Positions 1 to 64,000 are shown, counted from the stretch's first letter. The stretch: 64,000 bases of DNA from Planctomycetota bacterium (GCA_044222185.1 JBGANV010000010.1:64001-128000); one strand, 5' to 3'. Translations and numbers: made by a program. Notes: generated from the sequence alone by a model not told the origin.

Positions 1-2
1 TC

Positions 3-1739
3 CTGGACTCGTCGACGCCGCAGGACCCACGACCGTCGTTCTCCGCCGAGGTGATCACCTTCGTGCGCGACGAGCTGGCGAAGACGCCGCTCGCCACGCC
101 GCTCGTGCTGGCGTTCCATCATCCGCCGGACGGAACCGAGTTCGCGAGCCCGCATGACCATCGGCGGCTCTTCGATCTGCTCGAAGGCCGACCCGTGCTC
201 GCGATCCTCGCCGGACACGGACACACGGTGTGGCACCGGGTCATCGACGGCGTCGACACGGTGGGCGGCGGATCCACGTTCCCGAAGAGCGGCACGAATC
301 GCGGGTTCAACGTCGTCGCGGTCAAGGACGGGACGCTGCGCGTCGCGTTCGCCGAATTCGACAAGAAGGGCGCATTCCGACCGGTGCTCGAGAAGAGGAT
401 CGACGGCGTGCTTCGCAACCCGCTCGCGATCGACGCGCCGCGTCCGGACGAGTCGTTCGAGCGCGAGGCGATCACGGTGCGTGCGACGGTTCGGACGGAT
501 GCGGTGTCGCTCGATGCGACGGCGCAGATCTCCGGCCGCGGCGAGCCCGTGCCGCTGCGGGTCCACGCCGGGCGAGGCGAGGCGACCCTCGAGGGGACGT
601 TGCCGATCACTGGCGTTCCAGCGGGTGAAGCCGTCGTCGTCGTCACGGTCAAGCTTGGCGGTGAGGCCGTCTGGATTCGAACGGCAGCCGTCCTCGTGGC
701 CGCCCGCGACGCGGCGCTGCGTCGCCGCTTCCGCGTGGAGCTGCCGGGGAGCGTGCGTGCCCTGCGGCTGTTCGGCGACGTTCTGCTCGTCGGGTGCGGC
801 GACGGCACGCTGCACGGCCTCTCGCCGCGCGACGGTCATCGCGTCTTCGCGGTGCGGACCGGGGGCGAGATCCTCAGCCGACCGCTCGTCCTGGGCGTGC
901 GCGCGTACTTCGCGTCGGGGGACGGCAAGGCGCGCGCCATCGACGCCCGTGGCGGCGTCGCCTGGGAGACCGACCTCGGTGCCCCGGCGTACGCCGAGCC
1001 CGTGATGGTGGGTGGCCTCGTGATCTTCGCGACGAACGCGGGGATGCTGCATGCTCTGGATCCCGCGACGGGCACGGTGGCGTGGTCGCTCGCCGCCGCG
1101 AAGTACGCCATCGAGGCCGCGCCGGCCACCGACGGGACGCGGCTCGTCTTCGGGGCGTGGGACGAGCTCGTCCATTCGTATCTGCCCGACGGCAACGAGT
1201 GGAGCCGAGGCCTGCGCCTCGAGTGGGCGCACCCGAGTGCTGGTGCGGCCGTCGGAGCGCCGGGGGTCCGCCGCTACTACAGCCCGGCGGATGCCGCGCC
1301 GGCCATCGTCGGCGACCTCGTCTACGTGGCGGATCGCGCCTACCAGCTCACGGTGATGAACAAGCGGACCGGCGAGCGGCTCGCGCAGCACAAGGACGTC
1401 TCGGCGGTCGTCCCGGCTCGCGACGGGCGGCACGCGGTCGCCCGGGGCACCGACGACACGCTCCGTCTCGTCGACCGCGGCGAAGTGACGTGGAGCGTGC
1501 GGGCCGAGACGGGCGTCGCACCCATACCGCCCGTCTTCGTTCCGGGGTCCGACCGCATCCTCGTGCTGAGCAACCGCGGGGTCGTCACGCTCGTGGCGCC
1601 GCACGACGACAAGCCCGTCGCCGTGCGATCGGTCGCGGCGGGAAGCTTCACGTTGGCGACGCCCGAAGCCACGTCCGACGCCGTCTTCGTCGGAGCGCTC
1701 GACGGGAGCCTCACGGGGTTGGAGCTTCCGAAGGAGTGA
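3..1739 (+). CDS. Calcineurin-like metallophosphoesterase (C-terminal part) + Ig-like domain + PQQ-like/BamB-type beta-propeller repeats; 5'-truncated by the window edge
   Basis: Frame is open from position 3. Metallophosphoesterase motifs LAFHHP and LAGHGH, followed by repeated propeller motifs (GCGDGTLHGL, ASGDGKARAID, TNAGMLHALDPATG, GALDGSL). Confidence 0.7.
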   Translation: MDSSTPQDPRPSFSAEVITFVRDELAKTPLATPLVLAFHHPPDGTEFASPHDHRRLFDLLEGRPVLAILAGHGHTVWHRVIDGVDTVGGGSTFPKSGTNRGFNVVAVKDGTLRVAFAEFDKKGAFRPVLEKRIDGVLRNPLAIDAPRPDESFEREAITVRATVRTDAVSLDATAQISGRGEPVPLRVHAGRGEATLEGTLPITGVPAGEAVVVVTVKLGGEAVWIRTAAVLVAARDAALRRRFRVELPGSVRALRLFGDVLLVGCGDGTLHGLSPRDGHRVFAVRTGGEILSRPLVLGVRAYFASGDGKARAIDARGGVAWETDLGAPAYAEPVMVGGLVIFATNAGMLHALDPATGTVAWSLAAAKYAIEAAPATDGTRLVFGAWDELVHSYLPDGNEWSRGLRLEWAHPSAGAAVGAPGVRRYYSPADAAPAIVGDLVYVADRAYQLTVMNKRTGERLAQHKDVSAVVPARDGRHAVARGTDDTLRLVDRGEVTWSVRAETGVAPIPPVFVPGSDRILVLSNRGVVTLVAPHDDKPVAVRSVAAGSFTLATPEATSDAVFVGALDGSLTGLELPKE

Positions 1740-1741
1740 CG

Positions 1742-3592
1742 ATGGGAATTCCTCGCGGTCTTCTCGTCGCCCTCGTGTGCGTCTCGGCTGCCATGGCCCA
1801 ATCCCGCCCGGCGGGTCTCGAGCGGATCTACGTCGTCCCCGCGAGCCATTGCGACGTCGGGTTCACGGATACCCCGAGCCGGGTGGCGGCGAAGCGGCTC
1901 GCGACCATCGAGGCGGCCGTGGACGCAGCCGATTCGGACCCGGCGTTCCGTTGGACGCTCGAGGTCGGGTGGGACGCGGATCTGTTCCTCGACGCTCACG
2001 GCGTGCGAGACCCGCTACGCGACCGATTGCGCGCCGCCGTCGGCCGCGGGCAGATCTCCGTCGGCGCGCTCTACGTCAACGCTCACATGTTTCTCATGGG
2101 GCCGTTGCTTGCCGAGGTCGCCTGTCATCTCGAACGGTGCGAGCGTGAACTCGGCATGCGTCCGACGGTGGCGATCCTCGACGACGTGCCGCGCGCGCCG
2201 CGACGCCTCGTCGACGTGCTGGCCAGGCGGGGCGTGAAGGCGCTCCTGTGGGGGCCCAACGACGCCTTCACGACGCCCGCGCCCCTGCCGCGCAACCGAC
2301 CCTTCATCTGGGAGGGGCCGGACGGCGGTCGCGTGGTCACGTACATCTGCGACGGCTCGTACACGAATGCGTTTCAGCGATGGCTCCTCGATCCACCGGT
2401 CGCGCGTCTGTTCGAGGCCGCGGATGCTCGGTCGCGACCCGACGACGCCGAGGCGACCGCCTTCGGCATCGCCCGTGAAGCGAAGGCCTTGCCATCGTGG
2501 TGTTCGATCGCTTGCACGTTGCATGCGTTCGACAACTGGGACGCGGGCGCCGCGCGCCTTCTTCCGAGCCGCGTCGCGCCGTGGAACCGGTTGCGCGGAG
2601 GGACGGGGCCTGCTGCTGGCGGACCCGAGATTCGCGTGGCGACGCCGGAGGACTTCTTCCGCGACGTCGAGCAGCGGTTCCACGATCGACTGGAGGTCGT
2701 GAAGACGGATGTCGGTGGGCATTGGGAGCTGGTTCGGGCCGGTGTGCCCCTGACGACGGCGCGTCTCACCGGATTCGTCGAGCAGTGGGCGCGCGGCTCC
2801 ATCACACTCGACGAGGCCGGGGTCCGTGCGACCGTGCTCGCGTTCGATCACAACCTCGCGGCCGGGCCGCCCTGGCCTGGCATGTTCGACGCCGATGGCG
2901 CCATCGCTCACAACCGCGAGGTCGCCGAGCTCACGTCGAAACCGGCCCGTGCGGCCGGCGTGCCGTGGACCGAGCCGAGCGGCGCGCGGCCAGAGACTGC
3001 CGCGTCGCGTCCCGTGCCGCCGCGACGCATGTCCCCCGCGTGGCTCGACGCGCGGGACGGCCGCGGCGTGGAGCTCCGGGTCGCGCCGTCGTGGCTCGAA
3101 CCGTCGTTCGGCGGGGGAAAGGCGGTCGCGATGCCGGGCGTGTCGACGGTCTCGGGAGCGGGGGGTGTCTCGAACAGCTCGTGCGTCGTCGATCGGGGCC
3201 GGTTCGTCGCTGCGGTCGCCGGCGCGGAGATGGTGGACGCCGGGTGGTACGTCCCGCTGACGTTCGCGACGCCCGATCTGCGCTGGCTCGACCTTCCCGA
3301 GCGTGAGCGGCTGCGGATCGGGCCCGATGCGGCCGTGCTGGTCGTCCAGGGTCGTCCGCGGCTCAGGCTGTCCACGCATCCGGGATTCGCGTGGGCGATC
3401 CAGGATGACCCCGCGCGGCCTGGGCTTGCCGCGCTCTCGGGGCTCGTCGTCCGACACGGGGAGAAGACAACGGGAAAAGACGGCAAACCGGTCGTCTTGA
3501 GCTTCCCGCAGCTTTATCCGGGCGAGCCCCAGACGTTCGACGCGCACCTCGAGATCGTCGATCTCGCCTCGCCCGACTCGCGTCCACGTTGA
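1742..3592 (+). CDS. Secreted glycoside hydrolase family 38 (alpha-mannosidase-like) N-terminal domain protein
   Basis: ATG 2 nt after the upstream stop with an AAGGAG SD. Signal peptide MGIPRGLLVALVCVSAAMA. GH38-like motifs IYVVPASHCDVGF, FRWTLE, ILDDVP, PFIWEGPDG. Real part of ORF 794..3592. Confidence 0.65.
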   Translation: MGIPRGLLVALVCVSAAMAQSRPAGLERIYVVPASHCDVGFTDTPSRVAAKRLATIEAAVDAADSDPAFRWTLEVGWDADLFLDAHGVRDPLRDRLRAAVGRGQISVGALYVNAHMFLMGPLLAEVACHLERCERELGMRPTVAILDDVPRAPRRLVDVLARRGVKALLWGPNDAFTTPAPLPRNRPFIWEGPDGGRVVTYICDGSYTNAFQRWLLDPPVARLFEAADARSRPDDAEATAFGIAREAKALPSWCSIACTLHAFDNWDAGAARLLPSRVAPWNRLRGGTGPAAGGPEIRVATPEDFFRDVEQRFHDRLEVVKTDVGGHWELVRAGVPLTTARLTGFVEQWARGSITLDEAGVRATVLAFDHNLAAGPPWPGMFDADGAIAHNREVAELTSKPARAAGVPWTEPSGARPETAASRPVPPRRMSPAWLDARDGRGVELRVAPSWLEPSFGGGKAVAMPGVSTVSGAGGVSNSSCVVDRGRFVAAVAGAEMVDAGWYVPLTFATPDLRWLDLPERERLRIGPDAAVLVVQGRPRLRLSTHPGFAWAIQDDPARPGLAALSGLVVRHGEKTTGKDGKPVVLSFPQLYPGEPQTFDAHLEIVDLASPDSRPR

Positions 3593-3674
3593 CTGCGGGC
3601 CGGCGTGCGCGTTGGTCGAAGCGAGGGAAGTCCTTCCATGGCGCAGGATCCGTGCGCTACAACCCCACCCAACG

Positions 3675-6600
3675 ATGTCTTCCCGCTTCCTCGAACAGCT
3701 CGAAAAGAAAGTCCTGGTCTTCGACGGTGCCATGGGGACGGCGCTCCACGCCTTCAACCTGCCGCTGTCGGACTATCGCAACCTCGAGAACTGCTCGGAG
3801 GTCCTCTGCGACACGCGCCCGGACGTGGTCCAGGCCGTGCACGAGGGCTATCTCGCAGTCGGAGCCGACGCGGTCGAGACGAACACGTTCGGCGGCGGGC
3901 GGCTCGTTCTCGCCGAATTCGGGTTGGAGTCACGGACTCGTGAACTGAATCGGATGGCGGCTGAAATCGCGCGCGCCGCCGTGCAGAAGCACTCGACGAA
4001 GGATCACCCGCGTTTCGTCGTGGGATCCGTCGGTCCCGGCACGAAGCTGCCCACGCTCGGGCACGTGGAGCCTCGCGTACTTCACGAGTCCTTCCTGGAG
4101 CAGGGCCGTGGGCTGCTCGACGGCGGCGTGGACCTGCTTCTGGTGGAAACCTGCCAGGACCTCCTCCAGGCGAAGATCGCCGTTCAGGCGATGCTCGACG
4201 CCATGGCGGAGTGCGGCCGCAGGGTGCCGCTCATGTGCCAGGTCACCATGGAGACGACCGGCACGATGCTCGTCGGCTCGGAGATCTCGGCGGTCATCGC
4301 GGCGTTCTCCGGCTTCCCGCTGATCGCGCTCGGCTTGAATTGCGCGACCGGGCCTCGCGAGATGACGGAGCACATCTCGGTGTTGAGCTCGAGTTCGCCG
4401 TTCATGATCTCGTGCCTGCCGAACGCGGGATTGCCCGAACTCGTGGACGGCAAGACCCGATACCCGTTGGAGCCCGAAGAGCTGGCGCGCTGGCTCACGC
4501 GGTTCGTCGACGAGTTCGGCGTGCGGATCGTCGGCGGGTGCTGCGGGACGACCTCGCCGCACATCGCGGCCGTCGCTCGGGCGTTGGGATCCCATGCCCC
4601 GGTCCGCAAGACGCCGGTCGTGCGACCGTCGGTGTCGAGCATCTACAAGGCGGAGACGTTGAAGCAGGACACGTCCGTGCTTCTCGTCGGCGAGCGGACG
4701 AACTCCAACGGATCGCGCCAGTTCAAGAAGCTCCTCGAAGCGGGCGACGTGGACGGCATGGTGCGCATGGCCCGCGAACAAGTGGCCGAGGGCAGCCACG
4801 TGCTCGACGTCTGCACGGCTTACGTGGGGCGCGACGAGGTGAAGGACACGGAGAGTGTTCTCCGCCGGTTCCGGACGGACGTGCGCGTTCCGCTCATGAT
4901 CGACTCGACGGAGACGCCCGTCATGGAGCGCGCCCTCGAGATGCTCGGCGGGCGGTGCATCATCAACTCGGTCAACCTCGAGGATGGGGAAGGGCGGTGT
5001 GACCGCGTCTTCGGACTCGTGAAGCGTCACGGCGCAGCCGTGGTCGCGCTCACGATCGACGAGGAAGGCATGGCGAAGACCGCAGATCGCAAGATCGCCA
5101 TCGCCAAACGGCTCTTGAGCATCGCGCAGACTCGTCACGGGCTCCGCGCCCAGGACATCCTCTTCGATCCGCTCACGTTCACCATCTGCACGGGCAACGA
5201 GGACGATCGCAAGCTTGCGCTCGAAACTCTCCGCGGCATCGAAATGATCGCGAAGGAGATTCCGGAGGCCGGCATCCTGCTCGGACTCTCGAACGTGTCG
5301 TTCGGGCTTCGTCCCGCGGCACGGCACATCCTGAACTCCGTGTTCCTCTTCCATGCGCAGGCGGCCGGTCTCACCGCAGCCATCGTCCATGCGGCGAAGA
5401 TCATGCCGCTGAACAAGATCGACCCGCAGCAGCGGCAGGTGGCCGAGGACCTGATCTTCGATCGTCGTCGACCCGGGTATGACCCGCTCCAGGTGCTGAT
5501 CGCGCTGACGCAGGATCTCGCCGAGGAGAAGAAGGTCGATCGCGCGTCGCTTCCGGTCGACGAACGCCTCAAGGCGCGGATCATCGACGGCGACCGCGTG
5601 GGGTTGGGGGACGATCTCACCGAGGCGCTGAAGACTCACACGGCGCTGTCGATCATCAACGAGATCCTCCTGGGTGGAATGAAGGTCGTCGGTGAGCTGT
5701 TCGCGACCGGCGAAATGCAGTTGCCGTTCGTGCTGCAGTCCGCGGAAACGATGAAGGCCGCCGTCGCGTTCCTCGAGCCGCACATGGATCGCGTGCAGGG
5801 CGACAGCAAGGGCCGGATCGTCCTCGCCACGGTGCGCGGCGACGTGCACGACATCGGCAAGAACCTCGTCGACATCATCCTCACGAACAACGGCTACACG
5901 GTGTTCAACCTGGGCATCAAGCAGCCGCTCGAGTCGATCCTCGACGCGTACGACAAACACAAGGCGGATGCCATCGGGATGTCGGGCCTGTTGGTCAAGT
6001 CCACGGTCGTGATGCGTGAGAACCTGGACGAGATGCAGAAGCGGGGCATGAAGGTGCCCGTGATCCTGGGTGGCGCGGCTCTGAACCGGAACTACGTCGA
6101 GGACGACTGCCGGCGGAGCTACGCGGGCCGCGTCGAGTACGCGAAGGACGCCTTCGACGGTCTGCGCCTCATGGAGGACGTTTGCGCGGGCCGCAACGAC
6201 GCGGCCCCGGCGCCGGTCGTTCGTCGCACGGGTCGCGGTGGCGGACGCACCGACTCGACGGGGACGGCTGCCGCGTGCGCGATCGAGGAGTCCCGAGGCG
6301 AGGAGGCGATCCGACGGGACGTGGTCGTTCCCAGACGCCCGCCGTTCGGCGTCCGCGTCATGGAGCACGTGCCGATCAAGACTGTGGCCGCGTATTTGAA
6401 CGAGATCGCGCTCTTCCGCGTCCAGTGGCAGATCCGCCAGAAGAAGATGACGCCGGCCGAGTACGAGGCGTTCCTGGATGCGGAGATGCGGCCCCGGGTG
6501 CGAGCACTGCTCGCGGAGTGTGAGCAGCGCAAGATCCTCACGCCGAGGGCGGTCGTTGGCTACTTCCCGTGCGAGGCCGACGGCGAGTCGCTGCGGGTCT

Positions 6601-7118
6601 ACGACGCGGCGGGTGCCGCGGTCGTCGAGACGTTCCATTTCCCGAGGCAGGTGGGAAAACGCGGGATCTGTCTTTCGGACTACTTCCGCCCGGCCGGCGC
6701 GGGGGAGAAGGACGTCATCGCGTTCACGGCGGTCACGGTGGGTGAGCAGGCCTCGTTGGAGACGGCGCGGCTGTTCCGAGAGGATCGCTACCAGGACTAC
6801 CTCTACCTGCACGGGCTCTCCGTCGAGATGGCGGAGGCGCTGGCCGAATACGTGCACCTGCGCGTGCGAGCCGAGCTCGGGATCGATGCAGAAGACGCGT
6901 CGACCGTGGCCGAGCTCGTGAAACAGCGCTACCGCGGCCGCCGGTATTCGCCCGGCTATCCCGCGTGCCCCGAGCTCTCGGACCAGGAGAAGATCTTCCG
7001 CCTGCTCAACCCCGAGCGCATCGGTCTGCGCCTGAACGAGGAATTCCAGCTCGAACCCGAGCAGAGCACCACCGCGATCGTCGTTCATCACCCGCAGGCG
7101 TCGTACTTCTCGATCTAG
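3675..7118 (+). CDS. metH: Cobalamin-dependent methionine synthase
   Basis: DGAMGT, GLNCATGP and GGCCGT (Zn/homocysteine domain), GERTN pterin domain, GDVHDIGKNLV B12 motif, RYSPGYPACP activation domain. Start set to MSSRFL. Confidence 0.97.
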   Translation: MSSRFLEQLEKKVLVFDGAMGTALHAFNLPLSDYRNLENCSEVLCDTRPDVVQAVHEGYLAVGADAVETNTFGGGRLVLAEFGLESRTRELNRMAAEIARAAVQKHSTKDHPRFVVGSVGPGTKLPTLGHVEPRVLHESFLEQGRGLLDGGVDLLLVETCQDLLQAKIAVQAMLDAMAECGRRVPLMCQVTMETTGTMLVGSEISAVIAAFSGFPLIALGLNCATGPREMTEHISVLSSSSPFMISCLPNAGLPELVDGKTRYPLEPEELARWLTRFVDEFGVRIVGGCCGTTSPHIAAVARALGSHAPVRKTPVVRPSVSSIYKAETLKQDTSVLLVGERTNSNGSRQFKKLLEAGDVDGMVRMAREQVAEGSHVLDVCTAYVGRDEVKDTESVLRRFRTDVRVPLMIDSTETPVMERALEMLGGRCIINSVNLEDGEGRCDRVFGLVKRHGAAVVALTIDEEGMAKTADRKIAIAKRLLSIAQTRHGLRAQDILFDPLTFTICTGNEDDRKLALETLRGIEMIAKEIPEAGILLGLSNVSFGLRPAARHILNSVFLFHAQAAGLTAAIVHAAKIMPLNKIDPQQRQVAEDLIFDRRRPGYDPLQVLIALTQDLAEEKKVDRASLPVDERLKARIIDGDRVGLGDDLTEALKTHTALSIINEILLGGMKVVGELFATGEMQLPFVLQSAETMKAAVAFLEPHMDRVQGDSKGRIVLATVRGDVHDIGKNLVDIILTNNGYTVFNLGIKQPLESILDAYDKHKADAIGMSGLLVKSTVVMRENLDEMQKRGMKVPVILGGAALNRNYVEDDCRRSYAGRVEYAKDAFDGLRLMEDVCAGRNDAAPAPVVRRTGRGGGRTDSTGTAAACAIEESRGEEAIRRDVVVPRRPPFGVRVMEHVPIKTVAAYLNEIALFRVQWQIRQKKMTPAEYEAFLDAEMRPRVRALLAECEQRKILTPRAVVGYFPCEADGESLRVYDAAGAAVVETFHFPRQVGKRGICLSDYFRPAGAGEKDVIAFTAVTVGEQASLETARLFREDRYQDYLYLHGLSVEMAEALAEYVHLRVRAELGIDAEDASTVAELVKQRYRGRRYSPGYPACPELSDQEKIFRLLNPERIGLRLNEEFQLEPEQSTTAIVVHHPQASYFSI

Positions 7119-7169
7119 GCAGGAAACCGTGCGTGCCCGGTGTCACGGGGACCGCGTGTGCGTGATCGC

Positions 7170-7377
7170 GGCAGGGCTGGAGCCCTGCCATCCAGCCATG
7201 CAGAGCATGGCGTTCCGACGGAGCGCCAGGTTGAACCTGGCCGGATCGGCAGCGCTCGAGCGCTGCCGGGAACGTCGTGGGCGCGCGAGACGGTGGCTGT
7301 CGGCGATTGCCGGCAGGGCTGGAGCCGTGCCAACCGGCCATGCAAAGCCTGGCGTTCCGGCGCTGCCGAGAACGTCG
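7170..7377. repeat. Two copies of a REP-like multi-hairpin repeat between convergent metH and msrA
   Basis: Copy 1 at 7170-7277 and copy 2 at 7312-7377 share GGCAGGGCTGGAGCCnTGCCAnCCnGCCATGCAnAGCnTGGCGTTCCG...CGCTGCCGnGAACGTCG. Internal palindromes GGCAGGGCT/AGCCCTGCC, GCCATGC/GCATGGC and CGGCAGCGCTC/GAGCGCTGCCG. Confidence 0.75.
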
Positions 7378-7379
7378 GA

Positions 7380-8060
7380 CTACTTCGGCAGGCCAAGCTT
7401 GTCGAGCTTGGGCGCGATCACGAAGCGACAGTAGCCCTGGGACTTGTTCTGCATGTAGTAGTCGCGGTGGTACTCCTCGGCAGGGTAGAAGATCCCGGCC
7501 TGCGTGATCTCGGTGACGATGGGGGACGCGAAGTGTCCCGAGGCGTTCTCCTCGGCCTTGCTCTTCTCGGCCGCCAGACGTTGCGACTCGGAGTGGTAGT
7601 AGATCGCCGACCGGTACTGGGTGCCCTCATCCGCGCCCTGGCGGTTCAACGTCGTAGGGTCGTGGAGCTTCCAGAACCACGCGAGCAGTTGCTCGTATGA
7701 CAGCCGCTTCGGGTCGAAACGGATCTGAAGGGCCTCGGCATGGCCGGTGTCACCCGTGCAGACCTGCTTGTAGGTCGGTGCGGGGGTCGAGCCTCCGGTG
7801 TAGCCCGGCATGACGGAGATGACGCCGTCGACCTGTTTCAGCACGGCTTCGATGCACCAGAAGCACCCTGCCGCGAGCGTTGCGGTTTCCGATTCAGCAC
7901 TTGAGCGCGAGGCTGCGGCGTCTGTCATGGGGCCGGAACTCCGAGAGGGTGTCGACGGGGCATCGGAGCAGCCGCTGGCGACGATCGCGAGAGCGACGGA
8001 GGTCGCCGCGCTGCGAACGAGCGAGCGGCAAGTTCGGGAGCGTCGTTGGATGTGACTCAT
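7380..8060 (-). CDS. msrA: Peptide-methionine (S)-S-oxide reductase MsrA with a predicted lipoprotein/export signal
   Basis: GCFWC active site, GYTGG, HAEA, HDPT, NRQGAD, AEEYH. N-terminal Arg-rich/hydrophobic segment ending IVASGC (lipobox-like). Start is 8060 or 8066. Confidence 0.93.
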   Translation of the reverse strand: MSHIQRRSRTCRSLVRSAATSVALAIVASGCSDAPSTPSRSSGPMTDAAASRSSAESETATLAAGCFWCIEAVLKQVDGVISVMPGYTGGSTPAPTYKQVCTGDTGHAEALQIRFDPKRLSYEQLLAWFWKLHDPTTLNRQGADEGTQYRSAIYYHSESQRLAAEKSKAEENASGHFASPIVTEITQAGIFYPAEEYHRDYYMQNKSQGYCRFVIAPKLDKLGLPK

Positions 8061-8153
8061 GGGCATGTCGACAGTATCCGATGCCGACGAACGGGTCGGG
8101 GTTCCGCTCCGGTCGGGGTTTCCGCGAGCTCAGCATGCTACGGTCCGCGCACC

Positions 8154-8786
8154 ATGGAACTGCCACTGGAGTCCGAATCCGCCCAGCGCCGCGCCCGAAC
8201 GTTCAATCGCCTGAAATCCGAAGGCGTGACCCCGCCCCGAAACGCCCCGGATGCGTTGACGACGAAGGACCTCGAGCGCCGAAAACCCGCGGACGTCGCG
8301 GATCGCGTTCTTTGTCTCGTCGCCGTCGCGACCAAGGCGTCGGGAGGGTCGACGGAGGACGTGAGCGCGCTCATCGAGCACTTCAAGCTGGCGAAGAAGC
8401 TCACGGCCGCCGAGCGCGCCTACCTGGACTCGGTCGAGGCGGACCCGCAGCTCGCGATCGAGATGACCTGGCGGTGGGAGAGTGCGGCGGCGCTCCTTTG
8501 GACGCTCGGACACCTTTCGGACCTCGGCAGGCCGGATCACGAATGCGAGGTCGCCCTCATCTCTCGCACGATCGAGAAGCTCGGGCGCGAGGGCCTCGCG
8601 AAGCAGGGCAAGTCGCCGCTGACGGTGGAGATCCTCGACGAGTTCGACGCCCAGCTCTGCTACTGCGCCGTCGCGACGTCCGCCATCAACGCGGGCAAGC
8701 GCCCGCCCACGAAGCTGAACGCCGGCGTGATCGACGAGCGGCGCCTCGCCCTGGAATGGGTGCTGACGGACTGCGAGTGGGAGTGA
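8154..8786 (+). CDS. DUF4272-like protein
   Basis: Motifs TWRWESAAALLWTLG and IDERRLALEWVL...W resemble DUF4272 proteins (recognised from memory). Coding-like codon bias from ATG 8154. Confidence 0.65.
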   Translation: MELPLESESAQRRARTFNRLKSEGVTPPRNAPDALTTKDLERRKPADVADRVLCLVAVATKASGGSTEDVSALIEHFKLAKKLTAAERAYLDSVEADPQLAIEMTWRWESAAALLWTLGHLSDLGRPDHECEVALISRTIEKLGREGLAKQGKSPLTVEILDEFDAQLCYCAVATSAINAGKRPPTKLNAGVIDERRLALEWVLTDCEWE

Positions 8787-8835
8787 TCCCCGGGAATCTG
8801 CCGCGCGCGGAGGGCGGCGCGGCGCCCGGCGCGTC

Positions 8836-9906
8836 TCACTCGCCGGCGGAGACGCCGTCGCCGAGGCGGTCCCGGATCACCTCGATGAAGAGATCGACGA
8901 GGTCCGGATCGAAGATGCGGCCCCGCTCCGCACGCAGGAGGTCGATGGCCTCCGGAACCGGCATCGGCAGCCGATAGGGGCGCTTCGACGTGATCGAATC
9001 GAAATAGTCTGCGACGCACAGGATCCTGGCTTCGACGGGAATGTCGACGGAGCGCAACCCGTCGGGGTAGCCGCTCCCATCCCACCTCTCGTGGTGATGG
9101 CGAACGGCGAGGCGGATGTTCTCCGCGAGGAATGCCATGGGCCGAAGCATGTAGTCCCCGATCTCGGGGTGCCGTCGGATCGAGGTGAACTCCTCCTCCG
9201 TGAGTTTGCCCGGCTTGTTCAGGATTGCGTCGTCGATGGCGATCTTGCCGACGTCGTGCAGGAGCGCGGCGTCGTGGATCTGGCTCAACTGCGACTCGGG
9301 CAGTTGCAATTTTTCTCCCAAGGCGCGCGCAAATGCCGCCGTGCGCCGCCCGTGCCCGATGTTGAACTTGTCGCGTTCCTCGATCGCTCGAGCCAGCGCC
9401 ACCGCCGTCTGCATGGCGGCCTTGGCCTCGAACTCGCGCTGCTTCTTGAGATTGGCCAGTTCTTCCGCCTGGCGTTTCAGCTGCTGGCGCTCGCGTGCCC
9501 GCTCGATCGTGAGGAGGATCTTCTCGAAGTTGAACGGCTTGGTGAAGAAGTCGTAGGCGCCGCGGCGCATGGCCTGGATTGCAAATGAGATGTCGAGGTA
9601 GGCGGTGATCATGATCACCTCGACGCTCGATTCCATCTCCTTCAATTGCAGCAGCAGGTCGAGTCCCGACACGCGCGGCATGGAGATGTCCGTCAGGACG
9701 AGATCCTGGCGGTTGGCTGCGAACAACTCCTTCGCGACGATGGCGTCCTCCGCGCTGTCGACCTCGAAGCCGTGGTGCTCGAGGTAGGCGGCGAGGGACT
9801 TGCGAATCCCGCTCTCATCGTCGACCAGAAGAATCCGGTACGGGCGATTCTTCAGCGCCGGCGGACTCGACGGAGTCGTCGGCGCGGTTTGGACATCGAC
9901 GGTCAT
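8836..9906 (-). CDS. Response regulator with HD-GYP cyclic-di-GMP phosphodiesterase domain (RpfG family)
   Basis: REC domain (ILLVDDE, DLVLTDISMP, KPF) plus LHDVGK and HHERWDGSGYP motifs. Confidence 0.92.
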   Translation of the reverse strand: MTVDVQTAPTTPSSPPALKNRPYRILLVDDESGIRKSLAAYLEHHGFEVDSAEDAIVAKELFAANRQDLVLTDISMPRVSGLDLLLQLKEMESSVEVIMITAYLDISFAIQAMRRGAYDFFTKPFNFEKILLTIERARERQQLKRQAEELANLKKQREFEAKAAMQTAVALARAIEERDKFNIGHGRRTAAFARALGEKLQLPESQLSQIHDAALLHDVGKIAIDDAILNKPGKLTEEEFTSIRRHPEIGDYMLRPMAFLAENIRLAVRHHHERWDGSGYPDGLRSVDIPVEARILCVADYFDSITSKRPYRLPMPVPEAIDLLRAERGRIFDPDLVDLFIEVIRDRLGDGVSAGE

Positions 9907-10088
9907 GACCGCGTGAACCGGGGCAGGGGAGTGGTGTTCATGGAACTCGCGACTGTGACGGATCGGCGAACGATCGAGTGTTGGGCAGGGAATCCATCGA
10001 GCAGTCGGGGCGGGATTATAGAGTCGATTTTGGAGTTTTTCAGTTCTTTCTGGATCCTCTCAGCAACTTTTCCACATGTTGTTTCGGA

Positions 10089-10856
10089 TCACTTCGGAGG
10101 CGCGGTTTCCTTCAACGTGAATGAGTCCCCCAGATAGAGGCGTCGCACCGCAGGGTCCGCAACCAGTTGTTGTGGTGTGCCCTCGCGGAGGATCTTCCCG
10201 TCGCCGATCACGTAGGACCTGTCCGTTATCGACAATGTTTCGCGCGCGTTGTGGTCAGTCAGGAGGACCGCCAAACCTGCATTCGAGAGATCTCGCACGA
10301 TCGACTGAATTTCTTCGACGGCTTTCGGGTCCACTCCAACGAACGGCTCATCGAGAAGGATGAGCATCGGCCGGCGCGCGAGGACCCGCGAGATCTCGAG
10401 GCGTCGCCGCTCACCGCCCGAAAGCGTGTCCGCGCGTTGTGCCCGTCGCCCCGTCAGGTGCAATCGCTCGAGCATCTCGTCGACGATCTCGGCGCGGTCG
10501 GTCTTCGTGAGCTCGGGCATCCACTCGAGTACGGCCTTCAAGTTCTCCTCGACGGTGAGGCCGCGGAACACGCTCGGCTCCTGTGCGAGGTAGCCCATGC
10601 CGCGTCGCGCGCGTTCGTGAATCGGTGACTCGGTGACGTCCGATTCGTTGAACGTGATCTGGCCGCCGTCGGGCCGCAGCAGCCCGATCATCATGCGGAA
10701 CGTCGTCGTCTTGCCCGCTCCGTTGGGCCCGAGCAAGCCGACGACCTCGCCGGCGGCGACGTGGAGCGAGACCCCGCTGACGACGGTCCTGCGGCCGAAT
10801 CGCTTCTCCAGCTCCGTCGCGACGAGCAGCGGCGGCGTCTGAGTGGGATCGTTCAC
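10089..10856 (-). CDS. lptB: LPS export ABC transporter ATP-binding protein
   Basis: GLLGPNGAGKTT, GYLAQEPSVF, LSGGERRRLEI, LLDEPFVGVDP, TDHN, YLG; GTG start overlapping the lepB stop. Confidence 0.92.
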   Translation of the reverse strand: MNDPTQTPPLLVATELEKRFGRRTVVSGVSLHVAAGEVVGLLGPNGAGKTTTFRMMIGLLRPDGGQITFNESDVTESPIHERARRGMGYLAQEPSVFRGLTVEENLKAVLEWMPELTKTDRAEIVDEMLERLHLTGRRAQRADTLSGGERRRLEISRVLARRPMLILLDEPFVGVDPKAVEEIQSIVRDLSNAGLAVLLTDHNARETLSITDRSYVIGDGKILREGTPQQLVADPAVRRLYLGDSFTLKETAPPK

Positions 10857-12415
10857 CGCAGGATCCGAGGTCGGACGAAGAACACGATGGCGGCGCGACC
10901 GACGACGTAGGCACGCGGGGTGTAATGGTCGTAGACGGCGTAGACGGTCGGATCCACCGCGTTGATGTCATCGACCTCCGGCGCGCGGACTTCGTTCGTG
11001 ATGGGATCCAGGATGTCGAAGAGCTTCGGCCGCAGGTGATGCAGGTTCCCCTGCACGTCGATAAACGCCGGCTTGTTGTCGTCGTTCATGAACGGGTTGT
11101 GGCCCCGCCGCACGTTCTCGATGCGGTCGGAAACGGCCTCGAAGTCGCCATCGAGGATCCGCCCCGGGTCGGTCGGGCTCGTCCGCATGCGGATCCGGGA
11201 TCGCCGCCAGCCTCGGGCGTCGAGGGAATTCGGCGAGTTGTCGCCCAGCATCAGGTACGAGCCCTTGGGGACCTCGAACTCGTCGGTGTGACCGTCGAAC
11301 CTGGTGTAGTGCACGTCCCGGAAGATCGCGATGCGCGACACCGCGCCGCTCCCCGTGTGCACCCCGAGTTTCACGATCGCTGCGCCGCGGTTCCCACCCG
11401 CGACGTCCACGGGCGCAACCACGTAGTCGTAGCGGAACACTTCGCGGCCGTCGATGCGGACGACGATGCGGTGGTCGACGTGATCCACCTCGATCGGTGT
11501 CGATGTGCCCGGCTTGATCCTGACGGCTGCGAACTCGGCCGTCGTCAGGTCCTTGGATCCATGGAGCGCGCGTGATGCCTGGCCTCCGTCGACGCCGCAT
11601 TCGACGCGTATCGACTGCCCGGGCTGCGCTGGATCGTGAACCTCGACGACGATTGCGCCGGCGCCCGTGTCTGGCTGCGCGTCGAACCGCACGCGCACGT
11701 CAGCCACGGCCTCGTCGCCGCCCTGCCGCCCCTTCGCGTCGGCCGCGTTCGGGTCCGTGCGAGCGTTCGTGATTCCGGACCGCGTCTTGATGAGGCGGTC
11801 CCCGTTGGCCGTCGCTTTCAGCACCACCGCCTTGCGGGCCGCGTCGAACTCCGGATCCGGGTCGGCGCGCGAGTTCTCCGTCTCCACCTGCCAGCGCGCG
11901 ATCAGTTGGGCGCGGGTCAGACCATCGACCTCCTCGCTCGGGATGACGGGGTTCGCGTCGAAGATCGCGTCCTGGACCGAGTCGGGCTTGCGCGTCACGG
12001 CGAAATTCGTCCCGCCCGTGGGGTCGGCATAGACCTGGCCGTGCCAGAGCTTGATCCGTTCGCCCGAGAGCCCCACGGCGCGCTTCACGTAGTTGACGAG
12101 GCGCGAGAGCGGGTACTTGAAGACGACGATGTCGTACCGCTCGGGGTCATTGACCATGTAGGCGAACCGATCGACCAGGATGCGGTCGCCCATGTCGCCA
12201 CGGCCGATGATCACCGGTTCCATCGACTCCGTGGGGACCTGGAACGTGTCGAAGGTGAACTGCTTCAGGAGCAGCGCCATCGCGATCGCGACGGTGAAGC
12301 CTTCGAGCTGGCGTCGCAGGAAACCTGGCGAGTTGGTCGTCGCCGAGCTCGGGGCCTTCCGGAGTGTGACCCCGGCGATCAGTTCGGACGTTACGAGCGA
12401 AAGCCAGCTGCTCAT
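10853..12415 (-). CDS. lepB: Signal peptidase I with a large internal insertion
   Basis: Catalytic Ser box PTESMEP, GDRILV, Lys box NYVKR, box E YLMLGDNSPNSLDAR. Lies directly downstream of lepA. Confidence 0.9.
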   Translation of the reverse strand: MSSWLSLVTSELIAGVTLRKAPSSATTNSPGFLRRQLEGFTVAIAMALLLKQFTFDTFQVPTESMEPVIIGRGDMGDRILVDRFAYMVNDPERYDIVVFKYPLSRLVNYVKRAVGLSGERIKLWHGQVYADPTGGTNFAVTRKPDSVQDAIFDANPVIPSEEVDGLTRAQLIARWQVETENSRADPDPEFDAARKAVVLKATANGDRLIKTRSGITNARTDPNAADAKGRQGGDEAVADVRVRFDAQPDTGAGAIVVEVHDPAQPGQSIRVECGVDGGQASRALHGSKDLTTAEFAAVRIKPGTSTPIEVDHVDHRIVVRIDGREVFRYDYVVAPVDVAGGNRGAAIVKLGVHTGSGAVSRIAIFRDVHYTRFDGHTDEFEVPKGSYLMLGDNSPNSLDARGWRRSRIRMRTSPTDPGRILDGDFEAVSDRIENVRRGHNPFMNDDNKPAFIDVQGNLHHLRPKLFDILDPITNEVRAPEVDDINAVDPTVYAVYDHYTPRAYVVGRAAIVFFVRPRILR

Positions 12416-12496
12416 GGCGACGAAGTCCTCCCGGGACGGCCGGGAAGGATGACCGCATGGCGCTGGCGCGGCAAGAGGGCGCGGAGCCCTCCCGCG

Positions 12497-14304
<1,808 letters not shown>

Positions 14305-14308
<4 letters not shown>

Positions 14309-14922
14309 GGCCTCGGGCTTTTGGCGAGGATCGCGGGCAGGGCTTCTCGGAGCTTCTGCAACGCGATCCCGCGGTGTGAGATTCGGTCCTTCTCGTCCGG
14401 CGACAGCTCCCCGAAACTCCTCGGTCCGGTCCCGACGAGAAACAGCGGATCATACCCGAATCCGCCCGAACCTCTCGGCTCGCGCGCAATCCGTCCCTCG
14501 CAGGTTCCCGACGTATCGAACAGCACGCGTTCGGGGGTGGCGAGGACGAGGACGCACCGGTATCGGGCGGTCCGACGGGCATCGGCCACGTCGCGGAGTT
14601 CGTGGAGGAGTCTGGCGTTGTTCGCCGCGTCGTTCGACGGGCGGCCGGCGAAGTAGGCGCTGTCGACTCCGGGCTCGCCCCCGAGCGCGTCGACCTCGAG
14701 ACCCGAGTCGTCAGCGAGCGTGAGTAGGCCCGTGAACCGGGCGTACTCCAGCGCTTTCGCCGTGGCGTTTGCGAGAAACGTCCTGTGCGGTTCGTCGGGG
14801 GAAGGCGGCGGCGGATCGAAGTCGGACGGACAGACGATCTTCACGCCGCGGCCGTCGAGCCTCCGGCGTAACTCCGCGAGCTTCTTCGCGTTGCCCGAAC
14901 CGACGAACAGGGGCGTCGTCAT
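14305..14922 (-). CDS. rdgB: Non-canonical purine NTP pyrophosphatase (RdgB/HAM1)
   Basis: SGNAKKL, ADDSGLEVDALGGEPGV, GFGYDPLF, SHRG. Coupled to rph. Confidence 0.95.
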
Positions 14923-15647
14923 CAGGCCCCGTCCAGCGCGTGCACCTGAGCGTGGAAGACGCGCCGGATTCCGCTCTCGGCCAGGCTCAGGGCTCGGGTG
15001 AAATCCGCGCCGGTGAACGGGTTCTTCTCCGCCGACGCCTGGACTTCGACGAAGCGGCCGTCCCCCGTCATGACGACGTTCATGTCGGCGTCAGCCTGGG
15101 AGTCCTCCGGATAATCGAGGTCGAGCAGGAGTTCGCCTTTGACGATGCCGAGCGAGATCGCGCCGACGGCCGTGCGAATGACCGGGCGTGCCACCTTGCC
15201 CTCGCGCGTCAGTCGCCGCACGGCATCGCAGAGGGCCACGTACGCGCCGTTGATGCTGGCCGTTCGCGTGCCACCGTCCGCTTCGATCACGTCACAGTCG
15301 ACGTGCAGCGTGCGCTCGCCGAGTGCGGCAAGGTCGACGATGGGCCGCAGCGAACGGCCGACGAGTCGCTGGATCTCCGCGGTGCGGCCGTCGACCCCCG
15401 AACCGCGGCGGCCCTCTCGCGGCTTCCGTCGCAACGTGGACCCGGGAAGCATGGCGTATTCGGCGGTGACCCATCCGCTCCCGCGTCCGGCCATCCAGTC
15501 CGGAACGGATTCGTCGACACTGACGGTGCAGATGACGCGGGTTCGACCGGTCGAGACGAGGCACGACCCTGCAGCGGAACCTATGAATCCGCGGTGGAAC
15601 GAGATCTCGCGAATGGCGTCCGGGGATCGTCCTTCTTGCCTGGGCAT
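14922..15647 (-). CDS. rph: Ribonuclease PH
   Basis: GWVTAEYAMLP, GRTAEIQRLVGRSLR, DCDVIEADGGTRTASING, DLDYPEDS. Start MPRQEGR at 15647, within ORF 14922..16769. Confidence 0.96.
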   Translation of the reverse strand: MPRQEGRSPDAIREISFHRGFIGSAAGSCLVSTGRTRVICTVSVDESVPDWMAGRGSGWVTAEYAMLPGSTLRRKPREGRRGSGVDGRTAEIQRLVGRSLRPIVDLAALGERTLHVDCDVIEADGGTRTASINGAYVALCDAVRRLTREGKVARPVIRTAVGAISLGIVKGELLLDLDYPEDSQADADMNVVMTGDGRFVEVQASAEKNPFTGADFTRALSLAESGIRRVFHAQVHALDGA

Positions 15648-15776
15648 GGCGCGAGGTTGTAGCTTGCGTTCCTCGCGCGGCGAAGGCGTTTTTGGTCGGG
15701 CCGCCGTCGTTCGAGGAGTCGTCGCCGGTCTCTCGACGACGACCGTGATCACCCTCCTGGCGGGGCGGGACGCGAA

Positions 15777-17093
15777 ATGAATGGAAGCGACACACAACGC
15801 GACGGCCCGGAAAGAGCGCCGCCGCCATCCGATCCGCGCGCGCGGCTCCGCGAGCAGGCGCTGAAGCAGAAGCGCCGCACGAGGTTCCTGACACGGACTC
15901 GAATCGCCGTCTGGGCCGTCGTCCTCGGTCTCGCGTTGGTCTCGAAGTTCGCGCTGAAGGCGCAGTGGGACCGGATCCTGAAAGGCGGTGGCGGTGGCGG
16001 TGACGGTGACGGTGCCGGTGCCGACGTGGCCGCCGAGGCCGAGGGTACATCGGGTGCGTCGAGGTGGATCGTGAGGCGATTCGACGAAATCGCCGAACGC
16101 GACGGAAGCCAGCTGCGGTTCGTGCCCGTGAGGGTCTTCGGCGCCGTCGGAACGGGGCCGCCCGGTGCGGCGCCCATTTTCGTCACTTCGAACATCGGTA
16201 GGTGCGACTGGATCGAGTATCCCGCGGCTGCCGCCGCCGGCGCGCGAGCCTTTCCCACCGACGGGGATGTCGTCGACCTCGACGTCGTCTCGCGTGATGC
16301 GGGAGCCGAGTGGCCCGATGAGCTCGTCCTTGGGGTCCGTGTCGGCGATCTCGTCGGTGCGACGCGCGGCGAGCTGTGCGTCGTCGGACTCGACGGGGCG
16401 CGCCGCCTCTGTCGGGTCTTCCCCAATCCGGTGAACGCCGTCGCCGGTGGCGTGCTCCGCGACGTCGGCAAGGTCTATTGCGCACTGCTCGGAGCCGGCG
16501 AGGTCGTCACGATTCGCGCCGACGGACGGGTCCTCGCGCACGATCGGCTCGAGCACGCCGTCGACCGGATCTGGATCACGAAAGGCGACGAGTCGACCGC
16601 CGCGGCGATCTGGTGTCGGGGGCGCGACGGGAGGCCCTTCGCGACGGATCTCCCGAAGGATCGACAGGCCGGCGGAGTGATCGACGCCGCGCGGGATGTT
16701 CCGGTCGAGCGCGTCACTGCGGCCGCGTGGGCCGGACGCTTCGACGATGCGACGTCGCTGCTCCACCAACAGGGGGTGGTGATCGGCGCCGGGACTCCCA
16801 GGGAGGATCTCGCCGTGCTTGCAACGACCCTCGCGCTCCGGGGATTCGAACGGCGCGAGGCCGCGAACCTCGTGGTCGCGATCACGGACGTCCTGGCCGC
16901 GTCCGAGCTGCCGGGCGCGGCCCGGGCGCGGGCCGCCGTCGTCTGGGCACAGGGAGAGGCTCGGCTCTTCCTGCGCGAGGCGGGGGCCTCAGCGTCGGCT
17001 CGGACTGCAAGCGGACTGTGTCCCCCAACCGATGATCGTCTTCGCCGGCTCATCGAGGACCTGGATGCCCGCGCACACCAAGCGGGACTTTGA
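15777..17093 (+). CDS. Hypothetical single-pass membrane protein
   Basis: Basic stretch followed by a TM helix (IAVWAVVLGLALV) and a Gly-rich linker. Only plausible ORF filling the rph-kinase gap. Confidence 0.6.
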   Translation: MNGSDTQRDGPERAPPPSDPRARLREQALKQKRRTRFLTRTRIAVWAVVLGLALVSKFALKAQWDRILKGGGGGGDGDGAGADVAAEAEGTSGASRWIVRRFDEIAERDGSQLRFVPVRVFGAVGTGPPGAAPIFVTSNIGRCDWIEYPAAAAAGARAFPTDGDVVDLDVVSRDAGAEWPDELVLGVRVGDLVGATRGELCVVGLDGARRLCRVFPNPVNAVAGGVLRDVGKVYCALLGAGEVVTIRADGRVLAHDRLEHAVDRIWITKGDESTAAAIWCRGRDGRPFATDLPKDRQAGGVIDAARDVPVERVTAAAWAGRFDDATSLLHQQGVVIGAGTPREDLAVLATTLALRGFERREAANLVVAITDVLAASELPGAARARAAVVWAQGEARLFLREAGASASARTASGLCPPTDDRLRRLIEDLDARAHQAGL

Positions 17094-17112
17094 TGCCGCC
17101 TCGGCCTATCCC

Positions 17113-18600
17113 CTATGACCGTGCGGACGGCGTGGCGGGCAGCGTCACGCGAATCGTCGTCCCAGACCCGATCGCGCTCGATGCGCCGACGGTGCCGCCG
17201 TGATTCGTGACGATGGCCTTCACGAGGGAAAGTCCAAGACCGGCGCCGCCGTGGTCGCGGCCGCGGTCGTCGTCGACACGGAAGAAGCGGTCGAAGATCC
17301 GCGGCAGCTGCTCCGGCGCGATCCCGATGCCCTCGTCGCTGACCTCGACGACGACGTGTTCGTTCGAACGTGACACGCGGACGTTCACCGTGCCGGGACG
17401 CTCGCTGTAGCGAACGGCATTCGCGATCAGATTGCTGATCACGATCCCGAGCTGCTCGCGCCGGCCGAGGACGTGAGTGATTCCCTGTGCGGTTACCACG
17501 AGACGGAGCTGTTTCTCCGTCGCCGTCGGGCGGTGGACGGCGGCGGCCTCCTCGGCGACCGGTGCTATGTCCACGTCGGTCAGGTCCTCGGTGAGCGTCT
17601 GGGCATCGGCGCGTGCGAGCGCGAGCAGGGCTTCGGTGACCCCCTCGATCCTCCGGATCGCGGAGAGGATGTCGACGAGCGTGTCGCGGTACTCCTGCGG
17701 TTCTCGAGGCCGGCGGAGCGCGACTTCCGCCTGGCTCTTGATGATCGCGATCGGCGTCCGAAGTTCGTGCGAGGCGTCGGCCGTGAACCGGCGTTCGTTG
17801 TCGAACGTGGCCCTCAGCCGATCGAACGTCGCGTTGAGCGTGTCCGACAGTGAGTCGAGTTCGTCGCGCGTGCCGGGTTTGGTGACGTGATCGTTCGGAT
17901 CCTCCAGTCGGATCCGGGCCGCCGCCGCCGCGATCCTGCCGATGGGGTCGACGATCCGTTTCGCTGCAAACCGCCCGGAGAGCACGCCAAACGCGATGAT
18001 GAACGGCACGCTCACCGCCATGCTCGCGACCAGCGCTTGCAGTGCTCCCTCGATGCCAGCGAGGTCCTGGGCGACCACGACGATCACGTCCGGCGGGGTG
18101 ACCTTCGTCTGCTCTGCGATGGGGAGTGACGTCGCCAACGACGACATGAGCGTGCCCTGGCGACGGGCGGCGTGGACGCGGACCTCTCTGCCGTCGGTCG
18201 GATCCACCACCGTGTCCGTCAGGCCGGCGTCCCGATCCTCGGCCGCATCGAGCTTCCGCTGGATCTCCGAGATCTCGACGGGGAACCGGTGCTCCGGGGT
18301 GTTCGGGGAACCGGCGATCAACCGGAGAGTCGCCGCGTCGTGAATCACGAACCGCAGGCGATGTTCGCTCGCGCCGAAGCGTGCGCGGACCTGTTGGGGC
18401 AGTTCGACGGACACCTTCTGCCCGTCGGTTCTCGTCACGTTCGCCAAGATGTCTGCCCAGTCGTCGAGACTGGCGTCGAGCGCTTCGACGAGGCCTCGTC
18501 GGGTCAGCGTGTAGATGAACACGGAGCGCACCACGATCACGGCGAGAAGCGTCGCCACGAGCCAGACGACGATCTTCGCGCGGATCGAGAGCGCTTTCAC
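17113..18600 (-). CDS. HAMP-domain sensor histidine kinase (CusS/CzcS-like)
   Basis: Two TM helices, HAMP (DELDSL), H-box FTADASHELRTP, N-box NLIANA, DEGIG, GAGLGL. GTG start overlaps the regulator stop. Confidence 0.93.
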   Translation of the reverse strand: MKALSIRAKIVVWLVATLLAVIVVRSVFIYTLTRRGLVEALDASLDDWADILANVTRTDGQKVSVELPQQVRARFGASEHRLRFVIHDAATLRLIAGSPNTPEHRFPVEISEIQRKLDAAEDRDAGLTDTVVDPTDGREVRVHAARRQGTLMSSLATSLPIAEQTKVTPPDVIVVVAQDLAGIEGALQALVASMAVSVPFIIAFGVLSGRFAAKRIVDPIGRIAAAAARIRLEDPNDHVTKPGTRDELDSLSDTLNATFDRLRATFDNERRFTADASHELRTPIAIIKSQAEVALRRPREPQEYRDTLVDILSAIRRIEGVTEALLALARADAQTLTEDLTDVDIAPVAEEAAAVHRPTATEKQLRLVVTAQGITHVLGRREQLGIVISNLIANAVRYSERPGTVNVRVSRSNEHVVVEVSDEGIGIAPEQLPRIFDRFFRVDDDRGRDHGGAGLGLSLVKAIVTNHGGTVGASSAIGSGTTIRVTLPATPSARS

Positions 18601-19277
18601 GACTGGAGTACGCGGATCACGTAGCCGAGGCCGCGGACGGTCTGGATCAGCTTCTCCCATGGGTCACGGTCGACCTTCTTGCGGAGTCCGGCGATGCAGA
18701 CCTCGACGGCATTCGGGTCGCAGTTGGCATCGTTGGGCCACACCGACGCGATCAGGCGCTCCTTCGAGATGATCTGCCCGGCGTGGGTCATGAGGTATTC
18801 GAGCACCTGGTACTCACGCGCGGTGAGAGCCAGCTCCGTTCCCGCCCTCGTGACGCGGCGCGCGGCGGTGTCGATCGACAGGTCCCCGACGGTGACCACG
18901 CTCGAAAGTCCCGCTGACATCGTTCGCAGGAGGGCACGGATGCGCGCCAAGAGCTCATCGAAGGAGAACGGCTTCGTCAAGTAGTCGTTCGCCCCGGCGT
19001 CGAGACCGGCGACGATGTCTCGTTTCGTGTCCTTTGCGGTGAGGATCAGGACCGGCGTCCGGTTCTTCTCGCCGCGAATGCGCTTCAGGAGGTCCATCCC
19101 GGACAGACGCGGGAGCATCAGGTCCAGGATGATCATGTCGTAGGGACGCGCGCGAAGGTTCGAGTACCCCGTTTCGCCGTCATGTGCGACGTCGACGGTG
19201 AACTGCTCGTCGGTCAGGCCTCTGCGGAGGGCCTGCGCGAGCGCCACCTCGTCCTCGATCACAAGCAGTCGACTCAT
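18597..19277 (-). CDS. OmpR/PhoB-family response regulator
   Basis: LLVIEDE, ILDLMLP, GANDYLTKPF, winged-helix end IQTVRGLGY. Confidence 0.95.
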   Translation of the reverse strand: MSRLLVIEDEVALAQALRRGLTDEQFTVDVAHDGETGYSNLRARPYDMIILDLMLPRLSGMDLLKRIRGEKNRTPVLILTAKDTKRDIVAGLDAGANDYLTKPFSFDELLARIRALLRTMSAGLSSVVTVGDLSIDTAARRVTRAGTELALTAREYQVLEYLMTHAGQIISKERLIASVWPNDANCDPNAVEVCIAGLRKKVDRDPWEKLIQTVRGLGYVIRVLQS

Positions 19278-19630
19278 GGATGTCGTCTCCCAGGATTCAG
19301 ACTATGTGCTGGAACTGTGCAAACGCTGAGTAGGTCAGGGGATAGTCCGGCTCCGAACAAGCACGCCGCAGCTGTGCCTAATCCACACACGCGCGGTGAC
19401 TGTGAAGTACCGCTTCTTCAAACGCTTACGGCTTCTCAGTCATTTGCGCGAAACCGTCAAAAAACTGAGAACAGGTTCCTGACTCGAGGTGCTGCGTCGA
19501 GCGCGGCGGCATCCTATCGTGTTGCTGTTGCGTCTCAAATGCGTTGAGACTGGATGCATCGCGAGTTGGTCTCAGTTTCAAATGAGTCCACTGCGTGGCG
19601 CGTGATCGATATGCACGAAGCGACGAACGG

Positions 19631-21634
19631 TCAGCGCGTCGTCATTGCAGCGAACTGCGACCGGTGCAGCGCGAAGTACGTACCTCGCTGCGCAACCAAC
19701 TCGGCGTGTGTTCCCGACTCGATGACTCGCCCGTTGTCGATCACGAGGATGTTGTCCGCGCGCTCGATGGTCGAGAGACGGTGGGCGATGACGAGGGAGG
19801 TCCGACCGGTGAGGAGATTCCCGAGCGCCTCCTGCACCAGTTGCTCCGAGCGCGTGTCCAAGTTCGACGTGGCCTCGTCGAGGATCAGGAGCGAGGCGTT
19901 CTTCAGGATCGCGCGGGCGATGGTGATGCGCTGCAGTTGTCCACCGGAGAGGCTCGCGCCCCGATCGCCGACCAGCGTCTCGTATTGATCCGGCAACGTG
20001 AGGGCGAACTCGTGGACGTGCGCCGCCTTTGCGGCGGCGAGGACCTCTGCTTCCGAGGCCTCCGCGTTCCCGTAACGGATGTTCTGCGCGACCGTCGTGT
20101 TGAAGAGGAACGGCTGCTGCGACACCACGGCGATCTGCCGCAGGAGACTCTGCCGCGAGATGTTCGCGAGAGGGTTGCCGTCGATGGTGATCTGGCCGCT
20201 CGTCGGCTCGTAGAAGCGCATGAGGAGGTCCGCAATCGTCGACTTCCCCGCACCCGAGGGGCCGACGAGCGCGACCATCCCTCCGGCGGGAATCGTGAAC
20301 GAGATGTTGTCGAGGACGATCTGATCCGGCGTGTCCGGGTAGGCGAAGCTGACGTTCTCGAACTTGACGCTCCCCTTGATCTGCCCGAGGAGATGGGCGC
20401 CGGTGCGGTCGCCGACCTCACGCTCCGTGTCGATGACCTCGAACAGGCGCTTGGCGCCTGCCAGCGATTCGTTCCAGACGTGGAACGCCGTCGACAGGCG
20501 CTTCAGCGGACGGAACATCGTCGCGAGGGCCACGAGGAAGGCGACGAATTCTCCCGCCTCGACGTCCCACATGCCGTGGATGACGAGCCACCCGCCGCCG
20601 CCCAGTGACGCCCCGAGGACGACACCGTAGGTGATGTCGACGATGGCCTTCGCGCGGGCCTTCGCGCGCACGATCGCGAGGCTGCGTTCGCGGTAGGTGA
20701 CGTTGAGCGCGCGAAACTCGGCGCTCTCGCGCGCCTCCATCGCGAACGCCTTGACGATCCGGATGCCCGCGAGGGCCTGGGAGATCGACTCGGTCGTGTC
20801 GCTCATCGTCTCGAGCATCCGCTTGGTCCGCCGCTGGATCTGGCGCCCGATCTGGAGGATCGGGACCACGACGCCCGGCAGGAAGACGAACGCTGCGAGC
20901 GCGAGCTTCCAGTTCAGATAGAGGGTCGCTGCGACACCCGACACCACGATGAACGGCTGGAGAAGCACTTCCGACACGAAGATGTTCACGCAGAGGTGGA
21001 GCAACTGCGCGTCGTTCGAGAAACGTGACTGCAGGTCCCCCAGCTTGCGTCGCGTGAAGTAGGAGAGGGGGAGCCTCAGGACACGATCGAGCATCTCGCA
21101 GCGCAGGTCTGCGACGACGTGAGTGGCGAGCGCCTTGGCGATGTACTCCGTCGCGTAGGTCGCGATGGCCGCGAGGATCGACGTCACGAGGATCAGGACG
21201 ACGAATACAAGCAGGATGGCGACGTTCTTGTCGCTCGGCGTCGGGATCAGCGTGCCGAACTTCCGCAGGAGGTCGTTGCCGAAGCTGCCGCGCGGGCGCT
21301 CGTAGGCCTTCAGGGCCTCGGCCGGACTGCCCTGCACCCAAACGAGCCTGGTCGGGTCGTAGCGGAGGACGACCGGGCCGCTCTCGGTCATGAAGGCGTG
21401 CTGGCGGCCGCCTTTGCGGTCGATGTCGCCGTGACGGGCGGCGGGGGTCGCGAGGAGCACGTCCTCGACGAAGACCTTCGAGAGCCCGATAGGGACCGCC
21501 TCCGTGACGCCGGACAGCACCATGGAGATGATCGCGAGTACGACCGTCGTCCGGTGCCGCGTCATGTACTTGAGCAACCTGCGCGTGAGTGCCACGCGCT
21601 CGCCCTTCTCCAGACCGGCTTCGACTCGGGACAT
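19631..21634 (-). CDS. MsbA-like ABC transporter, fused permease/ATPase
   Basis: Six-TM exporter domain, GPSGAGKST, LSGGQLQR, LDEATSNLD, AHRLSTI. Start MSRVEAG preferred because TAGGAT lies 7 nt upstream. Confidence 0.9.
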   Translation of the reverse strand: MSRVEAGLEKGERVALTRRLLKYMTRHRTTVVLAIISMVLSGVTEAVPIGLSKVFVEDVLLATPAARHGDIDRKGGRQHAFMTESGPVVLRYDPTRLVWVQGSPAEALKAYERPRGSFGNDLLRKFGTLIPTPSDKNVAILLVFVVLILVTSILAAIATYATEYIAKALATHVVADLRCEMLDRVLRLPLSYFTRRKLGDLQSRFSNDAQLLHLCVNIFVSEVLLQPFIVVSGVAATLYLNWKLALAAFVFLPGVVVPILQIGRQIQRRTKRMLETMSDTTESISQALAGIRIVKAFAMEARESAEFRALNVTYRERSLAIVRAKARAKAIVDITYGVVLGASLGGGGWLVIHGMWDVEAGEFVAFLVALATMFRPLKRLSTAFHVWNESLAGAKRLFEVIDTEREVGDRTGAHLLGQIKGSVKFENVSFAYPDTPDQIVLDNISFTIPAGGMVALVGPSGAGKSTIADLLMRFYEPTSGQITIDGNPLANISRQSLLRQIAVVSQQPFLFNTTVAQNIRYGNAEASEAEVLAAAKAAHVHEFALTLPDQYETLVGDRGASLSGGQLQRITIARAILKNASLLILDEATSNLDTRSEQLVQEALGNLLTGRTSLVIAHRLSTIERADNILVIDNGRVIESGTHAELVAQRGTYFALHRSQFAAMTTR

Positions 21635-21644
21635 CGGCGGGATC

Positions 21645-22475
21645 CTATGCGGAATCAGGGGACGTCGCACTCGCCAGATCGACGCCGATGATTCGCGCGT
21701 GCTCCGCCCGGATGCGGACCACCTGCCCAGGGGCCGTCTCCAACGTCAGCCCGAGGACGGGATCGATCTCCCTAACGACTCCTGCCTTCAGATCGCAACC
21801 CTCTTCGATGACGACACGCCGGCCCAGGAGGACGTCGCGTTCCTTGAACTCCGACGCGAGCGCGGCGGGGTTGGATTCGACGGCGTCGAGCCGGGCGTCC
21901 AGCTCGTCGAGCAACGCGGCCGCAAGCCTCTCGCGCGACGGGGGACCCGTGAGAAAGTCCGACAGCGCGGCGGGAGCGACGATTCCGGCCTCGGCGGACG
22001 CCAACTCGAGAGAGCGTGCCGTCGTGATTCCGAACCCCGCGATCGCGAGGCCCGCGGCTGGATCCAGCACGTCGATCAGGATCCCGGCGACCTTCCGCTG
22101 GTCGACCCACACGTCGTTGGGCCATTTCATCCGCGGCGTGAGGCCGCAGGTCCGTGCGATGGCCGCGGCGGCCGCGAGCCCGCAAGCCACGCTGACGAGT
22201 GGCGAGGTGCCCGCGGGCGGTGGCCGGCGTAGGACGACGGAGGCGTAGATGCCGCAGCCTGGGGTCGACACCCACTTCGTTCCGCGTCGCCCACGGCCGC
22301 TGATCTGGCCTTCGGCGATCACCACGGTCCCATCATCCGCTCCGCGGCGGGCGAGCGATGCGGCGAGGTCATTCGTGGAATCGACGAGGCCGAGCAGGTG
22401 CAGCCCGGCGGTGAAACGCGTCGAGTTACAGGCCTCGACGATGCGGGACGCGCGGAGCGGCGTCGGAACGATCAC
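21645..22475 (-). CDS. birA: Biotin-[acetyl-CoA-carboxylase] ligase, monofunctional (no HTH)
   Basis: DSTN, QISGRGRRG, KWPND, KVAGIL. GTG start overlaps the nadC stop. Confidence 0.9.
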   Translation of the reverse strand: MIVPTPLRASRIVEACNSTRFTAGLHLLGLVDSTNDLAASLARRGADDGTVVIAEGQISGRGRRGTKWVSTPGCGIYASVVLRRPPPAGTSPLVSVACGLAAAAAIARTCGLTPRMKWPNDVWVDQRKVAGILIDVLDPAAGLAIAGFGITTARSLELASAEAGIVAPAALSDFLTGPPSRERLAAALLDELDARLDAVESNPAALASEFKERDVLLGRRVVIEEGCDLKAGVVREIDPVLGLTLETAPGQVVRIRAEHARIIGVDLASATSPDSA

Positions 22476-23377
22476 GCGGCCGGATCCGGGTAGAGGTCCA
22501 GCGAGATGTCGAGGGCTCGGACGGAATGCGTGAGCGCGCCGACCGAGATCCGGTCGACGCCGGTGCGTGCGATGTCGCCGACGGTCGCGAGCGTGACTCC
22601 GCCCGAAACCTCGAGCAGAGACGGGCTCGATGCGGCGTTTCGCCTTCGCACCGCTTCGGCGTGTTGTGGCGTCGACATGTTGTCGAGGAGGATGATGTCC
22701 GGCGTCACGTCCAGGGCGGCGTCGAGTTGCTCGAGCGTCTCCACCTCGACCTCGATGATCGTGCCCGGAGGTGTGCCCGCTCGGGCTTTCGCCACGGCGC
22801 GCCGCACCGCGTCGGCGTTCCTCTCCTCGCCCGCGAAGATGAGGTGGTTCTCCTTGATGAGCACCTGGTCGTGCAGTCCGAGCCGGTGGGTGAGCCCGCC
22901 GCCCACGCAGACGGCGTACTTGTCGAGTGTTCGATGGCCGGGGCACGTCTTGCGCGTCTCCTGGATGCGTGCCTTCGCCCCTCCGACCGCATCGACGTAC
23001 CGAGCCGTTTCGGTCGCGATGCCGGACATCCGCTGGATGAAGTTCAGCGCCGTGCGCTCCAGTGCGAGGAGCTCGCATGCGGACCCACGGAGCGTGGCCA
23101 GGCGCGTGCGGGGCTCGACCCGGTCACCGTCGGCGACGAGAAGCGTGGAGCGGACGGACGGAAAGGCGGCGAGGAGGGGGCCATGCGCCAGCAGCAGGGG
23201 AAGTCCGGCGACCGTCCCCGACGCCTTCGCGACCAGGTGACCGACGCCGCGAGGCCCTGCGCCAACGACGCTCATCGTCGTGATGTCGCGGGCGACGCCA
23301 TCCTCCTCGAGCGCGAGCCGGATCAGTTGCGTCACTGGGGTCGACGTCAACCATCCTTCCGGGTCCAGTTTCTCCAT
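22472..23377 (-). CDS. nadC: Nicotinate-nucleotide pyrophosphorylase (carboxylating)
   Basis: ALEED..DITT, ERTALNF, TRKT, HRLGL, IKENH, LLDNM, SGG, ISVGALTHS. Confidence 0.95.
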   Translation of the reverse strand: MEKLDPEGWLTSTPVTQLIRLALEEDGVARDITTMSVVGAGPRGVGHLVAKASGTVAGLPLLLAHGPLLAAFPSVRSTLLVADGDRVEPRTRLATLRGSACELLALERTALNFIQRMSGIATETARYVDAVGGAKARIQETRKTCPGHRTLDKYAVCVGGGLTHRLGLHDQVLIKENHLIFAGEERNADAVRRAVAKARAGTPPGTIIEVEVETLEQLDAALDVTPDIILLDNMSTPQHAEAVRRRNAASSPSLLEVSGGVTLATVGDIARTGVDRISVGALTHSVRALDISLDLYPDPAA

Positions 23378-23736
23378 GGCGTCGTCAGATCTTTCTGCCA
23401 CTGATGCAGAAGGCGCGTCCCCACGCCCGGCACCAACAAGAGGTCGTCCGGGCACGTCATGCGGCCGGGGCGCCGCCGCATCTCGCAAATCCGCTGCGCC
23501 AGTCGGCTTCCCGAACCGTCGAGCGTGGCCAAGAAGTACCACGGCGAGGATGCGGGATCGACGGCAAGCGGCTCGATGCGCGCACCGAGGGCCGCGGGCC
23601 GTGAGACGTAGCCGAGCAGTACGAGTGCGGCGGCGGCGAACGAGGCGCCGATCGCAGTGGAGGTCGCGCTCCTTCGTCCTGGCGGAGAAATCGGCGTCAT
23701 TCTTGGGCTTTCTGCCGGGCGGTGTTCGAGGCTCAT
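23347..23736 (-). CDS. ComEA-like helix-hairpin-helix DNA-binding membrane protein
   Basis: TM segment followed by LDGSGSRLAQRI...DLLLVPGVG (paired HhH). Start is 23736 or 23700. Confidence 0.7.
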   Translation of the reverse strand: MSLEHRPAESPRMTPISPPGRRSATSTAIGASFAAAALVLLGYVSRPAALGARIEPLAVDPASSPWYFLATLDGSGSRLAQRICEMRRRPGRMTCPDDLLLVPGVGTRLLHQWQKDLTTPWRNWTRKDG

Positions 23737-23955
23737 TCCTGTCTGTAGACGCTTCGAATGAATCCAACGTCCTGTCGGTCCGGCTAATACGGCGACGGCC
23801 CGGGATTCGATAAGGGTCCTGAGTCGTCTCATGCCAACAGGCGGCGTGAGTGGCTGGAGCGAGGTTCGACGCGAGCCGGACTCCTGCAGTTGAATCCGAG
23901 GCGGAGTGTGCGCGGCCGAGCGCCACATTCACCCAGTGACGAGGCGAGAGAGGCG

Positions 23956-24291
23956 ATGGCAACGATCACGAAGAAAGAGCTGGTGAACCGGATCTCCGAG
24001 CTCACCAAGCAGACCAAGATCATCACGAAAGACGTGATCCAGCTCTTCCTTGACGAAATCGTGAAGGAGCTGGGTCGCGGCAATCGGCTCGAGTTCCGTG
24101 AGTTCGGCGTCTTCGAGGTGAAGCAGCGCGCGGCGCGCAAGGCACAGAACCCGCGCACGCTGCAGAAAGTGAACGTCCCGCCGAAGCAGGTCGTGAAGTT
24201 CAAGGTCGGCCGGAGCATGAAGGAGGCGGTCGAGCGACTGCTCGCACAGAACGCCCAGCAGCCCAAGAACGGACAAGTCCCCGGCGTCTGA
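23956..24291 (+). CDS. HU/IHF-family DNA-binding protein
   Basis: TKKELV, EFREFGVFEVKQRAARKAQNPRT, VKFKVG. GAGAGG SD. Confidence 0.93.
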   Translation: MATITKKELVNRISELTKQTKIITKDVIQLFLDEIVKELGRGNRLEFREFGVFEVKQRAARKAQNPRTLQKVNVPPKQVVKFKVGRSMKEAVERLLAQNAQQPKNGQVPGV

Positions 24292-24421
24292 CACTCTGCG
24301 CCCCTGCCCGACGGGCGCGCCCCGCGAAGAGCGCGGTCGGACGGCGCGGGCACCGTGGCATGGCGGCGCATTTGTCGCGTGTTAGCCTCGCGCCCCGCCC
24401 AATCGGCGCGGGTGTTGCGCC

Positions 24422-26494
24422 ATGGACAGCCACGCTTTGGGCGTTCTCGAGTTCGATCGGATCCGCTCGGCTCTTCGCGGACACGCGACCTCGGACCTTG
24501 CGCGGCAGGTCATCGACGCACTGGAGCCTTCGGGCGACGCTGCCCGGCTGCGGCTCAGCCTCTCGCAGGTCGATCAGGCGCGGTCGTTCCTGGATGCGGG
24601 AGAACCGCTGCCCGTTCGCGGTCTGCGCGACGTGACGGGACTCGTGGCGCGCGCGCGGCACGCCAACCGTCCGCTCGAACCGACCGAACTCCTCGACGTC
24701 ACGTCTTTCATCCAGTGCGTCCGGGAGTTGCACGAGTGGCTCTTCGAACGGCGACTTCGGGCGCCGGGCCTTTGGATGCTCGCCGAGCGCATCCTCGATC
24801 ACACGCCGCTGAAGGGCGCGATCGATCACGCGATCGAACAGCCGGGAGCGGTGCGTGACGACGCGTCGCCGAGGCTCGGGCAGCTCCGCGCGTCGTGTCG
24901 CAAGATCGAGGAGAGGATCCGATCGATCATGGAGGAGATCGTGGATGCACCTCGCGTGCGCCCGCATCTCCAGGAGCGCGGGTTCTCCGTGCGCAACGGG
25001 CGGTTCGTCCTTCCCATCCGCCTCGAGATGAAGGGGCACGTGCCGGGAATCCTGCACGACAAGAGTGCGAGCGGTTCCACGGCGTTCATCGAGCCTCGCG
25101 AGGTGGTTCCCCTGTCGAACGAACTCGCGGAGGCGCGCCTGGACGAATCGCGCGAAGTCACGCGGATTCTCTACGAGCTCACGCGCCAGGTCATCGACGA
25201 CCTCCAACGGCTTCAGTACTCGCAGAACGTGGCGGCGTGGCTCGACTTCACCGCAGCGCGTGCGGCCTTCAGCCGCGAAGTCGACGGGTGCGCGCCGTCG
25301 ATCTCGGAGGACGGCGTGATCCGGCTTCGGCATGCGCGCCATCCGCTGCTCGTCCTTCGAGCGCGTGCCGGCGAGATCGATCGCCCGATCGAGCCGCTGT
25401 CGCTGGAGATCGGGCGTCGGTTCAGGATGCTGGTCGTCACCGGCCCGAACACGGGCGGCAAGACGGTCGTGTTGAAGACCGTCGGTCTCATCCAGGCCAT
25501 GTTCCAGTGCGGGCTTCACGTCCCCGTCGCCGAGGGCAGCGAGCTCCCGATCGTGGCCGACGTGTTCGCGGACATCGGCGACGAGCAGAGTCTCCAGCAG
25601 AGCCTCAGCACGTTCTCCGGGCACGTGCGCCAGATCGCCCGCGTGCTCGAGCGGGCGGGGCCGAACACCGTCGTGCTCCTCGACGAACTGGGGGCCGGGA
25701 CCGATCCGGTCGAGGGCGCCGCTCTCGGCCGTGCGATCCTCGAGCGGTTGCTGGTTGCCGGTGCGCGCACGATCGTCACGACTCACCTCGGCGTCCTGAA
25801 GGGCTTTGCGTTCTCGCACGCCGACGTGGAGAACGCGGCGATGGAGTTCGACCCGGAGACGTTCCAGCCCACCTACCGCCTGATCGTGGGGCGTCCGGGG
25901 AACAGCAACGCGCTCCTCATCGCCCGCAAATATGGGATCCCGGAGGACGTGGCGAAGTCCGCCGAGGTCGCCGTCCTGGGTCAGCGCGACTCCTCGCACG
26001 AGCTCATCGAGGGCCTCACGCGCTCCCGCGAAGCCGTGGAGAATGCGCGACGAAGCAGTGAGGATCTCGTCGCCGACGCGCGTCGCAAACTGGCCGAGGC
26101 CGAGAACCGGCTGCGAGAGGCACACGCCGAGAAGGGGCGGCTCGAGGTGGAGGCCGACGCTTCGTTGCGCCGTGTCTTCAACGAGTTCTCCGATGCCGCG
26201 CGGTCGCACCTGAACGCGCTCAAGAACGTGCCGCGGGCCCTGGTCCCGGAGGTCGAGGCCCTCGAGAAGCTCTTCCGCCAACGGGGCGAACTCCCCACGC
26301 TCGGCGACCGGCGTCGCGAGTTCCTCGCCGCCATCAAGAAGGACGACCAGGTGTTCGTGCCGAAATTCAACCAGATCTGTCGCGTGAAGAAGATGAACCG
26401 GAGCGAGGAGCGACTGACCGTCCAGTACGGCGCGCTCGTCGCCGAGATCTCCTTCGACGACGTGTCGTTCGTCACGCCCCCGACCCCTTCATGA
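24422..26494 (+). CDS. mutS2: MutS2-family ATPase lacking the C-terminal Smr domain
   Basis: LEFDRI, SASGSTAFIEP, ARHPLL, TGPNTGGKT, DIGDEQSLQQSLSTFSGH, DELGAGTDPVEG, TTH. Ends after a KOW-like segment. Confidence 0.88.
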   Translation: MDSHALGVLEFDRIRSALRGHATSDLARQVIDALEPSGDAARLRLSLSQVDQARSFLDAGEPLPVRGLRDVTGLVARARHANRPLEPTELLDVTSFIQCVRELHEWLFERRLRAPGLWMLAERILDHTPLKGAIDHAIEQPGAVRDDASPRLGQLRASCRKIEERIRSIMEEIVDAPRVRPHLQERGFSVRNGRFVLPIRLEMKGHVPGILHDKSASGSTAFIEPREVVPLSNELAEARLDESREVTRILYELTRQVIDDLQRLQYSQNVAAWLDFTAARAAFSREVDGCAPSISEDGVIRLRHARHPLLVLRARAGEIDRPIEPLSLEIGRRFRMLVVTGPNTGGKTVVLKTVGLIQAMFQCGLHVPVAEGSELPIVADVFADIGDEQSLQQSLSTFSGHVRQIARVLERAGPNTVVLLDELGAGTDPVEGAALGRAILERLLVAGARTIVTTHLGVLKGFAFSHADVENAAMEFDPETFQPTYRLIVGRPGNSNALLIARKYGIPEDVAKSAEVAVLGQRDSSHELIEGLTRSREAVENARRSSEDLVADARRKLAEAENRLREAHAEKGRLEVEADASLRRVFNEFSDAARSHLNALKNVPRALVPEVEALEKLFRQRGELPTLGDRRREFLAAIKKDDQVFVPKFNQICRVKKMNRSEERLTVQYGALVAEISFDDVSFVTPPTPS

Positions 26495-27975
26495 GCGGCG
26501 CGACGATGGATCCGGTGGTGAAGAACGTGCCGACGCGCGTGGATCGAGCCGTAACGGCCGTCGTGTTTCTCGCATTCGTCGGCTGGGCCGGCGTCCTCGC
26601 TGCGCGCGCGCGCGGTGTCATGGAGGCCGACGAAGTCCTTCATTGGCTCTACGCGCGACACGCGCCGGCGAACCCCTGGAATTTCCTGCACGTGTGGGCG
26701 CGGCCCGTCTGCACGGCCCTGATCTGGCCAGTTTCGGGGCTTGGACTTGACGCCGCGCGGTGGATCTCGGTCCTCGCGGCGGGCCTCGCTGCGTTGGCGG
26801 CGTGGCGCGCGGCCTCGACCTGCGGGTTCCCCCACGCGCCGTGTGCGATCCCCCTGACGTTCGCGCAACCGCTCTTCTTCCAGCAGACGTTCGGCGTCTG
26901 GACGGAGGTCGTGTTCTCGGCGTTCGCGGGCGCGTGGGTGCTTGCCGCCGTGTGCAGGCGGCCGGTTCTGATGGCGCTGATCGCAGCCGCAACTCCGCTG
27001 GTGCGCCCCGAGGGCTTCTTCCTCGTCGTCCTGACCATGGGAATGGCTGCGGTCGGATGGGTGCGCGACCGAAACGGCCACGTCGCACGTCGATCGGTGC
27101 TCATCCTTGCGCCGAGCCTGATTGCCGCCTGGGCGATCGCCGGGTGGATCGGATCGGGCGATCCCCTGTGGCTCGTGCACGCCTGGCCACCGAACTGGGC
27201 GCCCGACCAGGCCTACGGGCGCGGCGACGTGAGCTGGCTGTGGCAGTCGCTGGTCCAGGTGCTTCCCGTGTTCTCGCTGCCCCTGTGCGCGATCGGCCTC
27301 GTCCTGTCGATCCGGCAGCGGACGTGGCCGGCTGGGGCGTTGCTGGTCGTCATCCTCGGCCTTCACACGACGCTGTGGGTGCTCGGGCGCTTCGGAACGG
27401 CCGGCTACGCGCGGTACTTCGTGACGCTGGCTCCGGCGTTCGCCTTGTTGGCGTGCGGCGGCCTGGATGTGCTGCTTCGCGTCTGGCGGTCGTCCTCGCG
27501 CGCGATCGTCACGACCGTGGTCGCTGTCGCCGCCGCCGTCGGGTTGCTCCGCCATCCGACTGCAGTGGACCCGCCCACCATGCCTCCGGATGGCCGACTC
27601 CTGGCTGCCGTGGGCCGGTGGATCGAGTCTCGCGAACCCGGCGCGCTGGTGTACTCGGCGCACCCGTTCACCTATCTCGAACTCCCACGCATCCCGTCCG
27701 ACCGCTTCGCCGATTTCGGAAACCTGAAGCGTCCCGTGCTGGAGTCCGTGCCGCCCGGTTCCTGGCTCGTCGTGGAGGACCGCTTCTACCGACCGATCGC
27801 AAACGGCCCCGAGATCGATGCCCCGACCATGAACCCGCCGGAGCGGGAGCTTCCCGGGTTGGGGTTCGTGCGGGTCGAGGTCCCGGACCTCGGGGTCGAC
27901 ATGCGAGTCACCGACCCGCGACAGGATCCGGCACTGGAGCACATGCACCTCGCGGTCTACCGTCGGGCCAAGTGA
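26491..27975 (+). CDS. Polytopic membrane protein, putative GT-C-fold glycosyltransferase (paralog 1)
   Basis: About 11 TM segments, acidic EADE after TM1, TE, RPEG, GYARY motifs, soluble C-terminal domain. Confidence 0.55.
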   Translation: MSGATMDPVVKNVPTRVDRAVTAVVFLAFVGWAGVLAARARGVMEADEVLHWLYARHAPANPWNFLHVWARPVCTALIWPVSGLGLDAARWISVLAAGLAALAAWRAASTCGFPHAPCAIPLTFAQPLFFQQTFGVWTEVVFSAFAGAWVLAAVCRRPVLMALIAAATPLVRPEGFFLVVLTMGMAAVGWVRDRNGHVARRSVLILAPSLIAAWAIAGWIGSGDPLWLVHAWPPNWAPDQAYGRGDVSWLWQSLVQVLPVFSLPLCAIGLVLSIRQRTWPAGALLVVILGLHTTLWVLGRFGTAGYARYFVTLAPAFALLACGGLDVLLRVWRSSSRAIVTTVVAVAAAVGLLRHPTAVDPPTMPPDGRLLAAVGRWIESREPGALVYSAHPFTYLELPRIPSDRFADFGNLKRPVLESVPPGSWLVVEDRFYRPIANGPEIDAPTMNPPERELPGLGFVRVEVPDLGVDMRVTDPRQDPALEHMHLAVYRRAK

Positions 27976-29438
27976 ATCCCGCCGCCCCGCGTCAACGCCT
28001 GTCCGTGGTCGCCGTGTGTGCGATATTCGTCGGGCTGTCGGTGGCGAGCAGCGTTCGCTCGACGGCGTTCATCGAGGCTGACGACGTCACCCACTACCTC
28101 TACTCGCGCTGGTTGTTCGAGTATCCGCGCAAGGCCGTGGACATCTGGGGAAGGCCGCTCGTCACGCTGTTCTACGCGCTTCCGGCGCAGCTCGGGCCTC
28201 TGTCGGCGCGGCTGGGTTCGATCCTGCTCGGCCTCGTCGCCGTGTGGACGGCGTGGCGCGTTGCAGCCAGTTCGGGCCTCCGGCGCGCGGCCCTCGTCGT
28301 CGCCGCGACGCTCGGCCTCCCATACGTCTTCACCCAGACCTGCGGGATTCTGACGGAGCTCCTGTTTGCGGCCCTGCTGGGCCTGGGGTTCGTGGCATAC
28401 CGTTCGAGCCGTCCCAGGGCGGCCGCCCTGGCGTGGTCGCTGCTGCCGCTCGCGCGTCCCGAGGGCTTCTTTCTCGGTCTCCTCTTCGGACTCGTCTTCC
28501 TGTTCGCCCGGCGTGCCCACACGACGCCGCGACTCTCGCCGGCGCGCTTCGCCAACGCCATGCTGCTCGGCAGCGGCACGGCGGTGTGGTGGCTCTCGGG
28601 TCTACCGATCTATCGCAGCGCGGCGTGGCTGATCGAGGAATGGCCGAAGAACTGGGCCGTCGAAAGCGTCTACGGGCACGGCCACCCGCTGCACTTCGTC
28701 GGGTTCCTCGCCGTCGTCGTGACTCCGGCGCTGATCCCGCCGTTCGTCGTCGGTGCTCGCGTGGCATGGCTTGCGGGCCGACGACTCGAATTGCTCGTGA
28801 TCGGTTTCGTCGTGGGCCTGCACGCGACGCTCTGGACGCTGGGCCTGTTCGGCTCGGCGGGATATCCGCGCTACCTCGTGACCGTCGCGCCGCTCATCGG
28901 CGCGGTCATCGCGCTCGGGATCGAGCGACTGTTTGCGGGGTGGACCCGGCTCCGATCCGCCGCTTCGACGGAGACGCGGTGGAGACGGTTCGAGATCGGT
29001 AGCGCGGCACTGCTGGCCACGGTGCTCATGTTCTGGCCCAACACCGGTCCCGTGCTCGGAGACGTGGACGTGAAATTCCTCACTGGGGTCTGGCCGTGGT
29101 GTTCGGCCTACCGCGCGGAGCATCCGACGATGCGCTTCGTCGTCGACCACCCGGCGTTCACCATGATCGGCGACTTCGATCCGTTCCGTCGCGGCTACCA
29201 GTTCAAGCCGAAGTTCCTGGACTATGCCGAGGTGGGCGACGTGGCCGTATGGGAGTCGAAGTTCGCCGCCCGTTACTCCGGCATCCGCAAGGAGGATCTG
29301 GCCCGGTACGGCTTCGAGCCGCTCCCGCGCGAGCTGGCCGTCGGTCCCGGTCCACACGCATGGGAGGCGCCCCGGCCTCCAGGCGGTGACCCCGAGCTCG
29401 CCGATTTCCAGTGGGACGTCCTCATCAAGCGGCGCTGA
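27972..29438 (+). CDS. Polytopic membrane protein, putative GT-C-fold glycosyltransferase (paralog 2)
   Basis: GTG overlaps the upstream stop. EADD, TE, RPEG, WPKNW and GYPRY motifs are collinear with paralog 1. Confidence 0.55.
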   Translation: MNPAAPRQRLSVVAVCAIFVGLSVASSVRSTAFIEADDVTHYLYSRWLFEYPRKAVDIWGRPLVTLFYALPAQLGPLSARLGSILLGLVAVWTAWRVAASSGLRRAALVVAATLGLPYVFTQTCGILTELLFAALLGLGFVAYRSSRPRAAALAWSLLPLARPEGFFLGLLFGLVFLFARRAHTTPRLSPARFANAMLLGSGTAVWWLSGLPIYRSAAWLIEEWPKNWAVESVYGHGHPLHFVGFLAVVVTPALIPPFVVGARVAWLAGRRLELLVIGFVVGLHATLWTLGLFGSAGYPRYLVTVAPLIGAVIALGIERLFAGWTRLRSAASTETRWRRFEIGSAALLATVLMFWPNTGPVLGDVDVKFLTGVWPWCSAYRAEHPTMRFVVDHPAFTMIGDFDPFRRGYQFKPKFLDYAEVGDVAVWESKFAARYSGIRKEDLARYGFEPLPRELAVGPGPHAWEAPRPPGGDPELADFQWDVLIKRR

Positions 29439-29464
29439 TCCGGAGCGAGCGCGCGGTGCGCGGC

Positions 29465-29480
29465 TACCATGGGCCCCATG
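29465..29480 (+). promoter_or_regulatory. Putative -10 box (TACCAT) and original leaderless ATG of aroC (intron 5' exon)
   Basis: TACCAT-gggcccc-ATG immediately precedes the intron's GTGCG. The same TACCAT hexamer is used in the tRNA promoter. Confidence 0.55.
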
Positions 29481-31524
29481 GTGCGTCCTGAACGCGAACG
29501 AAGCCGAAGCCGCGGAATGCGGCCGAGGATCCGTTCGCGATGCCGTGTTGAACCTGCGGGTGTGAGTCCCGTCGCGGTAAGCGCCGCAGCGCCGCGTAGC
29601 GGATCCCGGATGCGAGGAGAGATCCGAAGCATCGAAGCGGGATGTCGAGAGCCCGGCGTGGACCGTAAGGCCTGCGCGCGGGGAGCCACGTCTTGGGCCG
29701 AATGCGAAAGCGTGAACCTTGCAGGCTCGTGACATTGGTGCCCGAAAGGGCGGGCAAGCCGAGCCGGTCATGTCGCGGCGAAGGCAACAGACCGCGCCCA
29801 GAAGCGGAGCGGCGCAGGCATCTCCCGAGGTATTGATAACGGCACGAGATGACCGCTCGACACGGAACAGGAGAGACCCTACCCGGCGGACCTCGTCAGC
29901 CGCAGCCGCTTCCTATGAGCCACAAGGGAAAGGGGAGCGAGTCGGGAGGGAGTCCGAGGAGCCCGTAGTACTGCCGACATCGGAGACCAGAACTCCGACG
30001 GAGGGAAGGGGCTCTGCTTTTGTTGCGTCCGCGGACGGGGGTAAGCGCGCGGGCATGGCCGCAAGGCCCAACAACCCCAAAGAAGAAGCGCGAGAACTCC
30101 AACGCGGACTCTTCATGGCTGCCAGGCGCAGCCCGGTGCGGCGCTTCCACGCTCTCTTCGATCGGATCTCCAGGAGTGACGTCTTGGAGGAGGCGTGGCG
30201 GCGGGTTCGGAGCAATGGTGAAGCTGCCGGCGTCGATGGGGAAAGCCTCAAGATGATCGAGCAGAAGGGCGTCGAGGGGTTCCTCGAGGGCCTCGCGGCG
30301 GAGTCAGGAGCGGGACGCTATCGCCCAAAGCCGGTGAAGAGGCGAGACATCCCGAAGGCGGACGGGAAGCAGCGGTCGCTTGGGATCCCGACGGTGCGAG
30401 ATCGGGTGGCGCAGATGGCCGCGAAGATCGTGATCGAGCCGGTCTTCGAGGCCGACTTCAAGGACTGCTCCTTCGGGTTCCGTCCGAGAAGAAGCGCAAC
30501 CCAGGCGTTGGAGGCGATCCGCCTGCTTGGGGGTCGTGGACACCGCTTCGTCGTGGATGGCGACATCAAGAAGGACTTCGACAGCATCGATCAGGATCTC
30601 CTGATGGAGCGAGTCGCACCACGGATGTGTGATCGGCGTGTGCTCAAGCTGCTGTGGCAATGGCTCACGGCGGGCGTGATGGAGGAGGGCGAAGTGAGGA
30701 CATCCGTGGCGGGGACACCGCAAGGCGGCGTGATCTCACCGCTGGCTGCCAACATCTACCTGCACGACCTCGACAGACGCTGGCATGGCGAATGCGGGCA
30801 CCTCGGGAAACTCGTGCGGTACGCGGACGACTTCGTCGTTCTCTGCCGTACGAAAGCCGCGGCGCAGTCGGCCATGGCGTGGCTGAGAGAGGTGCTTGGG
30901 TCGTTGCGCCTCGAACTGCATCCGGACAAGACGAAACTGGTCGAACTCGGAGTGCACAAGGAAGGGTTCGTGTTCCTCGGCTGTCATCTGCGGTTGGTGC
31001 GCTCGGTGTTCAAGAACCGTGCATACCGCTTCCGGTGGCCGTCGCCGCGGGCCATGAACTCGATCCGAACACGCATCCGAGAGCTGACCGATCGCACGCG
31101 ATGGGCATGGAGGCAGGACCTCGACGCAGTCGTCGCGGGCCTGAACCCGGTCCTTCGCGGGTGGGTCCCTTTCACGCCGAAAGGGTGGGCTCCGTTCAGA
31201 GTGAAATCACCAGCATCGGAGAAGTTCCAGGAGATCGATCGGTACGTCTGCGAGCGGCTCACGAGGCTGCGGGCAGGATGGCACCGCAAGATCTGCCGCA
31301 AGGACCGACCGAGTCAGTTCCGGCTGAGGGACTGGTCACACCGCCGCTTCGTGCAAGAACACGGACGTCACAAGTTGCTCGGGACCGACCGTTACCCGGG
31401 AGGAGCGAACGCCGCATGAGAAAACCATCGGGAAGCCGTGTGCGGGAAACCCGCACGCACGGTTTGAATGGGGGCGACAGGAAACGGAGCTACGAAGGCC
31501 ACTGCGCCTGAGGTCCATCCCATG
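29481..31524 (+). mobile_element. Group II intron inserted at the aroC start codon
   Basis: 5' GTGCG. DIII-like GAGTCCGAGGAGCCCGTAGTAC...GGGAAGGGGCTC. RT ORF in DIV. Domain V AAGCCGTGTGCGGGAAACCCGCACGCACGGTTT (31433-31465; AGC triad, GAAA loop, AC bulge). DVI with bulged A at 31517. 3' end is 31523 or 31524. Confidence 0.92.
30055..31419 (+). CDS. ltrA: Group II intron reverse transcriptase/maturase, no endonuclease domain, possibly degenerate
   Basis: AAGVDG, RSLGIPTVRDRVAQ, SFGFRP, GTPQGGVISPL, RYADDF, LHPDKT, FLG, X domain LNPVLRGW. The upstream extension of the 566-aa ORF is ribozyme sequence. Confidence 0.92.
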   Translation: MAARPNNPKEEARELQRGLFMAARRSPVRRFHALFDRISRSDVLEEAWRRVRSNGEAAGVDGESLKMIEQKGVEGFLEGLAAESGAGRYRPKPVKRRDIPKADGKQRSLGIPTVRDRVAQMAAKIVIEPVFEADFKDCSFGFRPRRSATQALEAIRLLGGRGHRFVVDGDIKKDFDSIDQDLLMERVAPRMCDRRVLKLLWQWLTAGVMEEGEVRTSVAGTPQGGVISPLAANIYLHDLDRRWHGECGHLGKLVRYADDFVVLCRTKAAAQSAMAWLREVLGSLRLELHPDKTKLVELGVHKEGFVFLGCHLRLVRSVFKNRAYRFRWPSPRAMNSIRTRIRELTDRTRWAWRQDLDAVVAGLNPVLRGWVPFTPKGWAPFRVKSPASEKFQEIDRYVCERLTRLRAGWHRKICRKDRPSQFRLRDWSHRRFVQEHGRHKLLGTDRYPGGANAA

Positions 31525-32652
31525 AAGCGCCTTCTTTTCCGCACGGCCGGCGAGTCCCACGGCATGGGCTTGCTTGCATTCATCGAAGGGCTTCCGTTCG
31601 GGACACCGATCGACGTGCCCTTCATCGACGCCGCCCTGCGTCGGCGCCAGGGAGGCAAGGGGCGGAGCCGACGGCAGCAGATCGAGACCGATTCGGTCCG
31701 GGTCTTCGCGGGGTGCAAGCGGGGCCGCACGCTTGGGGGGCCCGTCGCGCTCTGGGTGGGCAACAAGGACGTGCGGATCGACGAGTACCGCAGGATCACC
31801 CGCCCACGCCCAGGTCATGCCGACCTGGCCGGCGCGATCCGCTTCCTCACGACGGACGTTGCCGACGTGATGGAGCGCGCCTCGGCACGGGAGACGGCGG
31901 CTCGGGTCGCCGCCGGCGCGCTGGCTCAATCCGTGCTCGACGAGGTGGGGATCCGGACCTTCGCCTGGGTCCGGGGGATCGGCGGGATCGATCTCGCGGG
32001 TTCGCCGAACGACGCCGTGGGAGCGGCGGAGCGCGACCGGTCGCCGTTCTACAGCCTCGATCCAGCCGGCGACGCGGCAGCCGAGCAGGCAGTGGAGGCG
32101 GCCCAGGCGGCGGGGGACACCCTCGGCGGCATGTTCGAGGTGCGGGTGGAGGGGGTCCCGGCCGGGCTGGGAAGCCACACGCAGTGGGACGCGCGCATGG
32201 ACGGCAGGCTTGCACAGGCGCTGATGTCCATTCAGGGAATCAAGGGTGTCGAGATCGGGTCAGGGATGCAAGCGTCTGTAGAAAAAGGACTTGCATTCCA
32301 CGATCCGATCATGCCGGAGGGCGGGGGCTCGTTCCTCCGCCCGACCAATCACGCGGGAGGGATCGAGGGCGGGCTGACCAACGGAGCGCCGATCGTGCTA
32401 CGCGCGGCGATGAAGCCGATCCCAACGGTCGGCCGGGCACTCGCGTCGGTGGACCTTGCGACCGGTGAGGCCGCGGCGGCGGCCTATGAGCGGTCGGACG
32501 TCTGCGCGGTCCCGGCCGCTTCGGTCGTGGGAGAGGCCATGGTGAGTCTCGTGGTCCTCGACGCGGTGCTGGAGTCGATCCCTGCTCCCACCTTCGGAGA
32601 ACTGGTCGCAGGTGTGGCGGCTTTCCGAGAGCGGGTGCGGCGGCTCGCTTGA
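31522..32652 (+). CDS. aroC: Chorismate synthase
   Basis: TAGESHG, RPRPGHADL, ERASARETAARVAAG, GDTLGG, NHAGGIEGG, MKPIPT, ERSDVC. Confidence 0.96.
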   Translation: MKRLLFRTAGESHGMGLLAFIEGLPFGTPIDVPFIDAALRRRQGGKGRSRRQQIETDSVRVFAGCKRGRTLGGPVALWVGNKDVRIDEYRRITRPRPGHADLAGAIRFLTTDVADVMERASARETAARVAAGALAQSVLDEVGIRTFAWVRGIGGIDLAGSPNDAVGAAERDRSPFYSLDPAGDAAAEQAVEAAQAAGDTLGGMFEVRVEGVPAGLGSHTQWDARMDGRLAQALMSIQGIKGVEIGSGMQASVEKGLAFHDPIMPEGGGSFLRPTNHAGGIEGGLTNGAPIVLRAAMKPIPTVGRALASVDLATGEAAAAAYERSDVCAVPAASVVGEAMVSLVVLDAVLESIPAPTFGELVAGVAAFRERVRRLA

Positions 32653-32713
32653 GCTCACGCCCGCGGTGCCCCGGGCCCCGCATGCCGCTCGCAGATGCTC
32701 GCGTTTCGCCACC

Positions 32714-32741
32714 TTGACACCGGGGGCGCGAGCCGTACCAT
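32714..32741 (+). promoter_or_regulatory. Sigma-70-type promoter of the tRNA/tuf operon
   Basis: TTGACA-16 nt-TACCAT about 30 nt upstream of tRNA-Thr. Confidence 0.8.
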
Positions 32742-32771
32742 TCCTGCCCCACATCGGGCCGGGATCTCTCG

Positions 32772-32844
32772 GCCAGCGTAGCTCAATTGGCAGAGCAGCG
32801 GTTTTGTAAACCGCAGGTTGACGGTTCAAGTCCGTTCGCTGGCT
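32772..32844 (+). tRNA. tRNA-Thr(TGT)
   Basis: GCCAGCG/CGCTGGC acceptor stem, anticodon arm GCGGT-TT-TGT-AA-ACCGC, GTTCAAGTC T-loop. Confidence 0.97.
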
Positions 32845-32879
32845 CTTGTCGTTTGACCGGCGCATGCGGGGAACGCAGC

Positions 32880-32961
32880 GGGGAGATACCGAAGCGGTCA
32901 AACGGGACAGACTGTAAATCTGTTGTCTTAGACTTCGGAGGTTCGAATCCTCCTCTCCCCA
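32880..32961 (+). tRNA. tRNA-Tyr(GTA)
   Basis: GGGGAGA/TCTCCCC acceptor, ACAGA-CT-GTA-AA-TCTGT, long variable arm, GTTCGAATC. Confidence 0.97.
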
Positions 32962-32988
32962 CTACGACGTGGTGAAAGGATCGGCTTC

Positions 32989-33059
32989 GCGGGTGTAGCT
33001 CAGTGGTAGAGCCCCAGCCTTCCAAGCTGGTTGCGAGGGTTCGATTCCCTTCACCCGCT
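32989..33059 (+). tRNA. tRNA-Gly(TCC)
   Basis: GCGGGTG/CACCCGC acceptor, CCAGC-CT-TCC-AA-GCTGG, GTTCGATTC. Confidence 0.97.
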
Positions 33060-33213
33060 TGTCGCGCACGAAACGCACCGGCGTGAACGCTGGAGCTTCT
33101 GGCGAGGCAGGAGATCGGAAACGTTGATCACGACGCGCGTCGTGAAGCGAGTGCGCACGAGAGTTTGAAGGTCTCGAGGTCAAGCGTCGCGACCTCGGGA
33201 CGGACGGTTCGAG

Positions 33214-33289
33214 GCTGCTGTAGCTCAGCTGGTAGAGCACCTCCTTGGTAAGGAGGAGGTCACGGGTTCAAATCCCGTCAGCAGCTCCA
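33214..33289 (+). tRNA. tRNA-Thr(GGT), encoded CCA
   Basis: GCTGCTG/CAGCAGC acceptor, CCTCC-TT-GGT-AA-GGAGG, GTTCAAATC, ends TCCA. Confidence 0.97.
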
Positions 33290-33329
33290 TCTTCGTTGAA
33301 CGCAAAGGCTACAGGAGTCGGCAAGCACC

Positions 33330-34535
33330 ATGGCAAAGGACGTCTTCAAGCGGACAAAACCGCACGTCAACATCGGAACGATCGGCCACGTCGACCACGG
33401 CAAGACGACGCTGACGGCGACCATCACGGCGACGCTCGCCATGAAGGGCTTCGCCGAGCGCCGCAACTACGATCAGATCGACAACGCTCCGGAAGAGCGC
33501 GAGCGTGGCATCACGATCAACACGGCTCACGTCGAGTACGAGACCGACAAGCGCCACTACGCGCACGTCGATTGCCCCGGCCACGCGGACTACGTGAAGA
33601 ACATGATCACGGGTGCCGCGCAGATGGACGGCGCGATCCTCGTCGTCGCGGCGACTGACGGCCCCATGCCGCAGACGCACGAGCACATCCTGCTCGCCAA
33701 GCAGGTCGGTGTGCCGTCGATCGTCGTCTTCATGAACAAGTGCGACTCGGTCGACGACCCGGAGATGTTGGACCTCGTCGAGATGGAGATCCGCGAGCTT
33801 CTCAGCAAGCACGGCTTCCCCGGTGACAAGGCGCCCGTCGTTCGCGGTTCCGCCCTCGTCGCGTCGAAAGCGGTCGACTCGAACAACTTCGATCACCCCG
33901 ATTTGAAGTGCATCCGCGAGCTGATGGACGCGGTCGATGCGTTCATCCCGACGCCGGTCCGCGAGGTCGACAAGCCCTTCCTCATGCCGGTGGAAGACGT
34001 CTTCTCGATCGAAGGTCGTGGAACGGTCGCGACGGGCCGTGTCGAGCGTGGCAAGGTCCACGTCAACGACGACCTGGAGCTCGTCGGCCTCTACCCGCTG
34101 TCCAAGAAGACGGTGTGCACGGGCGTCGAGATGTTCCGCAAGCTCCTCGACGAAGGAATGGCCGGTGACAACATCGGCGTGCTCCTCCGCTCCCTGAAGA
34201 AGGAAGACGTCGAGCGCGGGCAGGTTCTCGCGAAGCCGGGCTCGATCACGCCGCACACGAAGTTCACGGGCGAGGTCTACATCCTCAAGAAAGAGGAAGG
34301 TGGGCGCCACACGCCGTTCTTCAACGGCTATCGCCCGCAGTTCTACTTCCGCACGACCGACGTCACCGGCACGGCCAAGCTGCCGGACGGTGTCGAAATG
34401 GTCATGCCCGGCGACAACGTCACGATCACGGTCGAGCTGATCGCGCCGATCGCCATGGAGGAAGGCCTCCGCTTCGCCATCCGCGAGGGTGGACGAACGG
34501 TCGGCGCAGGCATCGTTGCGAAGGTTCTCGCCTGA
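33330..34535 (+). CDS. tuf: Elongation factor Tu
   Basis: [42 protein letters not shown]. Confidence 0.99.
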
Positions 34536-34647
34536 TCGAACACGAGCGGTTCTGACGGGCGACCTCCGGGTCGCCTCAACGCGAAACTCAGGTGGCCAGG
34601 GGGTTCACGTGACCCCGTGGCCGCCGGCATGAAGGGCTGAATCGGAA

Positions 34648-35067
34648 ATGGAGCCTTACAAAGAAGGGCACGGAGTCTTTGTGCGGCGCGTGGCGTTCGT
34701 ATCGCTCGCGTTGCTTCTCTTCTGGGGCGGGCTCACGCTCTACGGTTGGCTCCAGTTCTCGTGGGTGAAGGAAGCCCGCTGGGTCGACTACGAGATTCCG
34801 GTCGTCCGGCAGTACATCGATCCGGCGTTCGTCATTTCGTGGCTCGTGATCATCGGCGGCAGCATCCTGCTCTACCGGCTGCTCAATTCGCCCAAGGCTG
34901 CGGACTTCCTCATCGAGACCGATACGGAGGTTCGCAAGGTGACGTGGCCGACGTGGAATGACGCGCTGAGCTCGTCGCTGATCGTTCTCTTGTTCGTGGC
35001 CGTGATGACGAGCTTCATCTTCATCTGCGACTTCGTGATGAACAAAATCGTTGGGTTGATCCTGTGA
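34648..35067 (+). CDS. secE: Preprotein translocase subunit SecE (three-TM type)
   Basis: FLIETDTEVRKVTWPT motif; lies upstream of nusG. Confidence 0.92.
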   Translation: MEPYKEGHGVFVRRVAFVSLALLLFWGGLTLYGWLQFSWVKEARWVDYEIPVVRQYIDPAFVISWLVIIGGSILLYRLLNSPKAADFLIETDTEVRKVTWPTWNDALSSSLIVLLFVAVMTSFIFICDFVMNKIVGLIL

Positions 35068-35657
35068 CCGAAGGCGCTGAGGAGAAGGCCAATCCCGAGC
35101 TGCGCTGGTACGCGATCCGCGTCCAGAGCAACAAGGAAGACTCGGTGAAGCGAAACCTCGATCGAAAGATCGAGCTTCGCGGATTCACGGATCGCATCAA
35201 AGAGGTCGTCGTCCCGACTGAGAAGGTCGCGGAGATCCGAAACGGCAAGAAGCGGTTCCGGACGGTGAAGACCTATCCCGGCTACGTCCTCGCCCAGATG
35301 ATCATGGACGAAGAGACGTGGCTCTTCGTGCGCGAGACCGGCGGAGTCGGTGACTTCGTCGGTGCGAGTGCCATGCCGACCCGTGGCAGCAGCGGCAAGA
35401 CCCCCAAGCCGTTCCCGCTTCGCCCGGAGGAAGTGGCAAAGATCTTCGGATCGCCGGTGACCGATGCCGGTGGAGCGAAGATCAAGATCGCGTTCCAGGT
35501 CGGGGACAAGGTCAAGATCAAGGAAGGTCCCTTCGAGAACTTCGATGGCGTCGTGGACGACATCAACGAGCAGAAGGGCCTGGTCCGTGTCGTCGTGACG
35601 ATCTTCGGTCGCGCGACGCCGGTGGAACTCCAGTATTGGCAGGTCGAGGCCCTCTGA
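35064..35657 (+). CDS. nusG: Transcription termination/antitermination factor NusG
   Basis: WYAIRVQSNKE, YPGYV, KOW GPFENF, IFGRATPVEL. Confidence 0.97.
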   Translation: MTEGAEEKANPELRWYAIRVQSNKEDSVKRNLDRKIELRGFTDRIKEVVVPTEKVAEIRNGKKRFRTVKTYPGYVLAQMIMDEETWLFVRETGGVGDFVGASAMPTRGSSGKTPKPFPLRPEEVAKIFGSPVTDAGGAKIKIAFQVGDKVKIKEGPFENFDGVVDDINEQKGLVRVVVTIFGRATPVELQYWQVEAL

Positions 35658-35728
35658 CGCAGGGCCCTCACGAATGGCGCCGTCCGGTGCGCAAGCGCTG
35701 ACGGACGGCGCTCGGAGCGAGAACGAAC

Positions 35729-36154
35729 ATGGCGAAGGCAGTCAAAGCGAAGATCAAGCTGCAGTGCCCGGCGGGTCAGGCAACACCGGCTCCGCCGGTC
35801 GGCCCGGCGCTCGGTCAGCACGGCGTGAACATCGGCGACTTCGTCAAGAAGTTCAACGACGCGACGCGGCCCCAGATGGGGATGATCATCCCGGTGATCA
35901 TCACCGTGTACGAGGACCGCACCTACGAGCTCGAGTTCAAGTCGCCGCCGGCCTCGGTCCTCCTGCGAAAGGCCGCGGGCGTCGAGAAGGGCGCCGGGAA
36001 TCCAAAGCGCGACAAGGTGGGCAAGGTCACCCGGGCGCAGGTCAAGGAGATCGCGGCGACCAAGAAGAAGGAGCTCACGGCCGGCTCCGTCGAAGCGGCC
36101 ATGCGCATCATCGAGGGTACGGCCCGCCAGATGGGCATCACGGTCGTCGACTGA
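35729..36154 (+). CDS. rplK: 50S ribosomal protein L11
   Basis: [18 protein letters not shown]; GTARQMG. Confidence 0.98.
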
Positions 36155-36238
36155 TGGCACGCCGGCAGGACTGCCGCGCTTGCGCGGGTCCAGCCGGTTC
36201 GAACGAATCACAGATCACTTCCTGCGTCCTCGGAGGGC

Positions 36239-36322
36239 GTGGGAACCGACGGTGGCGGACTGAGCGCAGGTGCGGTCGGACCACTGGTGGAATACGGGGC
36301 GGCGCGAGCAGCCCCGGCACCT
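36239..36322 (+). promoter_or_regulatory. Putative L1-binding autoregulatory leader in front of rplA
   Basis: GTGGGA-ACCGAC...GTCGG-ACCAC helix with an internal loop, followed by a second similar helix GGTGG-AATA-CGGGGC...GCCCCG-GCACC. Confidence 0.45.
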
Positions 36323-36338
36323 GCAGAGAGGCGCGTGA

Positions 36339-37019
36339 ATGCCTTTGAACGGTAAGAGGTACCGCGCCGCGGCGAAGATCGTCGACCGCACCAAGACCTT
36401 CTCGGTCGAGGAAGCGGTCGGACTCCTCTCCAAACTGCCCAAGGCCAAGTTCGACGAGACCGTCGAGATCAGTCTCCATCTCGGGATCGACCCGAAGAAG
36501 GCGGACCAACTCGTACGTGGCTCGATCAGCCTGCCGAACGGCATTGGCAAGGAACTTCGCGTCGTCGTGTTTGCCGAAGGGGCGAAGGCCGAAGAGGCCC
36601 GAGCCGCGGGAGCCTTGGCCGTCGGGTCTGCGGACCTGGCGGAGAAGGTTCTGGGGGGATGGACCGACTTCGATGTCGCCATCGCCACGCCCGACATGAT
36701 GAAGCATGTCGGCAAGCTCGGTAAGGTCCTCGGCCCGCAGGGCAAGATGCCCACGCCGAAGGCCGGCACGGTGACGGCGGATGTGACAGCTGCGGTGAAA
36801 GAGTTCCGGGCAGGAAAGATCGAGTTCCGGAACGATGACGGCGGGAATGTGGCCGCTCCAATGGGGAAGCGGTCGTTCACCGGCGAGAAGCTCAAACAGA
36901 ACATCGACGCCTTCCTCGATCACCTCGGGGGGATGCGGCCAGCGACGGTGAAGGGCGCCTTCATTTTGAAGGGCACGCTCTGCTCCACGCACTCGCCCGG
37001 CATCCCGCTGAGAGTCTGA
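36339..37019 (+). CDS. rplA: 50S ribosomal protein L1
   Basis: KFDETVE, LGKVLGPQGKMPTPKAGTVT. Confidence 0.98.
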   Translation: MPLNGKRYRAAAKIVDRTKTFSVEEAVGLLSKLPKAKFDETVEISLHLGIDPKKADQLVRGSISLPNGIGKELRVVVFAEGAKAEEARAAGALAVGSADLAEKVLGGWTDFDVAIATPDMMKHVGKLGKVLGPQGKMPTPKAGTVTADVTAAVKEFRAGKIEFRNDDGGNVAAPMGKRSFTGEKLKQNIDAFLDHLGGMRPATVKGAFILKGTLCSTHSPGIPLRV

Positions 37020-37035
37020 GGCGAAAGAGGATTCC

Positions 37036-37566
37036 ATGAGCAAAGCCGTCAACGCAGCGATCATCGACACGTTCTGCAAGGACCTGGATGGCCAGGAGTC
37101 CTGCGTCGTGGTGAGCTGGGAAGGCATGAACGTGGCCGAAACGGTCGCGCTGCGTGCCAAGCTCCGCGCGCAGAGCTTCCGGATGCGGGTGGTGAAGAAC
37201 ACCCTCGCTGCCGTCGCCTTCGAGCGTGCGAAGTTCACCGGCCTCGGAAGCCGCCTCGGTGGCCAGAGCGCAGTCATCTTCGGAGGCGAGGGAGCGATCG
37301 GCATCGCCAAGCTCCTCGTCGAAGAAGTCAAGACGAACAAGAAGCTGAAGATCCGCCTCGGGTATTGCGACGGAGAAGTCCTGGATGCCGCAGGCGTCCA
37401 AGTCCTCTCCACGGTTCCGGGCCGCAAGGAACTGATGGGAATGGTGCTTGGTGGGTTCTTTGGACCCGCGAGCGACATGGCCCGCAACCTCGATGGACTC
37501 TTCACGGAGTTCCACGGGCTCGTCGAGGCACTCGAGACCAAGAAGTCCGCCGAGGGCGGAAGCTGA
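37036..37566 (+). CDS. rplJ: 50S ribosomal protein L10
   Basis: VVKNTL motif; position between rplA and rplL. Confidence 0.93.
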   Translation: MSKAVNAAIIDTFCKDLDGQESCVVVSWEGMNVAETVALRAKLRAQSFRMRVVKNTLAAVAFERAKFTGLGSRLGGQSAVIFGGEGAIGIAKLLVEEVKTNKKLKIRLGYCDGEVLDAAGVQVLSTVPGRKELMGMVLGGFFGPASDMARNLDGLFTEFHGLVEALETKKSAEGGS

Positions 37567-37613
37567 TCCACAAACAAGCTGTGCACCCGCGGGGTGCGCC
37601 GTAGGAGATTTCA

Positions 37614-38012
37614 ATGTCGACTGCAACGTACTCAGAGAAGATCAAGAACGTCCTGGACACGATCGGCGCGATGAGCGTTCGCGAGCTCGTCGAGCTCAAG
37701 GAAGCCTTCAAGGCGGAGTTCAAGGTCGAGGCCGCGGCGCCCGTGATGATGGCGGGCGGCGGTGGCGGTGGTGCGGCGGCGGCGCCGGCCGCGGCCGAGA
37801 AGACCACGTTCGACGTCATCCTCAAGGATGGCGGCCAGAACAAGATCCCGGTCATCAAGGTCATCCGCGAGATCACCGGCCTTGGCCTGAAAGAGGCGAA
37901 GGACCTGGTCGACGGCGCTCCGAAGCCCGTCAAGACGAACATCGCGAAGGACGAAGCCGAGGACCTCAAGAAGAAGCTCACCGAGGCCGGCGCGACCGTC
38001 GAGGTCAAGTGA
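37614..38012 (+). CDS. rplL: 50S ribosomal protein L7/L12
   Basis: Ala/Gly hinge, [23 protein letters not shown]. Confidence 0.98.
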
Positions 38013-38020
38013 CGTCGTTC

Positions 38021-38047
38021 GGCCGACCCATTCCGCATGGGTCGGCC
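38021..38047 (+). terminator. Stem-loop after rplL (terminator/attenuator-like, no U-tract)
   Basis: GGCCGACCCAT-tccgc-ATGGGTCGGCC, an 11-bp perfect stem. Confidence 0.5.
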
Positions 38048-38248
38048 TGTGCGGTACGAGATGAGGCTTGGCCGGCGTGAGCCGGCTTTCCCAATCCAGA
38101 CCGAAACACTCCCGATCGACCCGAGAGCCGCGAACGCGAAACAAGGAGACCGTCGCAAGCACCCCGAGAGGGGCGTTTGCGACTGGGCTCCTCGTGCCGT
38201 TTGTGGGCTCGACGAGGTCGGGCGTCAGAATCGTGGGGTAGCCTGAGC

Positions 38249-41938
<3,690 letters not shown>

Positions 41939-41947
41939 GGCAAGAAC

Positions 41948-44900
41948 ATGGACCCAGTGATCACGTCGAACATGGAGTCGTCGCGCTACGAGCGCGTGAA
42001 TGACATCGGCTCCGTCACCATCCGGCTCGCTTCGCCCACGGACATCCGCAACTGGTCCTACGGCGAAGTGCGCAAGCCCGAGACGATCAACTACCGGACG
42101 TACCGTTCGGAGAAGGATGGTCTCTTCTGCGAGCGCATCTTCGGACCGGAGAAGGACTACGAGTGCTTCTGCGGGAAGTACAAGGGCATCAAGCACAAGG
42201 GCATCGTGTGCGACCGCTGCGGCGTGAAGATCACGCACTCGCGCGAGCGCCGCTCGCGCATGGGCCACATCAATCTCGCAGCGCCCGTCGCGCACATCTG
42301 GTTCTTCAAGGCCATGCCGTCCCGCCTCGGGACGCTGCTGGCGATGAAGACCCACGACATGGAGCGCGTCGTCTACTTCCAGGACTACGTGGTCATCGAC
42401 CCGGGGAACACGGAAGAGACGAAGCTCGCGGAGAAGCAACTCCTCACCGAGGAGCAGTACCGCACCGCGCGGGACAAGTACGGCAGCAAGTTCGAAGCGG
42501 GCATGGGAGCCGAGGCCGTCAAGAAGCTCCTCATGCGCCTCGACCTCGCGAAGCTCTCACAGGAGCTTCGCACGGAGCTGCAGGAGACGCGGAGCAAACA
42601 GCGCGCGAAAGACATCGTCAAACGGTTGAAGACCGTCGAGGCGCTCCGCAACTCCGAGAACCGCGCCGAGTGGATGATCCTGGACGTCGTGCCGGTGATC
42701 CCGCCGGATCTCCGCCCTCTCGTCCTCTTGGAGAGCGGCAACTTCGCGTCGTCCGACCTGAACGACCTCTACCGCCGCCTCATCAACCGCAACAACCGCC
42801 TGAAGAAGTTCCTCGACCTGAACGCTCCGGAAGTCATCATTCGGAACGAGAAGCGCATGCTTCAGCAGTCGGTCGACGCGCTCTTCGACAACGGCCGCTG
42901 CCGCCGCCCGGTGCTCGGATCGAGCAACCGCCCGCTGAAGTCGCTGACGGACATGATCAAGGGCAAGCAGGGCCGCTTCCGCGAGAACCTGCTCGGCAAG
43001 CGCGTCGACTACTCTGCGCGCTCCGTGATCGTCGTCGGACCGGACCTGAAACTCCACCAGTGCGGACTTCCGAAGAAGATCGCACTCGAGCTGTTCCAGC
43101 CGTTCATCATCCGGCGCCTGAAGGAACTCGGGCTCGCGGACACGATTCGCTCCGCGAAGAAGATGCTCGAGCGCAAGGACGAGGAGGTGTGGGACATCCT
43201 CGAAGAGGTGATCCAGAATCACCCGGTCCTCCTCAATCGTGCGCCGACGCTGCACCGAATGGGTATCCAGGCGTTCGAGCCGGTGCTCATCGAAGGCAAC
43301 GCCATCCGCCTTCACCCGCTCGTCTGCACAGGCTTCAACGCCGACTTCGACGGTGACCAGATGGCCGTCCACCTCCCACTGTCGCTCGAGGCGCAAGTGG
43401 AGGCGCGCACCCTGATGTTGTCGACCAACAACATCTTCTCGCCCGCGAACGGCCGTCCGATCATGGCGCCGACGCAGGACGTCGTCCTCGGCTGCTACTA
43501 CCTGACGGTCGACGGGCCGGGCACCGTCGAGGTCCTGAAGTCGCGAGAGGGCAAGGAGTACATGAAGTACTTCGGCTCCGCCCTCGAGGTCTTCCGTGCC
43601 TACGGCGACAAGAAGGTCCGCACTCACCAGCGCGTTCGGCTCCGCCTGCGCGCGCGGCGCAAGGTCATCACCGAGAAGGAGACGGTCGAGCTCGAGAACA
43701 CGACGATCACGACGACCGTCGGCCGCGTGGTGTTCGACGACATCCTTCCCAAGGGGATGCCGTACTACAACCTGCCCCTGAAGAAGAAGCTCCTCGCGCA
43801 GGTCATCATCGACTGCCACAAGCTTCTGGGGAAGCAGGCGACGATTCAGCTCCTCGACGACCTGAAGGCGCTCGGCTTCAAGGCGTCGACTCTCGCGGGG
43901 CTCTCCATCGGCAAGAACGACATGCGCATGCCGGCGCGCAAGGCCAACATCCTCGAGCGTGCCCAGAAGGAAGTCGAGCAGGCCGAAATCCTCCGCGAGC
44001 AGGGCAGCATCTCGGAGAAGGAGCGATACAACAAAGTCATCGACATCTGGTCGCACGCCCGTGAGGAAGTGGGCAAGGAGATGATGGAGGAGCTCAAGAC
44101 GGACGTCCGTCAGGGCGACCCCTACAAGAACCCCATCTACCTCATGGCCGACTCCGGCGCGCGTGGCTCCGTCGAGCAGGTTCGTCAGCTCGCGGGGATG
44201 CGCGGACTCATGGCCAAGCCGTCGGGCGCGATCATCGAGACGCCGATCAAGGCCAACTTCCGCGAGGGTCTGAAGGTGCTCGAGTACTTCTCGTCCACCC
44301 ACGGTGCTCGAAAGGGACTGGCCGACACGGCACTGAAGACGGCCGACTCGGGTTACCTGACGCGCAAGCTGACCGACGTCACGCAGAACGTCGTCGTCAC
44401 GACGGACGATTGCGGGACCGCGCGCGGCGTGCTGAAGGGTGCGGTGCTCAAGGGCGAGCGCATCGAGGTTCCGCTGTCGCAGCAGATCCGCGGGCGCGTC
44501 TCGTTGAACACGATCCGCGACGTCGTCACGGACGAACTCATCGTCGAGGCCAACGGCCTGATCACGGACGAAGCCGCCGAGCGCATCGAAGCCCTGAACT
44601 TCGAGCGCGTCCTCGTCCGCACCCCGATGACGTGCGAAGCGCCCATGGGCGTCTGCGCGCGTTGTTACGGGTCGGATCTCTCGCGTGGCCGTCTCGTCGA
44701 GATCGGCACGGCCGTCGGCGTCGTCGCCGCGCAGTCGATCGGCGAGCCGGGAACCCAGCTCACGATGCGTACCTTCCACATCGGTGGAACGGCCAGCCGC
44801 GCGGTGAAGGACCGCGAGATCATCCTGCGTCGCGGAGGAACCATCCAGTTCCGCGGCCTGCGAGTCGTCGAGAACGACGAAGGCCAGATGGTCGTCCTCA

Positions 44901-46111
44901 ACCGCAACGGCGCGGTCGCGGTCATGGACGACAAGGGCCTCGAGCTCGAGACCCACGACGTGCCGCTCGGCGCGACGATGTTCGTGCGTGACGGCGAGGA
45001 GATCCCCGCGGCCGAGGCCAAGAAGGGCCGCAAGATGTGCGAGTGGGACCCGCACACGAGCCCGATTCTCGCGGACGTCGGCGGTGTCGTCTCCTTCGAG
45101 GACATCGTCGAAAGCGAGACGATGAAGCACGAGCAGGAGGCCGGCTCGAAGAAGCGCCGCATGGTGATCATGGAGCACAAGGGTGACCTCCACCCGCAGG
45201 TCCTCATCCGCGACAAGGATGGGAACGTGCTGCACCAGTACCACCTGCCGGAGCGCGCCCTCATCGACGTGAAGGACGGCCAGAAGATCAAGGCCGGAAC
45301 CCTCATCGCCAAGCGCCCGCGAGAAGTCCAGGGAACGCAGGACATCACCGGTGGTCTCCCGCGTGTCACCGAGATCTTCGAGGCCCGCACGCCGAAGGAC
45401 CCGGCCGTCATCGCCGAGATCGACGGCGCCGTCGAATACGGCGAGCGCAAGCGCGGCAAGCGGATCATCGTCGTGAAAAACCCGGACACGGGCGTCGAGC
45501 GCCCGCACCTGGTTCCGCACGGCAAGTACCTCCGCGTCCACAAGGGCGACCACGTCCGCGCTGGCGAACCGCTGGTCGAAGGGCCGCTGGTTCCGCACGA
45601 CGTGCTGCGGATCTCGGGCGTCGAGGCCCTCCAGGACTACCTCCTGAACGAGGTCCAGGCGGTGTACCGCAGCCAGGGCGTGACCATCGACGACAAGCAC
45701 ATCGAGATCATCATCAGCCAGATGCTGCGGAAGGTCCGCGTCGTCGAGCCGGGTGACTCCGATTACCTGCCGGGTACGGTCGTCGATAGACACACGTTCC
45801 GCAGGGAGAACCAGCGCATCATCGATGCGCAGGGCAAGCCGTCCGTGGCCGAGCCGCTGCTGCTCGGAATCACGAAGGCTGCGCTCCAGTCCGACTCGTT
45901 CATCTCGGCCGCCTCCTTCCAGGAGACGACCAAGGTGCTGACCGAGGCCGCAATTGCCGGAAAGCGCGACCGCCTGATGGGCCTGAAGGAGAACGTCATC
46001 CTCGGGCACCTCATCCCGGCGGGCACGGGGTTCGGCGAGTACCACCGCACGCTCATCCGGCACATCTTCGCCGGGGGAGACGGGCACTCGGCAGGTACGG
46101 TCGCAGGGTAA
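41948..46111 (+). CDS. rpoC: DNA-directed RNA polymerase subunit beta'
   Basis: [37 protein letters not shown]. Confidence 0.99.
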
Positions 46112-46140
46112 TGGTCAACCCCCGGCGTGGCCGGGGTTTC

Positions 46141-46168
46141 TTGAAGGGGTCAACGCGGGCGGTAGCAT
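46141..46168 (+). promoter_or_regulatory. Putative sigma-70 promoter of the rpsL operon
   Basis: TTGAAG-16 nt-TAGCAT, directly after the hairpin AACCCCCGGC...GCCGGGGTT that follows rpoC. Confidence 0.5.
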
Positions 46169-46240
46169 GCTCGCTCGCGTTCGCCCGCCGGACGGCAAAG
46201 ATCCGTCCCGTGGACACGTTCGCCAGGGAGTGGTCCGTAG

Positions 46241-46612
46241 ATGCCGACGATCAATCAGTTGGTCCGCAAGGGCCGTGAAAAGGTGCGCTGGAAAAGCAAG
46301 TCGCCCGTGCTCGGGTCATGCCCGCAAAAGCGCGGCGTCTGCCTCCAGGTGAAGACCATGACGCCGAAGAAGCCGAACTCGGCTCTTCGCAAGATCGCGC
46401 GTGTGCGCCTCTCGAACGGGAAGGAGACCACGGTCTACATCCCCGGCGAAGGCCACAACCTGCAGGAACACTCCATCGTCCTCGTGCGCGGTGGCCGCGT
46501 CCGTGACCTCCCCGGTGTCCGCTACCACGTGATCCGTGGAACGCTGGACGCTGGTGGCGTCGATGATCGCAAGCGCAGCCGCTCCAAGTACGGGACGAAG
46601 CGTCCGAAGTAG
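46241..46612 (+). CDS. rpsL: 30S ribosomal protein S12
   Basis: [28 protein letters not shown]. Confidence 0.99.
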
Positions 46613-46740
46613 TTCAGCACGCGGGCGCACCCGGCATGGGTGCGCACGGCCACCCGCAACACCTGGTGGCCGAGACGACTGAGGCGCCAGGGGGCGCAGG
46701 CTGCACCCGGCGATGACGCGGCGGTGCGGAGAGTCAGACG

Positions 46741-47214
46741 ATGTCGAAGAAATACGAGTCGACGGAACGGTTCCTGAAGCCGGATCCCAGGTACGGCAGC
46801 AAGCTCATCGCGAAGTTCGTGAACTCGCTGATGAAGCAGGGCAAGAAGTCCACCGCGCGCCGCGTCTGCTACGACGCGCTCGAGGCGGTCGCCAAGAAGG
46901 TTCCGGAGACCAAGCCCGAGGACATCTTCTCGCAAGCCATCAACAACCTGAAGCCCGTCGTCGAAGTCCGTTCCAAACGCGTGGGCGGTGCGACGTATCA
47001 GGTTCCGATGGAAGTGAAGAAGAACCGCCAGCAGTCGCTCGCGTTCCGCTGGCTCCTCGAAGTCAGCCGTTCCAAGAGCGGGCGGTCGATGAGCTCCCGG
47101 CTCGCCGACGAGATCCTCGCCGCCTTCAAGAACGAAGGCGCGGCGATCACGATCCGCGAGAACACGCACAAGATGGCGGAAGCCAACAAGATGAACGCTC
47201 ACCTCGCGTGGTGA
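46741..47214 (+). CDS. rpsG: 30S ribosomal protein S7
   Basis: RVGGATYQVP, HKMAEANK. Confidence 0.98.
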   Translation: MSKKYESTERFLKPDPRYGSKLIAKFVNSLMKQGKKSTARRVCYDALEAVAKKVPETKPEDIFSQAINNLKPVVEVRSKRVGGATYQVPMEVKKNRQQSLAFRWLLEVSRSKSGRSMSSRLADEILAAFKNEGAAITIRENTHKMAEANKMNAHLAW

Positions 47215-47462
47215 GTGCGCTCGCACCCGGCCTCGCGGACGGGTGCGCCTCGAATGCCCGCGGCGCTCTCACGCAGTCTTCATCGCGTAGAGCGTCTTCT
47301 TTTTTTGGGCAGACGAGAGTTTGACGCCATCGGCTGCGTAGCGACGGCCGGCCGGACACGCGAGTCCGGATGTGAAATTCGCAGGTGTGCAATGCGCGCG
47401 CCACGTCGGCGCGCCAGGGTCATGACGGCAGGGAAACCTGCCCGAACCACAGGTAGACGACC

Positions 47463-49520
47463 GTGAAGGCTTACGACATATCCAAGATCAGGAACATCGG
47501 GATCGTCGCGCACATCGACGCCGGCAAAACCACGGTGTCGGAGCGCATCCTCTTCTACACGGGAAAGGAGCATCGCATGGGCGAGGTGCACGAAGGCACC
47601 GCGACCATGGACTTCCTCCCTGAGGAGCAGGAACGCGGCATCACGATCCAGAGCGCGGCAACGACCTGCACCTGGCGTGACGTGACGATCAACCTGATCG
47701 ACACGCCCGGTCACGTCGACTTCACGGCCGAAGTCGAGCGCTCGCTCCGCGTCCTCGACGGCGCGGTCGGCGTGTTCTGCGCCGTCGCCGGCGTCGAAGC
47801 CCAGTCCGAGACCGTCTGGCGCCAGGCGAACAAGTACAACGTCCCGCGCCTCGCGTTCATCAACAAGATGGACCGCATCGGCGCGGACTACTTCAAGGCC
47901 ATCAAGTCGATCAAGGACCGCCTCGGCGCCAACCCGGTTCCGGTGCTGATCCCCATGGGCGCGGAGAAGGCGTTCTCCGGCGTCGTCGACCTCGTCAAGA
48001 TGCAGGCCATCAAGTACGACGAGGATTCGCAGGGCGCGCGCTTCGTGCTCGATGCGATCCCACCCGAGTACGTGGAGATGGCGAACGAGTGGCGCGAGAA
48101 GCTCGAAGAGAAGCTCGCTGAAACCAGCGACTACCTCTGCGAGAAGTTCCTCTCGGGCGACAAGATCACGTTCGAAGACATCGTCCGCGGAATCCGCGAA
48201 GCGACCTGCGCTGGCAAGATCACGCCGGTGTTCTGTGGGTCGGCACTCCGCAACAAGGGCGTCCAGCGCCTGCTGGACGGCGTCCGTTCCTTCCTGCCGT
48301 CCCCGCTCGACAAGCCGAAGATCAAGGCAACGAATCCCAAGACGGATGAGCCCCTCTCGGTCGAGCCTGACGACAAGAAGCCGCCGGTCGCCCTCGTGTT
48401 CAAGACCGTGAGCGACAAGCACGGCGAACTGACGTTCATGCGCGTCTACCAGGGCACGCTCCTGCCCGGGATGCAGCTCATGAACGCGCGCACTGGCAAG
48501 CCCGAGCGCATCGCGCACATCTACCTGATGCACGCGAATGAGCGCGAGTCGATCGAGGCGGCCCGCGCCGGCCAGATCTGCGCCGCCGTCGGCATCAAGC
48601 TCGCGGCGACGGGTGACACGCTGTGCCTTCGCGAGACGCCCTACGCACTCGAGGCCCCGACCTTCCCGCCGACCGTCATCTCGATGGCGATCGAGACGAA
48701 GACCTCCGACGACAAGGAGAAACTGGGCGACGTCCTCCAGAAGCTCATGCGTGAGGACCCGACGTTCCGCTTCTCGGTCGACCAGGAGACCAGCCAGCTC
48801 ATCATCTACGGCATGGGCGAGCTGCACCTGGAGATCATTCGCAACCGGATCGTCCGCGATCACCACATCGAAGCGAACGTCGGGAAGCCGCGCGTCGCCT
48901 ACCGCCAGACGATCCGGAACGAGGCGCAGGTCGACCTCAAGTACGCGAAGCAGTCCGGCGGCCGCGGTCAATTCGCGCAGTGCAAGATCATCGTCGAGCC
49001 GGCCCCCGGCCAGGGCGTCGTGTTCGAGAACGAGATCAAGGGCGGGAACATCCCGCGCGAGTACATCCCGTCGGTCGAATACGGCGTCAAGCAGGCCGCT
49101 GAGGGCGGCTGCGGGCAGGGTTACCCGGTCATCGACGTCAAGGTTCGGCTGATCGACGGCAAGTACCACGAGGTCGACTCGTCGGACATGGCGTTCCAGA
49201 TCTGCGGTTCGATGGCGTTCCAGGACGCGGTGAAGAAGGCCGGCCTGATCATGCTCGAGCCGATCATGAACCTCGAAGTCACCGTGCCGTCGCAGTTCCT
49301 GTCGCCGATCATCGGCGACCTGAATTCGCGCCGCGCGTCGATCAACGAGCTCGAGACGAGCGTCGAGCCGAACCTCGTTCGTGCCGACGTCCCGCTGTCG
49401 GAGTTCTTCGGGTACTCCACGGTGGCACGCTCGCTGTCCCAGGGACGCGCGGCGTACTCCCTGGAGCCGAAGGAGTATCGCGCGGTTCCGCCAGGCATGG
49501 TCGAGAAGATCGAGAAGTGA
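47463..49520 (+). CDS. fusA: Elongation factor G
   Basis: [51 protein letters not shown] start. Confidence 0.97.
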
Positions 49521-50221
49521 CCGCTTCGACCCGCGCGATCGCGCGGGTCGCCCGCCTCGGCTCCTGATGGCCGAGGCCGGCGCGGCGGCTCGCGGCTGAC
49601 CGCGCCCTCAGGGCCCGCCGGCTCGGCCCGGCCCCACATCCGCCCCCGTTGGTTGAAAGCGCCAACCAGTAGCGGCCTGCGGCGATGTTGCCGCGATACG
49701 TCCATCGGCCGGGCCGGTCGGCCCATTTCGGCGTGAAGCGCTACGGCGCGAATCGGCGCCCGGCGGACGTTGCGTATGCGGCGCATCGATCGCCGCACCG
49801 CCACGTGCGGCGCATTCGCCCACGCCGCAGTTCGTCGGCTGCGCACGACTCCACGGAAATTGCCGTGCCGACCGCTTGAAGGCACTGGATTTCTTGCCAC
49901 ACTCCCCGTCCCAACGTGGTCGGCGAGTGATCGCGACCAGCGGGCAACCCCAGTCCATCGAGGCTTCGACGGACCTCCGGGACGTGACTCCAGTGAGTAA
50001 CTGACGGGTCACCGTTGCATCTCCTCGGAGATGCGCGCCGGAGCGGGGGCAATGCCAGAAACGCCGCGTGCCCGAGGGCGCGCGGCGCTCCTGCTTTGTG
50101 CCCAGCCTGGACGTCGTTCGCTCCAAATGGCAGGCACCGCCTCCATCAGGCCACATGGGAACGGGACCTCTGAATGTCGGATCGGTCCGTTCGGACCTAC
50201 CGGCGAAGAGCGAGCGAAGAC

Positions 50222-50530
<309 letters not shown>

Positions 50531-50580
50531 GTGGTCGCGGAACTCCCTGAGATTCGAGATCGACACCGAGGACAGTCACA

Positions 50581-51285
50581 ATGGGACACCTCTTACTGGG
50601 GCGCAAAGGTCGGATGATCCAGGTCTTCAGTGACACTGGACAGGTCATTCCGGCCACGATCGTCGAAGCGGGACCATGCACGGTCACGCAAGTGAAGACG
50701 GTCAAATCGGATCAGTACAACGCGATTCAACTCGCGTTCGACCCCGTCAAGGAGCGGTCGCTCTCGAAGCCCGAGATCGGCCACTGCAAGAAGGCCGGCA
50801 TCGGACCGCATCGCGTTCTCCGCGAGTCACGGCTCGGCATCGAGCCCACGCAGAAGCTCGGAGAGGTGATCACCTGCGCGATCTTCAAGCCGGGCGATCT
50901 CGTGGACGTCGTCGGTACCACCAAGGGACGCGGAACCGCGGGCGTCATGAAGCGCCACGGCTTCCATGGTCGTCCCGCTTCGCACGGTCACATGTGCCAT
51001 CGCCGACCCGGTTCGATCGGCATGCACTCGGATCCAGGCCGCGTCTTCCCGAACAAGCGCATGGCCGGCCAGTACGGCGTCGAGCGCTCGACGGTCAAGA
51101 ACCTCGAAGTGATTTCGGTCGACGAAGGCCAGCACCTCATGCTGATCAAGGGCGCCCTCCCTGGGCCGCGTGGTGGACTCGTTTCCATCCAGACGGCCAA
51201 GACGGGCGTCAAGAAGGTCCGCGGCGTGGCCCCGGTGTTGAAGGACAAGAAGACCGCCAAGACCGCCCAGAAGGCGAAGAAGTGA
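50581..51285 (+). CDS. rplC: 50S ribosomal protein L3
   Basis: GRKGRM, KGRGTAGVMKRH, HRRPGSIG. Confidence 0.97.
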   Translation: MGHLLLGRKGRMIQVFSDTGQVIPATIVEAGPCTVTQVKTVKSDQYNAIQLAFDPVKERSLSKPEIGHCKKAGIGPHRVLRESRLGIEPTQKLGEVITCAIFKPGDLVDVVGTTKGRGTAGVMKRHGFHGRPASHGHMCHRRPGSIGMHSDPGRVFPNKRMAGQYGVERSTVKNLEVISVDEGQHLMLIKGALPGPRGGLVSIQTAKTGVKKVRGVAPVLKDKKTAKTAQKAKK

Positions 51286-51296
51286 GGGACTGATTC

Positions 51297-51917
51297 ATGG
51301 AAGTTCCCATTCTGAAACAAGGTCAGGCCGGTCGCACCGAGGTCGATACGTCGTTCCTCGGCGACAAGGTCAAGACTCGCACGCTTCGCAGCGCGATCAT
51401 CATGTACGAGGCCAATCAGCGCGTCGGCACGCACGACACGCTGACTCGCGCCGAGGTCGCCCGCGCCAAGAAGCCGCTGTTCAAGCAAAAGCACACGGGC
51501 CGCGCCCGCGTTCGGCATCCGCAAGTAACCCAGTGCCGCGGTGGTGGCGTGGCTCACGGCCCGCATCCCCGCGACTACTCGTATCGCATGCCGCGCAAGG
51601 CCCTGAAGGTTGCGCTGCAGTCTGCGCTCCTCTCCAAGTTCCGCGACGGACAGGTCGCCGTCGTCGATGCGATCGCGATGAACGCGCCGAAGACGCAGAG
51701 CGTCGCCAAGCTGCTGCGCAGCCTCAACTGCGAGCAGTCCTGCTTGATCGTCGTCGACAAGATCGAGAAGAACGTCCTTCTCTCGGTCCGAAACATCCCG
51801 CGCGTCAAGGTTACGGAAGTGTCGCAGCTGAATGCCTACGACGTCTGCTTCTTCCGCAACATGTTGATCACCGAGCCGGCCCTCGTGGCGCTGAAGGAGG
51901 CCAACTCCGATGCGTGA
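51297..51917 (+). CDS. rplD: 50S ribosomal protein L4
   Basis: TRAEV, KQKHTGRAR, GGGVAHGP. Confidence 0.97.
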   Translation: MEVPILKQGQAGRTEVDTSFLGDKVKTRTLRSAIIMYEANQRVGTHDTLTRAEVARAKKPLFKQKHTGRARVRHPQVTQCRGGGVAHGPHPRDYSYRMPRKALKVALQSALLSKFRDGQVAVVDAIAMNAPKTQSVAKLLRSLNCEQSCLIVVDKIEKNVLLSVRNIPRVKVTEVSQLNAYDVCFFRNMLITEPALVALKEANSDA

Positions 51918-52191
51918 TGCCTACCGAGTCGTGAAGCGCCCGCTGGTCACCGAGAAGAACATGGGACGCGCCGAAGGTCGTGGCGTGTACACGTTCGAGG
52001 TCGCCGGCGATGCGAACAAGGTCGAGATCCGCGGCGCCATCGAGAAGCTCTTCAACGTTCACGTCGTGAAGGTGAACACGAGCAAGAAGAAGGGCCTCGA
52101 GCGGCGGATCGGCTGGCACAAGACGATGGGTGTCGACGTCAAGAAGGCCATCGTCACCCTCCGTTCGGGCGAGAAGATCGACATCATCTGA
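51910..52191 (+). CDS. rplW: 50S ribosomal protein L23
   Basis: PLVTEK, ANKVEI, KKAIVTL. Confidence 0.97.
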
Positions 52192-52226
52192 TCCCGCCTC
52201 ATCGGCGGGGTCGCAGGACCCAGACC

Positions 52227-53063
52227 ATGGCAATTCGCAGATATCGAGCGAGATCACCGGGGCGCCGCGGCGCATCGGTCGTCGACTTCAAGGCGGAGCT
52301 CACGAAACGCGAGCCGGAGAAGTCGCTTCTCGCACCCAAGAAGGGTACGGGTGGTCGCAACGCGCACGGACACGTGACGTCGCGTCACCGCGGTGGTGGG
52401 CACAAGCAGCATTACCGCATCATCGACTTCAAGCGCGACAAGGATGGCGTGCCGGCGAAGGTCGCGGGCATCGAGTACGACCCGAACCGCAGCGCCAACA
52501 TCGCTCTCCTGAACTACGCGGACGGCGAGAAGCGCTACATCCTGGCGCCGGTCGGCCTAACGGACGGCATGACGGTCATCTCGGGACCCGCAGTCGAGCC
52601 CAAGGTCGGGAACTCCATGACGCTCAAGGAGATCCCCGTCGGTGTCGAGGTTCACAACATCGAGCTTCGACCCGGTCGCGGCGGACAGCTCGTCCGCTCG
52701 GCTGGGATGGTGGCCCGCCTCGTCGCCAAGGAAGGCGACTACGCGATCATCCTCCTGCCCTCGACCGAAATGCGCATGGTCCCGCTGACCTGCCGCGCGA
52801 CGCTCGGCATGGTCGGAAACCTGGACCACATCAACATCACGATCGGCAAGGCTGGCCGCCATCGCCACATGGGTATCCGCCCGTGGAGCCGTGGTTCGGC
52901 CCAGAATCCGACCGCGCACCCCATGGGTGGTGGTGAAGGTCGCCGATCAGGCGGTCGTCACCCGGTGTCGCCGTGGGGCAAGTTCGCCAAGGGCGGCAAG
53001 ACCCGCAAGAAGAAGAACGCCACGAGCCGCTTCATCATCCGCGGTCGCAAGAAGGCGAGGTGA
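52227..53063 (+). CDS. rplB: 50S ribosomal protein L2
   Basis: [21 protein letters not shown]. Confidence 0.98.
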
Positions 53064-53066
53064 TCG

Positions 53067-53360
53067 ATGAGCCGTTCCACCAAGAAGGGCCCGTACGTAG
53101 ACGCCAAGCTCCTCGCGCGCACCCTCGCGCAGAAGGAGCGCGGACGCAACGAGCCTCTGAAGACATGGGCACGTTCGTGCACCGTCACCCCGGACTTCGT
53201 GGGCCACACCTACATGGTTCACAACGGCAAGACCCACATGAAGGTCTTCATCACCGAGGAGATGGTCGGTCACAAGCTCGGCGAGTTCGCCCCGACGCGG
53301 ACCTTCCGCGGCCACGGCGGCGAGAAGAAGGAGGCGGCAAGTGCCCCAGCAGCCCGATAA
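53067..53360 (+). CDS. rpsS: 30S ribosomal protein S19
   Basis: [21 protein letters not shown]. Confidence 0.98.
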
Positions 53361-53787
53361 TTCGAACGCGCCCGAGTATCGCGCTCGGTTGCACTACGCC
53401 CCGATGGCCTCGCGCAAGGCGAAGCAGGTCGTCGACCTCATTCGCGGGAAGTCAGTCAACCAGGCTCTCGAGCAGCTCATGTACATCAATCGGCGCGCTG
53501 CGCCGATGCTGTCGAAGCTCCTGAAGTCCGCAGTCGCAAACGCCAGCCAGGCTGGTGCGGTCGACGTGAACGAGCTGTTCGTCAAGTACGTCGTGGCGAA
53601 CGAAGGCCCGCTCAAGCAGCGCCGCATGCGGTTCCGTCCGGGCCCCCAGGGCCGCGCGATGCCGATCCGCAAGCGAACCACGCACTTCGAGCTCGTTCTC
53701 AGTGTCCGGGAGACGAAGAAGGGTGGCGGACGTCGAGCCCGTCGCCAGAAGGCCGAGCCTGCCGCGACCGGCGGCAAGACGGAGTGA
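53341..53787 (+). CDS. rplV: 50S ribosomal protein L22
   Basis: [29 protein letters not shown]. Confidence 0.96.
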
Positions 53788-53793
53788 TCGTTC

Positions 53794-54501
53794 ATGGGGC
53801 AAAAAGTCCATCCACTCGGTTTCCGTATCGGAATCAACGAGCGCTGGCGTTCCCGCTGGAATTCCTCGAAGAAGGACTTCCCGCGCACCCTCAAGGAAGA
53901 CCAGACGATCCGCCGGTACATCAAGTCGAAGTACTTCTTCGCTGGCATCCCGATGGTCGAGATCGAGCGCACGGGTGAGAACACGACGATCATCGTGCAC
54001 ACCGCGCGCCCGGGGCTGCTCATCGGCAAGAAGGGCAAGAAGCTCGAAGAGATCCAGCAAGAGGTCGAGCAGCTGATCAAGGACAAGACGCGGAAGATCC
54101 GCCTCACGATCTCGGAAGTGAACCGGCCGGAACTGAACGGCCAGCTCGTCGCCGAGTCGGTCCGCGAGCAGCTCGAGAAGCGCCAGGCCTTCCGCCGCGT
54201 GCTGAAGAAGGCCCTCCAGACGACGATGAACGCCGGCGCTGGTGGCGTGAAGGTCATGTTGTCGGGTCGCCTCGGCGGCGCCGAAATGTCCCGCTGCGAG
54301 GACTCGCACCTCGGTCGGTTGCCCCTGACGGATCTCGACGCCGAGATCAACTTCGGGTTCACCGAGGCCGTGACGCCGTACGGACACATCGGCGTGAAGT
54401 GCTGGATCTACCTCGGCAAGTACAGCAAGCAGAAGACCGGTGCCGGCATCGGCATGCGTCGCCCCACGGCCGTCCAGCCGCGCGGCGAGGCGGAAGCGTA
54501 A
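53794..54501 (+). CDS. rpsC: 30S ribosomal protein S3
   Basis: MGQKVHPLGFRIG, SGRLGGAEM. Confidence 0.98.
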   Translation: MGQKVHPLGFRIGINERWRSRWNSSKKDFPRTLKEDQTIRRYIKSKYFFAGIPMVEIERTGENTTIIVHTARPGLLIGKKGKKLEEIQQEVEQLIKDKTRKIRLTISEVNRPELNGQLVAESVREQLEKRQAFRRVLKKALQTTMNAGAGGVKVMLSGRLGGAEMSRCEDSHLGRLPLTDLDAEINFGFTEAVTPYGHIGVKCWIYLGKYSKQKTGAGIGMRRPTAVQPRGEAEA

Positions 54502-54516
54502 TCGGAGAGTCATCCC

Positions 54517-54936
54517 ATGGCGATGATGCCCAAAAGGGTCAAGTACCGGAAAAGCCAGCGCGGCCGCGTGAAGGGCAACGCCACACGTGGCAACGTCGTG
54601 AGCTTCGGCGAGTTCGGGCTCCAGGCGCTCGATGCGGCGTGGATTCCGGCCAAGCAGATCGAAGCCGGGCGCATCGCGGCGAGCCACTTCCTCAGCGGCG
54701 AAGGCCGGATCTTCGTGCGGATCTTCCCGCAGAAGTCCGTCACTGCGAAGCCGCTGGAAGTGCGAATGGGTATGGGCAAGGGTGACATCGAGTACTGGTG
54801 CGCGGTCGTGAAGCCGGGAACGGTCCTTTACGAGATCGGTGGCGTTCCGGTGGAGTCCGCGCGTACGGCCCTGCTGCGCGTCGCCCACAAGCTGCCCATC
54901 CGTTGCCGGTTCGTCCGTCGTCGTCACAAGGTGTGA
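54517..54936 (+). CDS. rplP: 50S ribosomal protein L16
   Basis: PKRVKYRK, RMGMGKG, KLP. Confidence 0.98.
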   Translation: MAMMPKRVKYRKSQRGRVKGNATRGNVVSFGEFGLQALDAAWIPAKQIEAGRIAASHFLSGEGRIFVRIFPQKSVTAKPLEVRMGMGKGDIEYWCAVVKPGTVLYEIGGVPVESARTALLRVAHKLPIRCRFVRRRHKV

Positions 54937-54957
54937 CCGTCCGGGAGTGCTGCGAAC

Positions 54958-55164
54958 ATGAAGATGACCGAGATTCGAGTTCTGAAGGATGACGATCTGC
55001 GCGTGCAGATCGCCACTCTGAAGCGAGAACTCTTCGACATGCGATTCAAGGATGCGGTCGAGCAGATCGCCCAGCCGTCACGCCTGCGCGACGTGCGACG
55101 GGACATCGCCCGGATGAACACCGTCCTTCGCGAGCGTCAGAAGCCTGGGAAGGCAGCGTCATGA
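54958..55164 (+). CDS. rpmC: 50S ribosomal protein L29
   Basis: ELFDMRF, RRDIARMNT; canonical position. Confidence 0.95.
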   Translation: MKMTEIRVLKDDDLRVQIATLKRELFDMRFKDAVEQIAQPSRLRDVRRDIARMNTVLRERQKPGKAAS

Positions 55165-55469
55165 CCGAAACCAACGACATCAAGGACGATCGCGGCAACC
55201 GCAAGGCGTACATCGGCGTCGTCACGAGCGACAAGATGGAGAAGACCATCACCGTGCGCGTCGATCGCCTCGTCAAGCACGGGGTGTTCGGCAAGTACAT
55301 GCGCCGAAAGACCGTCCTCAAGGCACACGACGAGAAGGAAGAAGCGAGCACCGGCGATCGCGTGGAGATCGTCGAGAGCCGCGCTTTTTCCCGCACGAAG
55401 CGCTTCCGGCTGGTCCGGGTGCTCGAGAAGGCCCGCAACACGGCGCCCGACTTCATCCAGGAGGCGTGA
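55161..55469 (+). CDS. rpsQ: 30S ribosomal protein S17
   Basis: GVVTSDKMEKTITV, AHDE. Confidence 0.97.
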   Translation: MTETNDIKDDRGNRKAYIGVVTSDKMEKTITVRVDRLVKHGVFGKYMRRKTVLKAHDEKEEASTGDRVEIVESRAFSRTKRFRLVRVLEKARNTAPDFIQEA

Positions 55470-55472
55470 TCC

Positions 55473-55841
55473 ATGATCCAAGAACAAACGATGCTCGACG
55501 TCGCCGACAACACCGGCGCCAAGATCGTGATGTGCATCAAGGTGCTCGGCGGCACGCGCCGGCGCTATGCGTCGCTTGGTGACGTGGTCGTCGGCGCCGT
55601 GAAGAAGGCGATCCCGAGCGGCACCGTCAAGCAAGGCGAGGTCGTCAAGGGCGTCATCGTCCGCACGCGCCGTCCGGTGCGGCGTGAGGACGGCTCCTAC
55701 GTCCGGTTCGACAAGAATGCGATCGTGCTCCTGGACGCGGCCAACGAGCCCCGCGGGACGCGCATCTTCGGTGCCGTGGCACGTGAGCTGCGGGCCAAGA
55801 ACTTCATGAAGATCATCTCACTCGCGTCGGAAGTCGTCTGA
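55473..55841 (+). CDS. rplN: 50S ribosomal protein L14
   Basis: [20 protein letters not shown]. Confidence 0.98.
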
Positions 55842-55865
55842 ACCTCGACTGCGACGAGCGAAGCC

Positions 55866-56228
55866 ATGAACAAGATCAGAACGAACGACGAGGTCGTGAT
55901 CCTGGCAGGGAAGGACCGCGGTAAGCGCGGAAGAGTCCTGCGCGTGATCCTGAAGCACAACCGCGTGGTTGTGGAAGGCGTCAACGTCATCACACGCCAC
56001 CTCAAGCGCAATCCCCAGAACCCGCAGGCCGGCGGCCGCGTCCACCGTCCGGGCCCCATCGCGATCTCCAACGTCGCGTTGTGGTCCGACAGCGACGGCA
56101 AGGGCGTCCGCGTTCGCATGACGGGGGCCGGCAAGGACAAGACGCGCGTCTCCGCGAAGTCCGGCGCAACGATCGGCGGAACCAAGGGCGGCAAGGCCGC
56201 TCGCCCCGCCAAGGAAAAGAAGAAGTAG
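55866..56228 (+). CDS. rplX: 50S ribosomal protein L24
   Basis: KOW motif DEVVILAGKDRGKRG, VEGVN. Confidence 0.97.
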   Translation: MNKIRTNDEVVILAGKDRGKRGRVLRVILKHNRVVVEGVNVITRHLKRNPQNPQAGGRVHRPGPIAISNVALWSDSDGKGVRVRMTGAGKDKTRVSAKSGATIGGTKGGKAARPAKEKKK

Positions 56229-56261
56229 GCCGCCCGGGGTCACTCGCAAAAGGACTGAGCC

Positions 56262-56825
56262 ATGGCTAGTGCAGTCGTCGAAAAACCGCGGATGGAAGTG
56301 AAGTACCGGACGGAGATCGTTCCGGCACTGATGAAGAAGTTCAATCTGAAGAACATCCATCAGGTTCCGCGTCTCCGGAAGATCGCCCTCAACATGGGCG
56401 TCGGCAAGGCGATCGACAACAAGAAGCGCATCGAGGAAGCGGTGCAGCACATGACCGCCATCGCGGGCCAGAAGCCCGTGATCACGCTGGCCAAGCACGC
56501 CATCGCCGGATTCCGCCTTCGCGAGAACATGCCGATCGGCTGCAAGGTCGATCTGCGAGGCGCTCGGATGTGGGAGTTCCTCGACCGCCTCATCTCGCTC
56601 GCCGTTCCGCGTATCCGTGACTTTCGTGGCCTTAAGGCCAACTCGTTCGATGGCCGCGGCAACTACACGATGGGGTTGTCGGAGCAGAGCGTGTTCCCCG
56701 AGATCAACATGGACAAGGCCGAGTTCACGCAAGGACTCGACGTCACGATGGTGATCTCCGGAGGCAGCGACGAGATGTCCTCCGAGCTGCTCACGCTCAT
56801 CGGAATGCCATTCAAGCGAAACTGA
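56262..56825 (+). CDS. rplE: 50S ribosomal protein L5
   Basis: [24 protein letters not shown]. Confidence 0.98.
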
Positions 56826-56841
56826 AACGGGGATCCACTCA

Positions 56842-57027
56842 GTGGCTACCAAATCGCAAGTCAACAAGTCGCTCGGAACGCCGAAGTTCAAGACTCGCCA
56901 CCGCCGGCGCTGCACGTTGTGCGGCCGCGGGCGCGGCGTGTACCAGAAGTTCGGAGTCTGCCGCATCTGCTTCCGCAACTTGGCGAACCGCGGAGAGATT
57001 CCTGGAGTTCGGAAGGCCAGCTGGTGA
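56842..57027 (+). CDS. rpsZ: 30S ribosomal protein S14 type Z (Zn-binding)
   Basis: 61 aa, CTLC...[12 protein letters not shown]. Confidence 0.97.
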
Positions 57028-57047
57028 CCTACCGGACGGAGTGATTC

Positions 57048-57446
57048 ATGAGCAATTCTGATCCGATCTCCGACCTCCTGACGCGTATCCGCAACGCGAC
57101 GCGCAACCGCGTCGCGCACGTGGACGTCCCGGCGTCACGGACCAAGCAGGGTGTCGTCGAGACGCTGAAGCGCACCGGATTCGTCCGCGACTTCCGCGTC
57201 GTGGAAGACGAACAGCAAGGCATGATCCGGGTGTTCCTCAAGTACGGCCCGGACGGCGAGACCATCATCAACCGCATCGAGCGCATCAGCCGCCCCGGGC
57301 GCCGGGTCTACCGGGCCTGTGGCGAGTTGCCGCGAGTCCTCGACGGCCTCGGCATCGCGGTAGTCAGCACGAACAAGGGCATTCTCTCGGACCAGGAAGC
57401 ACGAGCCGCGAAAGTCGGCGGCGAAGTGTTGTGCCAGGTCTGGTGA
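57048..57446 (+). CDS. rpsH: 30S ribosomal protein S8
   Basis: DPISDLLTRIRNA, SRPGRRVY, GGEVLC.VW. Confidence 0.98.
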   Translation: MSNSDPISDLLTRIRNATRNRVAHVDVPASRTKQGVVETLKRTGFVRDFRVVEDEQQGMIRVFLKYGPDGETIINRIERISRPGRRVYRACGELPRVLDGLGIAVVSTNKGILSDQEARAAKVGGEVLCQVW

Positions 57447-57475
57447 TGTCGGACTGAACAGAAGCGAGACGAGTC

Positions 57476-58030
57476 ATGTCCCGTATCGGTGTCAAACCAG
57501 TGGCGGTTCCCTCGGGCGTCACGATCCAGGTCAAGGACCGGACCGTCGTCGCCAAGGGACCCAAGGGTGAACTTCAGTGCGCGATCGGCCCGGGGTTCTC
57601 GGTGCAGGTCGACGACCAGAAGAAGCAGGTCGCCGTCAAGCGTCCCGACGACGACCGCCAGAACCGCGCGCGTCACGGCCTCTACCGCGCCCTCATCAAC
57701 AACATGGTGAAGGGCGTCTCGGTGGGGTTCCAACGCGGCCTCGAGATCGAAGGCGTCGGTTACAACGCACGCCTCGAGGGCAAGAACAAGCTCACGCTGA
57801 ACATCGGGTTCTGCAACCCGGTCGACTTCACGATCCCGGCCGGCCTGACCGTCGAGTGCCCCAAGCCGACCCAGATCATGATCAAGGGCGCCGACCGGCA
57901 GCAGGTCGGCCAGTTCGCGGCCATCGTTCGCAAGGTGCGGCCGCCCGAACCCTACAAGGGCAAGGGCATTCGCTACGAGCGCGAGGTCATCGAGCGCAAG
58001 GCCGGCAAGGCTGTCGGCGGAAAGGCGTAA
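57476..58030 (+). CDS. rplF: 50S ribosomal protein L6
   Basis: MSRIG, GPKGEL, PEPYKGKGIRY. Confidence 0.98.
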   Translation: MSRIGVKPVAVPSGVTIQVKDRTVVAKGPKGELQCAIGPGFSVQVDDQKKQVAVKRPDDDRQNRARHGLYRALINNMVKGVSVGFQRGLEIEGVGYNARLEGKNKLTLNIGFCNPVDFTIPAGLTVECPKPTQIMIKGADRQQVGQFAAIVRKVRPPEPYKGKGIRYEREVIERKAGKAVGGKA

Positions 58031-58036
58031 TCGACC

Positions 58037-58411
58037 ATGGCCACCACCAAGACGACGATCAAGGCAACTCGCCGGCAACGGCGGAAGCAACACATCCGCA
58101 AGCGGGTGTTCGGGACCGCGGAGCGTCCGCGTCTCACGGTCTTTCGCAGCCTGAACCACATCTACGCCCAGGTCATCGACGACATGGCTGGGCGGACGCT
58201 CGTGGCGGCTGGCTCGGGGGACAAGGACCTGAAGGCAGCGTTCAAGACCGGCGGGAACATGAAAGCCGCCGAGTCGATCGGGACGGCCATCGGCGAGCGC
58301 GCCAAGAAGGCGGGCGTCACGAAGGTCGTGTTCGATCGCAACGGGTTCATCTACCACGGGCGGATCAAGGCCCTCGCCGACGCCGCCCGCAAGGCTGGAC
58401 TGCAGTTCTGA
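58037..58411 (+). CDS. rplR: 50S ribosomal protein L18
   Basis: [20 protein letters not shown]. Confidence 0.98.
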
Positions 58412-58450
58412 CATCCGGCTCCCCGTGAGCCGGCTCGACGAGAAGATTCG

Positions 58451-58972
58451 ATGCCACCACCAAACAGAAACAGACGCCAAACGTCCTCGGACAATCAGCC
58501 TCGCGACGACATGCAGGAGACGGTGATCAAGATCAACCGCTCGGCGAAGGTCGTGAAGGGTGGCCGGCGGTTTTCGTTCTCCGCACTGGTGGTCGTTGGC
58601 GACCGCCGTGGCCGCGTCGGTATCGGCTTCGGCAAGGCGAACGAGGTCCCTCAGTCCGTTGAGAAGGGATCGAAGGAAGCGCGCAAGTCGATGACGCCGG
58701 TTGCCATGAAGGGCAGCACGATCCCGCACCGCGTGCAGGGTCGGTACGGCGCGTCATCGGTGGTCATGATCCCTGCGGCCCCTGGCACGGGCGTCATCGC
58801 CGGCGCCACCGTGCGCGCGATCGTGACTGCGGTCGGGATTCACGACATTCTCACGAAGTCGCTCGGGAGCACGAACCCGATCAACCTCGTGAAGGCGACG
58901 ATGGACGCCCTGGCCCAGCTCCGCACGAAGGAGCAGGTCGAGGCACTTCGGGGTGTCAGCCTTCCGGGCTGA
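58451..58972 (+). CDS. rpsE: 30S ribosomal protein S5
   Basis: [27 protein letters not shown]. Confidence 0.98.
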
Positions 58973-58989
58973 GTCTGCGAGAACCACTC

Positions 58990-59436
58990 ATGAACCTCTC
59001 TGACGTCAAGAAGGTGGACGTGCCGCGCAAGTACCGGCTTCGAGTCGGGCGCGGCATCGGATCCGGACGCGGCAAGACCGCCGCGCGCGGATTCAAGGGA
59101 CAGAACTCCCGTGCTGGCTCGCACGCGAAGGTCGGCTTCATCGGCGGTCAGATGCCGCTGTTCCGGCGTCTGCCGAAGCGCGGTTTTTCCAACGCGCTCT
59201 TCAAGGTCGTCTACGAGGTCGTCAACCTTTCCGACCTGGCGGTGTTTGCGGCAGGCTCGACGGTCGGCCCGGACGACCTCAAGGCGAAGGGCCTCATTCC
59301 GCGTCGTGCCGAGCGCATCAAGGTGCTCGGACACGGCACGGTCGACCACGCGCTGACCGTCCAGGCGCACGCCTTCTCGAAGGCCGCCAAGGATGGCATC
59401 GAGAAGAAGGGCGGAACGGCGCAGGAGATCGAGTGA
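58990..59436 (+). CDS. rplO: 50S ribosomal protein L15
   Basis: RVGRGIGSGRGKT, GGQMPLFRRLPKRGF. Confidence 0.98.
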   Translation: MNLSDVKKVDVPRKYRLRVGRGIGSGRGKTAARGFKGQNSRAGSHAKVGFIGGQMPLFRRLPKRGFSNALFKVVYEVVNLSDLAVFAAGSTVGPDDLKAKGLIPRRAERIKVLGHGTVDHALTVQAHAFSKAAKDGIEKKGGTAQEIE

Positions 59437-59437
59437 C

Positions 59438-60763
59438 ATGTTCGCCCCGATCCTGAATCTGTTCCGAGTCGAGGAGATCCGTAAGCGGATCTTCATCACG
59501 CTCGCTCTCTTGTTCGTTTATCGCATCGGTTTCCACGTTCCGCTTCCCGGCGTCAATGCGGCGGCCATGCGGGAGTTCCTCGGCAAGAGTGCAGACCAGA
59601 CGGTCGGGCAGCTCGTCGGCTTCATGAATGCGCTGTCGGGCGGCAATCTCCGCGTGCCCGTGTTGTTCTCGCTCGGGGTGCTTCCCTACATCTCCGCGTC
59701 GATCATCTTCTCGCTGCTGGTGAAGGTCATTCCCAGCCTGGAGGCCCTCTCCAAGGAAGGTGCCGCCGGGCAACGCAAGATCAATCAGTACTCGCGCCTT
59801 CTCACCGTTCCGCTGGCCTTGGGCCAGGCGATCGTGCTCTCGCTGACCACGTTCAAGAACCTCGGTGACACGGTCATCCCGGACAGCGGGATCGGCTTCA
59901 CGATCACCGCCGCGCTCGGCATCACCGCAGGAACGGTCTTCCTGATGTGGCTCGGCGAGCAGATCACCGAGTACGGCGTCGGCAACGGCATCTCGCTGCT
60001 CATCGTCACGGGCATCGTCGACAGCGTGCCGCTCGCGTTCGGGCGCATGTTGACCGCGGCGAAGGACGATCGGTCTCAGCTCGTGAACGCGGCCATCCTC
60101 GCGTGCCTGTACTTCTTCATCGTCGTGGGCGTCATCTACATGTCCAAGGGACAGCGCCGCATCCCGATGCAGCAGGCGAAGATGATGAAGGGCCGCAAGA
60201 TGTACGGCGGCAACAAGCACTACCTGCCCATCAAGCTGAACATGGCGAACGTGATGCCCGTGATCTTCGCCTCGTCGCTGCTCGTGCTTCCGCTGCAGAT
60301 CGTGCAGTGGGTGAGCGGCCGCGCCGAGCGCGTGCCGTGGTTCTCCTACGGCAGCTGGCTCCACGTTCTGCTCTATGTGGGCCTGATCGTCTTCTTCTCG
60401 TTCTTCTGGACGTCGATCATGTTCCAGCCGACCGAGATCGCGAACAACCTGAAGGAGTCGGGGGCGTTCATCCCCGGCATCCGCCCAGGTCAGAAGACGG
60501 CACAGTTCCTCGAGAAGGTTCTCGTCCGCATCACGCTGGTGGGCGGCTTCTTCCTGGCGGTCATCGCCGTGATCCCGGAAGTCGCGTCTCAGCAGATGAA
60601 CGTCGACTCGCTCGTCGCAGGCTTCCTCGGCGGTACGGGCATCCTCATCGTCGTCGGTGTCACCCTCGACGTCGTCGACAAGCTGAACGCGAGCCTCCTG
60701 ATGCGGAACTACGAGGGCTTCATGGGCGCCAGTGGCCGCAAGCCCGGCAGCGGTGCGCGCTGA
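59438..60763 (+). CDS. secY: Preprotein translocase subunit SecY
   Basis: LGVLPYISASI, WLGEQIT..GVGNGISL, FIPGIRPG, GGTGILIVVGV. Confidence 0.98.
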   Translation: MFAPILNLFRVEEIRKRIFITLALLFVYRIGFHVPLPGVNAAAMREFLGKSADQTVGQLVGFMNALSGGNLRVPVLFSLGVLPYISASIIFSLLVKVIPSLEALSKEGAAGQRKINQYSRLLTVPLALGQAIVLSLTTFKNLGDTVIPDSGIGFTITAALGITAGTVFLMWLGEQITEYGVGNGISLLIVTGIVDSVPLAFGRMLTAAKDDRSQLVNAAILACLYFFIVVGVIYMSKGQRRIPMQQAKMMKGRKMYGGNKHYLPIKLNMANVMPVIFASSLLVLPLQIVQWVSGRAERVPWFSYGSWLHVLLYVGLIVFFSFFWTSIMFQPTEIANNLKESGAFIPGIRPGQKTAQFLEKVLVRITLVGGFFLAVIAVIPEVASQQMNVDSLVAGFLGGTGILIVVGVTLDVVDKLNASLLMRNYEGFMGASGRKPGSGAR

Positions 60764-61410
60764 TGCACCTCGTCTTCCTGGGACCTCCGGGTGCTGGCAA
60801 GGGCACTCAGGCGAAGACCTTCGCCGAGGCGCAGGGCATCCCCCACATTTCCACGGGCGACATCTTTCGCGCCGCGGTGAAGGAGGGGACCCCGCTCGGA
60901 ACCCAGGCCAAGGGGTACATGGACCGCGGGGAGCTCGTTCCAGATGCCGTCGTCTGCGGGCTCGTCCGGGAGCGACTGGCCCGGCCGGACTGCCGGAAGG
61001 GCTTCATCCTCGACGGATTCCCGCGAACGGTCCCCCAGGCGGAGTCCCTCGAGCAGGACCTGGCTGGACTGGGTCTCAAGTTGACGGCCTGCGTCGACTT
61101 CCAGATCCCGAGGGACGAACTCGTCCGCCGGCTGACCGCAAGGGTCACGTGCCGCAACTGCGGAACGAGCTTCAACACACTCACGAACCCGCCGAAAAAG
61201 GCGGGGGTCTGCGACGCCTGTGGCGGCCAGACCTACGTTCGGGATGACGACAAACCGGAGACCGTGACGCGCAGATTGGAAGAGTACGACCGAAAGACCG
61301 CCCCCCTCGTGGAGTACTACCGGAAGAAGGGAACCCTTCGTCCCATACCCGCGGCGGGTGCAGTCCAGGACGTAGCTTCGGCCTTGAAACGGGCCGTCGC
61401 CGGCACTTGA
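60763..61410 (+). CDS. adk: Adenylate kinase (Zn-lid type)
   Basis: GPPGAGKGT, STGDIFR, LDGFPR, lid CRNC...CDAC. Confidence 0.97.
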   Translation: MHLVFLGPPGAGKGTQAKTFAEAQGIPHISTGDIFRAAVKEGTPLGTQAKGYMDRGELVPDAVVCGLVRERLARPDCRKGFILDGFPRTVPQAESLEQDLAGLGLKLTACVDFQIPRDELVRRLTARVTCRNCGTSFNTLTNPPKKAGVCDACGGQTYVRDDDKPETVTRRLEEYDRKTAPLVEYYRKKGTLRPIPAAGAVQDVASALKRAVAGT

Positions 61411-61464
61411 GCCGGTTTTCCGAGGCCGTTACTGTTTCGACCCTTCGAACAAGACGAGAGACGG

Positions 61465-62244
61465 GTGATCACCTTCAAGACCGAGCGCGAGATCGCAAAG
61501 ATGCAGCGCGCGGGGGAGGTGATTTCGCGCATCTTCGAGTTTTGTTCACAGCTCGTTCTTCCTGGGATCACGACGCTCGAGATCGATCGCGCGGTCGAAG
61601 CATTCATCAGGCGGAACGGGGCAGCCCCGGCTCTCAAAGGCCTCTACGGCTATCCCGCTTCCATCTGTGCCTCGGTGAATGAAGAGGTGCTGCACGGTCT
61701 TCCAGCTGAACGCGCGCTCGTCGAAGGCGACGTCCTCACGATCGATGTGGGCGTCGCCTGGGATGGCTACCACGCTGATGCAGCGCGGACCGTCGTCGTC
61801 GGGCGCGGTACGGATGAAGCGCGTCGTTTGATCGCTACGACCGCGGAGGCGCTGGATCGGGCCATCGAAGTTTGTCGGCCCGGGCGGTGGCTCTCGGAAG
61901 TCGCGCATGCGATCGAACGGGTGGCCGCGAGAGACGGATACGGGATCGTTGACGGATACGTGGGTCACGGAATCGGGACGAAGCTCCACGAGGAGCCCGA
62001 AGTTCCCAACCGCGTGACGCCTCGCCTCCGGCGGCAGGACCTGCTGCTCGAGTCGGGGATGGCGCTCGCGATCGAACCGGTCTTCCGAGTGGGAAGCGGG
62101 GCCACGCGACTGCTCGGGAATGGATGGACAGTGGTGACCGGCGACGCCAGGTTGTCGGCTCACTTCGAGGACACGGTGGTCATCATGGACGATGGCCCCA
62201 GAGTGTTGACCAGGGTCGGACACGCACTCGCGTGCGCCGGCTAG
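61465..62244 (+). CDS. map: Methionine aminopeptidase type I
   Basis: CASVNEEVLHG, IDVG, HADAA, GHGIG..LHEEP, AIEP, SAHFE. Confidence 0.95.
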   Translation: MITFKTEREIAKMQRAGEVISRIFEFCSQLVLPGITTLEIDRAVEAFIRRNGAAPALKGLYGYPASICASVNEEVLHGLPAERALVEGDVLTIDVGVAWDGYHADAARTVVVGRGTDEARRLIATTAEALDRAIEVCRPGRWLSEVAHAIERVAARDGYGIVDGYVGHGIGTKLHEEPEVPNRVTPRLRRQDLLLESGMALAIEPVFRVGSGATRLLGNGWTVVTGDARLSAHFEDTVVIMDDGPRVLTRVGHALACAG

Positions 62245-62257
62245 GAGTGGATAGTAG

Positions 62258-62473
62258 ATGCCCAAGGAAGAGCCGATTCGTTTGACGGCGACCGTGAAGC
62301 TGCCGCTACCGAACGCCTCCTTCTTGGTGCGTCTCGACAATGGACACGAAGTGATCGCGCACGTCTCGGGCAAGATGCGGATGAACTACATCCGGATCCT
62401 GCCTGGCGATCGAGTGACGGTGGAGATGTCGCCCTACGACTTGTCAAAGGGGCGCATCGTCTACCGCGACTGA
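62258..62473 (+). CDS. infA: Translation initiation factor IF-1
   Basis: [29 protein letters not shown]. Confidence 0.98.
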
Positions 62474-62489
62474 GACGGACGGAGTCGTC

Positions 62490-62606
62490 ATGAAAGTCCG
62501 AGCTTCCGTGAAGCGCATCTGCGAGGGTTGCCGCATCATCCGGCGTCAGGGTGTCCTTCGCGTGATCTGCAAGTTGGACCGCCGCCACAAACAGCGTCAG
62601 AAGTGA
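62490..62606 (+). CDS. rpmJ: 50S ribosomal protein L36 (Zn-binding type); not in the ORF track
   Basis: Manual translation [38 protein letters not shown], with a GGAG SD. Confidence 0.97.
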
Positions 62607-62629
62607 ACCTCGAGTTCTGAGGAAAAAGC

Positions 62630-63013
62630 ATGCCGCGTATCTCGGGCGTTGACATCCCAAACAACAAGGTCGTCAGGATCTCGCTGCGCTACCTCTATGG
62701 CATCGGTCCGCACCTGGCGCTCCAGCTCTGCCAGGAGCTGAACATCGATCCCAACCTGCCGGCGAGCAAGCTGTCGGACGAAGAGGTCGCACGCATCGCG
62801 TCCGTCATCGACCGCAAGTACACGGTCGAAGGACAACTGCGCCGCCAGATCGCGCAGAACGTGGCGCGCCTGAAGAACATTCGCTGCTACCGGGGGCTGC
62901 GCCACATCCGCAACCTTCCGGTTCGCGGCCAGCACACCCAAAGCAATGCGCGCACCCGCAAGGGCCCGCGCAAGACGGTCGCCGGCAAGAAGTCTGTCAA
63001 GGCGATGAAGTGA
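62630..63013 (+). CDS. rpsM: 30S ribosomal protein S13
   Basis: RISGVD, YRGLRH..NLPVRGQ, NARTRKG. Confidence 0.98.
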   Translation: MPRISGVDIPNNKVVRISLRYLYGIGPHLALQLCQELNIDPNLPASKLSDEEVARIASVIDRKYTVEGQLRRQIAQNVARLKNIRCYRGLRHIRNLPVRGQHTQSNARTRKGPRKTVAGKKSVKAMK

Positions 63014-63087
63014 CGAGGTGCGCGTGACCCGCGCACGACGGTCGGATCCCAAACGCGGCTGCCAGGGCGGCTGCAGAGTCAGAGACG

Positions 63088-63540
63088 ATGGCAACTGAAA
63101 AGAAAGAAGCGACGGCACCGGCGGGCGGAGCAGCGGCAGCAGCGGGCGACAAGCCGGCGGCGGCACCTGCGCGCGCGAAGAAGGTCAAGAAGTCCGTCTC
63201 GAAGGCGCTGGTCCACGTCAAGGCCAGCTTCAACAACACGATCGTCACGATCACGGACGTTCAGGGCAACACGCTCTGCTGGTCCAGTGCCGGGGCGATC
63301 GGCTACAAGGGCTCGCGCAAGAGCACGCCGTTCGCAGCGCAACGCGCCGCCGAACGCGCGGGCGAACTGGCTTCCAAGTTCGGCGTGAAGGAAGTCGAAG
63401 TTCGCATCAAGGGACCGGGCTCCGGACGCGAGTCAGCGGTCCGCGCGCTTCGTCAGTCCGGACTCGAGATCAAGTCCGTGGAAGACGTCACGCCGCTCCC
63501 GCACAACGGATGCCGTCCGCGCAAGCGCCGTCGCGTCTGA
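63088..63540 (+). CDS. rpsK: 30S ribosomal protein S11
   Basis: [28 protein letters not shown]. Ala-rich N-terminal extension. Confidence 0.98.
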
Positions 63541-63573
63541 TTCACCGACCCTCAAGACGAGGCAGAGAGAAAC

Positions 63574-64000
63574 ATGGCACGTTACATCGGTCCGAAATGC
63601 CGGCTGTGCCGGCGTGAAGGCATGCAGCTGTTCCTCAAGGGGGAGCGCTGCCACACCGTCAAGTGCGCGATCGCTCGCCGCGGCGACAACTACCCGCCGG
63701 GCGGCCGCATGATGAAGCGCGGTCGCGGTGGCTCCGACTACGGAAGCCAGCTGCGCGAAAAGCAGCGCCTGAAGCGACTCTTCGGCATGCTCGAGCGCCA
63801 GTTCCGTCTGGCGTTCGCGCGCGCTCAGCGCAGCCGCGGCAACACGGGCGCCACGCTGCTTCAGGTCGCCGAGCGTCGCCTGGACAACATCGTCCGCATC
63901 TCCGGCTTCGGGCACGGCCCGGCCAGCGCTCGCCAGATCGTGGCGCACGGCTGGGTGCTCGTGAACAACCGCAAGGTCGACCGTCCGTCGTACATGGTTC
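63574..64000 (+). CDS. rpsD: 30S ribosomal protein S4, 3'-truncated by the window edge; not in the ORF track
   Basis: Manual translation MARYIGPKCRLCRREGMQLFLKGERC...QLREKQRLKR...ERRLDNIV; open to the window end. Confidence 0.96.
   Translation, partial: MARYIGPKCRLCRREGMQLFLKGERCHTVKCAIARRGDNYPPGGRMMKRGRGGSDYGSQLREKQRLKRLFGMLERQFRLAFARAQRSRGNTGATLLQVAERRLDNIVRISGFGHGPASARQIVAHGWVLVNNRKVDRPSYMV

Follow-up and report, generated by a model that had tools for sequence, protein, structure and literature searches.

A class C-related group II intron behind the aroC start codon, and a candidate lineage of introns directed to leaderless-type gene starts

In the DNA analyzed here (a 64,000-nucleotide stretch from a Planctomycetota bacterium, hereafter the window), aroC is interrupted by a complete group II intron that lies between its ATG (29478-29480) and codon 2 (31525). 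We consider it quite likely that this intron represents a monophyletic class C (IIC)-type sub-lineage that has given up transcription terminators as its target in favor of start codons of leaderless-type genes. Judged from covariation, the intron RNA reads only five bases of the target, with EBS1 pairing with N-A-U-G, EBS3 pairing with the first base of codon 2, and no EBS2-type pairing. Because EBS1 reads the start codon plus the preceding base and EBS3 the base that follows, integration falls precisely at the boundary of codons 1 and 2. The targets have a TANNNT box at a distance of 6-7 nt from the ATG on its upstream side, which would put the start of transcription on the A of the ATG or beside it, and in about two thirds of the copies the 3' strand of domain VI provides a Shine-Dalgarno (SD)-like AGGA or GAGG 7-8 nt before an intron-terminal AUG. 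Splicing would then restore the original leaderless junction of AUG with codon 2, and ribosomes would start at the intron-borne SD and AUG to make the identical protein when splicing failed or only a 3' fragment of the intron remained.

Results

The aroC locus and its intron

The features of the locus are collected in Table 1. All statements of a first-pass annotation about the sequence of the intron and its flanks matched base for base. That annotation had quoted TACCAT; the possible -10-type nature of this hexamer, the relation of the intron to class C rather than to IIB1, EBS3, and the domain VI remnants described below are absent from it. At the left flank, gggcccc separates TACCAT from the native ATG and the intron begins with GTGCG at 29481; at the right end, GAGGT (31510-31514) and ccatccc (31515-31521) precede the terminal ATG, behind which the gene continues with AAG CGC CTT. 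CCCATG occurs on both sides (29475-29480 and 31519-31524), and excision of 29481-31524 yields ATG-AAG-CGC, both as had been claimed. The proposed group II intron was likewise borne out by matches to Rfam RF02003 and RF00029, each above the gathering score, and by an RT ORF inside it. The interrupted ORF encodes chorismate synthase (Pfam Chorismate_synt, 3.7e-105, profile positions 3-327). The boundaries were set from EBS1/IBS1 and EBS3/IBS3 covariation and from domain VI geometry.

Table 1. Features of the interrupted aroC locus, in window positions
Feature	Position	Strand	Basis or remark
TACCAT, -10-like hexamer (TANNNT); putative leaderless-type promoter signature	29465-29470	+	7 nt upstream of aroC ATG
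IBS1 (CAUG), last four 5' exon bases including the native aroC start codon	29477-29480	+	
Group II intron, complete (2044 nt), from GUGCG to CCCAUG; start-codon lineage, related to class C (IIC)	29481-31524	+	RF02003 and RF00029
Domain I core, Rfam group-II-D1D4-4 (RF02003)	29554-29668	+	57.4 bits, gathering score 49
EBS1 (CAUG), loop of hairpin GCCGAGCCG...CGGCGAAGGC; pairing partners: start codon and position -4	29769-29772	+	
EBS3 (U), within GGUA-N-; pairing partner: A31525, at which the 3' exon begins	29833-29833	+	alignment column 439
Intron-encoded protein, 454 aa: RT (YADD intact) and maturase X domain, no endonuclease	30055-31419	+	Pfam
Domain V, begins with AGC triad	31434-31463	+	
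Domain VI; bulged branch-point candidate A at 31517, 7 nt between this A and the 3' splice site	31470-31519	+	RNAalifold consensus
GAGG (SD-like) on the domain VI 3' strand; the terminal AUG follows after 8 nt	31510-31513	+	sequence
Intron-terminal AUG, non-AY 3' end, in frame with aroC; candidate replacement start codon	31522-31524	+	
aroC 3' exon, codon 2 to stop; IBS3 = A31525	31525-32652	+	Pfam Chorismate_synt 3.7e-105

The expectation that an intron-less aroC would have an ATG at the junction was supported by three genomes of the same family, which read ...ATG-AAA-CGN (MKRLGFRTAGESHG) with the same second codon. The aroC N terminus, MKRL, agrees with these relatives, in which the ATG stands directly before AAR-CGN. 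No empty aroC site was found in the same species, the nearest intron-less aroC being 58-60% identical at the protein level. Contigs from an independent sludge sample (X2) span both intron junctions with few differences, suggesting that the intron allele is stable. In a metatranscriptome run (X20), only conserved pieces of related introns were found, and no contig joined across the aroC intron.

Start codons at both ends of related copies

Related introns were gathered with a D5 pattern derived from the lineage itself, and all counts are therefore counts among the matches listed; the copies are relatives and not independent events, although they lie at different genes. At least 117 pattern matches could be analyzed: the end is of start-codon type in 104 of them, of canonical class C type in 11, and odd in 2. 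The same architecture, with intron lengths of 1947-2207 nt, was found in about 100 related copies at different genes (among the matches listed). This recurrence, together with pairings that covary with the exons, makes the pattern more than chance, and the number of different genes suggests mobility of the intron.

As predicted by the first-pass annotation, related copies sit just after ATGs: among the matches listed, 36 of 39 resolved 5' junctions are ATG, and the remaining three are 1 GTG, 1 TTG, and 1 aberrant. Insertion of homologous copies is thus not random. The companion prediction, that copies end in SD plus ATG, held in part. Among the matches listed, the 3' end is ATG or GTG in 103/104 copies (98 ATG, 5 GTG, and 1 CTG), mostly as ...AGGAUCUACCAAUG, whereas the SD-like motif is not universal (66/104). 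Furthermore, an in-frame ORF of at least 100 codons follows 82 of 99 copies among the matches listed, versus 11 and 45 in the other two frames, leaving 17/99 copies that lack one. Ten downstream ORFs were identified by Pfam as rmlC, TANGO2/NRDE, hrcA, dcd, radA, dnaX, galT-like, lpxC, acs, and hutI-like; in seven of these the family match starts within the first 8 residues at profile position 1-3, and in dnaX, acs, and the hutI-like ORF only further into the ORF.

Pairing of the intron RNA with its target

The CATG at 29769-29772 was confirmed in the loop of GCCGAGCCGgtCATGtcgCGGCGAAGGC, and this loop, which had been proposed as EBS1, is conserved as CAUN in 32/39 copies with the hairpin located (among the matches listed). 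Its fourth base follows exon position -4, with GATG accompanied by CAUC or CAUU and TATG by CAUA. The covariation at this position is modest, however, with pairing in 34/37 copies among the matches listed against a null maximum of 33 and with 3 copies mismatched. In the window, all four EBS1-IBS1 pairs form (4/4). For EBS3, the base that follows the terminal AUG forms a Watson-Crick pair with alignment column 439 in 35/37 copies (reached in 0/2000 permutations), and a separate scan that also counted G-U gave 36/37, with the best column over 60 permutations at 25/37 (all among the matches listed). No column in the first 480 nt of the intron covaried with exon positions -5 to -20 or +2 to +4. 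The 4-nt EBS1 loop and the single EBS3 base correspond to the short EBS1 plus EBS3, with no EBS2, of class C.

The repeated CCCATG makes the intron boundaries ambiguous from a single sequence, and a terminal ATG that belongs to the exon would turn the element into an ordinary aroC leader intron, with the 3' splice site between CCAU and CCCAUG or one base before the G, and the 5' ATG a coincidence or duplication. Such a placement would give the AY end that group II introns normally have, as CCCAU ends at 31523, where the Rfam D5/D6 match also ends. It is extremely unlikely nevertheless, because in 35/37 copies (among the matches listed) the base that follows the AUG is the complement of EBS3, which fixes the 3' splice site behind the AUG; with an earlier site, the partner of EBS3 would be an invariant base. 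In addition, EBS1 covaries with the base before the 5'-flank ATG, a site at 31518 would leave a distance of just 1-2 nt to the bulged A, intron-less relatives show just one ATG, immediately before AAR-CGN, and neither position gives AY in one copy (L066), whose end is CCGUG.

Ribozyme, encoded protein, and class

With a splice site behind the AUG, the window intron shows the group II hallmarks of domain V, domain VI with its bulged A, and GUGCG at the 5' end (29481), but the 3' AY end is absent (...CCCAUG). Its termini read GUGCGUCCUGAACGC (5') and GGUCCAUCCCAUG (3'), and those of the lineage consensus GUGCGUCGUGACG and AUCUACCAAUG. RF00029 (D5/D6) matches 31431-31523 with 46 bits, above the gathering score, and RF02003 scores 86-121 bits on canonical class C-type copies as well (L017, L042, and L014). 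Domains D1-D3 occupy 574 nt between the 5' end and the ORF, and the Rfam core begins 73 nt from the 5' end. In the domain VI consensus of 10 copies calculated by RNAalifold, compensatory changes occur at 8/29 pairs; the bulged A is conserved and stands 6-7 nt ahead of the AUG-terminal splice site.

In the 454-aa ORF, Pfam detected RVT_1 (1.9e-34) and a weak GIIM match, and no DNA-binding or endonuclease domain. The nearest solved structures are the GsI-IIC RT (1.8e-53) and the E. rectale-type IIC RT (1.2e-49), and more distant ones are 6me0 (T. elongatus CL-type, 8.5e-40) and LtrA (2.3e-39). By alignment, the X domain motif RGWGNYF has become RGWVPFTPKGWAPF through an 8-aa duplication at RGW, and a second 8-aa insertion lies near the C terminus.

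An RT tree, which the first-pass annotation had suggested as a check, was calculated with 93 rows. All start-codon-type rows (39/39) group together in a single clade (SH-aLRT 95), whose sister is a Bacillota class C clade of 47 rows; 9 rows with canonical ends were not counted as start-codon type. Given that the tree contains no reference proteins of other intron classes, the placement in class C rests on the ranking of solved structures, on Rfam, and on the canonical-ended neighbors. By these sequence comparisons, the start-codon introns are monophyletic, and the window intron is class C-related and lies outside the known IIB1 start/stop-codon lineage. The start-codon lineage to which it belongs is present in many bacterial phyla, and its cultured hosts include Sorangium sp. 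So ce176 and Polyangium fumosum DSM 14668.

Leaderless-type promoter context

Leaderless genes have a published signature, TANNNT about 12 bp upstream of the start (PMC3160421). TANNNT was found 4-10 nt (mostly 6-7) before the start codon in 34/37 copies, and the junctions of 2 further copies have GACAAT (among the matches listed), whereas only 32/2753 control ATGs (1.2%) have TANNNT at the same place. Intron-less aroC relatives carry TAGCCT or TAATCT, then 8 nt, then ATG, and in the host genome the TANNNT offset peaks 6-9 nt before long ORFs. Judged from motif and spacing, TACCAT would be the -10-type box of a leaderless-type gene start. An E. coli-type promoter scan at 29250-29600 gave nothing. 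A terminator- or attC-type class C site was rejected: there were 0 terminator-like sites in 29250-29600, and TANNNT occurs in 34/37 5' exons instead (among the matches listed).

The strong conservation of TANNNT could also mean that the hexamer is no promoter but a DNA motif that the intron-encoded protein reads in a longer homing site, and group II proteins do contact a few target positions beyond EBS-IBS (PMC12584367). We regard this as improbable. A T, an A, and a T at position 6 with a free middle and a 6-7 nt spacing are precisely the features of the -10 box that leaderless genes carry in high-GC bacteria (PMC3160421); a spacing that shifts by one or two bases, as here, would be unusual for a site read by a protein; the same offset peak appears at the host's intron-free genes as well as at the intron-less aroC of relatives; and the intron protein has no DNA-binding or endonuclease domain.

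If TANNNT marks promoters, they could be selected by two routes: the RNP may prefer DNA opened at such promoters, or only such insertions may be both harmless and transcribed. A full account by selection after insertion, in which the intron enters any N-AUG-N site and survives only at leaderless first codons while the RNP senses no promoter, is quite possible, though we lean against it. The RNA pairing comprises five bases with no column covarying with exon -5 to -20, the terminal AUG renders exactly these insertions harmless, and defective copies persist upstream of intact genes, all of which would suit such selection. Intergenic insertions, however, would be neutral and should persist, yet TANNNT stands at 34/37 junctions and GACAAT at two more (among the matches listed). 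Moreover, class C relatives use a structural DNA cue, the terminator hairpin (PMC4424553), so that a non-sequence cue is plausible here too.

A translation start carried by the intron

Among the matches listed, 66/104 copies have an SD-like 4-mer at a distance of 5-16 nt on the upstream side of the terminal start codon, compared with 0/27 canonical class C-type 3' ends. The 38/104 copies that lack it (among the matches listed) include the closest relatives of the window intron (L005, L006, and L008), and, where present, the motif is base-paired within domain VI. The same genome also contains two domain-VI-only remnants ending in GAGGT-N7-ATG, directly upstream of intact hutI-like and signal-peptide genes; similar remnants were found in L285 and L295, and 10/11 internally deleted copies are still upstream of an ORF of at least 100 codons (among the matches listed). 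Because these remnants and deleted copies precede intact genes, they argue for translation that is independent of splicing. We infer that translation may start from the intron-borne SD and AUG, in which case aroC would be expressed with or without splicing.

The window copy itself may depend largely on the intron-borne start, as its altered maturase motif and long tree branch suggest. Taken further, it would be a decaying relic that no longer splices, with the intron-borne SD and AUG, or an in-frame ATG at 31468, as the sole start for aroC expression. This is rather unlikely, even though the copy is the single full one in the genome, has the longest branch in its sub-clade (0.43), carries the RGWGNYF motif disrupted by the 8-aa duplication and the second 8-aa insertion near the C terminus, and is accompanied by two copies already reduced to domain VI. 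The ORF is still open with YADD intact, domain V, the bulged A, EBS1-IBS1 (4/4), and EBS3-IBS3 (U-A) are all intact, and the X2 contigs spanning both junctions indicate a stable allele.

Discussion

The likeness of the window intron to class C lies in its length of about 2 kb, an RT plus X protein without endonuclease, IIC enzymes as the nearest solved RTs, the same Rfam D1-D4 family, a short EBS1 and EBS3 with no EBS2, and an RT clade sister to or within canonical-ended class C-type RTs. The GsI-IIC, O. iheyensis, and B. halodurans introns are examples of this class. The class C consensus is CCUACYCGAU at the 3' end and GUNYGCCNRGCAUGG at the 5' end (PMC4028801). In the start-codon lineage, the length of domain VI to the splice site equals that consensus (PMC4028801), with CUAC plus 5 nt kept, but the class termini are not found: the 5' end is GUGCGUCSUGA rather than GUNYGCCNRGCAUGG, and AAUG or CAUG takes the place of AY at the 3' end. 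Further differences are the target, N-AUG followed by N at leaderless-type starts and not intrinsic terminators or attC, and a purine-rich 3' strand of domain VI with the SD-like motif (66/104 versus 0/27 among the matches listed).

Another lineage tied to start or stop codons belongs to IIB1/CL1 of proteobacteria (Avi.groEL and EcKTE56.groEL; Michel et al. 2007, as outlined in PMC12584367). The likeness is that of a group II intron associated with the start or stop codon of housekeeping genes, here aroC as well as radA, dnaX, lpxC, hrcA, dcd, and rmlC. In the IIB1 lineage, as described there, insertion re-creates the codon (groEL UAA to UAG), a 300-700 nt insertion is always found in subdomain Ia near the 5' end, and EcKTE56.groEL measures 3228 nt (PMC12584367), whereas the window intron, with 2044 nt and a D1-D3 of 574 nt, is IIC-related and has no such insertion. 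Membership of the IIB1/CL1 lineage was rejected on the solved RTs, which are closest in IIC and not in the T. elongatus CL-type (6me0), and on the lack of an endonuclease and of the Ia insertion. For the IIB1 lineage, no mention was found in PMC12584367 of leaderless promoters or of introns that end in an SD and AUG. IIC-attC introns such as S.ma.I2, which carry outward promoters, are similar in being a class C sub-lineage with its own specialized target and with expression signals that rescue the downstream gene, as described in PMC3001079. Their signal is a promoter (Pout) with opposite strand logic in integron cassettes; here it would be a translation start (SD plus AUG), in sense orientation at the 3' end, with a start-codon target. 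No description of the start-codon lineage was found in the open literature, a coverage that leaves out Michel et al. 2007, and the lineage is apparently undescribed.

A bolder proposal, which we think unlikely, is that the RNP is guided to promoters and reverse-splices into the non-template strand of leaderless open complexes, in the way that single-stranded terminator hairpins serve class C introns. Every insertion would then convert a leaderless gene to an SD-led one, decayed introns would leave domain VI as a 5' UTR with a ribosome-binding site, SD-led starts would be generated naturally by the lineage across many phyla, and the ribozyme would splice with a three-nucleotide 5'-triphosphate exon.

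According to a 2015 review, the known specificities are homing sites, terminators, and attC only (PMC4424553); the first codon of leaderless genes would be a fourth target logic, and the CAU of EBS1 is identical to the initiator-tRNA anticodon. The introns would form a large natural lineage with a functional start codon in place of the AY 3' end, and this offers a possible mechanism by which a mobile intron is tolerated in aroC, radA, dnaX, or lpxC without reliance on splicing. For annotation, the start codons and 5' UTRs of such genes would be intron-derived, and boundary predictors that expect AY would miss the 3' end. Intron mobility may thereby be linked to a shift from leaderless to SD-led translation, with domain VI fossils serving as leaders.

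A class C-related intron between the first two codons of aroC

All sequence details that the first-pass annotation had described at aroC were borne out on re-reading the window sequence, and the features of the locus are listed in the table below. The 5′ exon (29463–29480) reads CTACCATGGGCCCCATG and, extended by the initial G of the intron, forms a palindrome, CCATGG-gcc-CCATGG. Within it lies CTACCATG, which resembles the 3′ end of related introns (CUACCAAUG) and whose ATG shares the reading frame of the aroC ATG; this stretch could be the scar of an older insertion, or merely a −10 box. Furthermore, an in-frame ATG at 31468, in J5/6–domain VI, adds 18 codons to the aroC frame (31468..32652, 394 aa), and gene callers may annotate this intron-derived extension (31468–31521) as aroC. 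Immediately downstream of aroC lie four tRNA genes (32772–33286) and then tuf (EF-Tu, 33330–34535), the usual tRNA-tufB-type arrangement.

Features of the intron and its exons in the window
Feature	Position	Remarks
Stop codon of upstream gene	29436–29438	39-nt spacer follows, up to the aroC ATG
TACCAT	29465–29470	Within the 39-nt spacer upstream of the aroC ATG
aroC ATG, codon 1	29478–29480	GTGCG (intron 5′ end) adjoins directly
Group II D1–D4 core	29554–29668	Rfam, above gathering score
Intron-encoded protein (IEP) ORF	30055–31419	454 aa; reverse transcriptase and maturase domains, no endonuclease
D5/D6	31431–31523	Rfam, above gathering score
Intron 3′ end, GAGGT-ccatccc-ATG	31510–31524	Element length 2044 nt
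aroC 3′ exon, AAG CGC CTT...		Directly 3′ of the intron; chorismate synthase, Pfam 3.7e-105

Related introns begin after a start codon and end in one

A protein-guided scan, using one genome per species, yielded 80 loci. The seven closest copies (L005–L010 and L066, 48–63% identity) were found in MAGs of Acidobacteriota, Planctomycetota, and Myxococcota; their 5′ flanks end in ...CATG/GTGCG (the slash marks the junction) and their 3′ ends in ...CUACCAAUG, except for CCGUG in L066. In Bacillota relatives, the 3′ end is the canonical CUACUCUAC. Scanning with the domain V sequence of the start-codon-ending lineage returned at least 120 stretches, and pooling of all loci gave at least 128 hits; 127 are unique, and 117 have downstream sequence sufficient for analysis. 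Among the matches listed, 104 of these 117 copies have a start-codon-type end (98 ATG, 5 GTG, and 1 CTG), which reads CTACCAATG in 86 copies; canonical class C ends of Paenibacillus, Lentisphaerae, and Clostridia types occur in 11, and the remaining 2 are damaged. Of the 99 listed copies with 100 or more codons of sequence downstream, 82 are open over that length in the frame set by the terminal ATG; for the other two frames the numbers are 11 and 45. Ten downstream ORFs examined with Pfam are ordinary genes (rmlC, TANGO2/NRDE, hrcA, dcd, radA, dnaX, galT-like, lpxC, acs, and a hutI-like amidohydrolase). In seven of the ten, a family match starts no later than residue 8, at profile position 1–3; the matches of dnaX, acs, and the hutI-like ORF start further in.

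A profile of the first 220 nt resolved 39 5′ junctions among the matches listed. In this set the 5′ exon ends in ATG at 36 junctions, in GTG and TTG at one each, and aberrantly at one, with CATG as the last four bases at 29. Intron lengths cluster at 1947–2207 nt (27 listed copies), and twelve further listed copies, of 399–1546 nt, are internally deleted with both ends kept. In three full-length copies of one sub-clade (L116, L200, and L232), the intron start that adjoins the ATG is UCGCG rather than GUGCG, or GUCGCG with the G of this ATG assigned to the intron; either start is unusual for a group II intron. At another locus, L224, two lineage copies lie within 3 kb (at about 3972 and 6787): a full one of 2207 nt that starts with GUGUG, and a 787-nt one whose 5′ junction, ...CATC/ATGTG, is aberrant.

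Two covarying pairings define the exon boundaries

The hairpin that the first-pass annotation had proposed to carry EBS1, the intron bases pairing with the 5′ exon end (IBS1), was recovered in 32 of the 39 listed copies, with a CAUN loop in all 32. In exons that do not end in CATG, the fourth EBS1 base usually follows the exon: GATG occurs with CAUC (L116) or CAUU (L157 and L195), GGTG with CAUU (L198), and TATG with CAUA (L202), while mismatches were found in three copies (L123, L184, and L232). EBS3, which pairs with the first 3′ exon base, was then sought by comparing each alignment column of the first 480 nt with each exon position. At one column (U29833 in the window, GGUA-N), 35 of the 37 listed copies have a base that is the Watson-Crick complement of the nucleotide following the terminal AUG, a value reached by 0 of 2000 permutations; with G-U pairs included, 36 of 37 copies pair, versus at most 25 of 37 in the permutations. 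In the columns scanned, no partner above the null emerged for exon positions −5 to −20 or +2 to +4. Together, the predicted EBS1 and EBS3 pairings settle the boundary ambiguity that arises from the repeated ATG: the 5′ exon would end in N-AUG, the intron in AUG, and the 3′ exon would start at codon 2. As EBS1 and EBS3 are the sole pairings, RNA recognition amounts to five bases, like that of class C, which also lacks EBS2.

The target lies in a putative leaderless-type promoter context

Not recognised in the first-pass annotation was a putative promoter context, TANNNT, present in 34 of 37 5′ exons among the matches listed, with its last T 4–10 nt before the ATG. The spacer between the two is 6 nt long in 16 listed copies and 7 nt in 15; two copies have 8 nt, and one has 4 nt. 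The motif takes forms such as TAGAAT, TACAAT, TAAAAT, and TATAAT (TACCAT in the window). GACAAT occurs in two of the three exons without TANNNT. Across all the other ATGs of these loci, TANNNT was found in 32 of 2753 cases. The excerpted text of PMC3160421 describes a TANNNT placed some 12 bp before the start codon as the signature of leaderless genes, with precisely the T-A-n-n-n-T form in high-GC bacteria.

As had been expected from the window sequence, intron-less aroC in three genomes of the same family has an ATG directly before AAA-CGC or AAA-CGA, and its N terminus, MKRL, is the same as in the window; upstream, these genes read TAGCCT-N8-ATG-AAA-CGC or TAATCT-N8-ATG-AAA-CGA. In the host genome (7.08 Mb, 67.5% G+C), spacers of 6–9 nt are the most frequent between TANNNT and the first ATG of long ORFs, with 41–53 cases each versus mostly 5–25 at other spacers. 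An E. coli-type promoter scan of the window 5′ exon and a terminator scan found nothing. Because of the TANNNT context, we read the candidate target of the intron as the first codon of leaderless-type genes.

Start-codon-ending introns form one clade next to Bacillota class C introns

The best solved-structure matches to the window IEP are class IIC reverse transcriptases (RTs; GsI-IIC, 1.8e-53; E. rectale-type RT, 1.2e-49), and those to other RTs are weaker (CL-type, 8.5e-40; LtrA, 2.3e-39). The Rfam family that detects the window domain I scores 86–121 bits on Bacillota copies of the canonical class C type. An RT tree of 93 sequences contained 39 start-codon-type rows (38 labelled ones and L116), and all 39 fell into one clade (SH-aLRT 95), whose sister is a 47-row Bacillota class C clade (support 91). 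Other canonical-ended rows branch outside. Nine Paenibacillaceae rows were confirmed to have canonical ends. Hosts of the start-codon clade include Acidobacteriota, Planctomycetota, Myxococcota, Burkholderiales, Steroidobacteraceae, and Spirochaetota, and the domain V scan added Gemmatimonadota and Rokubacteria among the matches listed.

A start/stop-codon lineage is already known in class IIB1; according to the excerpted PMC12584367, it occurs in proteobacteria and always carries a 300–700-nt insertion near the 5′ end, whereas the window intron has just 574 nt before its ORF. Membership of the window intron in that lineage, as characterized in the excerpt, was ruled out because the large insertion is missing. 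The lineage termini also differ from the class C boundary consensus given in the excerpt of PMC4028801. The host genome carries a second, unrelated group II intron (L004, C1:30776-34251), which ends canonically in ...CCCUACCCCUAU, matches D5/D6 strongly at 59.7 bits, and served as an outgroup.

Domain VI carries an SD-like motif in most lineage copies

In a ten-copy consensus fold, with compensatory changes at 8 of 29 pairs, domain V is standard and domain VI contains a bulged A. A single-sequence D5/D6 fold pairing AUGGG with CCCAU was dropped for this comparative structure. The bulged A (31517 in the window) lies 7 nt from the splice site, and 6 nt in most relatives; this length equals that of the class C 3′ consensus CCUACYCGAU, as excerpted from PMC4028801. 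The 3′ strand of the domain VI helix contains an SD-like GAGG or AGGA. Among the matches listed, such a motif 5–16 nt upstream of the terminal start codon was detected in 66 of 104 lineage copies versus 0 of 27 canonical class C-type ends, and it was not found in L005, L006, and L008, the nearest relatives of the window intron. Of the traits that the first-pass annotation had asked to check in other copies, namely a position just after an ATG and an end in SD plus ATG, the start codon at both ends stood, and the SD-like motif held for part of the lineage.

Remnants and deleted copies precede open genes

Besides its one full copy, the host genome has two domain VI remnants of 60–64 nt, 81–82% identical to the window. 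Both end in GAGGT-N7-ATG, and an intact ORF directly adjoins each: one encodes a hutI-like amidohydrolase (419 aa), the other a protein starting with a signal-peptide-like stretch. Since no ribozyme is left at either remnant, these predicted genes can start solely at the intron-derived AUG. The remnant before the hutI-like gene (L002, C7) is truncated upstream; by eye, it is cut off by a putative DDE-transposase-like ORF, and about ten 9-nt tandem repeats (CTGCGATGC) lie further upstream, in a region at about 1570–2830 and 2850–2940 on the minus strand. A 14-mer scan gave 100 new loci, of which L285 and L295 alone show homology beyond the 14-mer and represent two further fossils; most others were discarded as chance matches in low-GC genomes (68) or as not distinguishable from chance.

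Among the matches listed, an ORF of at least 100 codons follows 10 of the 11 internally deleted copies with enough sequence. Three ORF-less copies in three Burkholderiales MAGs (L123, L147, and L168) have 919 nt between two intact intron ends, at three different genes (one for a secreted protein, radA, and lpxC); this suggests a non-autonomous mini-intron that is mobilised in trans.

State of the window copy

The window IEP has an open ORF and an intact YADD, and its maturase motif RGWGNYF reads RGWVPFTPKGWAPF via an 8-aa duplication. The underlying diverged 24-nt tandem duplication (GWVPFTPK / GWAPFRVK; 31165–31240, IEP residues about 371–395) is missing in five relatives, and a second 8-aa insertion lies near the C terminus. 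The branch of this copy in the RT tree is long (0.43). Domain V and the bulged A are intact, as are the EBS1-IBS1 (4/4 pairs) and EBS3-IBS3 (U-A) pairings.

A whole-genome search found no second full copy in the host, so the ends are not definable from paralogous copies. In X2, a sludge metagenome of a different study, contigs span both window junctions with few differences; thus, the intron-bearing allele occurs in a second study. No contig in four sequencing runs joined 29480 to 31525, and neither an empty site nor spliced RNA was seen in them. The RNA run X20 contained only conserved intron pieces of 90–95% likeness, which probably stem from different organisms. Some joints within the intron bypass the ORF; their sides are short (20–39 nt), and they were discounted as evidence.

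Implications for target specificity

Comparison of the copies demonstrates insertion between codons 1 and 2, as set by the predicted EBS1 and EBS3 pairings, and it equally establishes the terminal start codon and the putative −10-type context of the lineage introns. Splicing would bring back a leaderless mRNA beginning with AUG and codon 2, and the 5′ exon that the ribozyme holds through the second splicing step would then be only three nucleotides. In unspliced RNA, the SD and AUG of domain VI would yield the identical protein. The promoter context may be picked by a structural cue or by selection.

Full-text searches turned up no description of an IIC-type lineage that targets start codons or leaderless genes; these searches took in neither supplements nor Michel et al. 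2007 (Biochimie) and Simon et al. 2008 (RNA), which might contain one. The excerpted text of a 2015 review (PMC4424553) names three target specificities alone for bacterial group II introns, and the start-codon target of the present lineage goes beyond the three given there.
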